A stretch of 64,000 nucleotides of DNA, taken from assembly GCA_047495785.1 (NCBI GenBank), contig JBLDXI010000040.1, forward strand, positions 310,001 to 374,000, given 5' to 3'. Under the pieces are notes generated by a model. It ran no database searches, was not told the DNA's origin, and worked only from the letters and a program-made list of their open reading frames with translations. A program made the translations under genes and the position numbers. Positions within the stretch are counted from its first letter, which is position 1; every line of letters starts with the position of its first letter. The stretch is from Lepidodermella squamata (Eukaryota; Animalia; Gastrotricha). Positions 1-64,000 of this stretch are shown here, piece by piece.

Positions 1-1184
1 TACATTGCCAAAAAATTATGGGATTTTTAGTCCTAATTTCCGATGTCCCTATCAGAAGTACAAGAGCGACTGCTCAAACCACAGGCTAAAATGGGAGAAT
101 AAAATAATAAAACTACTAAGAATTTTGTCCAGTTACCATAAGCCGTAAAAGCTAGACAGTATAAATCCAAAAAAATGCAAATTCTCGTTCACATGGAAAA
201 CAGGTAGAGGCAACAGCTGGTCATTCGCTAGCACTGAAAACTCTTTCACGTTTTGTCAGACGGTTGAATCAGCTTTTCAAATCATTGTTATACGCGCTTA
301 ATTTGCATTTCAACTCATTTCAAGCCCAAAAAAGGAAAAAAACCGCGCTAAATAATGAATCATACTGTGTATGTCCATTGCGGCGGGTTTTTTGCTTTGC
401 AGCGTAAACAAACAATAAAAGGATCCAAGCCAATTAATCCGGACTAAATAAAGTTCAATAATACAAACAGATTAGATACAAATCGATTTTTCTATATTTT
501 TTAATCCCCGTTTTTGTCTGAGTTAAGTTGTTTACTCAACATCAGGCACCCACACACTATGCATGAATCGAACGCAAATTGATGTACGCATAAATAAAAT
601 TGTGGAGTAGCCTTATTATTTATTTCGGCGCACTTCACGCAACGGAAAACGATAATAAAATGCCGTCTGCTTCCTCCCGGGACAACCGGCTATTAGCATC
701 GCAGTGATTCCTCCGACTTGGTTCTTACTGCGCCTCTCACTCGGCAAGTTGAGCGGATAAGCCGCCTGCTCATCTTGATGGCTTCCCAGGCTGCAAAATT
801 CAACACTAGAATAATTAATGCCATTAAAGTGCATTACACTTAGCTGTCAATTCTGTTTGTATTAACTGCGCTGAAACACGCAAAAAAATCGAATTTCAAC
901 CAGCTAGGCGGAAGACTTTCGACTTTGATGATGACATCAATTTGCGCAGTCGGCGGCGTTTCTGCCTTCTGCAGAAACAATCGATCCATTCAACTTTTTT
1001 TCTCGCACCCTCTAGTTTTCTCAAGCACCCACGACTATTCTTCGCCAATAACGCGGTAATAAGGGCCCCTATTGTTTGAATAATGAGATTTGAGCTAAAA
1101 ATAAATCATGTACCCACCCCTTGCTGTTATATGTCATTCATCATCAGTATTTCTCGTTTTTTTCGCCTGGATAAAAAAAAAGAT

Positions 1185-2561
1185 ATGTCTTCTTCGCATC
1201 GAATAGGCGTTCGTGGGTCTCTTTACGATGAGATGTGGCGATTTTTCCGGAAATTTCAAATGGATTGGTGCCTCGTGTGGAACAGCGTCCACGACGGTTC
1301 AATTGCTTCGGCTATTCACATGATGGTATTGACAATAAAATTGTAAAAACCCACCTTAACTCTTAAAAAATCAGGTCTCGAGCGTACTTTACATCCTGAT
1401 GTGTCTTTCAATCATCTACTACGCTAATTACTTCGGCGGGCCGCAGGGAATGTCGTTAGGATACGAATATCGAGAGGTAAAGCCTCTTACAAGGAATTTC
1501 GTTATAACGTAAAAGCTTTACCGATAGATTATACGGCATGGCGAATTGTTGTGGTCTGCTGGCCACGAAGAGAAGGATGGCGAAGCGGCTGTTCATACGT
1601 TCTCTGATGCGAAAAGCTGGCTGTTGCGGCGGAAGAAGGCGAATGAAGTCGCTCGGGAGATGACTACGTCAAAGCTGCCCGGCATTTTCGAGAAGTTGAT
1701 ACTTGAGGCGAAGCGAAAGGTCCTACAGCAGGGCGAACACGGCAACGATGACGAAGATGAACTGGACGATGACGGGCACGATACTCAAGAACCTTTGCTC
1801 AAGGAAGAGGAAAAAGGTATGTTGTCATGACTTCAAAACTTCATGAAACAAAAATCATTTTTCGTTCTAGAAAAATTGGTCACACCTTCAATGGCTATGC
1901 TGATCTTTTCAAGCGTAAATCTCGTGATATCCATAGGACTTTACATCGCAATTCAAAAAGTTGGTCTTTCATGAAGTTTGGCAATTAATGAAGTTTTCGT
2001 TTTTCTAGAAAAATGTATTCTTTCTCCTGTTGTGGTCGTTAATCGTGTTGCCAGCCGTTATAATTGCTGATAACGTTTACGAGATCTATCTGTTCGTCTT
2101 ATTGCTGACTCTAGGACCGTTATGGGTGAGTTGAATTCAATCTAAGCTCTCTGATTTACCATAACTTGAAAACAGGCTCATACTGGATCGGTTTGGTTCG
2201 AAATTTACGTGGTAATCAATTTCATTTTATGGATCGTCCGAAATCTCTGCAATGTGAGTTGGCCTGTCCGTTACGAAATTCAGTGAATTATTCCGAATTT
2301 GTTTAGCTTTACACATTTTTCTGTATCACTGCATTTCGGAATGCGTCGACCCAGCGCCGGAAGGTGAATGAGCCAGTTCCAGTGAAAAAGCGCCTCGAAG
2401 TTTCGCTGAGTGGTACAATTCTGGCGGAAAATATCGCCAATGCAATGCAGGCGCCAAGTGACGAGGAAGGCGAAATTGTGGATGATGACGGGTCGACGCT
2501 GACCGAAGACTCATTCGAAATAAACCACAAGCCACATTTCGTCCCAGGACAAGCAAGTTGA
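1185..2561 (+). CDS. Multi-exon predicted four-transmembrane protein with an acidic loop (LAPTM/DUF4728-like topology)
   Basis: About 7 exons joined at GT-AG introns of ~50 bp give MSSSHRIG..SIASAIHMM|VSSVLYILMCLSIIYY..|..DDEDELDDD..|..MAMLIFSSVNLVISIGLYIAIQK|KNVFFLLLWSLIVLPAVII..|..IYVVINFILWIVRNLCN|LYTFFCITAFR..GQAS*. There are four hydrophobic segments, and AATAAA lies at ~2598. The family is inferred from topology only. Confidence 0.7.
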
Positions 2562-2964
2562 ATTGTGTTTATCCAGCAAATTAATTTTATTGATTTATAA
2601 TAAAGATCAGCAGCCCAATGTCGATTTTTAACAATGGCAAAATGGACTATTTCGCTAGTCATCAATACCTGCCAACGATGAGCGACAGTACACCTTGATC
2701 TTGTATCGAAGAATGCTAATTTTGATGCAAGAGGACAGCGCCATGAATATTTCCAATAAAAGTGATTTATTGTATCAAGATTCGCAGGAATTTAAGCTAT
2801 TTATTCGAAGTCCAAGATTAACCTCATTTTTCGTTTGCTGAAAAATATGGAAATTTGACTCGGTTATCCAAAAGTGACCTGAAATTTGAAACGCGTGCCT
2901 ACGTCTGATGAAAAAATTCTCCATTCACATACAATTTTAGAATAGCACATCAAAATATAGTAAA

Positions 2965-5900
2965 ATGCTTTGCCGAGATGCTGTATTTTTGCTGTTAATT
3001 TTGACTGCATTGCTTGGAAATAGTCGATGCCAATGGATTCGATGCTTTTCTCAGTACAACGGCGATTTTGTTAAGTGTCGCAACACCTTTGACGGCTGTG
3101 ATGAGTTAACAGAATACACGGTTGGTTATAAATCTTTGCTGTGAGTAAAATTCCAAAAATTTTGACTCAACAGAGACAGAGCCAAACTAACTTCGATTCA
3201 TGTCGAAAAGGGGTAAGCTCTGTAATTTCGGAGATATATTATAAATCCTTCCTATTCAGAGTGGCGTCTTATGCTATGAGTATGCTACCTTAAGGCTGTT
3301 TTGCCGGCCAGCTGGCTTATCTTGCTCTTCAAATGAAATAAAGGTGTGAAGGATAAAGCCAACTCAATTTCCTTTTTTAATTTTGTAAATTTTAGATAGA
3401 CGTTTTTCGAGGCAGAACTCTATTAGGTCCCAACCTTCAAGATTGCAAAGATGCGGCTGAAAAATTTCCGGTATTGCCTGAGAATAGTTTTCCAGCAATT
3501 TCTAGTTTTCTATATATATAGAATCAATTCTTCAAACGATGTATGTCGGGAAAAACCCTCATTGCCTGTGTCCCGCGAGACAACACGAATATTACATGTC
3601 CGATAGGAACGGTTTGTTCTCGGGTTATATCCCAAAAGCTTTCAAATTTCTGCCACCAAATTTAGACCGAGGGAGCTAGTAAGCGGAACTTGGCGAGATG
3701 TATCGATGGAATGAGTAAGCCTGGCTTTTTCCAAAGCTTTTCCATATTTTTGGATGACAATTCCTTTAGTCACGGTACCTGACGAAGTCAAGCCTCACAT
3801 CCGATGCTTCGATTCTACTGATCGGCAGTTCACAGCCTGCCGGCTAGCCGCAACTGGATGTCTAGCTAACAATGAAACGACTGATTTTTCAGACGGGCAG
3901 TTCATCGACAAACAAACTTGTCTGAAAGGCGTAAGTCGCCCATTAGACCCCGAGTTATTTTTTTGAATTTTCGAATACATTTCAGAAAGCAGTTCAATGC
4001 ACGACGAACGACGAACCAAACTGCTATAATGTTTGCCCTGGTAATTCCGAAGAGGTAGCGAAATTTTCCTGAAAAACTTAAATTCTATGAACCTTCAATT
4101 TTCCAGGGGAAAGTTTATGCAGCAGGCATATCTTTTGCTGAAAATCATGCAGCATGTTTGAATTACACGAAAAAGGTTATTGTTCCCTATTTCATTTTTT
4201 CTTAGTTTAAATCAATTTTATCAGACTGTCCATTTCCTACGCTGTCTGGCTACATTGACGGGTGATGTGTCCTGCCGATCAAATGAAACGGGATGCCTAG
4301 CTGGTGAGAAGCCGAGCCTGGAGCGAACGTACAAGAGCGAATCCGCTTGCATTGCTGACTCTCCAAATTACAGCGTCCGGAAAATTTATGTTGTCCTGAA
4401 ATCCAATATCACTTGGGATGGGGCCAGGAATCTTTGCCCTCAGCAATACGCAAATTTCGCTGTTGTGAAAACCGAAGACGACCAGGCCGCGCTTCGGAAG
4501 GAGCTTTTCGCTCTGCAAGTTGCAACAGCTTGGCTCGGTCTAAAGTTTGATCCGCTCGCCAACAATTGGGTTTGGGTAGATGGTACGAATTACACGACTT
4601 CGTTCTACCAATGGGCCACAGGCGAGCCGAGTGGCGACGGCAATTGTGCTCGCTACAACTACATCGGGGATAATTTCTACCTGAACGATTGGCAATGTGA
4701 CAACTCGTCAGTAGCTGCAACTGTTTGCCAGATCTATACGGACGTCTTGAAACAAGTAACCCATTAATTCGTCTTTCTTTGAATTTTTCCAAAATTATAA
4801 AATTTCTGAATTTCCCAATTTTTCAAGATTTAACTTGATTTCAAGTTCTTCATTTGACTTTCAGCCGGGCTACATTCGCTGCGTTTTGAACAACGGCGCA
4901 GTCTCTTGTCGATCGAATTCAACTGGCTGCGAGTCGCTTGAAGCTCAATACCCGGCTGGCGTGACTTTTCCAAGCGAAGCACGATGTGAAAACGTCTTCA
5001 AAAGGTTCTCGCCCGTCAGGCTCAATCTCAATCTCGATCAAGCCAACGAGTACTGCGCTAATAACTCTGGGAAACTAGCAATGATTCGAACACCAGGCGA
5101 GCAATCCGAATTGGCCCGAGTGTTGGGATCCCAATTTTTCACAGCAGCCTATGTTGGAGCTTTTCTAGGTTCTTTCACCACTCTCTGGTTTTGGATAGAT
5201 GGCGGCGTTGTCAAGCCTTTTCCAGGTCAATGGGCGCCTGATGAACCCAACAGCCCTTACCCATGCGCGATTTACAAGTCGAATAATGGTACCTACCAGA
5301 TGTTCGCTAGCCTATGCTCTGGGGCTTCGATAGAAGGGTTTGCTTGCGAAAATGTAATCGATAATAATGGCATGGGTGAGTTTGAGGTTGAGCCGACATA
5401 CCTTTTCATTACGTCAGTTTTGCAGTGCAACTGCCTGCATACATAAAACGGCATGTTCGCTGCTTTGGCTCAACAAGTCGCCAATTTGTTGGCTGTCGAC
5501 TCGTAAGTGAAGGCTGTAAGAACGGAACTGAAACTCGCGAATATTCGCCTGAAAGCTTTGCAACTTTCGATGAGTGCATGCTCGGGGTAAGGATCTGCGC
5601 CTCCTTAAACAAATTCGAATAAATATGTTTCGCTAGTCTGCCGTCCAATGTGCTACATTCTTCGGGAAAAGGTGCTTCAAAACTTGCCCTAATGGATCTC
5701 AACAGGTTTTTTTGGAAGTTTCATCCATACCCCTGAACGTTTGATGTTTCCTATCAGATTGGGATATATTTTACTTCGGCCTACTTTGAGGAAAACCATG
5801 CGAGATGCTGGAATGACATACCGGTATTTTTTTGGCATTTTTTTTAATTTTCTAATTTTTGGAAAATTTCCAGCCCGTTTACCTACGCTGCATCAACTCG

Positions 5901-8900
5901 GGCAACGTTTTCTGCCGCAAAGACACAGACGGTTGTAGAGATAACGAAACACAATTCCCAGCTGGGGTGTCCTTCTCCTCTCAAGATCGATGTGAAAACC
6001 CAGTCAAGGTGTTTGTTTACGTCGCTAATAGCGTTTCGTTCCTCAATGCTAAGAAACAGTGCTCCGACAATTCATACCAACTCGCAACCGTCAAAACACT
6101 AGGGGAGCAATCGGAACTTCGCAATGTCCTCACTGCCCAATCAGTTACATCGGCTTACATTGGCTTGACCCTGAATAACAGCACTTGGTCTTGGGTGGAT
6201 GAATCCTCTTTCCAGCCGTTACCCGATCAATGGGGGCCTGGAGAGCCCACGGCTAGCTTGTTCTGTGGGGTATACAAGCTATTCGGTTCAACGATTTATC
6301 AAGCCGCTGCGGAAAACTGTGACAGCAATTTCCCCGTAGTTTGTGAAAAGTTGTATGAGAATGATGGCGTAGGTTAGTTTCAAGATGAATTTGTAACTAG
6401 CGGAGAAAATAATTTTGAAATTTCAGCCCCGCTTCCCGAATATTTGCAACCTCACGTGCGATGCTTTGATACAACGAGCCGACGGTTTGTTGGTTGCCGC
6501 CTCGCGAGTTCTGGCTGCCAGAATTCGGGCCTGAACCAAGATTATTCAGCTGATATATTCAAAACTTTGGACGAATGTCTTACTGGGGTAACGTTTCTGA
6601 ATTCTTTTTTTCGGTTACAATTTTAAAATTTCGATTATTAACCCTAAATCAGGTAGCTTCTCAGTGCAGAACTTCAATCGATCGACGCTGCTACGATTCA
6701 TGTCCGACAGGCTCGCAACAGGTTTGCCTTTGAGTCGCAATAATGAGATTTAGGACCTTTTATCGTTTACTAGGTCGGAGCTTACACTTCATCGCTTTAC
6801 TTCGCAGAAAATCACGCCAGCTGCTTAAATAATATCCCGGTAAATGAAATTTCCTTGAATCAGCGCTTGAAACCTAGCATGAAACAGGGAACATACCAAT
6901 CATATTGTCATCGTTCCGTTTTCAGCTAGGTTACATCCGCTGTGTGACTGCCACTCAAGACGAGACCGTCACTTGCCGGTCCAACTCGACTACCTGCCAA
7001 ACTGGTGAACAGCGCAATCCAGGTGGAATCACCTATCCAAGCGAACAACAATGCAATGCCGTGACCAAATACTTCATAGCTCGGCGGCCTGGACTTGGGG
7101 TCGATCTCGGTGAGGCGATGACAATTTGCGGCCAGCTAGGTGCGCTTCTCGCTACCGTCAAAACCACGAGTGAACAGACTCGACTACGTCAAATGCTGGC
7201 CAGCCAGTCGATGCAAGCGGCATGGGTGGGCCTTTCGCAATCGAGCGGGAGCAACTACGTCTGGATTGATGGGACGCTCTTCCAGGCCCTCGCCGACCAG
7301 TGGGGCCCTAACCAGCCCAGTCGCACCTGGCCGTGTGTTATCTACGCGTTCAAACCAGTCCAACAGCAATTTCTTATGGAAACCTCGACGCCCTGTGAAC
7401 AATCTGCTCCGAATCTCATCAAGCCCGGCTACGCTTGCGAGAAGTGGGCTGATAGCTCAAGCCCTGGTAGGAACAGCCTCATCATGATCATTCTTAAGAT
7501 GAAATTCTGATTCTAGATCCTCAACCGCATATTCGCTGCTTCAACTCAGCATCGCGTCAATTCGTAGCTTGCCGACCCGCTAGCTCTGGTTGCCTTAATG
7601 GCGTTGAAACTCAGTTTTATTCTACTACAACCTTCGCGAACAAAGACCTCTGCACGATTGGAGTAAGCTTCAAATCAACAACCTCTTTCTCCTTTTCACA
7701 ATTTTCCCCTTCAGCCTGCTGTTCAGTGCCAAGATGCGGACGGTTTTAGAAACTGTTACGAGATTTGCCCTGATGGTCTACAACAGGTTCGGTCATTTTT
7801 TAATAATCTAATTTACAATTATTTTCCGTTGAATTTACAGTCAAACTACTACGGCAGCTCATTATTTTCCAGCGACAATTTCGGTAGCTGTCCTTGGGAT
7901 AGTGTCGTGAGTTTATTTCCTATTCTTTCAGATTTAAATATGAATTTAATTAAATTCAATATCACAGAAATCGTATTCTCGCTGCGTTGCTAGCGATGGT
8001 TCAGTAAATTGCCGGGCTGCAAGTGCTGGATGTAAATCGGGCGACTTTCTCTACCCTAGCCGGATAACGTTTCCGACGAAGAATCGATGCGAAAATCCGG
8101 TCAAAATATACTCAGCCCCAGGAACGGCGCCGGGTAGCTTCTCTTCAGCCGCCGTTCAGTGCGTCCAGAATGGCGCTGTTTTAGCCTCTGTAAGATCTCG
8201 CGCTGAGTTGCAAGAGCTGCGCAAACTGTTGGCTATAATCACGCTGCCAGCTTTCGTGGGTCTTCAATTCAAGAACTCCAATTGGCTATGGGTCTTGGAT
8301 GGCACGCCTCTTGATTCTTCGCTTAACCTCTGGGGACCTGGTGTGCAAGACGTTAGCAACGGAAAAATTTGTTCCGTTTTCAAAAGCTTCGAAGGTAGCA
8401 ATTACAACTATTACTTAGCCACTTCGGCTTGCGACGGCTTCAACTTTGTCTGCGAACGAGTTGTTGATAATGATGGATCGGGTAAGATTTAAATTGAAAC
8501 TTGAGACCTATTGGTTTTGATCTCATTTTAGTTCCAGCTGAATATCTAACTCCCCACATCAGCTGCTTCAGTACTTCCAACAGTCGAGCTTTCACCGCCT
8601 GCCGACCGGTGAGTTCTGGTTGTAACGCTAACTCGGAATCCCAGCAATTTTCAACATTCCCGAATCTGGACGCGTGTTTGCTAGGCGTAAGTACTTGATC
8701 GAAATTTCTCAATCTACGTGAATCTAAATCTGTCGCTCTAGTCTGGGTTTTATCGATGCGTAAACAGTGTTGGTGGGGTAACTTGCCGATTGGCGTCTGA
8801 AGGCTGTTCAATCGGCGAACAGCGATTTCCACCAAACGCGACATTCTCAACTGAGGAGAAGTGTACTACAGCGAAGAAGGTTTTCTTCTTAGGGTCGCCG

Positions 8901-9281
8901 AACCTAAATTGGGACACGGCTAAGGCTGTGTGCGCCCAGCAAAACGCTCAATTGGCTACTCTGAAATCATCCCGCGAGTTCGAGCAGGCTGGGCCTTTAA
9001 ATAAGGTCTATCTACCATCTGCGCAGATATTTATAGGAGCCTATGCCTGGGTTGGCCTTGTCGCATCTGCTGAGTCGCCAAGCGGCTGGAAATGGATTGA
9101 TGGGTCAAACCTCGTCCCATCTGATTATACAGCACCGTTCTGGTGGCCGCTTGATTCGGGAGGCGGGAATTGCGGTATTACGACCCCTGATGACGATGAT
9201 ATTTCGAAGTTCACAATCAGCCGTAGAAATTGCGCCGCTGTTTTCGATAGCTATTTGTGCGAGACGTTCGTCGAACAATAA
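2965..9281 (+). CDS. Secreted multi-domain protein with six C-type lectin domains and repeated 4-Cys modules
   Basis: Signal peptide MLCRDAVFLLLILTALLGNSRC. Six CTLDs lie in the ORFs at 4180, 4835, 5859, 6905, ~7970-8490 and 8790, each with W/Y-x-GL-like, WxWxDG and W-x2-3-EP-like motifs and conserved Cys. More than 20 short GT-AG introns; no TM segment before the stop at 9281. Confidence 0.85.
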
Positions 9282-10459
9282 GGCTGATACAGCCGCGATC
9301 AAAAGCCATACACCAACCTTTATTTCCTAATATGAAACATGACATCGGTCATAAGCATGGTTTCTCGGCTGTGTGGATTTTCAATTTTTATTCCCGACAA
9401 CCGCCGATCGGTTGGCGTGTTTCGAAATGTATTAACCAATGCCTATTTTCTGAATAAATTATGGTTCTTATTAATCGTGGAGCATCTTACGAAGAGTTTA
9501 TAAATCTAGCATATAACACTCTCTTCGGGAAAAATCGTTGATCAATGCCGTGCTGCTCCCGATCTTATTTACAGTAAACCGCCCTCTGACGCAGTTGTAA
9601 CACCTTTTTCGAGCTGGGAAACTACTTATGAATGATGGGGTCGATCTTACTCCAGGCCTTCTAGACACTATCGCACTGAGTCTGCCGTTTTCGGAGCTGC
9701 GGATTCCGGGGTTCACCTCTATTTTCGGCTTGATAAGCTTGAGTATTAGCTGAGTATTACGTGCAGTAGCCGGGTAGCTATTGGTTGCCGGCTAATTATA
9801 AATTGTCCATAATTTGTTGGCTGCTTTTTTTGCAAACTGCAAAGCAAGACCATTCAATAACATGTTTTAATCAATACCACGTTTTGCGCAAACAATGAAT
9901 GAAATTTGATGGATAGTTGAGGTGATATGCTGATCACACGATAGAAAAAGCCAGCCAGAGAAGAAATTTTACGCAATTTCCCGACGTAGCTTAGTTACCG
10001 TGTGAACATCAAGCAAACGTGTGCTGGACAATGCGTCCAAGAAATTCAGGTTAGATTTATTTACTTGCGATTTCATCAAATCGAGGAGTTGTTCCACGAC
10101 TCTCGCCCTGTTACTTGCCAACCGTTGATCGCACAATAATAGGCCATGTCTCAAAAAAACTGGCGAGAGTCCTCTTTCGAAGGGATGTAGCCTCCAAATT
10201 GAGAATTTCCGCAAGAATCTGGTTGGCTTTAAGAAATTCTCAATCTTGAAATGATCTCGCTATTCCATCAAAATCTACGCTTCAAAATAGGATGTAGCCT
10301 CGTGGAAAAATTGATGAGTAAATCAATTGATCAATAAATTATAAATTCTCGAATTGATGAAATCGCAAGTAAAATACTTCAACCTATATTTCTTGGGGAC
10401 AATGTTGAACATAAAATTCACTGATTATATATATCAAGCTTCGCATTAGATAGTTTCAG

Positions 10460-13400
10460 ATGACAATCTCCATCACTTTACTAGCCGTTTCAGCATTTAT
10501 CCCGCCAATTCTAGCGCAATGTAAGCCGTTGATCATTGGTTGGTCTTGCTTTATCATTATTTGCAGCATGCTCCCCGGCTTGCATGAACGGAGGCACATG
10601 CATCGCAGCAAATACTTGCAAATGTCAGCCGAGTTACTCGGAACTACTATGTGAAACTCGTTAAGTTTTACCACCGTATTGCTTTACATTATAACTGATA
10701 ATCTGATGTCTCTCGTAGCGATATGCGCTGAAACATGCAACCCGCCGACTTCGGGATGCACTGCACCCAATGTCTGCTCGTGCTTGGCACGTTTCACCGG
10801 GCCACGATGTTCACAATGTAAATTTAAAAAGAAACTGTCAGAAGTACATCGGGTGCCGTGCCCCAAGCTCGAGAGGTCCGAGCAAGAGAATTCGAAAAAA
10901 CTCTTCGAAAAATATTGTCCTCAAAATTCTGGAACCGAGATCAAATCAAATGGAGATGTAGTTTTCAGTTTTAATTTGAGACCTGATCATGGGCAAAATC
11001 TTTGAAAAGCTGAATCAAATCTTTGCGCTAAAATCAAATCCCAATACAATCGAGAGGGTTACCCTCACTTGCGCATTTATCACTTGCGCATTTGAAAATT
11101 ATCACTTGCGCATAAAATATTGATTTTACAGCCTGTTGTTCACCAGTTGACGAATTATTATGAAATTTTTATAAAATAAGATTGGCAGGTGTCACATCTG
11201 TTAGTCGCGTGTGTGTAGACATATGGTGCGTTACTGCCCAAATTCAAGTTTTCAAATGTTCAAAATCATTTCTACATTTTAACTCATTTTCAAAATGCGT
11301 TTAACTTGCGTTATGAAATGTGGCTTCGTGTGCCAAGATGCTCGCGGGTTGTCTTGCCACCATAGAAAAAATAATAGAAAAAACCAGAGAAAAAAGGCGA
11401 GAGAGTCTGTCGCCAGCTGAAGAAATATCGCGAGATCAACAACGAAATTACCACACTGAAGCTGCTTTTTGACGAGCAATGGCAAGAAGGCATGAATGCC
11501 TATGAACACCTGGACAAGTTGGCAGGCTTCATCGGGCAGAACGGCAAAATACACCCAGCACACGGGCCCAATACGAGGGCTCTTGCAACCGACGACTAAT
11601 GAAGAATAATGCTTGATTTTCGCTCGACCTTACTCTTTTAATTGCTCTTTACTTTCGTCATTACTTTGTAATAAGACGTCGATTGAGTAATAACTGCGTC
11701 AGGTATCGCAAATAAAAATTTATAAAACAGTTCATAATAATTCATCAACTGGTGAACAACAGGCTGTAAAATCAATATTTTATGCGCAAGTGATAATTTT
11801 CAAATGCGCAAGTGATAAATGCGCAAGTGAGGGTAATTCAATCGAGAGCAAGAGAATTCAAACAAGGGGGAACACCCTTTGGTCTGAAGATTCTTTAGTC
11901 TGAAAAGGATAATAAGATAATATCTGTTCCCAGAAAACCCCTGTAACCTAAAATCTCGTCAAAAATCGTGAATAATCATTCAGACATCGGCACGCCTCTA
12001 ACGGATCCCGAAAACTACATCCAGCAATGGTCCTATCCGAACAATGCAAACTACAGCCACTGGAATTACCGTTATTCCGCAACAGCTCCCGGGTCCGTTT
12101 TACAATCTAATAAAGCTGTTAGGCTGACTTTCGGCCAGGGTCGTTTCTATAATGGCTTTATGCTCGCGAAGGAGCCATTCACGTTAACTGACTTCAGCAT
12201 CAACGCGACGATTTATTCGCACGAAGGCTCCGCCTATTCTTTTACTTCCGTGTATGTCACGAACGAAAATGCTCTGATACCAAGTCCATCTGCAGCAAGT
12301 TTGTTGTACTGGCATTTCATACTGCATTGCGACCATTTATTTTGTGCTCAGGTTTCAACATCGACTACGCTAAAGCACGGGGCGTGATGACCGATTTTGG
12401 GTACGATGCCAATGGCCCTGTTTTTAATGTTGGCGCAATGGGCAAATATAATTACAACCCTGGCACTTATACGAGAATTAACACGCGTTACCACGTCGGC
12501 ATAGTCGTGCGCAACGGCACACTATGGGTTGAAAATAGCGAAATCCCCCTCGCCCGTACAACCTTTTACTCTGTTTCAGGTCGACCAATGTACGACGACT
12601 AGTTGTATTTCAGCACACTCAGCTGTTCCGGGTAACACCTTCCCAATTTCAGGCGAGCGTGCCTACGTAGGCGTATGTGCTGCGGGCAACAACGTCGACG
12701 TCGTTGACCTGCGAGTGTATTCGCTCATGAAATGTCCTGTTACCTGCATCCGCGGCTACTGTGCCCCTGGACCGAATGGCGGGCCCAATCAGTGCTACTG
12801 CAAACAAGGCTGGATGGGTGTTGATTGTTCTAAAAGTGAGCCGTAACAATAATAAGCATTTTTTGGATCCCAGACCTTACGAATTTTCAGAAATTTGTCC
12901 GTGTACAAATGGAGGAACGTGTATCGGACCAGGCATTTGCAAGTGTCCCAAGGGACGTACTGGAGATGACTGCAGCGAGAAGGGTACTTAGACTAGGAAA
13001 ATGTATTTTCAATACAAATTTCTTCCATAATAGCTAGCCCTCAGTTTTATCTACCCGAAAATTGCGGAAAAGGCTTCCGGTTGATCAAAGCAGACACTTT
13101 TCAAGAAATCATCGGCATTGACTTGAAATCCTGCCTGTATACGTGTTACAGAAGTGGCGGTTATCGATGCCGCTCCGCCTCTTATAATCCATCGAATTCA
13201 ACGTGCTGGCTGAACACCGGGCACACGAACGAGCTGTGGGAGGGTCTGGAGGCCGCTCCAGGGTGGTTTTACTACCACTTGGTATGATCTTTCACAGGAG
13301 ATGCTGGATGTCGAAACTTCGATATTTCACTCACAGGAGGCAGATGAGACTCCGATTTGCAGGGCTAACACTTACACTGGTAAAGTCAGTTAGAGATTAG

Positions 13401-14983
13401 TAGACTGTCAACACGTCATTTTCTTCGATAGATTGTACGCTGGTGACGCGGCTCGGCTTGGGCCCCGGCAGATATCGATTTCAAGCTGACATTGGCGATA
13501 AATCGTTCGAAGCTGATTGTATCTATCTGCCTAACAGCGTTTGCAACGCGACTTGCATTGGTGGCCTACTTAAGCCTACGGAGAGTAATTTTTCCATCTG
13601 ATGACTCATTTTAATCTCCAACGACTTTTTATCAGTGGTAATGGTATTTCATCGCCGAACCGGTATAGGTCTTTAAAATCTCATAATGTCTAATTATAAT
13701 AAAAGTCATTATTTTAGGGTTAGTCGACTGGAATTACGGAAAAATGATGTACCAAGACTATAAATGGGGTAAGATCGAATTGATCCAATAATGGCTATAG
13801 AATTACCTTAAATCTTGCTCCAGGATTCGGGTCGAAAACCAACTCAACGCAATGGCTCGGTTTGGAATGGGCCAACCGCTTAATATCGAACTATTTGATT
13901 GCAACTTCAGCGGACAAGACAAACTGCTTGAAAGTGGAACCTCTCAACAGCACTACGTCATTTCTTGTTATTTCGAACCCAACCAGCAATGCCGCGTGTT
14001 CTCGCTTTGTTTCTAGGCAAGGCAAGGTGAGGATTCAGATAAATTGCCGATCTTACAACTTGATCATTACATCTTTTCGCAAGCTATTCCTGAAAAGTCG
14101 ATCCGTATGCTTGTGTCACGATGCTATGACTGATTATGTGGTCACATGTGGTTGCAACTACTACCTGTCGCGAAAATTCTACTTCGACGAGTACATCAGC
14201 CGTGTCGTTGAACGCTACGACCCACCTTGGTCTGACGGAACTCGCAGATGGTCCGGCAATGGGCAAATCAGAACGCCTGTTTCTGCTACTCCGGCTAAAA
14301 CATACGATGACGGTCTAGCTTTGGTTAAAATCCCATGTAAGTGGACCTATATGACTTTCAACTTGCTGCACATTCAGCTTTTTCTATGACAGCAACTTGG
14401 TCCATCCTTATGCAAATGGAATCATTAGCCGGTAGAATGGGCGGCTTGGTTTTCAAGGATTGTTATCTCGACAACGAAATCAATAGCTATAGAATTGCCT
14501 GTGCCTCCACATCGAATGTTAGTTTCACATTTCCAAAGGAAAACAAAAACAAAAACTCTCACTGCTGTTTTTCAGTCACAGTCAACTTACGCGCCAAGTG
14601 GAATGACCAGTGGAGCCTTGGCTCTAGAACTGCCTTTCTTAGCCCAGGACCGGCCGTCCAACTCGGCGACATTCGGCGGAGGTTCCTGGATGACTAACAA
14701 CACGCTCACTGGCTTGGTGTGTTTCACTTGCATGACACCGTGAGCTTTTCAGCAAGCGAGAGGTGGTTGTGACCTTGTGATACTGTTTTATCAGTGATTC
14801 CTATGGGATAAATGGCTTTTCAACGGCGAGCAACTACAGCGGAGCTTCGTTGATTGTGCTGCACACATTGGCCTGATCAAATACCTAACCCTGCAAGCAA
14901 TGAATAAGATTATAAAAGAGCTATCGAGCTCAACTGCGTGCCAAGCGAGAGCGAAGCCTATAAATATCTTTCACGTAGCTTGA
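10460..14983 (+). CDS. Secreted mosaic protein: 2 EGF, ConA/L-lectin-like beta domain, 2 EGF, PAN/apple, divergent fibrinogen-related domain
   Basis: Signal MTISITLLAVSAFIPPILAQ. EGF repeats CMNGGTCIAANTCKC, CTAPNVCSC, CYCKQGWMGVDC and CTNGGTCIGPGICKCPKGRTGDDC. PAN motif CLYTC..CRSASYNPSNSTCWLN. FReD-like motifs YQDYKWGFG..QWLGLEWANRL and PFLAQDRPSN..GGGSW. The 3' end is uncertain. Confidence 0.75.
11057..11838 (+). mobile_element. Non-autonomous Mutator-like (MULE) element in an intron
   Basis: TIRs of ~110 bp (ggttaccctcacttgcgc.. / ..gcgcaagtgagggtaatt) and flanking direct repeat caatcgagag (11047-56 and 11839-48). The internal fragment KKYREINNEITTLKLLF..YEHLDKLAGFI resembles the C-terminus of animal MULE transposases. 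Confidence 0.8.
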
Positions 14984-16346
14984 ACTAATCATATCTTCTC
15001 ATTTCTGCTATAACCTATAACTCTGATCTGGGATGAAACAAATAGATTTCCGATTTTCGTGCTTGAACCGGATTCCGCGACTCCATTTTCTGCATCACCT
15101 ATATTTAAGATTGGGTTTGCAGGGGTTTTTGAATCATACATCGCAATTTCATTTTTCATTCCGTAACATAAATCAACATTTCTGATAAAAGTTCGGGTGA
15201 GGTTGGGTTTGTCGTAATAGGTCAAGGTTTCTAGGGTTAGGTTATTTTTAGAGCGAGGCATTATAAAGATATTCTTTCCCAGAAACCTGGAGAACAATGA
15301 AAGGTCGCGGAATCTGGGTATATTCATGTATACCACTTGTGGTATAATTATATTACAGTGAACCAAATTAGTTTGAGCTTTGCTTTCCCTTGCTTTGCTT
15401 ACAATTTTAAATTATTTCTTTCACCGCTGATTAAAGCTGTGTGTGATTACTGAATGCTGAATGGGCGAAGAAAATATACTCCAAGCCTATTTTCTGATAT
15501 ATTTTTCTTTCGGTGAGTAATAAAATTTTATGTAGGCCTGAAATCTGTTGTAATACCTATACATATTTCGTAGCGATGGGGACAAATTGGTGTGGTGAAA
15601 TGACATGTGACATTACATGCAAGCTCGCCCTAGGTAGGGCTGGGTGTGTATGGTAAAATACGCAGCAGAAATCAGTTAGTGAACGGGAGCAGTATGTCTT
15701 TTCCTGTATGTGTATGTGATCACTCGCCTGAGAATGAGAAAAGAAAGACACGAGTTTGTGGGAAGATCTGTACCTACAATTTTCAGATTGCCCATATACT
15801 CAAGGTTTTTTACCTTATACCGCCTTTGTTTTTGTATGCCAAAGTGGCCCCGAAACAAGATGCGGCTTCTTCCGAACTCCAACAGGTCATCATTTGAAAG
15901 CGGATGTCGAAACAAGAGACAATTCTGAATTGATCCATTTTTTATTTCAAGCATATCACGTATTCAGTTGATTTCAATTAGTATGACAATAAATATAATA
16001 TAGTAATCTATCATTTTCAATTATTACTATGGAGATGAGAGGTTATTATCAATACAGGTATTACATTATTATTATTACTGTCGCTGAAATTTCACAAAAA
16101 AAGCGAGAGGAGCAAAGCGAAGCGGAATGTTGTATGCGACACTAGATCGACCAAAAAAACGACATCAAGCAAAAATTTGTAAAAACGCAACAAATTAAGA
16201 AAAATCGCGATTATTATACTGCATAACATTATAAAATGAGATCGAGCATGTACTGCATATGAAAAGCTGTATATAATGCTAATTTTTATTATTGTAGCAA
16301 ATTATTTAAGGTGGAAAACCACAACAAGTGCCCGTGCAAAACTGCT

Positions 16347-19300
16347 TCAACTTTTCGTCGGCGCAACAACGATATTTTTATCCGGAAGCGGTGTGGTGCG
16401 ATTGGCGGCGTAACTGCGCGGCGGTTTCGCGTCTGTCATGCCGTATCCACGTTGTAAATTCGACCGAACCTGATGCAAAACCTCCTCGTGGCTCGACAAT
16501 TTACTGTAAATCGACGTTTCAGCAACCTCTTTCGCGCGATTTCGCTGCTCGAGCCTATCCTGCATAGCGCGTAACAGCCGCTCAGCCGCCTCGTATTTAC
16601 CCTTCCAATTCGTGACCTGATCAATCAGCTGCGTGTTCTCACTCAACAGTTCAACATCTACAAATTTGCCTCTTGCATTTGTGGGTGGGAGTTGGTTTAT
16701 TGAAAATTGCTGTGTTAATTGTTTCTGCTGGTTCAGGCAAACTCGTAACTCACTCGCTGATAGCTGCAGCTCTTTCAAATGCAACGCCTCTGATGCGGCA
16801 AGGGCCTGAACTGCTGGCGATGATGGCCCATGTGTTTGTTGCTGCTGGTGGACTAAAACTGCTAGACGGGCTTTAACCTTATTTTCGAGGCTACGCAGCA
16901 CCGAAAAACTCTCCTCGATTTCGCGTTTTAAATGTTCAAATTCCTCAAGCCGGCCTACTGCGAATAGCGTACCGGCTGATGCGCTGCTTTGAAGGTTGCG
17001 CACGTCAGAACTTGAACTTCTCGCGTTCACTGGTGAGGTTGAAATTGGGGAGGTGGCGGCGTTTTGCCCGCGGGATCTGTGATTCCCGCTGTATGATGTG
17101 TTAATGCGTTTGTTTTGCTGTTGTTGTTCGTGTTGCTGTGATGTGGATGAGTTAAGGTTGTGTAAGGCCTCAGTTGAGCCGTATGTCCTCCGCGCGAAGC
17201 TTGACGAGTAAAGGTTAGAGCTGTTTGTTGATGTAACGTGTTGGTGGTGGTAATGTTCAGGTGGGGAGTAGTTTCTGACCGGTGAGACAGATAGTCTCGA
17301 GCAGGATCCTACTCGTTCCATTGATCCTAAAAATTGGAAAAACACGATTAATCAAGGGTTAATCTAAAATTAAGAGATAAAATCGAAAAAATTTCAAAGT
17401 TTCAGGTCAAGTCAGTTCATAGGGGCTCAGTTTTTGCTGTTTTACAGAGACTTTAAAAATATGTCGTATTTTCCTAAAACGCCCTCTGGGATCGGAATTG
17501 TGCTGATTTTCGAAACAACATTAAGCATTATGTGGAACCAAAATTGCGATGGTAAATGAGCCAGCTGAGAAAATTTGAAAGTTTCTAGCATTATATCGAG
17601 AATAATCAGAATTTGAATAAATTATTAAAATTTAAAAAGATAAAATTTAATTTATTACAAAAACGACTTCCTTGCAGCCAAAAATTGGTTCCGTGAATTA
17701 GGATTTTTCCGGAGCAAAATCATGGAGAAAATCAGCTCAAATTAATTTGAACACTACTTTCGATGGCACCCCATTCCCAAGGTTATAATTTATTCCATTC
17801 AACCAAATAAGCCGGAAAATTCTAAAAAAGGCTTTTAAATAGAATTGTTAAATAATAAGCATTTTGGATTTAAAAAAATGTAGGAGAAATATTTCAGTAC
17901 CGTAATTTATCGAATAGTATCCAACCTCAAATAATAGAAAAAATCGTTATAACTCATCCTAGATGAAAATTTCTGAAACAAATTTTTAAAATTCGCCGGA
18001 ATTCTGAACGGTCTGATTTAAGAGCAATTAACTAAAGAACCAAGGAATTAAGAATTACTAAAACTGATGACGGAAATCTCAATTTTGTACCAATTCTTTC
18101 ATAACGAGATACAATGATTTAGAGCCAAAATGATGGCCTGTTTCCAGAAAAAACCATTGGGCTTACTGTGAAAATAAGGTATATTTAGCAAAATAGCTCT
18201 AAAAACATTAGAAAAATACATGTAAGTGAGCTATTTTTTCCACTCAAATACACAAATATTTACGCATCATTCCACTCATTTCCGGTTTTTTCATGACTGA
18301 ATAGCCTCAAATAAGTAATGCATACACGAATTGAAATCGAGAACGGCCTAATTCTTACAATTTTCAAACTTTTCGAAATTTCTATAAAATTGAAAAATGT
18401 CTAAAATATGCAAAAAATCTTACCAAGTTTGTCATTGCCCAATTTCGCATTTCTCGAGTTGCTTTTGCTGACACTGAGATTATCGTTGTACTCGGCCACG
18501 CTCGGCGCTCCGTCAGAACCAGGCGGCGAATTCAACTCCATCCGGCCATTATTATTGCCACTAGACAGCGCATGGCCTTGCCGCTCCAGCGACGAATCAC
18601 TCGCGATGTGAAGCGGCCTGGCCGTAGACGAAAGCGCAGCCTCCGAGCTGGACGACGCTAAATTCGGCCCAGCGACCTGCTCCTCGAGTTTCGACTTCAA
18701 CGCCGAATTGGTTTGAATCGCGCGTTGCAGCTGGTCTTTCAGCGTTTGAATTTCAGCGAATAACTCGCTCATTTCAAATTTCGCCTGCTGCGAATCGGCG
18801 GCCGCGCTGCTGACTGCTGTTTGCGACGGCTGCGGATGTTGCTTTTGATGATGGGCGGATGGCGCTGCGCTGTTGTTGTTATTGTTATTATTATTATTTT
18901 GGGGCGGTGATGTGTTGTTATTCGATGAGTTAATACTACTGCAATTGCAGTGACGGCATGGCGATACGCTCTCAGCTCTTCGGCCACCTAGTGAAATAGA
19001 AAAAAAAATGGAAAAATTATAATATTATTATTAGGTATATGCGAAATTTGACGGGGTAAAAATTGCTGAATAAATAATTTGACAGGCTGGAGAGCTTAGG
19101 TAAACAAATCATCATATTATAATGCGATACGATACGATAAGAGAAATCGATTACAATTAAATTTATAGAAAAATTAGGAAAAAAAATAAGAAGAAATTCA
19201 TTTTTCGAATAATTTTGAAAATCTTCTCGAAATCTTGCGGAATTCTTAACTTAATTAATTTTAAAAATTGAAATTCAGGGCTCAAGAAAAATTTGTGCAA

Positions 19301-22300
19301 AAAATGCTGATTAATGTGGGTTTGGCAAATATGGCGAGTAAATTTCAATTTTTTCATGATTAAAACCTCACTGCCAACTACCGTAAACTACAGTATAGAG
19401 GCCGCGGCGATTAATTTTCCTGATTTTTCAGAAAGGGGTGAAAAATGCGGCGATTATTCAGGTGCGGCGATTATTCGAGTGCGGCCTTTATTATCTTGAA
19501 TTTTCAGCCGTCACGCTGAACTAGCAGTTTATTCACTATTAACGGGTGTAACAGGTGCGGATTTTAGCAGGCGGATTTTACTGTAATCAAGATGCGATGC
19601 GATGCAGCTAGCGCGATGAGTTTACATATTCGCTAAGAAGTGCGGATAATCCGTCTACTCGGAGTCACCCCAGGTGTTTCATTGAGGGTGACTGCTAATC
19701 GCTATTAAGGAGTGCGGCGATTATTCGCGCGCGGCCTTTATTATTGCCAAATTGTTGAAAATGGGGTGTTTTTGCGGGGATTATTCGCGCGCGGCCTTTA
19801 TTATTGCCAAATTGTTGAAAATGGGGTGTTTTTGCGGGGATTATTCGAGTGCGGCCTTTATTTAGGATGCGGCCTTTATACTGTAGTTTACGGTATTTTT
19901 TATTCAAGATAGATCCATACGAAAACAGCGAAAACTTTTGTAAGAATGTTGGCAGGAGTTCACAATTTCAAGGTCAACCGGACTTCAAATATTGATTTAA
20001 ATTAACAGAAAGAGCCATCCGAGAGCGAAAATGAAGGTAAGAAACCGATTTAATCGAAGTATAAATAGGATAAACTACTTAGCTTCCTGGGCGAGAAGAA
20101 ACACTGTTTAGAATCGAAAAAATCGAATTTCAATTTTTGGAGTAATAAATTATCGAATAAATCAAATTCGATCCGAAGTTCGAAGCGAGATAGAAATGAC
20201 TTCTATTTTGTTTGAAAAAGAAATGTTGAAAAATTCGAGTACCACTTGGTTGATGTTGATTAGTAAGAGAATAATTCAAAAAAATCTGGATTCGATGTTT
20301 TCAAATCGAGATTAGTCGTCACATTTGGAACCAGTAAACATTGGCAATAGCAAATTTTGAGAATATTAGGTCATTTCAGAGCTCTTCAATGAATTCTCAA
20401 GAAGGGTCAGTTTGGAGATTTTTCGAAGCGGCACTTCAGTACTTCGGCACTTTCAGGAATTCGGCATAATTAGTAAAAAAATTCCGCCCTGGTCAACTCT
20501 TGTCTAAAAGCATTGCTCGTAGAGTTCAAATCGGAAAATTGATACATAAAAAACGACCCCAGGGAAATAAATCAAAGCTAGACTAAAAAACGATGAAAAT
20601 GCGATTAAATGAGACCATATTAAAATGGGACAGCTCCAAATTTGGATTGAAATAGCGATTTTTTGAGCGCAACTGGTGATTTTGAGACGAGGTAGGGACA
20701 TTATTCTAGTATATTATATTTTCGACCGAAAATTGGGCAGAATAAATTAGGAATAATGTAGGTATACCTGGGTGGTGGGTGGTCGCTCAAGAAAAGCGCT
20801 ACCGGCCGCGGAGAGTCAGCTCATCAAACAACAAACACGCTGGTTCGGCGATGCGGTGCGGTGCGTCATCGTTTTGCAATAATAAGCATAAAATATTAAG
20901 GCGGACGGCTAGTACAGTTAAAGTCCTACCTTGCACGCGCAAACAACAAACAACACACGGAGACAAGCTATTTAAATAGTAATAATCGTCATTTATAACA
21001 TGCAAAATCGAACAGTGATATATAGCAGATGCCACTCCGCCTTAAAAATCGGTATAATAATATAGTATAGGACTAGCCGTGATCATTTTGTATGCAAAAT
21101 ATTGACGTGTCACAGGGCGAGTGTTTATCTAGGCGATAATACGGCTACTTGCGGCCAGGCAGCGTGGCTGCAGCGATCAGCCCGGCCCGCCTGCGACGCA
21201 CCGGTAGGTAAACAAAATACAGCCGGTATTACCACTGCCACCGGCGGCTACTTACTCAATATTCGATTTTTGCCATGGTAGTATATTATGTTAAATTTTT
21301 GGCGGTTATTTACGCGCGGGGAAAATTAACTTAATTAGCAATAAATAGGCCTTATTTTGATGTTTATGCCTTTCGATCACTTGAAAATATCAAGAAAATT
21401 ACCGGTGCAGACGATAAACATTATAATACCGTCATTTATTGACTCTGGACGAAAGTTTCCAACTTCTAGCCTATACACATTTTACTAATTGAAATAGGAT
21501 TAAAAATATGAGAGAAAAATCAGCGAACGAGTAAAAATTAAAAAATTCTGCATATATTCAATTTTCCAAATTTTACAGATTCTCATCGGTGAGAAGCAAA
21601 ATTTAGAAAAAAATACCACAAAAATCAGGAGATTTTCGTGGGTATCAGACACTTTTCGGATGCTATTTTCAGATTTAGTGAACAGATTTAATGGTTTTCG
21701 ACTTGATGTTAAGGAAAAATTCCGATCAAAACAAAAAAGTTGGAAGTTAACGAAAATAGCGTGATGGGTCTATTACTTATATGGGTCATTACCAAAATAA
21801 AAAATAAACAAGATAACCCATAATAAAACCCATAAGAAGTTGCTCATCACCTGAGAATTCGCGCTCGCAATGATTTTAATAAATAATCAAAAATGCAACA
21901 TATAATTTTTTGTAAATATTTTGAATGCGGCCTCAAATAGGTTCGAAAATGGGTTCGACTAGTTTATAAAAAAACGGACAAAAATATATCAAGATCGCAC
22001 AAAGAAAATTAGTTCAGATCATTTCAAACCGGATTAGGAAATACAAATTCCGGGACAATTGCCCGATTCACAAGTGACTTGATCAGGTAGATGCTCAAAT
22101 TTCTCGCCAATTTCTCTATAAAGGTGGCCCTTCACATGCTAAAGCCGACCACAAATTTGACCGCCAAAAGATCCCAAGAAATGATGAAAATATTGAAATT
22201 TTAATGAACGAAGGGAAAATAGCGCTTATTCGGAGTGAAATTTCGTAAAGTTTCACTTTTTTGAGAGTAAAAATTCAGTTTTTCTATAATATACCAGAAT

Positions 22301-25300
22301 CTCATTATGACGATATCGGCGCAGAAGTTAATTATAGGCAAATAAAAATGAGCAGGTAATTTTTAACAAGTGCCTACCTTGAATTGCGTTGCTGTTTGTT
22401 TTACTCCCACCCCCACCACTATTGGTGTTGTTTGCATTATTCGAGTGTTGGTGTTGGTGCTGGTGGTGGGATGGCTTAGAGCCAGTTCGGCGAATGAACC
22501 GCCGTTCGAGGGCGCGCACGTTGTCCTCGAGCGCGGCCGCGTCGCCGATGGCGCTCGTTAGCCGGCTGCCGAGCGTGCGCAGCGTCTTCAGGTCGCCAAT
22601 TAGCGACGACTCGGACTCGCTGCTGTTCGGCGAATCAGACGACGCCATCATGAAGCGATCGTTCAACGGCTGAAGTCTAAAATAAATAGTATACAAAAAT
22701 TATTAGAAAATAATGCAAGGAGCATAATACAAAAATAATTATGAAAAATTCTTAATCAAGTTTAATATTTGGGGACTTTAAAAATTGAATATAAAATCAT
22801 CGTCAACCGCAAAAATTTCGGTCACATTTTAAGGAGAGCAAATTCATGACAAATGCAAGCGATAAGTGGAAACGAGTGACAGCGCGGTGAGAGCTGTTGA
22901 TGTTAACTGAATTATTAATATCAGCTATTTTCGGCGGTTCGACGGCTATGGATAGAGCGTGCCGGAATAATGCGGCCAGAGACCGAAAGTCGAATAAGTA
23001 ATCGAGTAGAATTTGTTTATGGGCGAATTGAGTTTGCTTATTGCTATGCTTTTCAGGCACAATTTTTGAAGACGAAATCGTTCCAATCATCTCGTTAAAA
23101 TTCATAACTTCCACCGTGGCCAACAAACTTTTCCTTTCGCCAAACCAAATTTCAAAATTTTGATAAAAATGAATACTTAAAATGCTTCAGTGATTCAGAT
23201 AAATTACGAGTAAATCAAATTGATCGATAATTTTCTAAAAATATTCCTAATCACTCGGCCTAATAACCGACTCGATCTAAACATGGGAAAAAAAATTGAA
23301 AATCGTCCAACTTTAAGGAGGACGCATTTAGCTGAGAATATAGGATGACATGGCTACCTTTCAAAAGAAATAAAATAATCCGAGTAAAAATTCGATATCA
23401 AAGTTAAAATATCGATAATTACCTACCATAGGGTTTTGCTCCGATAAATTTATTCGGTGAAATGATGAGTGGATAAAAAAAATTGAAAATTCAATTAAAA
23501 CTCGGAGGAATCATCGAATTCGAATTTAGGCGCATTTTGTATTATATTAATTTTCTTGAAATTTTTGAAATTATTTATTGTTGTATCACAACCACCGAAT
23601 CTACAACATAGCTTTTGGCTGGACTAAAAATTGTTGAGGCGCGCGATTAGGTAGATTCGGTGGTTGTGATACAGAATTAAAATAATTTCCAAGAATTTCA
23701 AGAAAATTAATATAATGCAGAAATGCGCCTAAATGGCTAATGGGATAAAGACAAATTTTCTCAGAGGGATGCCGCCGGCATCATGCCGGAAACTCGGAAA
23801 ATTATAATCAATGTCATACAATGAAAAATTTCGAAAAAATTAAAATAACGCCTAAAAAATTCACGCAATGTTTTTTTACAAGAAATTATCTTCGTATCTT
23901 TAAATATTTTAGCTTAACAACTTATTTCAGCGACAATAAGCTCAATTTCGTGATGTTTTGAAAAAATTGAAAAATTAAGGTGGAAATTACGAAAATTGTC
24001 AAACCTAGCAGTGATGATAGCTTCGTAGATTTTCTGCTCAGTGAACAGCGACGAGCCAACAGAGCGAAGGCGGCCGAGGCGTTTCCACAATTTCGGCAAA
24101 TACTTGAAATAAAACACGCCGCAACAAATTAGGCCAACATAACAAATTGCTGCGATCACTCACCTTTTGCAAATCGCCGATAGGTTCATAGTCACCCGTT
24201 GTAGTAGTTGCCGGCTGATCTCTCCGCATAGTTACAACACTGGACGATCGAGATAGTGTAGTAGTAGTAGTCGTCGTAGTCCGGCCAGGTCCGACTTGGC
24301 TAGCATTAGATCGAGATCTCAGGCTGTTGTTGCTGCTGGTGCCTGGTTTCCGCTGCTCGCGTTGATTTCCGCTGCGCAAATCAGCGACCAGTTGCTCGAT
24401 AACGCGTTCTTTGTGCTCGATAGCGTGCCTAAACTCGGCATCCAACACGGAGCAGCGCGCGCAAATCGAAAGCAAACTTCCGGCCGCCAGCTCGCTTTGA
24501 GCCGCGTTCGTTTTAACAACGCAACGGAAGTCCCTCTTCAACCGCCGATATTTGTCTCGATACGCCTCGCAATTGCCACATTTATTTTCACTCAAAACAA
24601 CAGCAACAGGCGGCGATGTCGCATTATTACCCAACTCCAATCGATCACGCTCCGAGCAGGCGAGCGCGATTTCGCCGTTCAAAAATCGATGCGAGACTTC
24701 GAGAACGGCGATTCGCCGCTTCAACACGCCTAGGTTATCGCCGGCCTGGTCGCACGTCTTCAACGCGGCTTCCAACTCGTCGATTTTAGCCCGTAGCGCT
24801 GTTTCATCGTCCGATAATTGCAGGATATTTAGCAATTTCAGGAAATATTCCGTCAATTCTAGCCCGTCGAATTGCGTGAAATTTTCCGTTTTTTCATTTT
24901 CTAGCTGCTCGGTTTGAATTGTGGCGTTGTGTTTCAGGTCGCCTATTAGGGCTTTGAATTCATCGGTGACCTAGCGTTAAGAAAATATATAGCCACTTGA
25001 AGATTTCAAATGTCTCAATGACGTGAACTTTGCAACACTCATCGCGTTAATTTGACAACAAAATTGTGAATACCCGCACTTAAAAGTGACACCTTGATCA
25101 ATAAAACACGTAATTACGCTGTTTTAGAAGCTCAAGGCATCAAGTAATCAAAAGTATGTGAGTTTAAATGAGTTCAATTTAATTGAAATTTTAATTGGAA
25201 ATTTCGAAAATTTATTAAATTAAGTTGATAGTTAATGAAAAACTGGGCCCAACCGATTATTTTACCAAAAAATACCAAACCAGTCACCATCGGGTTTTTT

Positions 25301-28300
25301 CGGGTTTTACCCGGTAAATTATAAAAAAATTGATTATTGAAAAAACCGAAGATAAGCGGGAATTTAAAAGTTTCCTTTGGAACTAAAATGAGAATTTTGC
25401 GCTAAATTTTCGCTTGAATAATTAAAATTGAAAAAATACGAGGGAAACCAGAGTTCCTATTAGAAACTGAATATTTGAGTATATTCAAAAATTTCAAAGC
25501 TAAAAAAGTAAAATCTTAGATTATATTTTGACAGAAACCTATTACTCTATCTATTACACTATTACACACTATTACACTATTACTACTATACACTATTACT
25601 CTTTCTGCTTATACCTATAGGTATAAGCAGAAAGAGTAATAGTGTCAACGGAAAACTGCTCTTCAATTTTAATATTTTACACGAAAAGCGGTGAGTAATA
25701 ATAGCCGGCCACCTTAATAATTTCGTCATAAAAAAAAAACGTAACGCGAGCTGTTGGTGCGTGGACACGAGTAATTGACAAAGGCTATTATCTCGCGTCT
25801 AATTATCACCGGCTTCTGTGGCGCAATTGGTTAGCGCGTTCGGCTGTTAATGCCTACTCAAGCGGACACCGAAAGGTTGGTGGTTCGAGCCCACCCAGGA
25901 GCGAATATTTTTTTCAAATTTTGATTTGAATTTCAAATTTTTTACCCATTTTTTTTTAATTTGAAAAATCAATAAATATATCAATAAATAAATAAATAAC
26001 TTTTGACAAAATTACTGAAATTTTTGAAATATTAAAAAGTTCAACAAATTTCAAAATTTTCAAAATATTCAAGCATTTTTTCAATTTTACTCACAGAATT
26101 TTTTTTTTATTTTATTTTTATTTTACAATATTGAGAAATTACTCACTTGTTGATTTTGTTTTTGAAGCATTTTCGTCAGGCCTAAGATGGCTTTATCGCG
26201 GACAGTGAGCTGTTTCGAGAATTTCGCCAGTTCAGAAGCCATCGCAGTCAGCATGGCGTCTTTGTTCTGGTCGAAAAGTTGAGCAACAACGAGAGCCGAG
26301 TTCGAGGTAGAGGCGGCGGCGGGCGATGAAGCCGACCGCGGAAGACCCATGTCGCAATCGTCGCAGCTCGACGTTGGCGCAACGGCTGTTTTAGCCAATT
26401 CATCCGACAGAGATCTGAAAGAGACGAAAAGCTTGCATTTAAACCATGATTAGCCTCATTTTTCCGGCGCAGGTTCAATTTTTACTAAAGCGCAGTTTTT
26501 TTTACAAAATTGTCTACAGACTAGAGTGAACGGTTCTAACTTCGGACACCAAACAGTCAAAGAATTCTCGGCTTTTGTGGGAATGAAATGGGGGAAAGTG
26601 CCAAGTGGCAAACCTGTGGCCCGGCTATCTGGCTACCTGTAGCAATTTTCCAAATTTTTACATCTATTTACCTTGATTTCTTGTTAATTGTTTAGCCATT
26701 GTCGTGCTGTCCGAAGTTAGGGCCCCAGGTGCCCTAATTTCGGACACATCAAGGTAAATCCCATTCACCTTGAATTTGGAGTCATTCGAAAGCCCTCTAC
26801 TAGGCGATGAGGAATATCTGGTTTGCCGCTTTAAAAAAGATCACATAGCATCGATAAAAAATATTTAAATTTGAAAAAATTCATGAACAATTTGGCGTAT
26901 TTTGACTCGATTTCCTTGAGACAAAGGTATACAGTAACTAGATAACAATGGGAGTGGCAAGTGTGCACCTTAAATTTAGGGTTCCAGCACTAATTTTGAG
27001 ACTCCAGCCCTAGAATTCCACTAAATATGGGTTTTCGGGTTTCAAGTCTTCTCTAGAATCTAAATTTTCCTCTTATCATGCCTAACCGATAGATCGTCAT
27101 ATTACGAGTATTTTGCGCTATAAGCGGTCCGTTTACGAGTTATACTCAAGCCTGCAGAGCTGATATCGATTCCAAGTATCGATTTAAAAAATCAGTGATT
27201 TTACCGATATCACCCGTTGTGGAACCCAACATCGATAGTTTTCTACGCAGTTTAGGGCACCAGGTAGCTAAAATAACAAATCCTAGGATCAGGGAGGGCA
27301 TCGGTATCGATAAAACTGAAAACGCCGAAATCGCAATAAGAATGTTTGTTCGAGCGGCCGAGTGAAAAATGACCAAACAAAGCTTTAGAATTATGAAATT
27401 ATAAAATATGAATAATGAAATATGAACTATACGAAGTATAAAATAGGTAATATAGCGATTTTCAGATTCAAATGCTTCTTGAAGTCAAAACGCGCGCGAA
27501 ATGCAAGTGATAAACACGCGGACCTCTGCTAGCCGCAAAGAACGAGGCTAACCGCGAAAAAGCGACAGGAAAATCGTGGCTTGAGAATCACTGAATTAAG
27601 TAATCCCCTTTGTACCTATCATTTTGCATCATTGGTATCTTGATTTCAGGTGAATTTTCAAAGTTAAAAGCAATAGCTAGAATGAACATCAATAAAAATT
27701 AAAAATATAAATTTCAATTTTTCAGTTTTGATTCATCAACCATTGTTGCGTCACAAAATTGAGCGCGTAAACAGTTAAATTTTGGTTTTTTTAATCGCCG
27801 AAAACTTGGCAGCGCGAGAGCTCTAATTTCGGACGTCCGAAATTAGGCACACTACCCTGTCCGAATTTGAGGCACTGTCCGAAGTTAGAACCGTTCACTC
27901 TATATTTAGCGGAACAAAATTTAAATGCCGCCAAGCCAATTTCGCCTCAAACACAAGGTCGCTTTTCGAATATTTTTACTTTTTACGAATTTAAGGTAAT
28001 GTATGAATTCTGAAGTGAAAAATGCGTCATGTACAGGATTTTACGCTGAATTTGAAGATGATTCAATAAAAGAGATCTCCGAAATGCGGTTTTAGGATAC
28101 AAAATTCCGAAATTCGGCTCCGCTAAAGTAAGACCCGATTTTCTACCCTGAACAATTTTTCTCTGATTGAAGGGGGGCTTAAAAAAGCTATTAATTTGGC
28201 AGAAATTCAAGAAAATTCATCGGACACGAAAAAAAGGAAAATTTGCGGAATTTCAAGACAGCACAAAAGGGGCCGCTATCCCTTTAGTAAATTTCAAACT

Positions 28301-31300
28301 CAGAATTTTTAAAATATTTTTCGGGATACGTTTCATTATTTCTCCATCTCAATAATCAGAAGTTCCTACAGCGAGTCCCATAAGTAACGCAATAAAAAAA
28401 ATACACAGAAAAGGGTTCAGAAACTCTAAAATGAGAAAGTCACATCTCATGGCCAGCAAATTTTTAGAAAAATTCAAAAAATCACGAAAATTATAATCAA
28501 TAATGTCACTTGTTAATGGGATTAACAAAGTCCGGAGAAATTTAGTCCAACTGGGTAAAATACCGAAAATTACCGAACCAGTTAACATCGAGATTTTTCG
28601 GGATTTCTCCGGTAAATTTTTCATTTCTGCGATTAAATTGCGGATAAAAGATGGAATAGGTATACTCTCGGTAGGTTTAATTTGATAAAATTAGTTGAAT
28701 TTCCTGCAAAAAACTCCCAAAGTAAAAAATAATTGCGCTACTACTGGGACACGCTGTACTAAATAGCGTCCTGAATCCACCAAATGAAAATCGAATTTAT
28801 TGAAAATTTACTATAAAAAATGGAAATAAAAACATAAATTGTTCCAAAGATTTTTCAGGAATTTCGTCAACTTGCAGTCGATAGATAGCACCGGCATCTC
28901 TACAAAAAATCGACTAACCCGCAGCAATTTCTGCAGATATAATACGTAAGGCCTATATTAAACCGGGCCTTATACTAAAAAGAATCTGAATTTTTCTAAT
29001 TAATCTCAAAATTACCAGAAAAGTAAAATCGAATTTTAGGGCGGATCAATTATTCAAAGTTTGGTCCAATTTTGATTCCACCAATTTTGTTGGATTTCGC
29101 CGAATTGAATTTATTTCACCCCAAATTTGCCGTCTAAAACACCAACCTGACTTTCTGCTCGAGACTGTTGATTTCTTCCAATTTCGACGATTCGAGCTCA
29201 TCATACCGCCGCTTCAAGTCCTCAATCTCCCAAACGGCCGTCTGGCGTTGCGATTTCAACAGCGCATCCTTCGCCTCGACATCGCGCCGCAACTCGGCAA
29301 TTTCCTCGCCTCGCTCGCCCAACTGCGCCCGCATCTGCTCGATCTGCTTCGTCATCGCCGCCTCGCGCTCCAACGACGTAGCCGCTCGCTTTTGCGCATC
29401 CGCCGTCGCCTTCTGCCGCAACTGCCGCTCCATGTCCAGCTCTTTATTCAACACAGCCATCTGTTCTTCGAGACTTGATATCTGCGCCGTCGTTGATTTC
29501 CCGCTGAATTCAAGATCCGCTTTCAATTTCGCCATTTTCTGAATAAAAACCAAAGTTGACATCATTTTTCAAGCGGTGAATAAAGTAAATAGAAAAAATA
29601 TGCACTAAGAGGGCTGGTTAGGGGCCGGTCAATAATTTGATCGGTTTTTCAATGCGACATATTGATAATGTTGATCTCATGAATATTGAAGCGAAATTCT
29701 GGTCGCAATTAACACTTGACCGCTATTGTGTTACTTTTTAAGCGAAAATAAACGAGAATATCCGACCTATACATCGATTATCAACTAAAGAATAAGAAAG
29801 ATCAGAATAATTGTTCGAGAATTTAATTCAAAATCAGCGAAATTCAGGGCTAAATTTTCAAATTAAGCTGATTTTCATCGGCCATGAATTTTAAAACAGT
29901 GGGTGGTATTCTCGAAGCAGTTTACATTAAAACCAAGTTTTATAAGACCAAACCAAAAACATTTTCGGTCTGAACAAGACCAAGAGCGTATTCTCGCGTA
30001 TATAAAACGAGTTCAGTTTCTGATCGGGGATAAACTGTAGACTTTATTAGACTAATTAGGTTGCGTAACAATCACGTTAAAATTACGAAAAAGTTGAAAA
30101 TTAACTTTGAAATTAGAATATGTTGGAAAATGTGGAATTGTTGGAATAGGGAACCGGGTGCCCTAATTTCGGCCACCTCATCCAGTTATACTAATACCTT
30201 AAGTTTGATACCGTTAAATTCGCCTCGGTAATTCGCCTAACGTGGAAATGGCCTTTGTTGCTTTACCTGAGAGCTTATCCTTGACGACATGATGCCTGAA
30301 ATTCGGGTGTTTATGGTACAAAGCACTCGAGAAGCGACATGGCCCCCTCGCCTGAATTTAGAAATTTTTTTTGCTGCACAGCACTTAGTGTCCGAATTTC
30401 GGCCAGTGGCCGAAGTTAAGCCGCAGCGACCGAATTTAGGGATTCCTGCTCTTCGAAAAATGGGCGGTACAGCCTGGTTAACTATGATGCTGGGGAACAT
30501 GTTCTCCTACTATCGGCTAACCCGAGCCCTTTGCCAAAAATCGAAAAGTTGGCAGGTCAATATTAAATGAATTTCCGGCTGTCTGTAGTTCAATAATGCG
30601 ATCATTTCGAAGTTGATTAAAAATTCTCGGCGATTTTTTCATGAAAGCCATGATTTTCCAAATTATTACCCTTTATCTAACCACCTGGCCGGGATAATGA
30701 CTGCCATACTAAATTGATGTATACCCGGAGATTCCTCTAAATCAAAACACCGTCCAAAACAGATAAAATCAATACCGATTTCTTGGAGGTAGCAGCGACC
30801 TTGACGAAATTGGGTAGCTTGTCTGACACGTGATTTAAATAAGGATTTATCATGGCCGCATTTCTTTGACTCGAATATATGAACCATCTGGCAGAAACTA
30901 ACATGATGATTTATTGCTTCATTCCATTTAAATTGCCACAATTTTTTCGCGCATTTTACACGTGAAATCGGCCGGGTTACCTTAGATTTTCAGGTAATCA
31001 CAGCTCATTTGCTTACTAGATGTTATCTCGAGTCGAATGACTTGGGCTGTGAAATCGGCATTTTTTTACGATCCCAGAATTTAGATATAGTAATGCCACA
31101 TTAATCTCAGCCTGAAATTGATCACTTATCTACCGTTTTAAATTTAACATTTCGAAATGTGAATGCAGAATGCAGGTTGTAGCGCAAGTACTAAATGAAT
31201 TATTTTCAGAAAAATAAGGTAACATTTCTTGATAGCGAAAATTATTGATAGGTAAAATTAGCGAGATGGTGAATTTATTAGCCAATGAAAACGAAAGGTA

Positions 31301-34300
31301 CTCAATATGAATCCGCAAAATTCACTAATCGTTTCATATGAGAAATATTCAGATATATTCAAATATTCAAATCGGCTCCTTTTGATGAATAATTGGTCAA
31401 CTATTTTCTATTTTTACAGCCATAGGCAGGAAATCCCCTCAAAAAAATCCTGCTGAAAATATTTATGTACATTCCCATGTAATAACGCGGGTGAACAAAA
31501 TATTGGATTATGCAAATTAATCAGCCACCTTAAATTACGCTCATCGGAAGAGGTGGTTTCAGAGTTTTTCATGAAGTTTGTTTTTCGCTAATGCGTAAAG
31601 TTTCATCGCCATGTAGCCGATATTAGATCCTGTCCTCAGTCTTAGCCTTAGTCTTGTATCAGTATAGAGTACTCGTTACTTCATCTATGCAAACTGTTGA
31701 ACTGGTCCGTATTCACGCGGGGCTATTCTTGGTTTCTAAATATCACTTTTAGAACTCGGGTTTCAGTTTTCTCGTTCATGAGAAGCTGAAACCAGATTTT
31801 TCTAGAAAATAAACTCCAAATGTGTAGACCTGGTAGGGTGCAGGTCTACAGCTCATGGGTAAATTTGGACTGAACTGGCGGTTTTAACGGGGGGTTTGAA
31901 ACAGTTCGGTTTTAAAATTTAAAACTTGGTTTTAAAGAAAGCCATCCATCGCCGGATTAACAGCTGTTTTAGCCGTTTGTCCCAACTTCTGTGTTTCATA
32001 ACAATTGAATGTACCAAAAGAACAATCGACAAAAATTCGTGGACAATCCTAAAACCAAATGCTAATTTGATTTGGTCTACATGAAACCAGGTCTATACCC
32101 AGTTTGGTCTTAACATCGACAAAACCGCTTCGAGAATACCACCCAGTGATTTGATACAAATATGATACAAGGATCAAAATATTTAAAAAAAATTAGGAAA
32201 AATTCTCGAAACTGGACAATCGATCTATTTAGAATTCTCAACTTCAGCAAAGCCAGATTAATTCAAAAATTAAAAAGAAATTACTGGAAAATCCCTTAAT
32301 TTATAGGAAAACTTTCAGTAAAATTTCAGGCAATTTCCCGTTTTTATGAAAATCTAGCAATACATATTTTGAAAAATTCCCTTTCCAAGATGAAATTCAA
32401 GTTTTAAAATGGTTCTATGTCAATTGAGCAAACGAAAATTGAGCAACGAAAATAGAGCAAGGGCTTTTTCGCAACGATATTAGAGCAAACGAAATTAGAG
32501 CAAAACGACTTCTGAGCAAACGAAATTAGAGCAAAACGAGATTAGAGCAAAACGACACGAGAGCAAATTTAATAATTAATTGCAGCTGTTGTTTATTTTA
32601 AATAAAATTTGCTCTCGTGTCGTTTTGCTCTAATCTCGTTTTGCTCAAAAGCCGTTTTGCTCTAATTTCGTTTGCTCAGAAGTCGTTTTGCACTATTTTC
32701 GTTTGCTCTAATATCGTTGCTCAAAAGCCCTTGCTCTATTTTCGTTTGCTCAATTGGCATAGAACCAAATTTAGGGCTAAATTTTCAAATTAAGCTGATT
32801 TTCATCGGCCATGAATTTTAAAACAGTGATTTGATAGAAATATGATACAAGGATCAAAATGTTGAAAAAATTCTCGTAACAGGACAATCGATCTATTTTT
32901 GAATTCTCAAATTCAGCAAAACCAGATTCGCTCAAAAATTAATAAGAAATTACTGGAAGATCCCTTTATTCATAGGTAAAATTTCAGTTAAATTTCAGGC
33001 GATTTCCCGTTTCTATGAAAATAAAATCTATGCATATTTTGAAAAATTCTCTTTTCAAGATGAAATTTAAAATTTAGTTTAAAATATAGCATGAAAATAA
33101 AAAATCGCCATATATCACAACACAAAATTTTGCAGTTTTACTCAATTTTTTCCCCAACAATTGTTTTTCTATTCTACATTTTCGGAACAAAATTCGATGA
33201 TGCTCGTGGAAAAAATTAGGTTAATTGGGCTAAGTTTATAACCTCAACTAAATTCTCAATTAATTCTAGATTTTTTAAATATTATTTTTCCAATTTTTTT
33301 GAATTTTTCAATCTGGCTCCCACAACTTGATGAATGATGACGAATGACGATAAAGTCTAAAATGAAAAATTTTCGAGTCAGTAAAAACTATTTTTCATCA
33401 AATTATAACCGATCAACCAAAATATCATAGGAATTTCTAGTAAAATAAAAAAAAAATCAAAGGAAAAAATGATTACATACCTCACTCTCAAGATGCAAAG
33501 ATTCGTTTAACCGGCGATTTTCGTCTGTTAAATTCACAATTTTTTCCATACTCACCTATAAATAAATAAAATTTAAACAAATTTAAGAAAAAATAGCGAA
33601 AAAACGTACTTTTTCCTTGGACCGAAGATCATGTATCACAGAATTAAGCTCACGTTTTTCATCCGTAAAAATCGAAAACATTTCATCACGAAGCCGCGCG
33701 CCCTCGTCGCACTTCTCACAGAAAACCTGAACCGGTGGCGTATTTTCATCCGTCAACGTCGTCGCATTCAACATCGCCGGCTTGTACGGCTGGTGCTGCT
33801 GCGTATACGCCAATTTCGACCGCGCCGCATTCAACTCAGCCACCAGTTGCGGATACGTCTCAAGCGCTTTTTGCAAATCGCATTCCAACTGCGAAATTTT
33901 CTCCTTCAACGACTTATTCTCCGACTCGAGTAACATAGCCGTTTTCTTCAGTTCGATATCGCTAGGTGACACAATTTTCCCGTGAGATTGCTCGTAGTAG
34001 AGCTCGAGCCGAAGCCGCAAATCAACGATAGTCTTCTGCATTTCAGCCATTTCTCGCTCCATATCGCCTAGAGTTCGGTTATTCCCTCGATTTTGCGACG
34101 AAATAATTAAGGGAGATTTAGTCGCCGGCGGGCCAATTGGCGATTTTTCAACAATAATCGTCTTCAAACTCGAATCACCGCTGGATGAATCGATATTCGA
34201 CATGCTAGAACTCGGCCGAATTTTAACTGGAGTTTGGTTTAAAATCGCCAAATTCCCGCTCGAATTTTGGCGTTTTAAACACCGAAAATTCATGACAAGA

Positions 34301-34650
34301 TCGTCCTGAGCGTTGTTCGAAGAAATTCGGTCCGAATTCGACGCCGATGTCAGCCCGTCCGATGACGCGTTCGACGCCAGATCGTCGCTATTCGCCGCCG
34401 AGTGATTGCCAGAGTCTTGATAGATCATTTTTCGCGGGGTCGATTTTTTCGGCGTTGTAATCACGATTTCGTCCTCATTATCGCTCGTATTCAGGTTAAT
34501 TTTCCTGTTCGAGAGTAGCCAAACAAGAAATTGTAGTAGAGATTTCAGTTTTAATACGAAAAAATTATGACTAGTATGGCGCTTCATCGACTTGACTTTC
34601 AACCGTTTAGCCGGCGGTTGCACGTCGATTTCTTCTAAAATTTTCGCCAT
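16347..34650 (-). CDS. cnn: Centrosomin / CDK5RAP2 / myomegalin family coiled-coil protein
   Basis: CM1-like motif RTLGDMEREMAEMQKTIVDLRLRLELYYE near the N-terminus and CM2-like motif AKEVAETSIYSKLSSHEEVLHQVRSNLQ near the C-terminus. Coiled-coil exons at ~33610-34650, ~33485-33555, ~29150-29538, 26147-26414, 24164-24970, 22378-~22676, 18424-18987 and 16347-17326. The start codon is approximate. Confidence 0.8.
19381..19893. mobile_element. Tc1/mariner-pogo-type MITE
   Basis: TIRs ccgtaaactacagtata..ggccgc / gcggcc..tatactgtagtttacgg, TA on both flanks, and an internal 60-bp tandem repeat at ~19720-19860. Confidence 0.85.
23524..23734. mobile_element. Short foldback element / MITE
   Basis: Imperfect inverted arms of ~80 bp: atttaggcgcatt..gtatcacaaccaccgaatctac / gtagattcggtggttgtgatac..aatgcgcctaaat. 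Confidence 0.7.
25538..25645. repeat. (ctattaca)n microsatellite followed by a perfect 56-bp palindrome
   Basis: acactattactctttctgcttataccta|taggtataagcagaaagagtaatagtgt at 25590-25645, with no spacer. Confidence 0.85.
25812..25903 (+). tRNA. trnN-GUU: tRNA-Asn(GTT) with an 18-nt intron
   Basis: Acceptor stem GCTTCTG/CAGGAGC, A box TGGCGCAATTGG, anticodon GTT at 25846-48, insertion 25850-25867 after position 37, T-loop GGTTCGAGCC, discriminator G. Confidence 0.93.
25908..25914 (+). terminator. RNA polymerase III T-run terminator
   Basis: A T7 tract starts 4 nt after the tRNA 3' end. Confidence 0.75.
26524..27900. mobile_element. Non-autonomous TA-flanked DNA transposon (Tc1/mariner-pogo-like)
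   Basis: TIRs gagtgaacggttctaacttcggaca / tgtccgaagttagaaccgttcactc, TA on both sides, and subterminal repeats ctaatttcggac. Confidence 0.85.
29901..32144. mobile_element. Non-autonomous DNA transposon with a 3-bp TSD (PIF/Harbinger-like)
   Basis: TIRs gggtggtattctcgaagc / gcttcgagaataccaccc with TSD AGT. The empty site (ttttaaaacAGTgatttgata) is preserved in the duplicated copy at ~32820. Confidence 0.85.
32411..32766. mobile_element. Foldback MITE built from gagcaaacga-type subrepeats
   Basis: Near full-length inverted repeat ggttctatg..catagaacc, flanked by AAAT on both sides. Confidence 0.85.
32767..33070. repeat. Second copy of a ~300-bp intronic tandem duplication
   Basis: Matches 29840-29900 joined to 32148-32405. 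Confidence 0.85.
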
Positions 34651-37600
34651 TTTTTCGAATGAGCAGATTTGACAGGGTGGTGGGGAATATTTCATTGAAA
34701 TCAGTCAAGGGTAAGAATTTAGCTTAATTAAGGTGGGGTTTTTAATGGTGAACGGTTGAATTTAGTAAAAATGGGCGTTTTTAAGGTGGAATTTTTAGAA
34801 TGTTTTGAGCCGCTCGCCTACGCGCGATAAACAACAACAAAAATCTTGAAATAAACACAGCGCTTTTTAGCTGAATTAAGTTAGATAGGCAAAACAGCGC
34901 GGGCGCGGTTAAAATGGAGTCAGGTATGATGTATTGAGAGAAATACGACGCGCTCTGTAAGATATTATCTGTAAAGAAGAATGTTTATTCTTCGCGCGCG
35001 CGGCCGTCTCGTATTTGCGCAATAAAGGTAGGTAACTAACAAAACTTGGACAGCTGACAGAATCGATCCGCCTTAACAAAGTCATCGCAATAATGGCCAG
35101 CGGGGTCAGCGCGCGAGGCATGCATGCACACACACAAGAGTCGAGTGGTGGTAGTGTGTAAGAAATGCTCATCCCTGAAATAAGACCCGTGACCTATGGC
35201 GATATTCGAAAATTACGCCACCACCTTAATGTTTCCGCCTTCAGCCTTCAGCCGCGTGTCACATGTCATAATGAATAAACACGATGATTTTGGGTAGGGG
35301 CGAGCGACAAATTAATTGACAAACATGCCACCTTAAAAATAGAGAGTCTAGTTTTTCGCCTCGGTGCGAGCACCTGTGCGATAATAGTAAACAAGCGCGA
35401 TCAATAGTAGCAAATAACAACAAACATCATGTCGAGATCGTCCTCGCCGGTCGATACTATTGATACAACGGGGCCGCTGTTTTTTGGCGGCAGCGGCGGG
35501 TTTTTGCGCTCCAGGAAGCGAAATTGTTGCAGGAAGTTCATAGGTGTACTAGTGTGAAAAACTAACGATTAACACGTCCGCCTTAAGCCGGCCCGCGGAC
35601 GCGGAAGTTAATCTACAAGCTATCGAATGGTCGTTTGAATGTAATATTGTGATAACAATACAACACATTTTCACACTGTTGTAAGTAACAATATGAATAA
35701 CGCATAGATTTAAGGCGGCGCGGAATCCTTAACGAATCGTACATATCCGCCGCACCTGGCTCGCGACTATAATGTTTATGAAGCGGCGGCGGGCGGGCGG
35801 TGAGACACATGTGTGTTGTTGAATCAACACGCTCGCACGCGCACGCGACGCTGATATACAGTCACTTAATCGATTTCTTCAGGTATTAGCTTTCTTACTT
35901 ACTTACTTACTCATCGAAACAATACTAACACAGGAAATAGTGTCGACAGCGCTGATTCGCGAGTTGAAAAATACTTTTTTTTCGGAGAAAACAACCCAAG
36001 GCTAAACGCGAAATCGGTTGCGTAAAACAAATACGGTGGTCAATTATGAACGATGACACAAGCTACGATATATGAATTAAGGACGAGTAAATAAAGAGTA
36101 AACAAGGTGGTTAGAGTACGTCCGCTGGATGCAAATTAGACGAATAAACAGCCCCGCAGGTAAGTTTGGTGGTCAAATATCCTCGATCGATCAATCAAAA
36201 CGCAATGATTCTCAATTCTATTCTATTAAGAATTCACCAATTGTAATTTAGAGCGCTTTAACAGGAACAGTGTGCACAAATTCAATCGAAATTAACAGAG
36301 CACCCTTGCCAGTTACGAAAATTGAAGTCTAAAATCAATCACTGAGTGCATTTGAATGCATAACTAAACTGATAAGAGATGAAATACGCTTTCATGTCAC
36401 TGTAACATGAGCAGATACGTTGGCTTATTCCCGTAACTGCGAATGAGAAGGGCACAGACAGCTAATTTAAGTATGTCTTTGCTAAGCATTTCAGAGTAGC
36501 TTCTACTAGAATTTTGTGCTTGGGTTCATGGGAGCAGAGAAACACGCTCAATGCCAACTGATGATCAAATACGCAGACTTTGATCAGCTCCATATAACAA
36601 ATAGCTCCTTCAACTTTACGATTAGAAGTAGCAGCAAAACAGTAAGGTGTCAACTCAGCAACACAGATGAAGCGCCTTAATGCTTGTATGTAAAATGCAC
36701 CAGGTAAGCTCGGTGACCGAGCATCGGAGCTTCTATCTGATTTGCGCACTGCGGTTACGAGTTAAGAGTATTAACAAATGATCAATACACTTGCGCGTCA
36801 AAGGGTTAATTTTCAGTTATGAAGAAACAAATATGGCAAATTTGAGGGATGAGGAACAAGGAGGGAACAAGGTAAATATCAGTGTAGTGTACAGGTTACT
36901 TACGAAACAATAGCCTCGCCGTGCCTGTCATTGCCCAAATAATGTTCAGCGATAAACGAAGTAAGAGAGATGGGAGGAAACGGGAAGCTAAATTGGAGCC
37001 TCGGTACTAACCCCGAAACGATCGAAGTCGGTCAACACTAAAGAATCAGGTGAGCTGTGAGAGGTTGGTGCCGCGAAATTCCGAAGGCTTAGCTATTTCA
37101 GCTATTTTCAACCCCATTCACATTCAACGGCGAAGGAGGTAGAAGGATAAAGGGGAGCAGAAACACAACACACAGCCACTAACCACTTGAGCAGTCGAAT
37201 TCACACTCGAGACTCAAGAAGCGGGCTGCGGAGCGATTTCCGTTGGCCAAATTCAAACATAGCGCGCTAAATTCAAAATATGATCTCAACCAAAAAAACA
37301 GCAACCTATCGTAATTATTCAAAATTGTGATCAATCCCACAATTTCAACATATTAAAAATATTTGTCGCATGCTTTTTTCAGGACTTGATTTCTCAAGAA
37401 TGATCAGGCGCACGAACTTTTTTCAACGGTAACAGCCGATAACCGATAACCGACAACCGTAATTGATTTGCAGTAAGGGAAAGGGTAACGTTAGGTATGA
37501 CAAGTGGCCTAGAAAAAAATATAGACCATATAGCATGTTTGGCCAGAAGTTTTCGAGTCTTTTTGAGTTTGATTACTTTACATCTGAACATGCTCAACTT

Positions 37601-38796
37601 CGGACTTGAGCTAGCAGGAAAAGCCGCCGGATCGTTTACTCTATACCCTCTTATAGTCAATTCTAAACAAAATGGGTGAGTTCATAGTTATATGTGGGAA
37701 GAAACTTACGATCGGGAAAAGTCAATGGGAAAGTGTTCGAACCGTCACTTTTACTGATGCTGAAATCAGTTGGAACTTCATCACCGGAAAATATCAGAGA
37801 TGCTGACTGGTGGTCAAGCGCAGCTATCTGAAAAACTTATAAATACTCCCTTTATTAATAGCGCATACAGCTCTATGTAGCAGAATTTTCATGTAGAATT
37901 AGCTCTATCAGGACCGGACAGCGACGACCATCCAGCAAACAAACAAAATAAAATTCGAGGGCGTATCAACCATACTAACTGGAAAACTGACCGCCAGTCA
38001 AGTCATTTAGCTGATCACCGACTTCAGAAAATTCGACGCATTCATTGTCCGAATTTTATTTCATATTTCATCACCAACGGCAATCATATCAAAACCGACG
38101 GCCTTGATTCTTTATCATTCACATAACACCGACGTGTCACTTACACCTTTAGGCAGTTCGATGTGTCATTCATTCAACGTTAGCTGTACTAGCATTTTAT
38201 CAGGCCTGCTAGTGCCAGCCGTTTTTTTAGGGAATACAAATGTCAAAGAGTAGCGAGCAGAACATACCCGAGTCTGAGGTAGTAAAGCCTTTAGTAAACC
38301 TCGGTTAATTAATTTTTAATGCAACAAATCACTCGATTTGCGTGACGCGACGTGATTTTTTTCTAGCTGGAAACATATTACATGTCTGAAGCATTTCCTG
38401 TGCCACTTGCGGACGCAAAAAATTGCATTATCGGAAAATTACTACAAGACCAGCACAACTTCGACGTGCCTATGCTGAGCCCTTGTTCCGTACATCACTC
38501 TTGAGAGTGATCTTCGTCTGTGGTGGATTTCTAGTGGACTCCTTTGTGTCCTGGTTCCTGGTTGGCTAGATGCAAGGAATTCTATTCCCAGCAATTTTCT
38601 TAATTCACATTTAGATACTCTTATATTATTGCAATCGATTTTTTTAGTACCTAAATCATGACAGGAAGTCGAAAGAAGTTTTCATTACAACCGGATATCG
38701 AGTTTCTGATACGGAATTGCTATACTCAGACTGCTATCTTTATTAATTTACTAGCAGACAGTGTACATTTCTTTCATTTTTTCAATAGCGGGCTAA

Positions 38797-40755
38797 ATGT
38801 TTTATGATTATATCCAACTGGCGAGCAATTTATTGTTAACTTATGGATGTATAATTTCAGCAATTGAAATACCCCTTGAAGCCCCTCCAGCGATTCCCAG
38901 TGAATGCCTGGGAGCGAACGCGACAGGTAAAGCTTCCGAGCAAGAAGTGGCCGATATTTTCTTCAAACCTTACGGAAAATGGACGCGGCCAAGACTGAAC
39001 TCAAGCGATACGGTGCTAGTCGACATAAGCTTTGTGCTCTCTTCTATAACTGAAGTGGTGGGCATATGCTTTAAAGTACCCGAATTCTTTCAAAATGACA
39101 ATTTTCCTAATTTTTTAGTCGGAGCGCGAAAATATAATGAAGATCTCCGGATATCTTAGTGTGGTAATGTATCGAAATTGTGAATATTAAGGATAAAATC
39201 TGAATTTTAGAAGTGGATGGATGGATTTCGTGTCTGGAGGCACAAGTTTCCATATAGCTGTGTTAATTACGTTGGTAAGTTCTCTTCAGTTGAAGGCATT
39301 TTCTTTTGAAGCAAATTGGCTCAATTTCAGTATTACCTGCCAGGAAAATTTGGCTTCCAGACATAGCTCAGGTAATCCACCTTAACAATTTCGAATAGCT
39401 TGATAGATAAGTTTGCAGATGAACTCGGATGGGCGGTACACGTTGATGGGCAAGCAAGATGAGAAAGTTAGGATACACTCAAACGGCTATACGATCTACA
39501 GTCCTGGTGGAACCTTTGCAGTGTATTGCCACTACGACATGACTCTGTTCCCTCTCGATACACAAACTTGCGCTCTCGAATTAGAAAGGTGACCTAATTA
39601 TTTCTACAGAAAGTACTGTAACATTCGATTTTCTAGCTGGCGTTATACGAGGGCTTACATGAAATTCGAAGCCTCGAACAATATAACTTTGAGATACTAC
39701 AAAACAAATGAGCAATGGGATTTGATTGGGACATCAATGGCTATGATGAACTTCTCCTATTTGGACCCTTCAACATCCTTTGAACACATTGAATTCTACT
39801 TCACTATTCGAAGAAAAGTTGGATATTACATGTAAATCTGTTCTTAACTAGCCAGATGCCTTCATTTCAATGTTCATTTAGGGTTAACGTCATAATTCCA
39901 AGCCTTCTGATCTCTTTGGCACATTTAGCGGCTTTTGCTGTTCCGAGCCATGAATCAGAGAAAATCTGCATCTCTTTCACTTGTTTACTTGCCTACTTGG
40001 TTTTTCAAACTATGGTCGTCGAAGATTTGCCAAGGTATGATGCTTTTAACCCTAAGATTTCCAATCAAACACGATTTTGGATCAAGATCAAGTGACAACA
40101 TTCCTCTCCTCACGATCTATATCGCCCTGCAAATGGCTTACATTGCAATTTCAATTGTAAGATGACATTGAGCTGTGACCCTCCTTAATTCTTTCCATCT
40201 CAGCTCGGCGAAGGCTTGGGAATGTATGCGGTGAATCATATATACTCCCACGGGGCATTTGCCCCAGCGCATGTTCCTGCCTGGCTGCTTTGCTTTTTCA
40301 AATGCGTTGGAATGTTGGTCTGCATGCCTTATCAACCGCAATCAGTTCATCGAATCGACGAGATAGCTAACGCGGATCTTGACGATAGCTTCGAACTCTC
40401 GACAACGAATGGCGGGTCGTTCAGTGAAAGTGAAGTCCCGAATGGCCAACCCTCATCTGATTCGAACGGCGCCCCGCCACCCGGTGGTTACATCAAATCG
40501 AACGGAACTTCCCGCGCCAACAAATCCCGGTCCCAGCAGAAATCGACTACAGCTGAGATAAAGCGGAAAGAGAGCATGCACGTAGCTGAGAACTGGCATG
40601 TTGAATTTGATATGAGGCAAATGCAGTGGTATTACGTATCGCACGTTGTTGACCGCTTTTTCGCCGTTTTTTACATTCTATGCATTATCGTTACGCCTAT
40701 TGCGCTTTTCGCAATTTACGCGGAGATTCACCAACGCGAACACGGCCATCACTAA
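38797..40755 (+). CDS. Divergent Cys-loop ligand-gated ion channel subunit A (nAChR-like, non-alpha)
   Basis: RPRLNSSDTVLVDISF, IWLPDIAQMNS, Cys-loop CHYDMTLFPLDTQTC, ESWRY, NEQWDL, M1 NVIIPSLLIS, M2 SEKICISFTCLLAYLVFQTMVVEDLPRSS, M4 WYYVSHVVDRFF. The start codon is uncertain. Confidence 0.9.
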
Positions 40756-40796
40756 ATAAATTCTTGACGTAATTTATCTTAGAAATTTGCGATTTA

Positions 40797-42733
40797 ATGA
40801 AAGCAATAGCTGGCCTTCTTATCCTTCTGCGGAGCTTTTCATCTTTATTGGCTCAGCCTACTATACCAAGGCCGGCAGATTGTGCTTACTCCACCAAGGC
40901 GGTGTCAGATCAGGACGTTGAAGACAACATTTTCAAGAAATTCGATGCATGGCAACGACCAGTGTTGAATGCTACGCAACCGATAGTCGTCAATCTGACT
41001 TTTGTCCTGTCTTCTATTGCTGATGTGGTAACTTGGCTTAATAATGAGAATAACTTGAAATTTATATATTCCACCTAGCGCGAGAGGGAGCGAATCATGA
41101 AAATCTCTGGCTACCTCAGCGTGGTAAGATCATATTCAGCGAAATTTGTCTAAATTCGCGAAAAATTCTCAGAGATGGATGGATGAGTTCAGAGTTTGGG
41201 CAAATACCTCCTATAAATGTGTCGATTACGTCGGTGAGTTAATGATGAGAATCCCAGATTTTCATACCTCAACTCTATTTTCTAGTTCTACCTGCTAGGA
41301 AGATATGGATCCCCGATATAGCTCAAATGAATTCGGATGGCCGTTACATTCTGATGGGGAAAGAAAAGGAGAAAGTCAGAATCTACGCAAATGGCTATGC
41401 GATTTACAGCCCGGGAGGGACATTCGAGATTTACTGTGAATACGATTTGAGACTGTGAGTTCGATTGAGTATCAAGTTGAAATTCTAAATCAACTTCTCA
41501 TAGATTTCCCTTCGACACTCAGGTAAGAATTTGCCAGATTCTTGCTAAATAGAGCTAACCCTACCTCGTCATTAAGGCATGTACTATTGAGCTAGAAAGG
41601 TGAGTTACAACTGAGAAGCTTTGAAGGGTTAAAGTAATTCCGTGCAGTTGGAGATATTCCAACTCTGAAATGAGATTTTACCTGTTTACCAACGTCACGA
41701 TGAAATACTTCAAGCCTAATGAACAATGGGACGTAGCAGGCCTATCGATGAAGCTGTCCAACGACTCGGTCCGCATGACAAATTCATTCGACCATGTCGA
41801 TTTCATCATCAAAATCAAACGAAAATCTATGCATTACATGTGAGTACTGCATATGGGTTCTCGCAGCATTCAGCTTTCATTTTTTAACCTTCGCATAGGC
41901 TTAACGTCATAGTGCCCAGCATTCTGATATCGATTGCCCACATTGCCGCGTTTTCAGTGCCTATTCGTGATGATAAAAGGATTACGATCACTTTCACCTG
42001 CCTCCTGTCGTATTCGGTTTTTCAGACCATGGTTTTAACCGATATCCCAAGGTAGGATTATTTTACCGTTTTCCAAATCCAGTGAAGTTTTTCTCAGGTC
42101 TAGTGACAAAATTCCTTTGTTGACTACTTACATCGACCTACAACAAGGTTTTATCGCCCTATCAATGGTAAGTCTTGAATCCTTACCGTGAATTATTAAT
42201 TATTTGAAGCTGTTTATCAGCTCGGTGAAGGTCTCGCCCTTTGGCTGTTGAGTAACGTCTATATCTACGGAGATTCTAAACCGAAAAACGTCCCCAATTG
42301 GATGTTTTGCGTCGCTCAAGGCATTGGATGTTGCCTCAATATGTTCTATCACCCTCCAACTGCACCACCACCCCCACCTCAAGCAGCTTCAGTAGCCGAG
42401 CGGCGCCGAAGTCAGCATTACTCTGTGGATAAGAAAAGCGGCAATCATTACAAGAAGCAAAGTGTCCAAGCCGACCGAAGGGGTAGCGTCTATCACGTCA
42501 ACGGCGATTTCAGACGGCAGAGCATGATCCCACCCGGTGGACTGGTAGTAGATCTCAACAGCTCATCATATTTCGATGGCGATCGTGACTTGGATGGCGA
42601 TGAGAGCAAACAAGAGTTGGACACGCGCCAAATGAAATGGCACTTTGTCGCCCATGTTGCCGGGCGGCTTTTCGCCTTCATCTATATTCTCAGCATTTTC
42701 ATAACTCCAATCGCCATGTTTGCAATGTACTAA
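40797..42733 (+). CDS. Divergent Cys-loop ligand-gated ion channel subunit B (tandem paralog, non-alpha)
   Basis: Signal MKAIAGLLILLRSFSSLLA, RPVLNATQPIVVNLTF, IWIPDIAQMNS, Cys-loop CEYDLRLFPFDTQAC, ESWRY, M2 DDKRITITFTCLLSYSVFQTMVLTDIPRSS, M4 WHFVAHVAGRLF. Confidence 0.9.
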
Positions 42734-43493
42734 GAGGGACAGTGATTTCTCATTCAGAAAAAAATAAAATTCGTATGTATCAGCTTATGGCTATTGCCCG
42801 TTGGGAGTCGCAGCGGTATGTCTAGCCTCCGCAAAGTGGTCCAATTTAGCGGCTTTTACTGCGTAGCGATTCAGTCAAAATCAGCTTTTACAATTGTGTC
42901 CTAATTGGGAAGGGCTATTGTCTGCTTTCGTCATTACAGCAAGTGGGCAGGACCAAAAATGACCGCGCCATGACGGAATTCTTTAGCCACTTCACTTCAC
43001 TTCCTCTCTCAATGCTACATCCAAATTTGACCTTCCAAAAATAGATTATCGGTTGATTTAGAGTAATGCAGTTGCAGGATAGTATGAATCTTGAAAATGC
43101 TATGAATTTATTAAAATGATGCTTGATTCCGATCAGCAGTGCGAAAATTCCACCCATGTGTGCGGGCAGGAATACAGGAAATGACGATATGATTCACGCG
43201 TTATTTGTAGGAATGTTATTGCTTCCCTAAAGCAAATATCGGAAAAAAGCGATTGCGTGGCTTTTCAGCGCTAAATAATTCTGCGACCAACTGCACCAGA
43301 AATTTTAATTTTCAACACGTCAGAAAAAACCTACGCATCCGAAATTAAAAACACCGCTTTTGTATTATTTCATCTACGCGACCTACGCGTGTTTTTCTGG
43401 CAAGCCATAATGTAATAAACATTTTTGATTACTATCGGATTTTTGTCGCGCTAGAATCAGATTAATTTTCAATTTATCATATAGTTTCTACCA

Positions 43494-44137
43494 ATGGCAA
43501 GGCTTGCAGTGATAACATCGCTACTTATCTCATGTTTAGCTGTGGCGACTTTAGCAGCTCCGGCTAAGGTCGCGAGGCAGAAGAACCGGTCGTTTAAGAA
43601 CTCGGAATCCCAAAACAAAGTAGTTGTAGCAGACCCAGAGGCTGGGGAGGCTGCTGGAGAGGCTAATCAAGGCCAACTGGTCGAAGCAGTTCGTGATTTG
43701 GTGTTGGGCAAACTCGAGGAGACTGAACTGGAAGAAATTCGTAATCTGCTGAAAAGTGAGTCCGAAATTATAGTGGACAATTTTCTTAATGAATCACTTT
43801 TATTTCTTAAAGGCTCAACGGACTCAGACCGACGTCAACAAATGATTAGGCGTATTGCTGACTCAATCCGGGGCCTCACTAGTAAATGCCCACCTACTCT
43901 CCCTGCTGCCTTCTGCAAGCAACCGTAAGTAAAATGCTATTAGATATTGGAATGTGGGTGGATTTTTATTGCAAATTTGCATGATTGAATTCATCACGGA
44001 CGTTGTTTTTATCCAGGTTGACATTCTTTCTATGGATGAAGGAGGTGCGCAATCAAGAGAAGGAGAGGCAAAACTACGAATACGTTAAGAAGTTCATCAA
44101 TGATCTTTACATCAACAGCAACAAAGAATCGAATTAA
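43494..44137 (+). CDS. Secreted protein of unrecognised family, paralog 1 of 4
   Basis: Signal peptide, then RRQQMIRRIADSIRGLTSKCPPTLPAAFCKQP, an intron, and LTFFLWMKEVRNQEKERQNYEYVKKFINDLY..*. There is probably an extra in-frame intron at ~43757. Confidence 0.85.
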
Positions 44138-45534
44138 CATTTTATAGAATTCTAGTTATTTCTGCCTAATGTATATGAAATTGTTCTCGACTCTCCTTTT
44201 GTCTGTGATCTGTGATCATCATCTCAACTCGCGTGGCTATTTTTAGTCCTGAATCAATTTCCGCTTTTCTCTATTTCTGAATTTACTCTCTCGCTAGGTC
44301 GATGCCTGGAGAAAAGTCGTTTATTTGAACATAGAAATTCTAGCTTAATTATGAAAATTATAGTACTGCTTCACATTTTTCTTGTATTTTCTATTTGCGT
44401 GAAATGAAATTTTTCCACAAATCAGTCTTTTTCGGTGTATAGCTATATCATTTTCTTATGGCCTTTCCCGAGAAGTGGTGCATTCCCAGTTGGGCATCGG
44501 TCACTAATAACGCATAATTTTGAGTCCTAATAGCTTACGTCCAGGTCACGGAAATGCTATCAAACCATACTTATACGCAGGTAGAATCTAATTAGGATGG
44601 TGTTGGCATTCGTAAATTTGAAAATGTGGTTACTAAGGCTATAATGACGAGGTCTGCCGTATTTGGACGATTGACGGCTTCATCTGATGAATCGGCCTGA
44701 TGAGAAATTTAATCATCAGCACGCATTTCAGCAAGGCGCCGCTCGCCATGCTGCGCTGTCTCTTAACCGGATGAGACTGTGGAATGTGATACCTTGGCGA
44801 TTTTCCATACGATAAGCCTAATTAAAGTAGCATTTTCACAGTTCGCCTTCAGCCCCCATTTAGTTCAAAGTCAAAAAGGTCTAGATCATCCATCATGTCG
44901 CAGAAATTCTCTGTGAAATGGGATACTCATGAAAACAACAGAATGAGAGTTCGTCGCCTCTCCAAAACGTGATATCCGTAAGCGGCAAGCCGGAACCGTG
45001 TGTTTGCCAGTAATAGTCACGGCACTGCCTAATCCTACGCAGCTGAAAGATGATTTCAGCATTTTTCTATCCTTCAAATTCTAGGCCGTCCCAAACCAAA
45101 TTTTTTCGTCCTGAAAACCCAAGATTTAATTACGAGTCTGAGAATTTATTTCAAATGATTCGGAACTAAGCGACCATCAATAATATTATTGTTTTTTTCT
45201 ATCACTGGACGTATATCAGACAAGTGGGCGCTGGGAACCTGTTATCATCAAATTATTCAGTAATTCACAGCGTAAAACTGCAACGACGCCGTGATTTGTC
45301 GATACAAAGTCAATTACAGCCGAGAAAAAATGCAATCGCCGCTTGAACGCATGAACGACTTCCATTAAGCGAGATTTGTTCAGCGACTGACCAACTTTTT
45401 TCACTGACAGGAAAAGCACTCAGAGCGTGTTGTCTCTGCGTTTTTTTCTGATAATTTAACTCATTTTCTCATTCTTTCGAAAAAATCTCCTGCATATATT
45501 TTAGAATTTAAACTTCAGTTAGCAATCCGCAGAT

Positions 45535-46262
45535 ATGGAATTGTCGGTTTTAGCAATTTTACTGTTGACCGTGGCTGTTTTCTGCGAAGAGATTCCCCAG
45601 GACTTGGCTGAGATTTTCGAACAGAGCGAGGATAAATCAAAATTTATCGACGAATTGCTCGAAGCTGGTGACTACTTAACGAACCAAAACGCTGCAATGT
45701 CATCGATAGGCCTTCGAACGGGTAATTCCCAGCTGAGTAAGATGAAGGCTCTTCAAAACATGGTATCGGCAAAGGCAGCGAAGGACCCTCGTAAGGCGGC
45801 GGATCAAGCTACGAAGCAAAAGGAGCCCTCGAACATCGAAGGCAGCCGGCGTCAACTCGACGAAATGCGAACACTACTAACGAGCTCTGACAACTCGCCG
45901 CGGAGGCAGATGCTTCTCAGGATGATTGCTGACGCTGTGAAAGCCCGTTCTGGCAACTGCCCATCCACGCTACCACCAGGTTTCTGCAGGCAACCTTTGG
46001 TTAGTTATTAGCATAGGTCTTCTTATCGTTTTAAATTTCGATTTTATTTCCATTTTAGACATTCTTCCTTTGGTTGAAGGAAGTACGTGAGCAGGAAAAG
46101 GAACGTGAAATGTACGATGCTGTGAAGGGCATGCTGACGGCGATGTTCTCTAGTCCGGCTGATGCGAAAGCGCTTGAAAACAACAAGCCAGCCCACGCTG
46201 CTGGATCGCTGCTCCCCGCCGCCGCCTCGCCGAGACTCTTGAAAGCAGCACGAGCTAACTAA
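45535..46262 (+). CDS. Secreted protein of unrecognised family, paralog 2 of 4
   Basis: Signal peptide; RRQMLLRMIADAVKARSGNCPSTLPPGFCRQPL|TFFLWLKEVREQEKEREMYDAVKGML..*. Confidence 0.85.
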
Positions 46263-46898
46263 CACGCCTCCGCGGCAATCTTCATCGTCGTACTAGTCTC
46301 TATCGCCCTCAACTCGTCCTTTAAAATTGCTGAACGATCAAAGCATTGCATCCGCAACCGGTCTCATGGATGATTAGTGCACAATGATTTAGCTTAGGTT
46401 CAATATTTTAGTTAAGTTTCAGTTTATCAAACTTTAAGTTGAAAATTTCACTTAAACAATTATCATTTCTGTAGCACCAATTTGAATATTTTCGATTTTT
46501 TGTGTGAAGAAACGCGAATAAACATCAGAGAGTTGATTGAGAGTCTTATAAGCGGGGGTGGAGGGATTCAATTTTTTGAGAGTTACCGGACATTGGAAAA
46601 ACCAGTCTAATAACTTTTGTCATCACATGTGTGCGTTAATGCAAGTTTTATTAAATTAAAAAATTCCTATCATTTACGAACACAGACGTCATGTTTCGGG
46701 TCGTGATCTGGGGGAGATATGGCAAATTAGGCCTCAGTACTCAGATCGCCAGGCTTATTTAGAGGGCGCAGGTTCATCGATGCGAGATAATGGCAACATA
46801 CATGATATAAATCAACCATCCACGTAAAAGCAACGTAAAACGTAGAGACGATCTGAATTTTTGCCACTATTCTAGCTTATTTCTGCTTATTAGAAAAC

Positions 46899-47521
46899 AT
46901 GTTTATTCGAATTTTAACACCGAGCCTTTTGATTGGGGTATTTTTATCCACCTTTGTAGCATCAGACCCGGCTTTTGTGACTCACCTGCGCCGTGACAAA
47001 CAGCCTCGAGCAGCCATCGCTACGAATAAACTGCGTGTTAGGGTTGGCGATCAAATCCCGATAACTCAGGGCGCGAATGCTGCTTCGAAAGACGAAGGCT
47101 GGCTAAGCGCAGAAGCTGCAACTCCAGCGACGGATGCGAGTGCGAAAAATCAAAGCCGAGGCAATGCAACGGAGAGTATGAAGTCCCTAACATTTATTAG
47201 GAGTGTCCTTTTGAGTAAGGCCAGCAACCCCCAGCGGCACAACGTCTTGCGAGCTATTGCTAACCTAGTCAAAACGAACTCGAAGCAATGCCCTCCTTCG
47301 ATGCCTGCTGAATTTTGTCACCAACCATTGGTAAACTTATTGCATAGCTCGCTGTTTCAGATTTTAACCTAGTTTTTCCTCTATAGACATTTTTCCTCTG
47401 GTTGAAGGAGTATCGAAATCAAGAAAAGGAACGAGAGATGTATGAAAACGTTCGCCGTCTTCTTGTGCAACTACTCGCAAATCCGCAGCTGAACGCAGGC
47501 GAGCAAATCCCAGCAAATTAG
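46899..47521 (+). CDS. Secreted protein of unrecognised family, paralog 3 of 4
   Basis: Signal peptide; QRHNVLRAIANLVKTNSKQCPPSMPAEFCHQPL|TFFLWLKEYRNQEKEREMYENVRRLLVQLL..*. Confidence 0.85.
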
Positions 47522-48179
47522 CTATGAAGATCAAATCGCTATAAAACCAAATCAATAGCCAATCACAAATTTGTTTTTCCTATTCGATAATTTGTATCAC
47601 TTTGCATGATCAAGTAAAATTTGAGCATTTGTCATTTGGCTGATTGCTGACCATCAAAGTTTTAAATCTGAAAAAAATCAAGGTCAATATCTATTGTGAC
47701 CGAAAAATCTCAGACGTAAACAGTGAAACGCAAGCAAAATTTTGGCACAGAATTTTCATTACAGGAAAAACAAACCGGGAGCATATGTCGAGTGGGAAAT
47801 TTTTCTAGTATATTATGCGCCTTTCTCGGCTGCGCTTTATAGCAATTTGGATTCCGGAAATTTATTTTAGTCCGCATCAAAACCAGCACGGAAGCTTTTG
47901 CGTCAACACGTGATTTCCTGGTCCATTTAGTCGGTGCGTGTGAGATTAATATAGCAATTCCGGTATTGTTGTGGCTCTAAAGCGAGGGCGAATAAATCGC
48001 GCACCTCATTTTCACGCATGCGTGATTTTTAATATTACACGGATGTAAGAGGTGTGAAGAGAAAAATTAATAGCCTGGGAGGCAGAGGCTGTATTGCGTC
48101 TGGGCTTTTCAAAAAAGCCAATCAATTTCAGTCGGTAGAATTTCAAGCACGAAAAATCGTCTCATTATCGAGAGCATAA

Positions 48180-48731
48180 ATGGCTTCGCTTCAAAAAATT
48201 GTACTCTTAGCTATGCTGGTTGTAGCCTCCCAACAGTCGGAAAATTCGTTGAAAAATCGTTCGGCGAATAAAGTCCCTGAAAGAGCCGCCAAATTGAAAT
48301 CGCTTGTCTCTGGGAAGCTTAAATTGCGAAACGGAATCGCGATTCCGACCATCCCGACCGTTCCACCAGTTACGAAGCCGAAACCTTTAAGCAACTCGAT
48401 CGAATTCGGCAATCAGGCTGGTCAGATTCGAGATATGTTGATGAGCGGCAGCGACAACCCCCGCCGGACTGAACTTCTCCGCCTCATCGCGAATGCTGTT
48501 AGATCGAAAACGAACAAATGCCCAGCTTCGTTGCCTGCTGAATTCTGCCATCAGCCACTGGTGAGTTATTGGACTGAAAGATGAAAGCTGATTTTAATCT
48601 TGAAATTTTAGACATTCTTCCTGTGGATGGACAAAGTTCGGAGTCAGGAACAGGAGAAGGAAACGTATGAAAATGTCAGACAACTGCTCGTTCAACTCAT
48701 GTCCGATCAGCCTAATTTGATCCAGCAATAA
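48180..48731 (+). CDS. Secreted protein of unrecognised family, paralog 4 of 4
   Basis: Signal peptide; RRTELLRLIANAVRSKTNKCPASLPAEFCHQPL|TFFLWMDKVRSQEQEKETYENVRQLLVQLM..*. Confidence 0.85.
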
Positions 48732-49121
48732 AACTTCCTTAAAATGCCCTGAAATCCCGAGTTACACATTTTTTACTTCGGTTTAGTTAAGCACGTCTTG
48801 ATTTTATTTTCGATTTTTCATTTTGATTTTTGGAATAAACTTACGGCTTTTATCGCATGTTTCACAGGATACAGGATTTTGAATGATTCATGATTCATTT
48901 CTAGTTCCTGGTTTTATTCATTTTCAGGCGACGATAAATTTCAAACATAAAATAAGCGTGATTCCCCGTATGATTGCACATTGAAATGGATGAATTTACG
49001 TATTTGTGACAAAATTAAACGTATTATAATAATATTTTCTGTTGAAAGATTGACAAATCACAACCGTTCTAATCTAAAACCACGATTGTTCTTTACACTA
49101 TGTAGCCTATAGAACTCGCGT

Positions 49122-49653
49122 CTAACGGATGGTGAGGACGAGGGCCACGATGAGACCGTACAGACCGAGTACCTCGGCGAAGATGAGGATCAAAATCATG
49201 CCGATGAAGAGACGCGGCTGTTGCGCCGTACCACGGACACCAGCATCACCGACCACACCGACAGCGAAGCCGGCAGCAAGACCGGACAGGCCAACCGAAA
49301 GACCAGCGCCCAAGTGGGTGAAGCTCTTGCCGAGCAGGTACTTGCCTGGGGTAAGGTCGATGCCCTGGGCGATGACTACGGCGACGACGAGACCGTAGAT
49401 GGCAATGATACCCGCCATGACGACGGGGATGATGGATCGCATGATGAGCTCAGGACGCATGACGGCCATCGCGGCGATACCGGTGCCAGACTTAGCGGTA
49501 CCGTAGGCAGCACCGAGGGCTGAAAAACATGGAACTGTAAAATCTTTGATGGTTCAATTTTTCGAAATCCTTACCGCTGAAAACCATCGCGGAAGTGGCT
49601 CCCATGGCTCCGAAGAACGGAGCGTAGGGTGGGTAGTCGGCACTGTCAGACAT
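49122..49653 (-). CDS. ATP6V0C: V-type proton ATPase 16 kDa proteolipid subunit c
   Basis: Two exons (49575-49653 and 49122-49519) encode 158 aa: [76 protein letters not shown], including the proton-binding Glu. Confidence 0.98.
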
Positions 49654-49794
49654 TTTTTGATTTTGGCTAAAGTTAATACTACCTAAGCTGTAAAATTGAA
49701 TGTTCAGAGTTCATGACAAATGGGAAAACATGTTTGACGCTGTATTCAATCCCAAACCTCCGACAAACGTCAGTCAATAACCTCGGTGTATGTA

Positions 49795-51080
49795 TAACCC
49801 TAACCCTAACCCTAAACCTAACCCTAACCTTGGCCCAGTCTTAGTTCTACCCCTAACCTTAATCCTAACCCTAATAACCCTAACCCTAATAACCCTAACC
49901 CTAACTCTAACCCTAACCAATATCTTGCCCTCAACCATAACCCTAACGCCATAACCCTAGCCTCAAACTAAATCTTAACCCTAGCCCCAGTCAGTCTTCA
50001 AGCAGTAACTTTAGTCATACTACACATACCCCATCCTACTCGTAACCCTAGATTTAACTACAACTACAATTAAAAATGTACACCCAGCGTTCATCACAAC
50101 TCTAACCCTAGCCTTGGATTTAATAAGAACCCTGGCCCTGAGCACGCTCCTAGTCCTGCACTAAAACAAAACTTAAAACTGAATCCATCCCTTGCCTATT
50201 TTCCTAAACCAAACTTCGGCCTTTAGTGCCTAACATTCAAATATAATCCCCAACGCTAGCCATAACCACTCCTACAATGGCTGATGGTTTTTATTCAGCC
50301 CGTTGCATAATATCAGGCTCTACATTGTGAATGTTCAATATTCGCTTAGCTTAACAGCATATTCTAGGAAGTTGTATAATCTTCGGTCAAAATAAAATGT
50401 AAAACACAGCAGTACTAATGCTTCTGCTGTCATTTGACACGGGATTTGGGCGTTATCTCGTTGTTGCGAGTGGCACGGCGGTGTTTGATAACGATAAGGC
50501 TGCTTGCTTCTTCCTCGCTGTTCAATGAACCAGCTTAATAAGCCACGCTGTTCAACTCACAGCCGATATTGGCGTAGTTATCAGCTCGCCGAAAAAAATA
50601 CGGGCTAATCACTGCGCTTGTGATAACCTCGACCGTGGGGCTTTGATTCACTCATTTACAGGTCATTTTTATACTGGATCATTAAAGGTCGTCAAGCCAA
50701 AAGCGATCTAATTCCCTCAAATTGTAGTATCGCTATATTTATTAGATTGCTGCAGTAGACAATTAAAGATTAAAGCATCATTGCCAATGGCTAATATGGA
50801 CTCGAACAGCAGCGGCCCTATCATGATGGGCAGGCAACAAATTGTTAGTCTGAACTCTGAAAATCCTGGATAAACGCATTGAGGCTGGCCGCGAACAGGC
50901 GGAATCGGCGGTTCTACGCGAAAAACAAATAATAATAAATTGAGTTAACGAATATTGCGATTCGGCCTACCGGAGACACAGGTATCAAGTGCAAAACCTT
51001 CATTCGGACGACTTCATCGATAAAGACAGTCGAATTGTCACGGCATTTTGATGAATATTACTGTGACCCGATTCAAATCA
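49795..51080. repeat. Duplicated block, copy 1: interstitial (CCCTAA)n telomeric-type array decaying into a non-coding segment
   Basis: Near-perfect taaccc units at 49795-49920, degenerate hexamers to ~50280, then sequence that aligns with ~60780-61388. Confidence 0.85.
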
Positions 51081-51379
51081 GTGACAGCGAAAAAAGCTGC
51101 TCGCTCTTCGGTATGCCTGATGACCGCGCGCCTCGTTGAAAAAGTGTTGGGGTGGTTTTAGAAGACGGAAAAATGCTGTTTAATAAATATTATCTAATAA
51201 TTTATTATCGAAAATATATCTTTTCAATGAGATCTGAGGTCGGACACCCTATCATGGTAATTGAAAAATGATATGGCGAGACTAGGATGTAGAAAGTATC
51301 ACAGTGATGTAAAAAAAGTTTTTGGTGTAGTGAAGACGTCGATCTTCACAATGCCTGACGTAGCAATACAGATTTCTCG

Positions 51380-53307
51380 CACAAGAAAAAAAATGGTCCG
51401 AATTCGGGGATGCATAATTGATTATTACAAGCAATTCTATCATCCGAATTCATACCCCTGGGGCCTGCTAATTCGGGGGGTTAACCGAAATTAGGGGTTC
51501 GAAATTAATTATTCTCATAGGCATAAATTCGGACCTTGGCAATTATTTAATGCAATTTTTGAAAAAAATCTGTCAATATTCAGCGAATATTTTATAGTTT
51601 TAAAATGATATTTATTTTTCAAAATTCAAGTATACCTGGTTGTACCAGGCAACAAGGTAACTGATGGCTCCGAGACCCTATAAGGTAACCGGGGACATGG
51701 GTCAGAGATTCTCCACCCAGGACTACCCGGCAACCAGTGATACTACCAACCAACACTATTACCAAATTCCTTGCAGAAGTGTGGGTTTATTAAGTAATGT
51801 TAGCAAAAAACAATCTCTCAGCCCGCAGGCTAAATAGAAATGACCGGACTTAGAGTGGTCCTTTAGTTTTAGCAATATTTAATATTCACAGCTACGGCCT
51901 CGTGTATTAAGCGAGGTCGACGGAATTACAGAAAAACTATATATACAATGTTATATGAGTTAATATACAAGGAAGCTTCCATCCAACGCCTCGGGCCGCC
52001 GCTTTGCGCGTGCCGCCACCCGAGGCCCAACCGCTGCCTGCATCGACGAAAATGTACAAGAAGTCCAACAACCGCCAGAGGTACCAACAACCAACAACAC
52101 ATCGCCTCGGGCCGCCGCTTGGTGCGTGCCGCCACCCGAGGCCCATCCGCTACCAGGATCGACGGTCACCGCCGAACTGCATCAACGATCAGCAAGCTGA
52201 GGTCCATGACTCTTAGGTTCATGTCTCAGTAGTACAATTCAATTTAAAGAATCTAGGATCTAGGACAAAAATAGAAAACATAGCCGGACTTGAACCGGGG
52301 CCTCTCACGGCACTAAACCAAAGACGATTTAAACCGGACCCGAACCGATGCCTTTCACACACAGAGAGAATTTGAAAAGAGAATTTGAAAAGAACTAAAG
52401 GGACTAGAGAAAGATATAAGATACAAGAGAGGAACCCAGAGGGAACCTACTGCGCACGGATTGCAGCTATCCGCCGCTAGTCAGGAACCGGAAAGGCCCG
52501 GCCGCGCAGGGAGCGATGTTACCTTGCACCGCCACCCACAACGAACCGGTCCTCCCCGCGACAAGCTGCGCTCGGGCCGTTGCTTCCGTGGACCGCCACC
52601 CGCCGCTGGCTAGCCGCCTCTAACACCCGACAGTAACCTAAACAGCTAAAATCGTAGGGAGTCGATCATCTGACGTTCGAATAGCCGGTAGAGGACCAGC
52701 GCCCAGAAGATGGTCTAGAAAGAAACGAACCGGCGATTTACTCTCCGGCATGGGCCTATCGCGACTCTGGCGAACTATTCCGCCTAGCACACTACCTGCT
52801 TCGAGCGCCCTGTTGAAACAATGGAACGACAAGCTGGACAAACGGTCTTGGATTACTTGGAAGTCGGGAAACGTCGCCTGCAGTCGCCGCTGATAAAGTT
52901 GATCCGGGCACCGACGGGGGAGCCCCAAGATGATCTTGAGGGCCCGCCTCTCTAGGACCGCCAGATCTTGAGGGCCCGCCTCTCTAGGACCGCCAGTGCA
53001 TGAATCTAAGTGATAGTCGCGAGTGAATCTATGCCAATTTTTCAGCGAGTGGACCTTCGTTCATGAATACGACTCGGACTCGGTGCCTAATTAGCATATG
53101 CACACATGGAATATTACAAAAATTCTGGAGTTTTTGATTCAATTATTCATCCCCTAATATCATACCGCCTAATTCGAGGGATGCTCAATTAGTATGGTAT
53201 GAATTCATAGCTCTGAAAAAACAGCACTTTGCAACCCCCTGATTTTAGGGCCTACCCCGGAATTCAGATGGAGCACCCCCTGATTTCGGACCATATTTTT
53301 TCTAGTG
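51380..53307. mobile_element. Non-autonomous CACTA/Mirage/Chapaev (CMC)-like element with a nested insertion
   Basis: Imperfect TIRs cacaagaaaaaaatggtccgaa / ttcggaccatattttttctagtg, with CG on both flanks. Confidence 0.6.
52638..52996 (-). mobile_element. 5'-truncated non-LTR retrotransposon ORF2 C-terminal fragment; the putative 3' UTR extends toward ~51630
   Basis: LAVLERRALKIILGLPRRCP..LQATFPDFQVIQDRL resembles the post-RT region of LINEs. There is a short tandem duplication at the truncation point, and the sequence is GC-rich relative to its flanks. Confidence 0.55.
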
Positions 53308-53388
53308 CGGTGACTCGGTGACTCGGGAGTGGGTGACACACAGCTGGCCGTGCGAAAACGCCTCACACTGACGCAGAGCCAACAAAAG

Positions 53389-53450
53389 TCAACAAAAGTC
53401 AGGGCCAGACTGTCAAATGTGTTGGACAGTCTGGCCCTGACTTTTGTTGA
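53389..53450. repeat. Hairpin with a perfect 26-bp stem
   Basis: tcaacaaaagtcagggccagactgtc, a 10-nt loop, then gacagtctggccctgacttttgttga. Confidence 0.85.
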
Positions 53451-53939
53451 TAGCTGAACGCAAGTCGTACGGGAAACTGACGCCTCTGAATCACCACAGG
53501 AGCCCCATCTTGATCTATCCGGAATTCGTGGAATTTGAACGATCGATCCAGCTGAATTTCCAATTAAAATTTAACCCTAGATGACGTTGTGACGAAGTCG
53601 CTGAAAAGTTAACCAGGTGCCGTTACAAAGGCCGGAAGCAGGGTCAAGGTTGCGCAGTAAAATGATGGCCGCGCCTTGTTTCAGCAACAACCGATGAGGA
53701 GGAAGGCTGGAGGGAGTAAACTTGATTAGCAGTTCGGTGGGGTAAAACTGTCGCTGATTGGGATCTTAAACGGAGTCGGCACTCAGGTAGACAAATTCCT
53801 TGCCTGAAATGTGGAAATTAGTTAACAATTCTTTATATGAACAGAAGAAGTAGCTTACTTGGAAGATCCTTGCAGCAAGTAAACACCGCTCGGCCAGGTA
53901 ATTTCGTTCGGCAAATCGGGTTTTCAAGTCGCCATAAAT

Positions 53940-56008
53940 TGTATCTTGGCTGTTCTCTGTTCGTCATTCAATAACGGCGTCTTTTCCTCCTCAAATCACG
54001 TAACTCGTCGTGATTGAACTCGGTTTCCTCGCTGATAACCTCGAAAACATGCTCTTTAAAACGGCGGGCAGATACATGCCTGGATTGTCGGACAGAGATT
54101 TGCTATGATAGCCGAGGGAGATCTCCATAAGGGCAAGCGCCTTATTGCGAATTTGATCGGTAACAAAGTTCATTCCCTCATTGTGCAGGATATCAGCACA
54201 CAGCTCGGGTTCGAACTGTTGCCATAGATCGTAAGGGTTAGGCGGATTTGAATAAACCTAATGCATGGCAAACAATCTGCAGCTGCCTCGGCATTCGAAA
54301 TAGTGCAGCTTCGATTAAGCTGTGCTCTACTTCGTCGTCATTTTCAAGCAAACCGCATTATTGAAAGTGGGGAAGACAGTATTGCCAACTTTTCGGACGC
54401 CTTCGAAGCTCTGAGGTCCCTTGACGACATGCAGAGGCAGTCGCAGACAAGACCAACACATCCGTGTCCCTTTTTCCGGCGATTCCATTTCCTCACCTCT
54501 CACCTTGGGATTCCATGTTGTCAAATCGCGGCAAACCTGTGGATAAGTCAAGTCGCGAGCAGACGGGTCAAGCAGACGGGTTCCGTAGCTGTAATGTTGT
54601 CATTATTGCGGTCGTCGTTGACGGGAATGTCCTCAGCAAAATCGCCTCGAGGAAAGATAAGAGAGTATCTCAGCGTAGGTAATTTGGATTTCGCTCATTG
54701 ATACGAAATAGACTATGGAAGTAGATGTCCAGCTCGCAGTCGCAAAACTAATCTGCCCAATCTGCTCATGGTAGAATAACGGCAAGTTCCTTGGCGGTAG
54801 GTAAATTATATCTTCGCCGGTCAACGTTTCGATCAGTTTTCAGAACTCCTCAGTATTTCGGCGGCGTACTTGCACATGTGAACAAAAGGATTTTGATGCA
54901 TTACTTCTTTCAGAGTGGCAATAACAACTGGATTCAAGTCAGGCATGTGATTGAGGCGGTTGTTTATTTCGTTCTCGCGGTTGTAAATGTAGAGCTGTGC
55001 AAATTTTGGGATTCCATCTTCAGGTTCCAACGGGCCATGGCGATGTGTCATTTAACCGTGAATTCGGAAATCGGAAATCGGCCATTGGCTACCGTGTCGT
55101 CAAGCTGAACACCCACTGAAGTGATCGCGAAATTGTTGTAGGCGCGTATCAATTGCCGAAATTCAACGCAATGTTCATCGTTAAAAGTTACGAGGCGTAA
55201 CAGATCAACAGGAACCGGCTGGGTTTGAGGCAGATCAAATTTTCCCCGGCCGCAACACATGAAGAATTCTGGGTAGGTTTTAGAGCCATCGACTTTTTCC
55301 TCCAACGTCGGAGAATGGGGAAGAGCCTACGGTCGATTTGAAAATCTGAATAAAGCAGGTTGAGGAGTTTGAGCAGTTGAATTGGCATAGCTTTGAGCAC
55401 CCGAACTTGAATGATCGGAGTATGGGGCATTGGTGGTTGCTGTCCAAGTGCCGGAATAGCATTGACTACGAAAGATGTTTCGTCATAAACGTAAAATACT
55501 TTGAAATGTAGTTCACCTGTTATCGGTTCTTCAAAGGGATTAGTGAAGGAGTTTGCTAACTCGTTAACAGGTTGCAGAACTGTTCTGGTGATAGGCCTGA
55601 GTTGAGCCACTCCTGGTCGCGGCCAAGGTGGTGGGCTGGGTAATGGAGTGCCCGCAGATGGGAGATGGGGCAACAGGCGGGGGTTTGAAACTCGTGTTGG
55701 AGGCCATATAGGCGGGCTACATAGCTGAGATGCTGAGTAATCCGGCCTAAGCGCCGGTGTCGTTAATATCACTACTGATAAATCACATAATCGCTATCAC
55801 ATAAAAAGGTTTCAAGTAAAAACATACGATTAGTAGCGGTGACAAAAGTATTAGGAGATCCTGCAACGCTATTAACGGCCCGAAAGGGTCGTGTTGGGAT
55901 GTAGTTAGCCTGAGCTTGTCTCGGCGCAGGACAAGTAGCAGCAGGCTGTGGTGCGGGATGAATTCGAGGACGACCGCGCGGTCTGCTGGCTGGGGTGGAT
56001 TTGAACAA
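53940..56008 (-). mobile_element. Degenerate, internally deleted Helitron Rep/helicase relic
   Basis: Frameshifted motifs MCCGRGKFDLP..FRQLIRAYNNFAITSVG, HRHGPLEP..PKFAQLYIYN and LHVVKGPQSFEGVRKVGNTVFPTF are typical of Helitron RepHel. An AT-hook-like RPRGRPR lies at the N-terminus. Catalytic HUH and PIF1 motifs were not seen. Confidence 0.85.
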
Positions 56009-56819
56009 CCTGGTGCTCAGCGGGGTGGAACAGATGTTTCGACTAGATCTCGACAGCTCGACAGCTCGCTTAAAAGTTAAACAGCTATCTATAACAAAGA
56101 TTTAATACTATTTAATACTTATTACTCAACGAAGAACTAACCAAAAGTATTCACAACAAAAAGGCTAGAATAATAAGATACAAGCGGAAATAATGAATCT
56201 GACATCTGACTGGTGTTTCGCACTGAAAGGATTAGGTTAGAAAGGCAAGCTGAGCGAAGGTCGAATTGGCCGTAGATGTTTCAATCGGAAAATAATGTCT
56301 CTGTTACAGTGAAACTAGTGGAGTGAGAGGAGTGAAAGGAGTGAAACTAGTGGTTAGCATAGTGGATTGTAAATCGTACTTACCCCGGGGAATGAAGTCG
56401 ATTAAGTACTTTCTTTGTCTTTGAAACAGCGGTTTTGCACCGAAGCTATCAATATTTAACCATTTAGCAAAGTTCCAGCGGTGTTCCAGCGGGAAATCCA
56501 TAAAAAGTATTTACAATTATCTAAACCAGCACAAGAGAAGATGTTCTTTGTAGACCGCCTGGACTTGTATTTGAGAATTTACGGTACTTACGTGTACTGA
56601 TCAGTTACTCACGCGCTGTGCCTTGGAGGCGAAACACTGACTTTCAGAGAAAGCATCCGCTGTGCTTTCAGAGACAAGCAACATCAAGCTTCTAAATTCA
56701 GTTGAGTTTCGGCATTTTCTAGACGCTGCGTTAGTCCTTTTGTTATTTTATTCTATTTTCATCATCAAATTTTTTTGCTGCAAAACAGATAGTTTCAATG
56801 GGCTTTGTATACACGTCAT

Positions 56820-57400
56820 TTGTAACTTTTGCTCAGCTTTATTTTCCATTTTATGCGCCGTTTTTCTCGGCGGAGAGAAGCCTCATCCAACTCACGTTTA
56901 TTATGTTCGGATATCACCACTACGTATCAAATTGTTTGTGTTGTTCGCGCGCTCCGGCTGTAATTGAGTCGCCGCATGGCTCCAGTGTTTAATAGCTGTT
57001 ACGTGGCATGCGTTCATTTCTCTCAACCAACCCACCTCATCATGTTGCGTACGGCGAAGGTAGTCTATAAGCGTCCGGATGAATCCGAGAGAAATTTCAT
57101 AACGTAGTTCATCTCCACATCCATGGAACCCTTGGTAATTATCTTCTCACTAATTCTTAAACGTTTCGTTCTTGACATCTGAAAGTGAACAAAAAAACTT
57201 GCCATTTTTTGTATAAAAATGACGCAAGCTTCGAGTATCATCACCATGCACTGAGACGAACCCGGCGTCCCTTGCAATTGATCCTGTGGACGCAACTTTC
57301 TTGACGCCTGCGGTCGAACCAGCTGAAAAATTAGGCTAGCTACACACGTGGCGCCGTAATCGCGTCCACATTGACAAAGAACAAAGTTCATAAAAAAAAT
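56820..57400 (-). repeat. Left arm of an inverted repeat; degenerate P-element transposase-derived fragment
   Basis: Reverse complement of ~58990-59690, and a direct homolog of ~63345-63750, which is contiguous with the P transposase relic. Confidence 0.7.
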
Positions 57401-57545
57401 TGGCGAAGTGTATATAAACAGGCGAAACTGGAGAATATCAGCCATTTTTCAAGGAAGATCTTTCCAACCTGTGAGAAAAGTTCATACAGCAAACCTTTTT
57501 GCGCTGTTTTCTACGTTTCTTCAGAATTTTGCTCCGATACAACTC

Positions 57546-58710
57546 ATGGAATCGTTTGTTCTTGCCATCCTGGCCGCTGTCTGTTCTGTTGCCGCTGCCT
57601 GCCCTGCAGCGACCACAACACCAAGCCCGACTTGCCCTAGTGGCCACTCTTGTTTATCGACAAGCAATCCGTGCCCAAATGGCCAGTCTTGTTTATCGGC
57701 AAGCAACGCGTGCCCTAGTGACCAGTCCTGTTTATCGACAAGCAATCCGTGCCCTAGTGGCCAGTCTTGTTTATCGGCAAGCAGTCAGTGTAGCTCTGGA
57801 TCTTCGTGTGTGGCATCGGCTAACGTATGCGATTCGACTGCAAACAATTGCGTGCCGAAATCTGCATCCTCGTGTCCAAGTGGCCAGTCATGCACACCGG
57901 CAGCAAATATATGCGACGCCACTTCGAAAAATTGCATTTTGAAAACAGCAACACAATGCCCGACTGGGCAAGCCTGCGCAAGCGCTGTTAGTTTGGGTCT
58001 TTTTGTTAAATACGCTGAATTAAAATTTCAGAAATCAAATTTAAAAGGATTAAATATTGAATACGTTTATATCGACCCAGTCCACACTAAAATTGAATTA
58101 TTGGACTCATTAACTATAATGTGCAATTATTTTCTCGCAGCCATCATTCGTTCTTTGCAACATCCCATATACGCAAGTCGACTATCCTGCAACCAAGGAT
58201 AATGTCTTTTTTTGCATGTCCAACGGAGGAGCTTGCGACTCAATTTTGACCAATGCAGGTCCCGTTGGTGAGGTACCTACTAGCTTCACAACTTTCGATG
58301 CGTGTTGCAAAGCCACAACGAAAACACTTGCCAACATCCGATACGAATGGCTGCCCCAATCTGCCACTGCTGCCCCTGTGCAGGTATGCGTGGGCGCTCA
58401 ATCCAGCACTCCTTACATTGTCACTGGCGTTGAATACAAGGCCAGCGCAGGCGAATGCGTTCGCTTCCCGCACACCGCTTCGTCAGGCGCTAATGTCCAG
58501 GTGACTGGTACTCTGGTGAGTTATTTCCCCACGTGAAGATACTATTCAGTGATTGAAATTCTGTTACAGAAAACTAAAGGTGGCCTCTACGCCTTCGAAT
58601 CTTTCCATGCTTGTTGCCTAGCCCTCGGCAATGCTCCTGGAGCTCAGTCGGTTGGTACAGCATCAGCCTATGGCGTTTCTAACTTCGACAAGTGCACAGG
58701 CGCCAACTAA
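57546..58710 (+). CDS. Secreted Cys-rich protein with 13-aa CPxGQSCLSxSN repeats (~318 aa)
   Basis: Exons 57546-57986, 58141-58515 and 58570-58710 all join in phase 0. Signal MESFVLAILAAVCSVAAA, 39-bp tandem repeats, and two F-x2-F-x-ACC motifs in the C-terminal half. Confidence 0.85.
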
Positions 58711-58989
58711 GCAGCAACGCTTTATTGACAAAAAGAACCAAGTTTGATGAAACAAACGATCGACTTCTATCATGATAAAAATTGCGTCGCTTAAAGAATA
58801 ATGTTTCTAGATTATTGTTCTTGAACAAAAAAGTAGGATTAGCTGTAGAAAAATGGTCCAAATACGCTGATTTAATAAAAGCATGAAAAAATGCTTTTGG
58901 GCTGTGTTTGAGATTCAGTTTATTTCGATTATACGTCGCCAACCCGGATACAGCAGTATCAAATGTCCGGAAACCAGGACAAAAACCTG

Positions 58990-59690
58990 TTGTCCCAAAT
59001 CTTGGAAGCTGGCGCCAAGAAAGTTGCGGCCACATGGTCAATTACAAGGAACGGCGGGTTTGTCTCAGTGCATGGTGATGGTACTCGAAGCTTTTGTTAT
59101 TTTTAATGGGATGTCATTTCTCAATTAGCTCAATTTTTTCTCAATTAGTTAACCGCAACCGGCAATTAGTTTCTGACGAGTTAGACTTGAAATAAAAATC
59201 TGGAAAATTCACCAAAATGTGCCGCTCAAAAAGTTACTGTAAAGACCTCTTTTCAGCGTTCTAGAATGATTTTTAAGGATGCATGGTGAGCATTGTCTCA
59301 AATGACAAAAACTTCGTAAAAATCATTTGTGATAGTCGGCGCCCGTTTGAAAAAAGCTTTTGTTTACTTTCAGATGTCAAGAACAAAGAGTTAGGAATTA
59401 GTGGGATGATCAAGGGCTACATGGACGTGGAGATGAACTGCGTCATGAAATTTCTCTCGGATTCATCCGTACACTTATAGAGTAGGTACAAACGCAACAG
59501 CCTCGTCGTCGTCCATGATGAGATGGGTTCGTTGACAGAAACGAACAACGATACGCATGGCACGTAACAGCTACCTATTTTCGATACGGCATAGTGATAT
59601 CCAAACATAATAAGCGTCATGCAAGTGAGTGGGATGAGGCTTCTCTCCACCGAGAAAAACGGCGCATAGAATGGAAAAGCAAAAGTTGTA
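58990..59690 (+). repeat. Right arm of the inverted repeat (P-transposase-derived fragment)
   Basis: RKLRPHGQLQGT..SQCMVMVLEA and MDVEMNCVMKFLSDSS match the minus-strand translation of 57065-57445. It carries a ~200-bp insert relative to the left arm. Confidence 0.7.
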
Positions 59691-60037
59691 ACTTGCCAAT
59701 CCTAACCCTAACCCTAACACTAATCCTGACCCAAACCCAGTTTTAGTTCTAACCTAATCCTAAACTAACGCTAACTCTAATCCTGCCCACAGCCCTCACC
59801 CTAACTTCAACCTTAGCCTCCACCTAAATATTAACCTTGTCCCCATTTACTCTTGAGGCAGTAACTTTAGCCATACGACACATGTCCCACCCTGGTCGTA
59901 ACCCTAGATTAAACTCTAACCCAAAGGTAATCCCTAAACCTATAAAAATCTACACCCAGTTTCTGTCACAACTCTTGCCTAAGATTTCATATGAACTGTG
60001 GCCTTGACCATGTTCCTAACTCTGCTCTAGAACATAA

Positions 60038-60278
60038 CCCGTATCAACAGTATTTCGTCTCCGTAAGATGAAATATGCTAATGAGCACTTTTCATTGTGA
60101 AATCACGCCCTGAACAATGAAAAGAGCTCATTAGCATACAGTGAAAGTTGTTCAAACCGGACCGGTCTAAACCGGACTTTCTCTAAACCGGACGATTTTG
60201 CCTGGCGCGACCTTAGTCCGGTTTAGACAACTTTCACTGTATTTTATCTCATGGAATACAAAAAATTGTTGATACGGG
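60038..60278. mobile_element. CCC-ended MITE with a 2-bp AA TSD (EnSpm/CMC-like)
   Basis: TIRs cccgtatcaaca / tgttgatacggg and an internal palindrome. It is absent from copy 1 of the block. Confidence 0.75.
60139..60239. mobile_element. 101-bp Tc1/mariner-type MITE nested in the previous element
   Basis: TA|cagtgaaagttgt..aaaccggac / gtccggttt..acaactttcactg|TA. Confidence 0.85.
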
Positions 60279-60285
60279 AAGTTAA

Positions 60286-60687
60286 CCCTTAGCCGCCGGC
60301 GCAATGACGTGTTAACTCGAGCACCTTTCAGAAAATCCCAGAAAATCAAGAAGAGGCTAAAATCGAATTCTGAGTCGGCAGAAAGTCTTACATTTAGCCT
60401 TAGATTAAAAGCCGAACCTCTTTTTCTGAAGAAACTTACCTGGGTGGCCGTTGCTATGACGTGTTAACGCGTTTTCATGACGTGTTAACAAGTCATTTAA
60501 AATTTTTCTCACTATTTTCGACCTAGTCGGAATGGCTTTGAAAATTTGGATTTTCGGGGAGTGCTTGTTTCTTGCTATTGATTTATCATAATTTATGACG
60601 CAACAATGGGTTCGATTGCCCAAATCCTCCGACCACGGTGAATTTTCTCCGGAATTAACGCGTGTACACGTCTTCGGCGGCTAAGGG
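60286..60687. mobile_element. piggyBac-type MITE
   Basis: TTAA|cccttagccgccg ... cggcggctaaggg|TTAA. A single ttaa is present at the homologous empty site near 50173. Confidence 0.9.
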
Positions 60688-61522
60688 TTAACCTAAACCC
60701 ATCCTTCACCTATTTTCCCACCAAACTTTCGCATTTATCCCCATGCCTAACATTCAAGATCAAGCCACAACAACAGCCATAACCACTCTTACAATGGCTG
60801 ATGGTTTCTACTCAGCCCGTTGCATAAGCTCTACATTTAGAATATAATAAATATTCGCCAATTTAACATGTATTGTAAGAAGTTGTATAATCTTCGGTCA
60901 AAAATTAATTTAAAACATAGCGGTACCAATGCTCCTGCTGTCATTTGGCAAGGGATTTGCGCGTTATCTCGTTGTTGCGAGAGTTGCTTGCTTCCTCGCT
61001 GTTCTATGAACCAGCTTAATTAGCCACGCTGTTCAACTCGCAGCCGAAATTGGCGTAGTTATCAGCTCGCCGAAAAAAATACGGGCTAATCACTGCGCTT
61101 GTGATAACCTCGACCGTGGGGCTTTGATTCACTCATTTACAGGTCATTTTTATACTGGATCATTAAAGGTCGTCATGCCAAAAGCGATCTAATTCCCTCA
61201 AATTGTAGTAACGCTTTATTTATTAGATTGCTGCAGTAGATGAATAAAGATTAAAGTATCATTGCCAATGGCTAATGGGGACGGGCCAATTGTCAAGTGC
61301 AAAGCCATTCGGACGATTTCTTCGATAAAGGCAGCCGAGTTCTCACGGCATTTTGATGAATATTGCTATGTAGTCCGATTCAAATCAAGGCATCGTGTAT
61401 TTCGGTCGTATTCGGCATCGTGTATTCGTCCGCAGATGGCTTTGAAGCCAAATGTCGGTGAAAATTCGAAAAATTTGACAACCACATCGGCCTATATTAT
61501 CTAAGATAATAGAAAACACCGC

Positions 61523-61590
61523 TGCGGTTGCCAGGAATCGAACCCAAGTCGCCTTGAACCGGGAGACACCGAGTGGCATTGCAGCGAGGA
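61523..61590 (-). other. tRNA-derived remnant (B box and 3' half), possibly a SINE head
   Basis: Minus strand reads ..gggttcgattcctggcaaccgca. There is no intact D arm or A box. ccagggacg repeats are adjacent. Confidence 0.3.
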
Positions 61591-62479
61591 AAGTAGCACC
61601 AGGGACGCCAGGGACGCCAGGGACGACGAGGGTAGTACCAGGGACGCGTACCTGGTAGGTTGGAGGGTCAAGGCGTCCTCGCCAGGGACGCTGAAATCCC
61701 CGGTGGGTTGGCTGATAGAGCGTAGTTCTATCGCAAAATGAGTGTAGCCAAGGCTATTTTCAGCCTTATTTAAGGCAAAATATCTTAAGCTTTGCTCGCT
61801 ATAATCATAGCGCATGCTAATATGAAATTTGCGCTCGACTTTCAGAGTAGAACATAAGTATTAATTTGAGTTGAAAACTTCATTCGTAACCAACTTGTAA
61901 AAATAAATTTTATTCATCACAAGGTGATAAGTTTCAAGTCCATCATAGGTTAATTAAGGTCAATTTCGTTTGTTATTTTTGAAATAGTACGAGATGTTGA
62001 GTATTTTCAGGCCATTCTTGCTGCAAAATTTCTAAAACTTGCTCGCTTCGCTCGCATAACACTGGTGGAAAGTAACATTCGAAGTTCCCACTCAAATGAA
62101 AATTTCAGGCTAATCAGGGGCGAAAAACTGTGGGAAAAGAACAGCGGAATTCGCAAACTAGGGTTCTTGATACTCAATTATATGAAATACGCTGTGTTCG
62201 CGAGCGAGCACAGCGAGCGAGCGGCAAATTTTTTTATAGATCAACTCTGCGTCCCTGGCAGGTTGGCCGGCCTACTTTCCTCGCTGTGGCATTGTGCTGC
62301 ATCCAGCTTATCCAGCCACCACGCAAACCGGCCATGAACCTAACGTCATATCGAGCAATGTATGAGACATGTCACTACTACGAACCCAGCCTAAAATGTA
62401 ATACATATACTCACCGCCACCTACTGCTTCTTGCCACGCCCTCGCCCTGTAGGCTTTGCCGAGCTAGGCGAAGAAATGC

Positions 62480-63750
62480 CAGTAGCGTTGTAAAGCCGCA
62501 TTCGCAGCGGCAACGCGTCGATCGCTATTCAGGATCTCGGTTGCAGCGGACGGCACGCGACGAAAACAGCATTCGAACGTACTGCGCGACACCTCGAACT
62601 CGTGTTTCATCGAAATGCGGCAGATACGCGACCATTAGATCGTCGAAATTATCATCGAGAATATGACCTGCGTTGTCAGGATGGCAAATTGCGGTCAAAA
62701 TGCTCTCGACATGGATATGCGGATGAACGAGACCGCCGCGGCTGCACTGGGCGACCCACTCGTCCCGCTCGATGTTAGCCGAGTCTGTGCCAAGTCCATG
62801 GCGGCGCGTGATAAAACCGGCCATGTAAGACAACGACAGCGGATTACGTCCAAGGTCGGCTGGAATACCCACTTTGAGAAAATTAGCAGCTTTGATTTTC
62901 GCGAGTGCTTCATTCTTCAGCTTTCGCATGGTCGTATTGCAACGAATGCCGCCGATGTGTTTTTTTCACTCGGACATTTGAGCCACCAGGAATGCCGAAA
63001 ACTGGGCTGGCAATTAGCAACTTGGCCGCATAAACCAAAATGTCAAAAACTGAAGGGTTAGTTTTCCGCCTCCGCATTGACGAAATTGGCCGAGAGTTGC
63101 TCGAGACCGTCTTGGTTAAATCGATTAGCCATCACAAACTGAACGTTCAATTGAAGACATAATCGGGCGACATTAGGAAAATTGGTCGAAGTCAGAATGA
63201 ACCCCTTGAAGGTGGCCTCGTTGAATGCCGTTCTGTAATTCGGTAAAACGAACTCGCACGCATATTAGGTTGACCGGTATAACATATTTTCAATCTTCTA
63301 ACCCAGTATCAGTAAATTCTTCGTATGACTTCGGAAAATTACCAACTCGGATGAATCTAAGAGAAATTTCATAAACCATTTTATGTCCAGGTCCGTGAAT
63401 CACTGGGTAATTATCTAACACGTAAACGTTTCGCTCTTGACATTTGAAAGTAACCAAAAAACTCGTTATTTTTGTGAAAAAATTACGCTACAGCAGAAGA
63501 TACATATGCCTTAAAGGCAACTGCGCATTAAAAATTAATGACAATAAACGTCGACAATAAACCAAGCACTGAGAGGAGGCCGGCGTCTTTTGTAATTGAT
63601 CATGTGCCAGCCACACGCCGGGTTCGTCATGTGGCCGCAACTTTCTTGACGCCTGCTGTCGAATCGCAGCTGAACAATTATTAGGTTAGCTGCGCATTGG
63701 GCGTCGTAATTGTGGTCACATTGACAAAGAACAAAGTTCATAAAAAAAAC
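62480..63750 (-). mobile_element. Degenerate P-element/THAP9-like transposase relic
   Basis: FVMANRFNQDGLEQL then (frameshift) GQFRQCGGGK matches the QD.LE.FF...R..GG motif. LSYMAGFITRR..EWVAQCSRGGLVHP matches the P-element C-terminal YIAG/SRGGL motif. Stops and frameshifts are present. Confidence 0.85.
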
Positions 63751-63778
63751 ACCCAAAGCAGTAATACTTGCCTTATAG

Positions 63779-63894
63779 GATCTTACCCCGCTTGTTGCCT
63801 AGCCCTCGGTTATTCTACTGGAACTCAGTCGGTTGGTACAGTCACTGCGTATGGCTTTGCTTCCTTCGAAAGGTGCAGATCCGGCACCAGCTAA
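63779..63894 (+). pseudogene. Orphan last-exon fragment paralogous to the 57546-58710 Cys-rich gene
   Basis: SYPACCLALGYSTGTQSVGTVTAYGFASFERCRSGTS* versus SFHACCLALGNAPGAQSVGTASAYGVSNFDKCTGAN*. Both are followed by taagca.caacgctt. No upstream exons are present. Confidence 0.75.
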
Positions 63895-64000
63895 GCAACA
63901 ACGCTTCACTGACTAGAAAAATCTACCGATTATGTTAGGGCTTCTCAATACCTGACCCTCGGCGACCCCAAAATTTACATTCTCACCAGGCTGCGACCCC

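Follow-up and report, generated by a model that had tools for sequence, protein, structure and literature searches.

Four genes arranged in tandem on the + strand of the 64,000-nucleotide window analysed here (contig JBLDXI010000040.1 of the gastrotrich Lepidodermella squamata) are real, expressed genes that are spliced as read. They are probably paralogs from an extensive family of small secreted proteins, each of which would be secreted intact with a helical hairpin as its working unit. In every one of the four encoded proteins, a signal-peptide-like segment is followed by a divergent spacer and then by a conserved C-terminal domain, and a short intron splits this domain just upstream of a TFFLW motif in all four genes.

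Gene models and transcripts of the cluster

The genes (G1–G4) start at positions 43494, 45535, 46899 and 48180, as seen in the open reading frames and the sequence, which bears out the four same-strand genes of the initial annotation; exon boundaries were set from these together with RNA contigs. G1 consists of three exons (43494–43755, 43813–43924 and 44017–44137, including the stop codon). Its first intron (43756–43812) is 57 nt long and keeps the frame, and the second (43925–44016) is 92 nt long and lies in phase 2 within the Pro codon preceding LTFFLW; both are skipped at GT..AG in sequencing runs X1 and X3. G2 has two exons (45535–45999 and 46059–46262) separated by a 59-nt phase 0 intron (46000–46058) that divides QPL from TFFLW. 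Contigs from both X1 and X3 skip this intron, and an intronless ortholog of G2 found among metagenome proteins (P0001) reads through the corresponding junction. G3 (46899–47330 and 47387–47521) contains a 56-nt phase 0 intron (47331–47386), likewise skipped in both runs, and G4 (48180–48560 and 48612–48731) contains a 51-nt phase 0 intron with GT..AG borders (48561–48611), which is skipped in X3 and also in X1, where two allelic letters occur at the junction.

All five introns are therefore skipped at GT..AG in cDNA-type contigs from two public runs, X1 and X3, and the introns are retained in the DNA run X2. Coverage in X3 is confined to gene bodies; X1 has several intergenic bins with zero or very low depth and shows, as a loose end, a SMART cDNA oligo. 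The genes are thus expressed with the TFFLW exon spliced on, and the gene structures originally proposed hold with respect to splicing, including the joining of this exon in RNA contigs, but the in-frame 57-nt intron of G1 (43756–43812) had been taken for coding sequence. The position of the last intron, described as the same or nearly the same throughout, is identical in G2–G4 (phase 0, following the Leu codon), whereas that of G1 lies 4 nt upstream, in phase 2 in the Pro codon.

Sequence, constraint and predicted structure of the shared domain

The C-terminal domain that the initial annotation had described as shared by the four proteins is real. The exon-1 tails of the genes align with C, P, P, F, C, Q and P invariant, and the exon-2 heads align with TFFLW..R.QE.E..Y..V invariant, so that Cx8C at the end of exon 1 and TFFLW at the start of exon 2 are found in four of four. 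Profile matches to other family members are significant, with E-values down to 1e-16 to 1e-23 (2.6e-16 for P0001); against profile A5, the exon pieces from G1–G4 score E-values of 4e-7 to 2e-3 each, a result that is partly circular because A5 contains these pieces. Work on the whole domain made use of naturally intronless relatives (L010, L012, P0001 and others), with G1–G4 aligned as separate exon pieces. On the + strand, the first half of the G1 domain, which comprises helix 1 and the Cx8C loop, lies at 43815–43925 (alignments A4 and A5) and the second half, the LTFFLW helix 2, at 44018–44134 (alignments A2 and A5). In the alignments of the other genes, also on the + strand, the two halves lie at 45862–45999 (pre-helix, helix 1 and Cx8C loop) and 46059–46154 (TFFLW helix 2) in G2, at 47193–47330 and 47387–47518 in G3, and at 48423–48560 and 48612–48728 in G4. 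The first half in G2 is 80% identical to P0001:108–197 across its columns, and the tail of G2 (46155–46259) is without conservation.

Across the family, the domain is ~75–90 residues long and follows the motif C-P-x2-hydrophobic-x3-hydrophobic-C, 2–7 residues, [S/T/A]-F-[F/Y]-hydrophobic-W-hydrophobic-[R/K]-x-[L/V]-R, in which the two C residues, F and W are each present in 41 of 41 sequences and P in 40 of 41. The domain is basic, with a median net charge of +4 in alignment A5 and +5.5 in A6 and a pI of ~9.4–9.8; that of G4 is nearly neutral (+1). Helix 2 in G1–G4 is rich in K/R and also in E, as in KEVREQEKERE. The signal peptide ascribed to each gene was recovered as a hydrophobic, signal-like N-terminal segment in all four cluster genes and in the single-exon members whose start Met can be placed, signal peptides being called by eye and from composition with a crude hydrophobicity rule rather than by a trained predictor.

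Comparison of two genomic copies of the region, on contigs C40 and C29 (95–98% identical), revealed 17 synonymous changes and one non-synonymous change within the domain, compared with 17 synonymous and eight non-synonymous changes outside it. The domain is under strong purifying selection and is more constrained than the spacer, the outcome expected from the initial comparison of domain and linker. The description of the linker as divergent and freely drifting fits its unalignable sequence among paralogs, but between the two copies the spacer is itself constrained, with a pN/pS of ~0.15. The intergenic DNA between G1 and G2 contains no repeats and, the C29 copy aside, is unique in the genome, and a transposon or repeat origin for it was rejected on these grounds.

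The spacer contains on average 24% S+T+P and no repeats, with Thr/Pro/Ser-rich patches (8–9 in 12 residues) in G4, L016 and L049, and it shrinks to 13–25 residues in minimal family members. As some members are nearly without a spacer, the domain itself is the common unit. An RR pair occurs ~18 residues upstream of the first Cys in three of the four cluster genes, in P0001 and in L009, and had been proposed as a processing site. Several features speak against this proposal: G3 has QR in its place, most family members have no dibasic pair, conservation extends upstream of it (I/M-R-x-x-L), and the pair lies where helix 1 begins in the model.

An AlphaFold2 model of P0001:108–197, built from 45 alignment rows, has a pLDDT of 87.5 and a pTM of only 0.44. 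The helices lie at residues 2–15, 21–38, 47–50 and 54–89. A short pre-helix leads into helix 1, and the Cys loop then connects to helix 2, which is 36 residues long; RR falls within the opening turn of helix 1, after the conserved pre-helix. The domain is thus predicted to be a helical hairpin with a long amphipathic helix 2; given the pTM of 0.44, the disulfide and the packing of the helices are inferred. A homodimer prediction of the same fragment, computed without use of the alignment, scored 0.00, a value that speaks neither for binding nor against it.

From these features we propose that the protein would enter the ER, where the two invariant cysteines would be joined in a disulfide, forming a small loop where the hairpin turns. 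The invariant aromatic residues clustered where helix 2 begins would pack against the hydrophobic side of helix 1 and against the two hydrophobic residues of the loop. The secreted protein would stay intact, with no cut at RR, and the basic, amphipathic hairpin would be the working unit, because minimal members consist of a signal peptide and the domain only.

Family members, range and comparison with known families

The four genes are only a minor portion of the family, at least 50 further members of which lie elsewhere in the genome. Searches of the genome with single members returned 12 and 23 matching stretches and a profile returned 91, a number that includes split exons and near-identical second copies (C29/C40 and C25/C26). 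Most of the matches are in tandem arrays, on contigs C17, C12, C19, C42, C33, C15, C26, C3, C30, C46, C58 and C60. A second branch of the family carries Cx9C and ...ICHQRGSFFVWAQ..., and is tied to the main branch by profile–profile comparison (hhalign, probability 96%, E 2.9e-9). An hmmsearch of 1.84 billion protein representatives gave 24 matches, of which ~21 were judged real, and the 20 relatives that were looked up, P0001 among them, are all ENA metagenome proteins; scans of JGI metagenomes that used A8 or P0001 as query yielded no relatives. The family has so far been detected only in the L. squamata genome and in these environmental metagenome relatives. Since protein databases hold few proteomes of gastrotrichs or other meiofauna, the apparent lineage restriction may reflect sampling.

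The domain could be assigned to no recognised family, in accord with the initial annotation, and profile and fold searches of the kind proposed there (here Pfam, the 1.84 billion representatives and Foldseek) matched no characterised family. In Pfam, the exon pieces, eight full-length paralogs and 29 Cx9C members gave no match, all scores being sub-threshold and scattered at E-values of up to 10 for the G1–G4 exon pieces and the paralogs. A profile search of PDB sequences gave a single chance match (E 0.15), and Foldseek against the PDB gave none with the first, weaker model as query. A wide VIA-align search with the better model reached at best Z 4.9, against coiled coils and over the long helix only. 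Searches of the ESM Atlas by shape gave TM values of 0.52 or less with no pattern, and Atlas feature searches gave scores of 0.82 or less or no usable match. Word-based protein searches with A1 (exon-1 proteins), A3 (full-length intronless paralogs) and A7 (the Cx9C branch) found nothing in a collection that excludes the proteins of this genome. The arthropod and nematode marker families Chitin_bind_4, 7tm_6 and Col_cuticle_N were not found in the genome in searches run without a positive control, and an origin in either group was set aside.

Several known systems resemble the family in part. QPLTFFLW..E.R recalls the start of helix 1 of the HMG box, a domain of nuclear proteins that have no signal peptide, which we rejected on the presence of a signal segment and the absence of a Pfam match at E-values of up to 10. 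CHCH proteins of the mitochondrial intermembrane space (twin Cx9C, PF06747) are likewise small helical hairpins with a Cys spacing of 8–9 residues; however, they have two Cx9C elements within two helices, two inter-helix disulfides and no signal peptide, whereas the family described here has a single Cx8C or Cx9C pair in the loop at the turn, an N-terminal signal segment and no Pfam match. Insect chemosensory (OS-D, PF03392) and odorant-binding proteins also form large, tandem, lineage-restricted families of small helical secreted proteins with short local disulfide loops. They differ in having four or six cysteines, arranged C-x6-C ... C-x2-C in the four-cysteine OS-D as against two cysteines here, and a ligand pocket enclosed by five to six helices; they are arthropod families, and no sequence, Pfam or fold match links them to ours. 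Saposin-like pore formers (amoebapores, caenopores and NK-lysin) may be compared by functional analogy only: they are helical, secreted and stabilised by disulfides, and have expanded in a bacterivore. Membership of the SapB family was rejected given its five helices and its six cysteines, paired in three disulfides, as against two cysteines here, with no Pfam or fold match.

The ring of melanin-concentrating hormone (MCH) and elevenin has the same Cx8C size as in G1–G4, sits towards the C-terminal end of its secreted precursor and is preceded, as in some members here, by RR. These peptides, compared by description only, span ~17–20 residues between cleavage sites and have other ring sequences, whereas the conserved unit of the present family covers 75–90 residues on both sides of the ring and has no Pfam match; with RR missing from G3 and most members, a prohormone of this type is not supported. 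Aplysia attractin, a water-borne protein pheromone, is also a small secreted helical hairpin with disulfides. It has 58 residues and three disulfides (again compared by description), is absent from the Foldseek and VIA-align results and, to our knowledge, has no sequence similarity to the family.

Possible functions and significance

Our leading guess at function, offered tentatively and by analogy, is a host-defence or digestive effector that may bind anionic surfaces such as bacterial membranes; the bacterivore C. elegans has expanded saposin-like caenopores. The abundance of E beside K/R in helix 2 and the charge of +1 in the G4 domain are unlike classic cationic antimicrobial peptides, and purifying selection this strong is unusual for effectors in an arms race. 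Readings as a signalling ligand or as a coat or matrix component follow closely behind. A diffusible cytokine-, hormone- or pheromone-like ligand, in which the intact hairpin or an RR-released fragment binds a receptor and the paralogs supply many signals, is a somewhat weaker candidate. It would suit the prohormone-like arrangement, in which a signal peptide and a variable spacer precede the conserved C-terminal unit, as well as the RR pair where present and the strong purifying selection, with which a receptor-binding surface is compatible. In the Atlas feature searches the closest neighbours were small proteins of prohormone-like type, but their scores (0.76–0.82) were at chance level. The distribution and modelled position of RR and the conservation upstream of it speak against a released fragment, which would moreover be a short peptide without amidation or flanking dibasic signals. 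C. elegans has roughly 40 insulin-like genes, a parallel for a ligand with many paralogs, yet 50 or more are many for a single ligand class.

A subunit of an extracellular coat or secretion (cuticle or scales, mucus, adhesive-tube glue or egg envelope), in which the hairpin would serve for assembly or anchoring and the spacer as a hydrated linker, is a further minority reading, slightly less probable than the ligand. Cuticle and coat proteins typically form large tandem families of small secreted proteins, and the Thr/Pro/Ser-rich patches of some spacers, the hydrophobic C-terminal tail of L022, which could serve as an anchor, and the weak matches (Z below 5) of helix 2 to coiled-coil oligomerisation helices, the sole structural matches obtained, point in the same direction. 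The modest S+T+P content of spacers that lack repeats, the nearly spacerless members and the lack of an odd cysteine for intermolecular cross-links in the cluster genes argue against it. Carriage of small hydrophobic molecules in a pocket lined by the aromatic cluster, perhaps within an oligomer, is improbable: the CSP and OBP families have a similar make-up (secreted small helical proteins, disulfide loops of short range, invariant aromatic residues and numerous tandem paralogs), but two to three helices are too few for a monomer to enclose a ligand, and neither Pfam OS-D nor PBP_GOBP matched. That the genes are chance ORFs, pseudogenes or transposon-borne sequence has no observation in its favour and can be virtually dismissed in view of their spliced transcripts, the 17:1 ratio of synonymous to non-synonymous changes in the domain, the occurrence of an ortholog (P0001) in another organism and the uniqueness of the intergenic DNA.

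Nearly every newly sequenced phylum yields large lineage-restricted secreted families, and as long as it has no assigned function the present one is a sound addition to the inventory, not an unexpected find. Hardly any molecular biology exists for the phylum Gastrotricha as a whole. A single genome paper and a single transcriptome, from adults, are available (PMC11660948), and our literature search found no paper on gastrotrich secreted proteins. It is conceivable, if rather doubtful, that the domain represents a new family at the level of the fold, restricted to Gastrotricha, and that its 50-plus tandem genes form a phylum-specific extracellular arsenal for bacterial killing or digestion or for chemical signalling, built on a disulfide-stapled, basic amphipathic hairpin without counterpart in other animals. 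The domain is a candidate for a new Pfam family, and 50 or more expressed, constrained and secreted genes provide a handle on how gastrotrichs deal with microbes, with surfaces and with each other.

Gene structure and expression of the cluster

The region spanning 43494–48731 holds four + strand genes with starts at 43494, 45535, 46899 and 48180. Splice sites read from the sequence place their exons at 43494–43755, 43813–43924 and 44017–44137 (G1), 45535–45999 and 46059–46262 (G2), 46899–47330 and 47387–47521 (G3), and 48180–48560 and 48612–48731 (G4). Window positions 43400–48800 were compared with three public sequencing runs. X2 is DNA-like, its contigs continuing across introns and intergenic DNA; X1 and X3 are cDNA-like, with X1 showing zero or very low depth in several intergenic bins and the SMART cDNA oligo as a loose end, and X3 coverage being confined to gene bodies. 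The introns at 43925–44016, 46000–46058, 47331–47386 and 48561–48611 are absent at GT..AG in both cDNA-like runs. The TFFLW exon is therefore joined by splicing and the genes are expressed, so neither of the two conditions that the initial annotation named as refuting applies. An additional in-frame intron of 57 nt in G1 (43756–43812), originally taken as coding, is also spliced out in both runs, and G1 aligns better with its paralogs once it is taken out. The last intron lies in phase 0 after Leu in G2–G4 and in phase 2 within the preceding Pro codon in G1, a shift of 4 nt. In the unique DNA between G1 and G2 (44535–45444), six X1 joints of opposite strands at a depth of 2–6 are probably library artefacts, as a search of this stretch revealed no inverted repeat.

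The cluster is preceded by exons of two tandem Cys-loop ligand-gated ion-channel genes (38797–42733, +), where Pfam matches to Neur_chan_LBD and Neur_chan_memb on single exons were weak and below threshold. Immediately downstream is a V-ATPase proteolipid (subunit c) gene (49122–49653, −; ATP-synt_C, E 5e-26), followed at 49770–49955 by a hexanucleotide-type simple repeat with (LT)n, (GL)n and (RV)n ORFs in several frames. The sole Rfam match within the window is a 92-nt tRNA gene (25812–25903, +), whose length would accommodate an intron.

Domain architecture, predicted fold and processing

Each of the G1–G4 proteins begins with a short hydrophobic segment resembling a signal peptide, and the spacer between this segment and the domain is unalignable between paralogs. 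The exon-1 tails (invariant C-P...P..F-C.Q-P) and exon-2 heads (invariant TFFLW, R, QE, E, Y and V) can be aligned, and were treated as separate pieces; whole-domain analyses used natural intronless relatives. Across 41 sequences, both cysteines, the F and the W are invariant, two loop positions are always hydrophobic, and a P follows the first cysteine in 40. Spacers range from 13 to 136 residues, with a mean S+T+P content of 24% and no repeats, and several family members are barely more than a signal peptide and the domain.

Searches of Pfam, PDB sequences, Foldseek, VIA-align and the ESM Atlas (by shape and features) returned nothing specific, in agreement with the initial annotation, which could assign the domain to no family, and a literature search was equally unproductive. 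AlphaFold2 modelling of residues 108–197 of P0001, a metagenome protein orthologous to G2, with a 45-row alignment (mean pLDDT 87.5, pTM 0.44) predicted helices at 2–15, 21–38, 47–50 (within the loop) and 54–89; a prior model of L012 from 20 rows was weaker and had the same outline. Hydrophobic columns recur every 3–4 positions in helix 1 and along the length of helix 2. This spacing is consistent with a hairpin, the pre-helix and helix 1 lying against the long helix 2; we infer the disulfide and the helix packing.

Cleavage at a dibasic RR had been suggested initially, a reading that the family data do not support. RR is found in G1, G2, G4, P0001 and L009, G3 has QR at this site, and most members lack the pair. 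Conserved positions (xxIRxxL) also precede it, and in the model it falls within the opening turn of helix 1. Given these features and the near-minimal members, we consider the uncleaved domain to be the functional unit.

Extent of the family within and beyond the genome

With G3 exon 2 as query, the genome's own assembly (121.2 Mb, 151 contigs) yielded the four genes and, on contig C29, a second copy that is nearly identical to them. It also yielded further loci, including L010, whose entire protein lies in one 173-aa ORF and which as a query recovered more. The 45-row domain profile matched 91 stretches at E ≤ 0.01. The strong matches lie in tandem arrays, one on C17 with at least eight genes in 12 kb and others on C12, C19 and C42. 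The weak matches form a second branch with a Cx9C loop, ending ...RQRLExCMxVFxSAxICHQRGSFFVWAQxLAKxIMxG, in separate tandem arrays at C33:794000–826500, C15:447000–467500, C26:504000–519500 (with C25), C3:927500–932500, C30:766500–772500, C46:707500–714800, C58:355500–361500 and C60:353300–356900. These genes are mostly single-exon and encode 100–230 aa, with a third conserved cysteine (xxCSNV) ~30 residues upstream in many. Profile–profile comparison joined the two branches with 96% probability (E 2.9e-9), the matched region taking in helix 1, the loop and the aromatic residues that open helix 2. By our tally, discounting split exons and second copies, there are at least ~50 distinct genes. 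The initial observation is both confirmed and enlarged. One 250-aa member (L022:1231–1980:−; C2:1193338–1193562) has a Thr/Lys-rich stretch beyond the domain and then a hydrophobic tail (...NVLSIIFVSISLY), a possible membrane or GPI anchor. Arthropod cuticle proteins, insect odorant receptors and nematode cuticle collagens were not found in the genome in searches run without a positive control.

The second copy of the whole cluster is inverted (C29:2854143–2861825; L001, L004, L005 and L007) and shares 95–98% DNA identity with window 42500–50000, intergenic DNA included. This copy probably represents the alternative haplotype, given that the genome paper describes two divergent haplotypes (PMC11660948); a segmental duplication of recent date is the other possibility. 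Contigs C25 and C26 likewise have identical family members in common. Codon-by-codon comparison of the two copies, restricted to complete codons of each exon, gave 17 synonymous and 1 non-synonymous differences in the domain (pN/pS ~0.02), the latter at the final residue of G4, against 17 and 8 in signal, spacer and tail (pN/pS ~0.15; Fisher p = 0.057). Constraint acts on both parts and is stronger on the domain.

Word-based protein searches for relatives were blank. The genome's own proteins are absent from the collections searched because the annotation of the published Lepidodermella squamata assembly (122.8 Mb, 157 contigs, 43.3% GC) is on figshare only (PMC11660948). A profile search run exhaustively against 1.84 billion representatives gave 24 proteins, ~21 of them clear members; the 20 looked up all came from ENA metagenome assemblies and none had a name. 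P0001 (197 aa, 6.4-kb eukaryotic contig) shares ~84% identity with G2 in the portion of the domain encoded by exon 1 (our count from the alignment) and 69% in the exon-2 portion, with QPLTFFLW uninterrupted by an intron. G2 is matched far more closely by P0001 than by G1, G3 or G4, and the four-gene array therefore predates the split from P0001's organism. Compared with window 45535–46262, this G2 ortholog (L033:992–1585, ENA metagenome contig) lacks the intron at the QPL/TFFLW junction, and the 4.8 kb downstream of it contain no other family gene. The two organisms thus differ in whether the intron is present and in how the cluster is laid out. Other metagenome contigs carry tandem pairs resembling those of C17 beside genes of animal type, TEAD, a formin and a cyclin among them, and the JGI metagenomes scanned gave no relative.

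Candidate functions

The genes show massive tandem duplication and adult expression, and their products are predicted to be secreted, with an amphipathic domain. In most members this domain is basic (median net charge +4 to +5.5, pI 9.4–9.8); the G4 domain carries a net charge of just +1. Ranked from high to low, the putative roles begin with a defence or digestive effector binding anionic surfaces, which we put forward tentatively. A diffusible ligand follows as a doubtful candidate, a coat, cuticle or glue subunit is unlikely, and a small-molecule carrier is very improbable, the remainder falling to something else. The protein family itself is real and well supported; it has not been described before and comes from a phylum that has received little attention.
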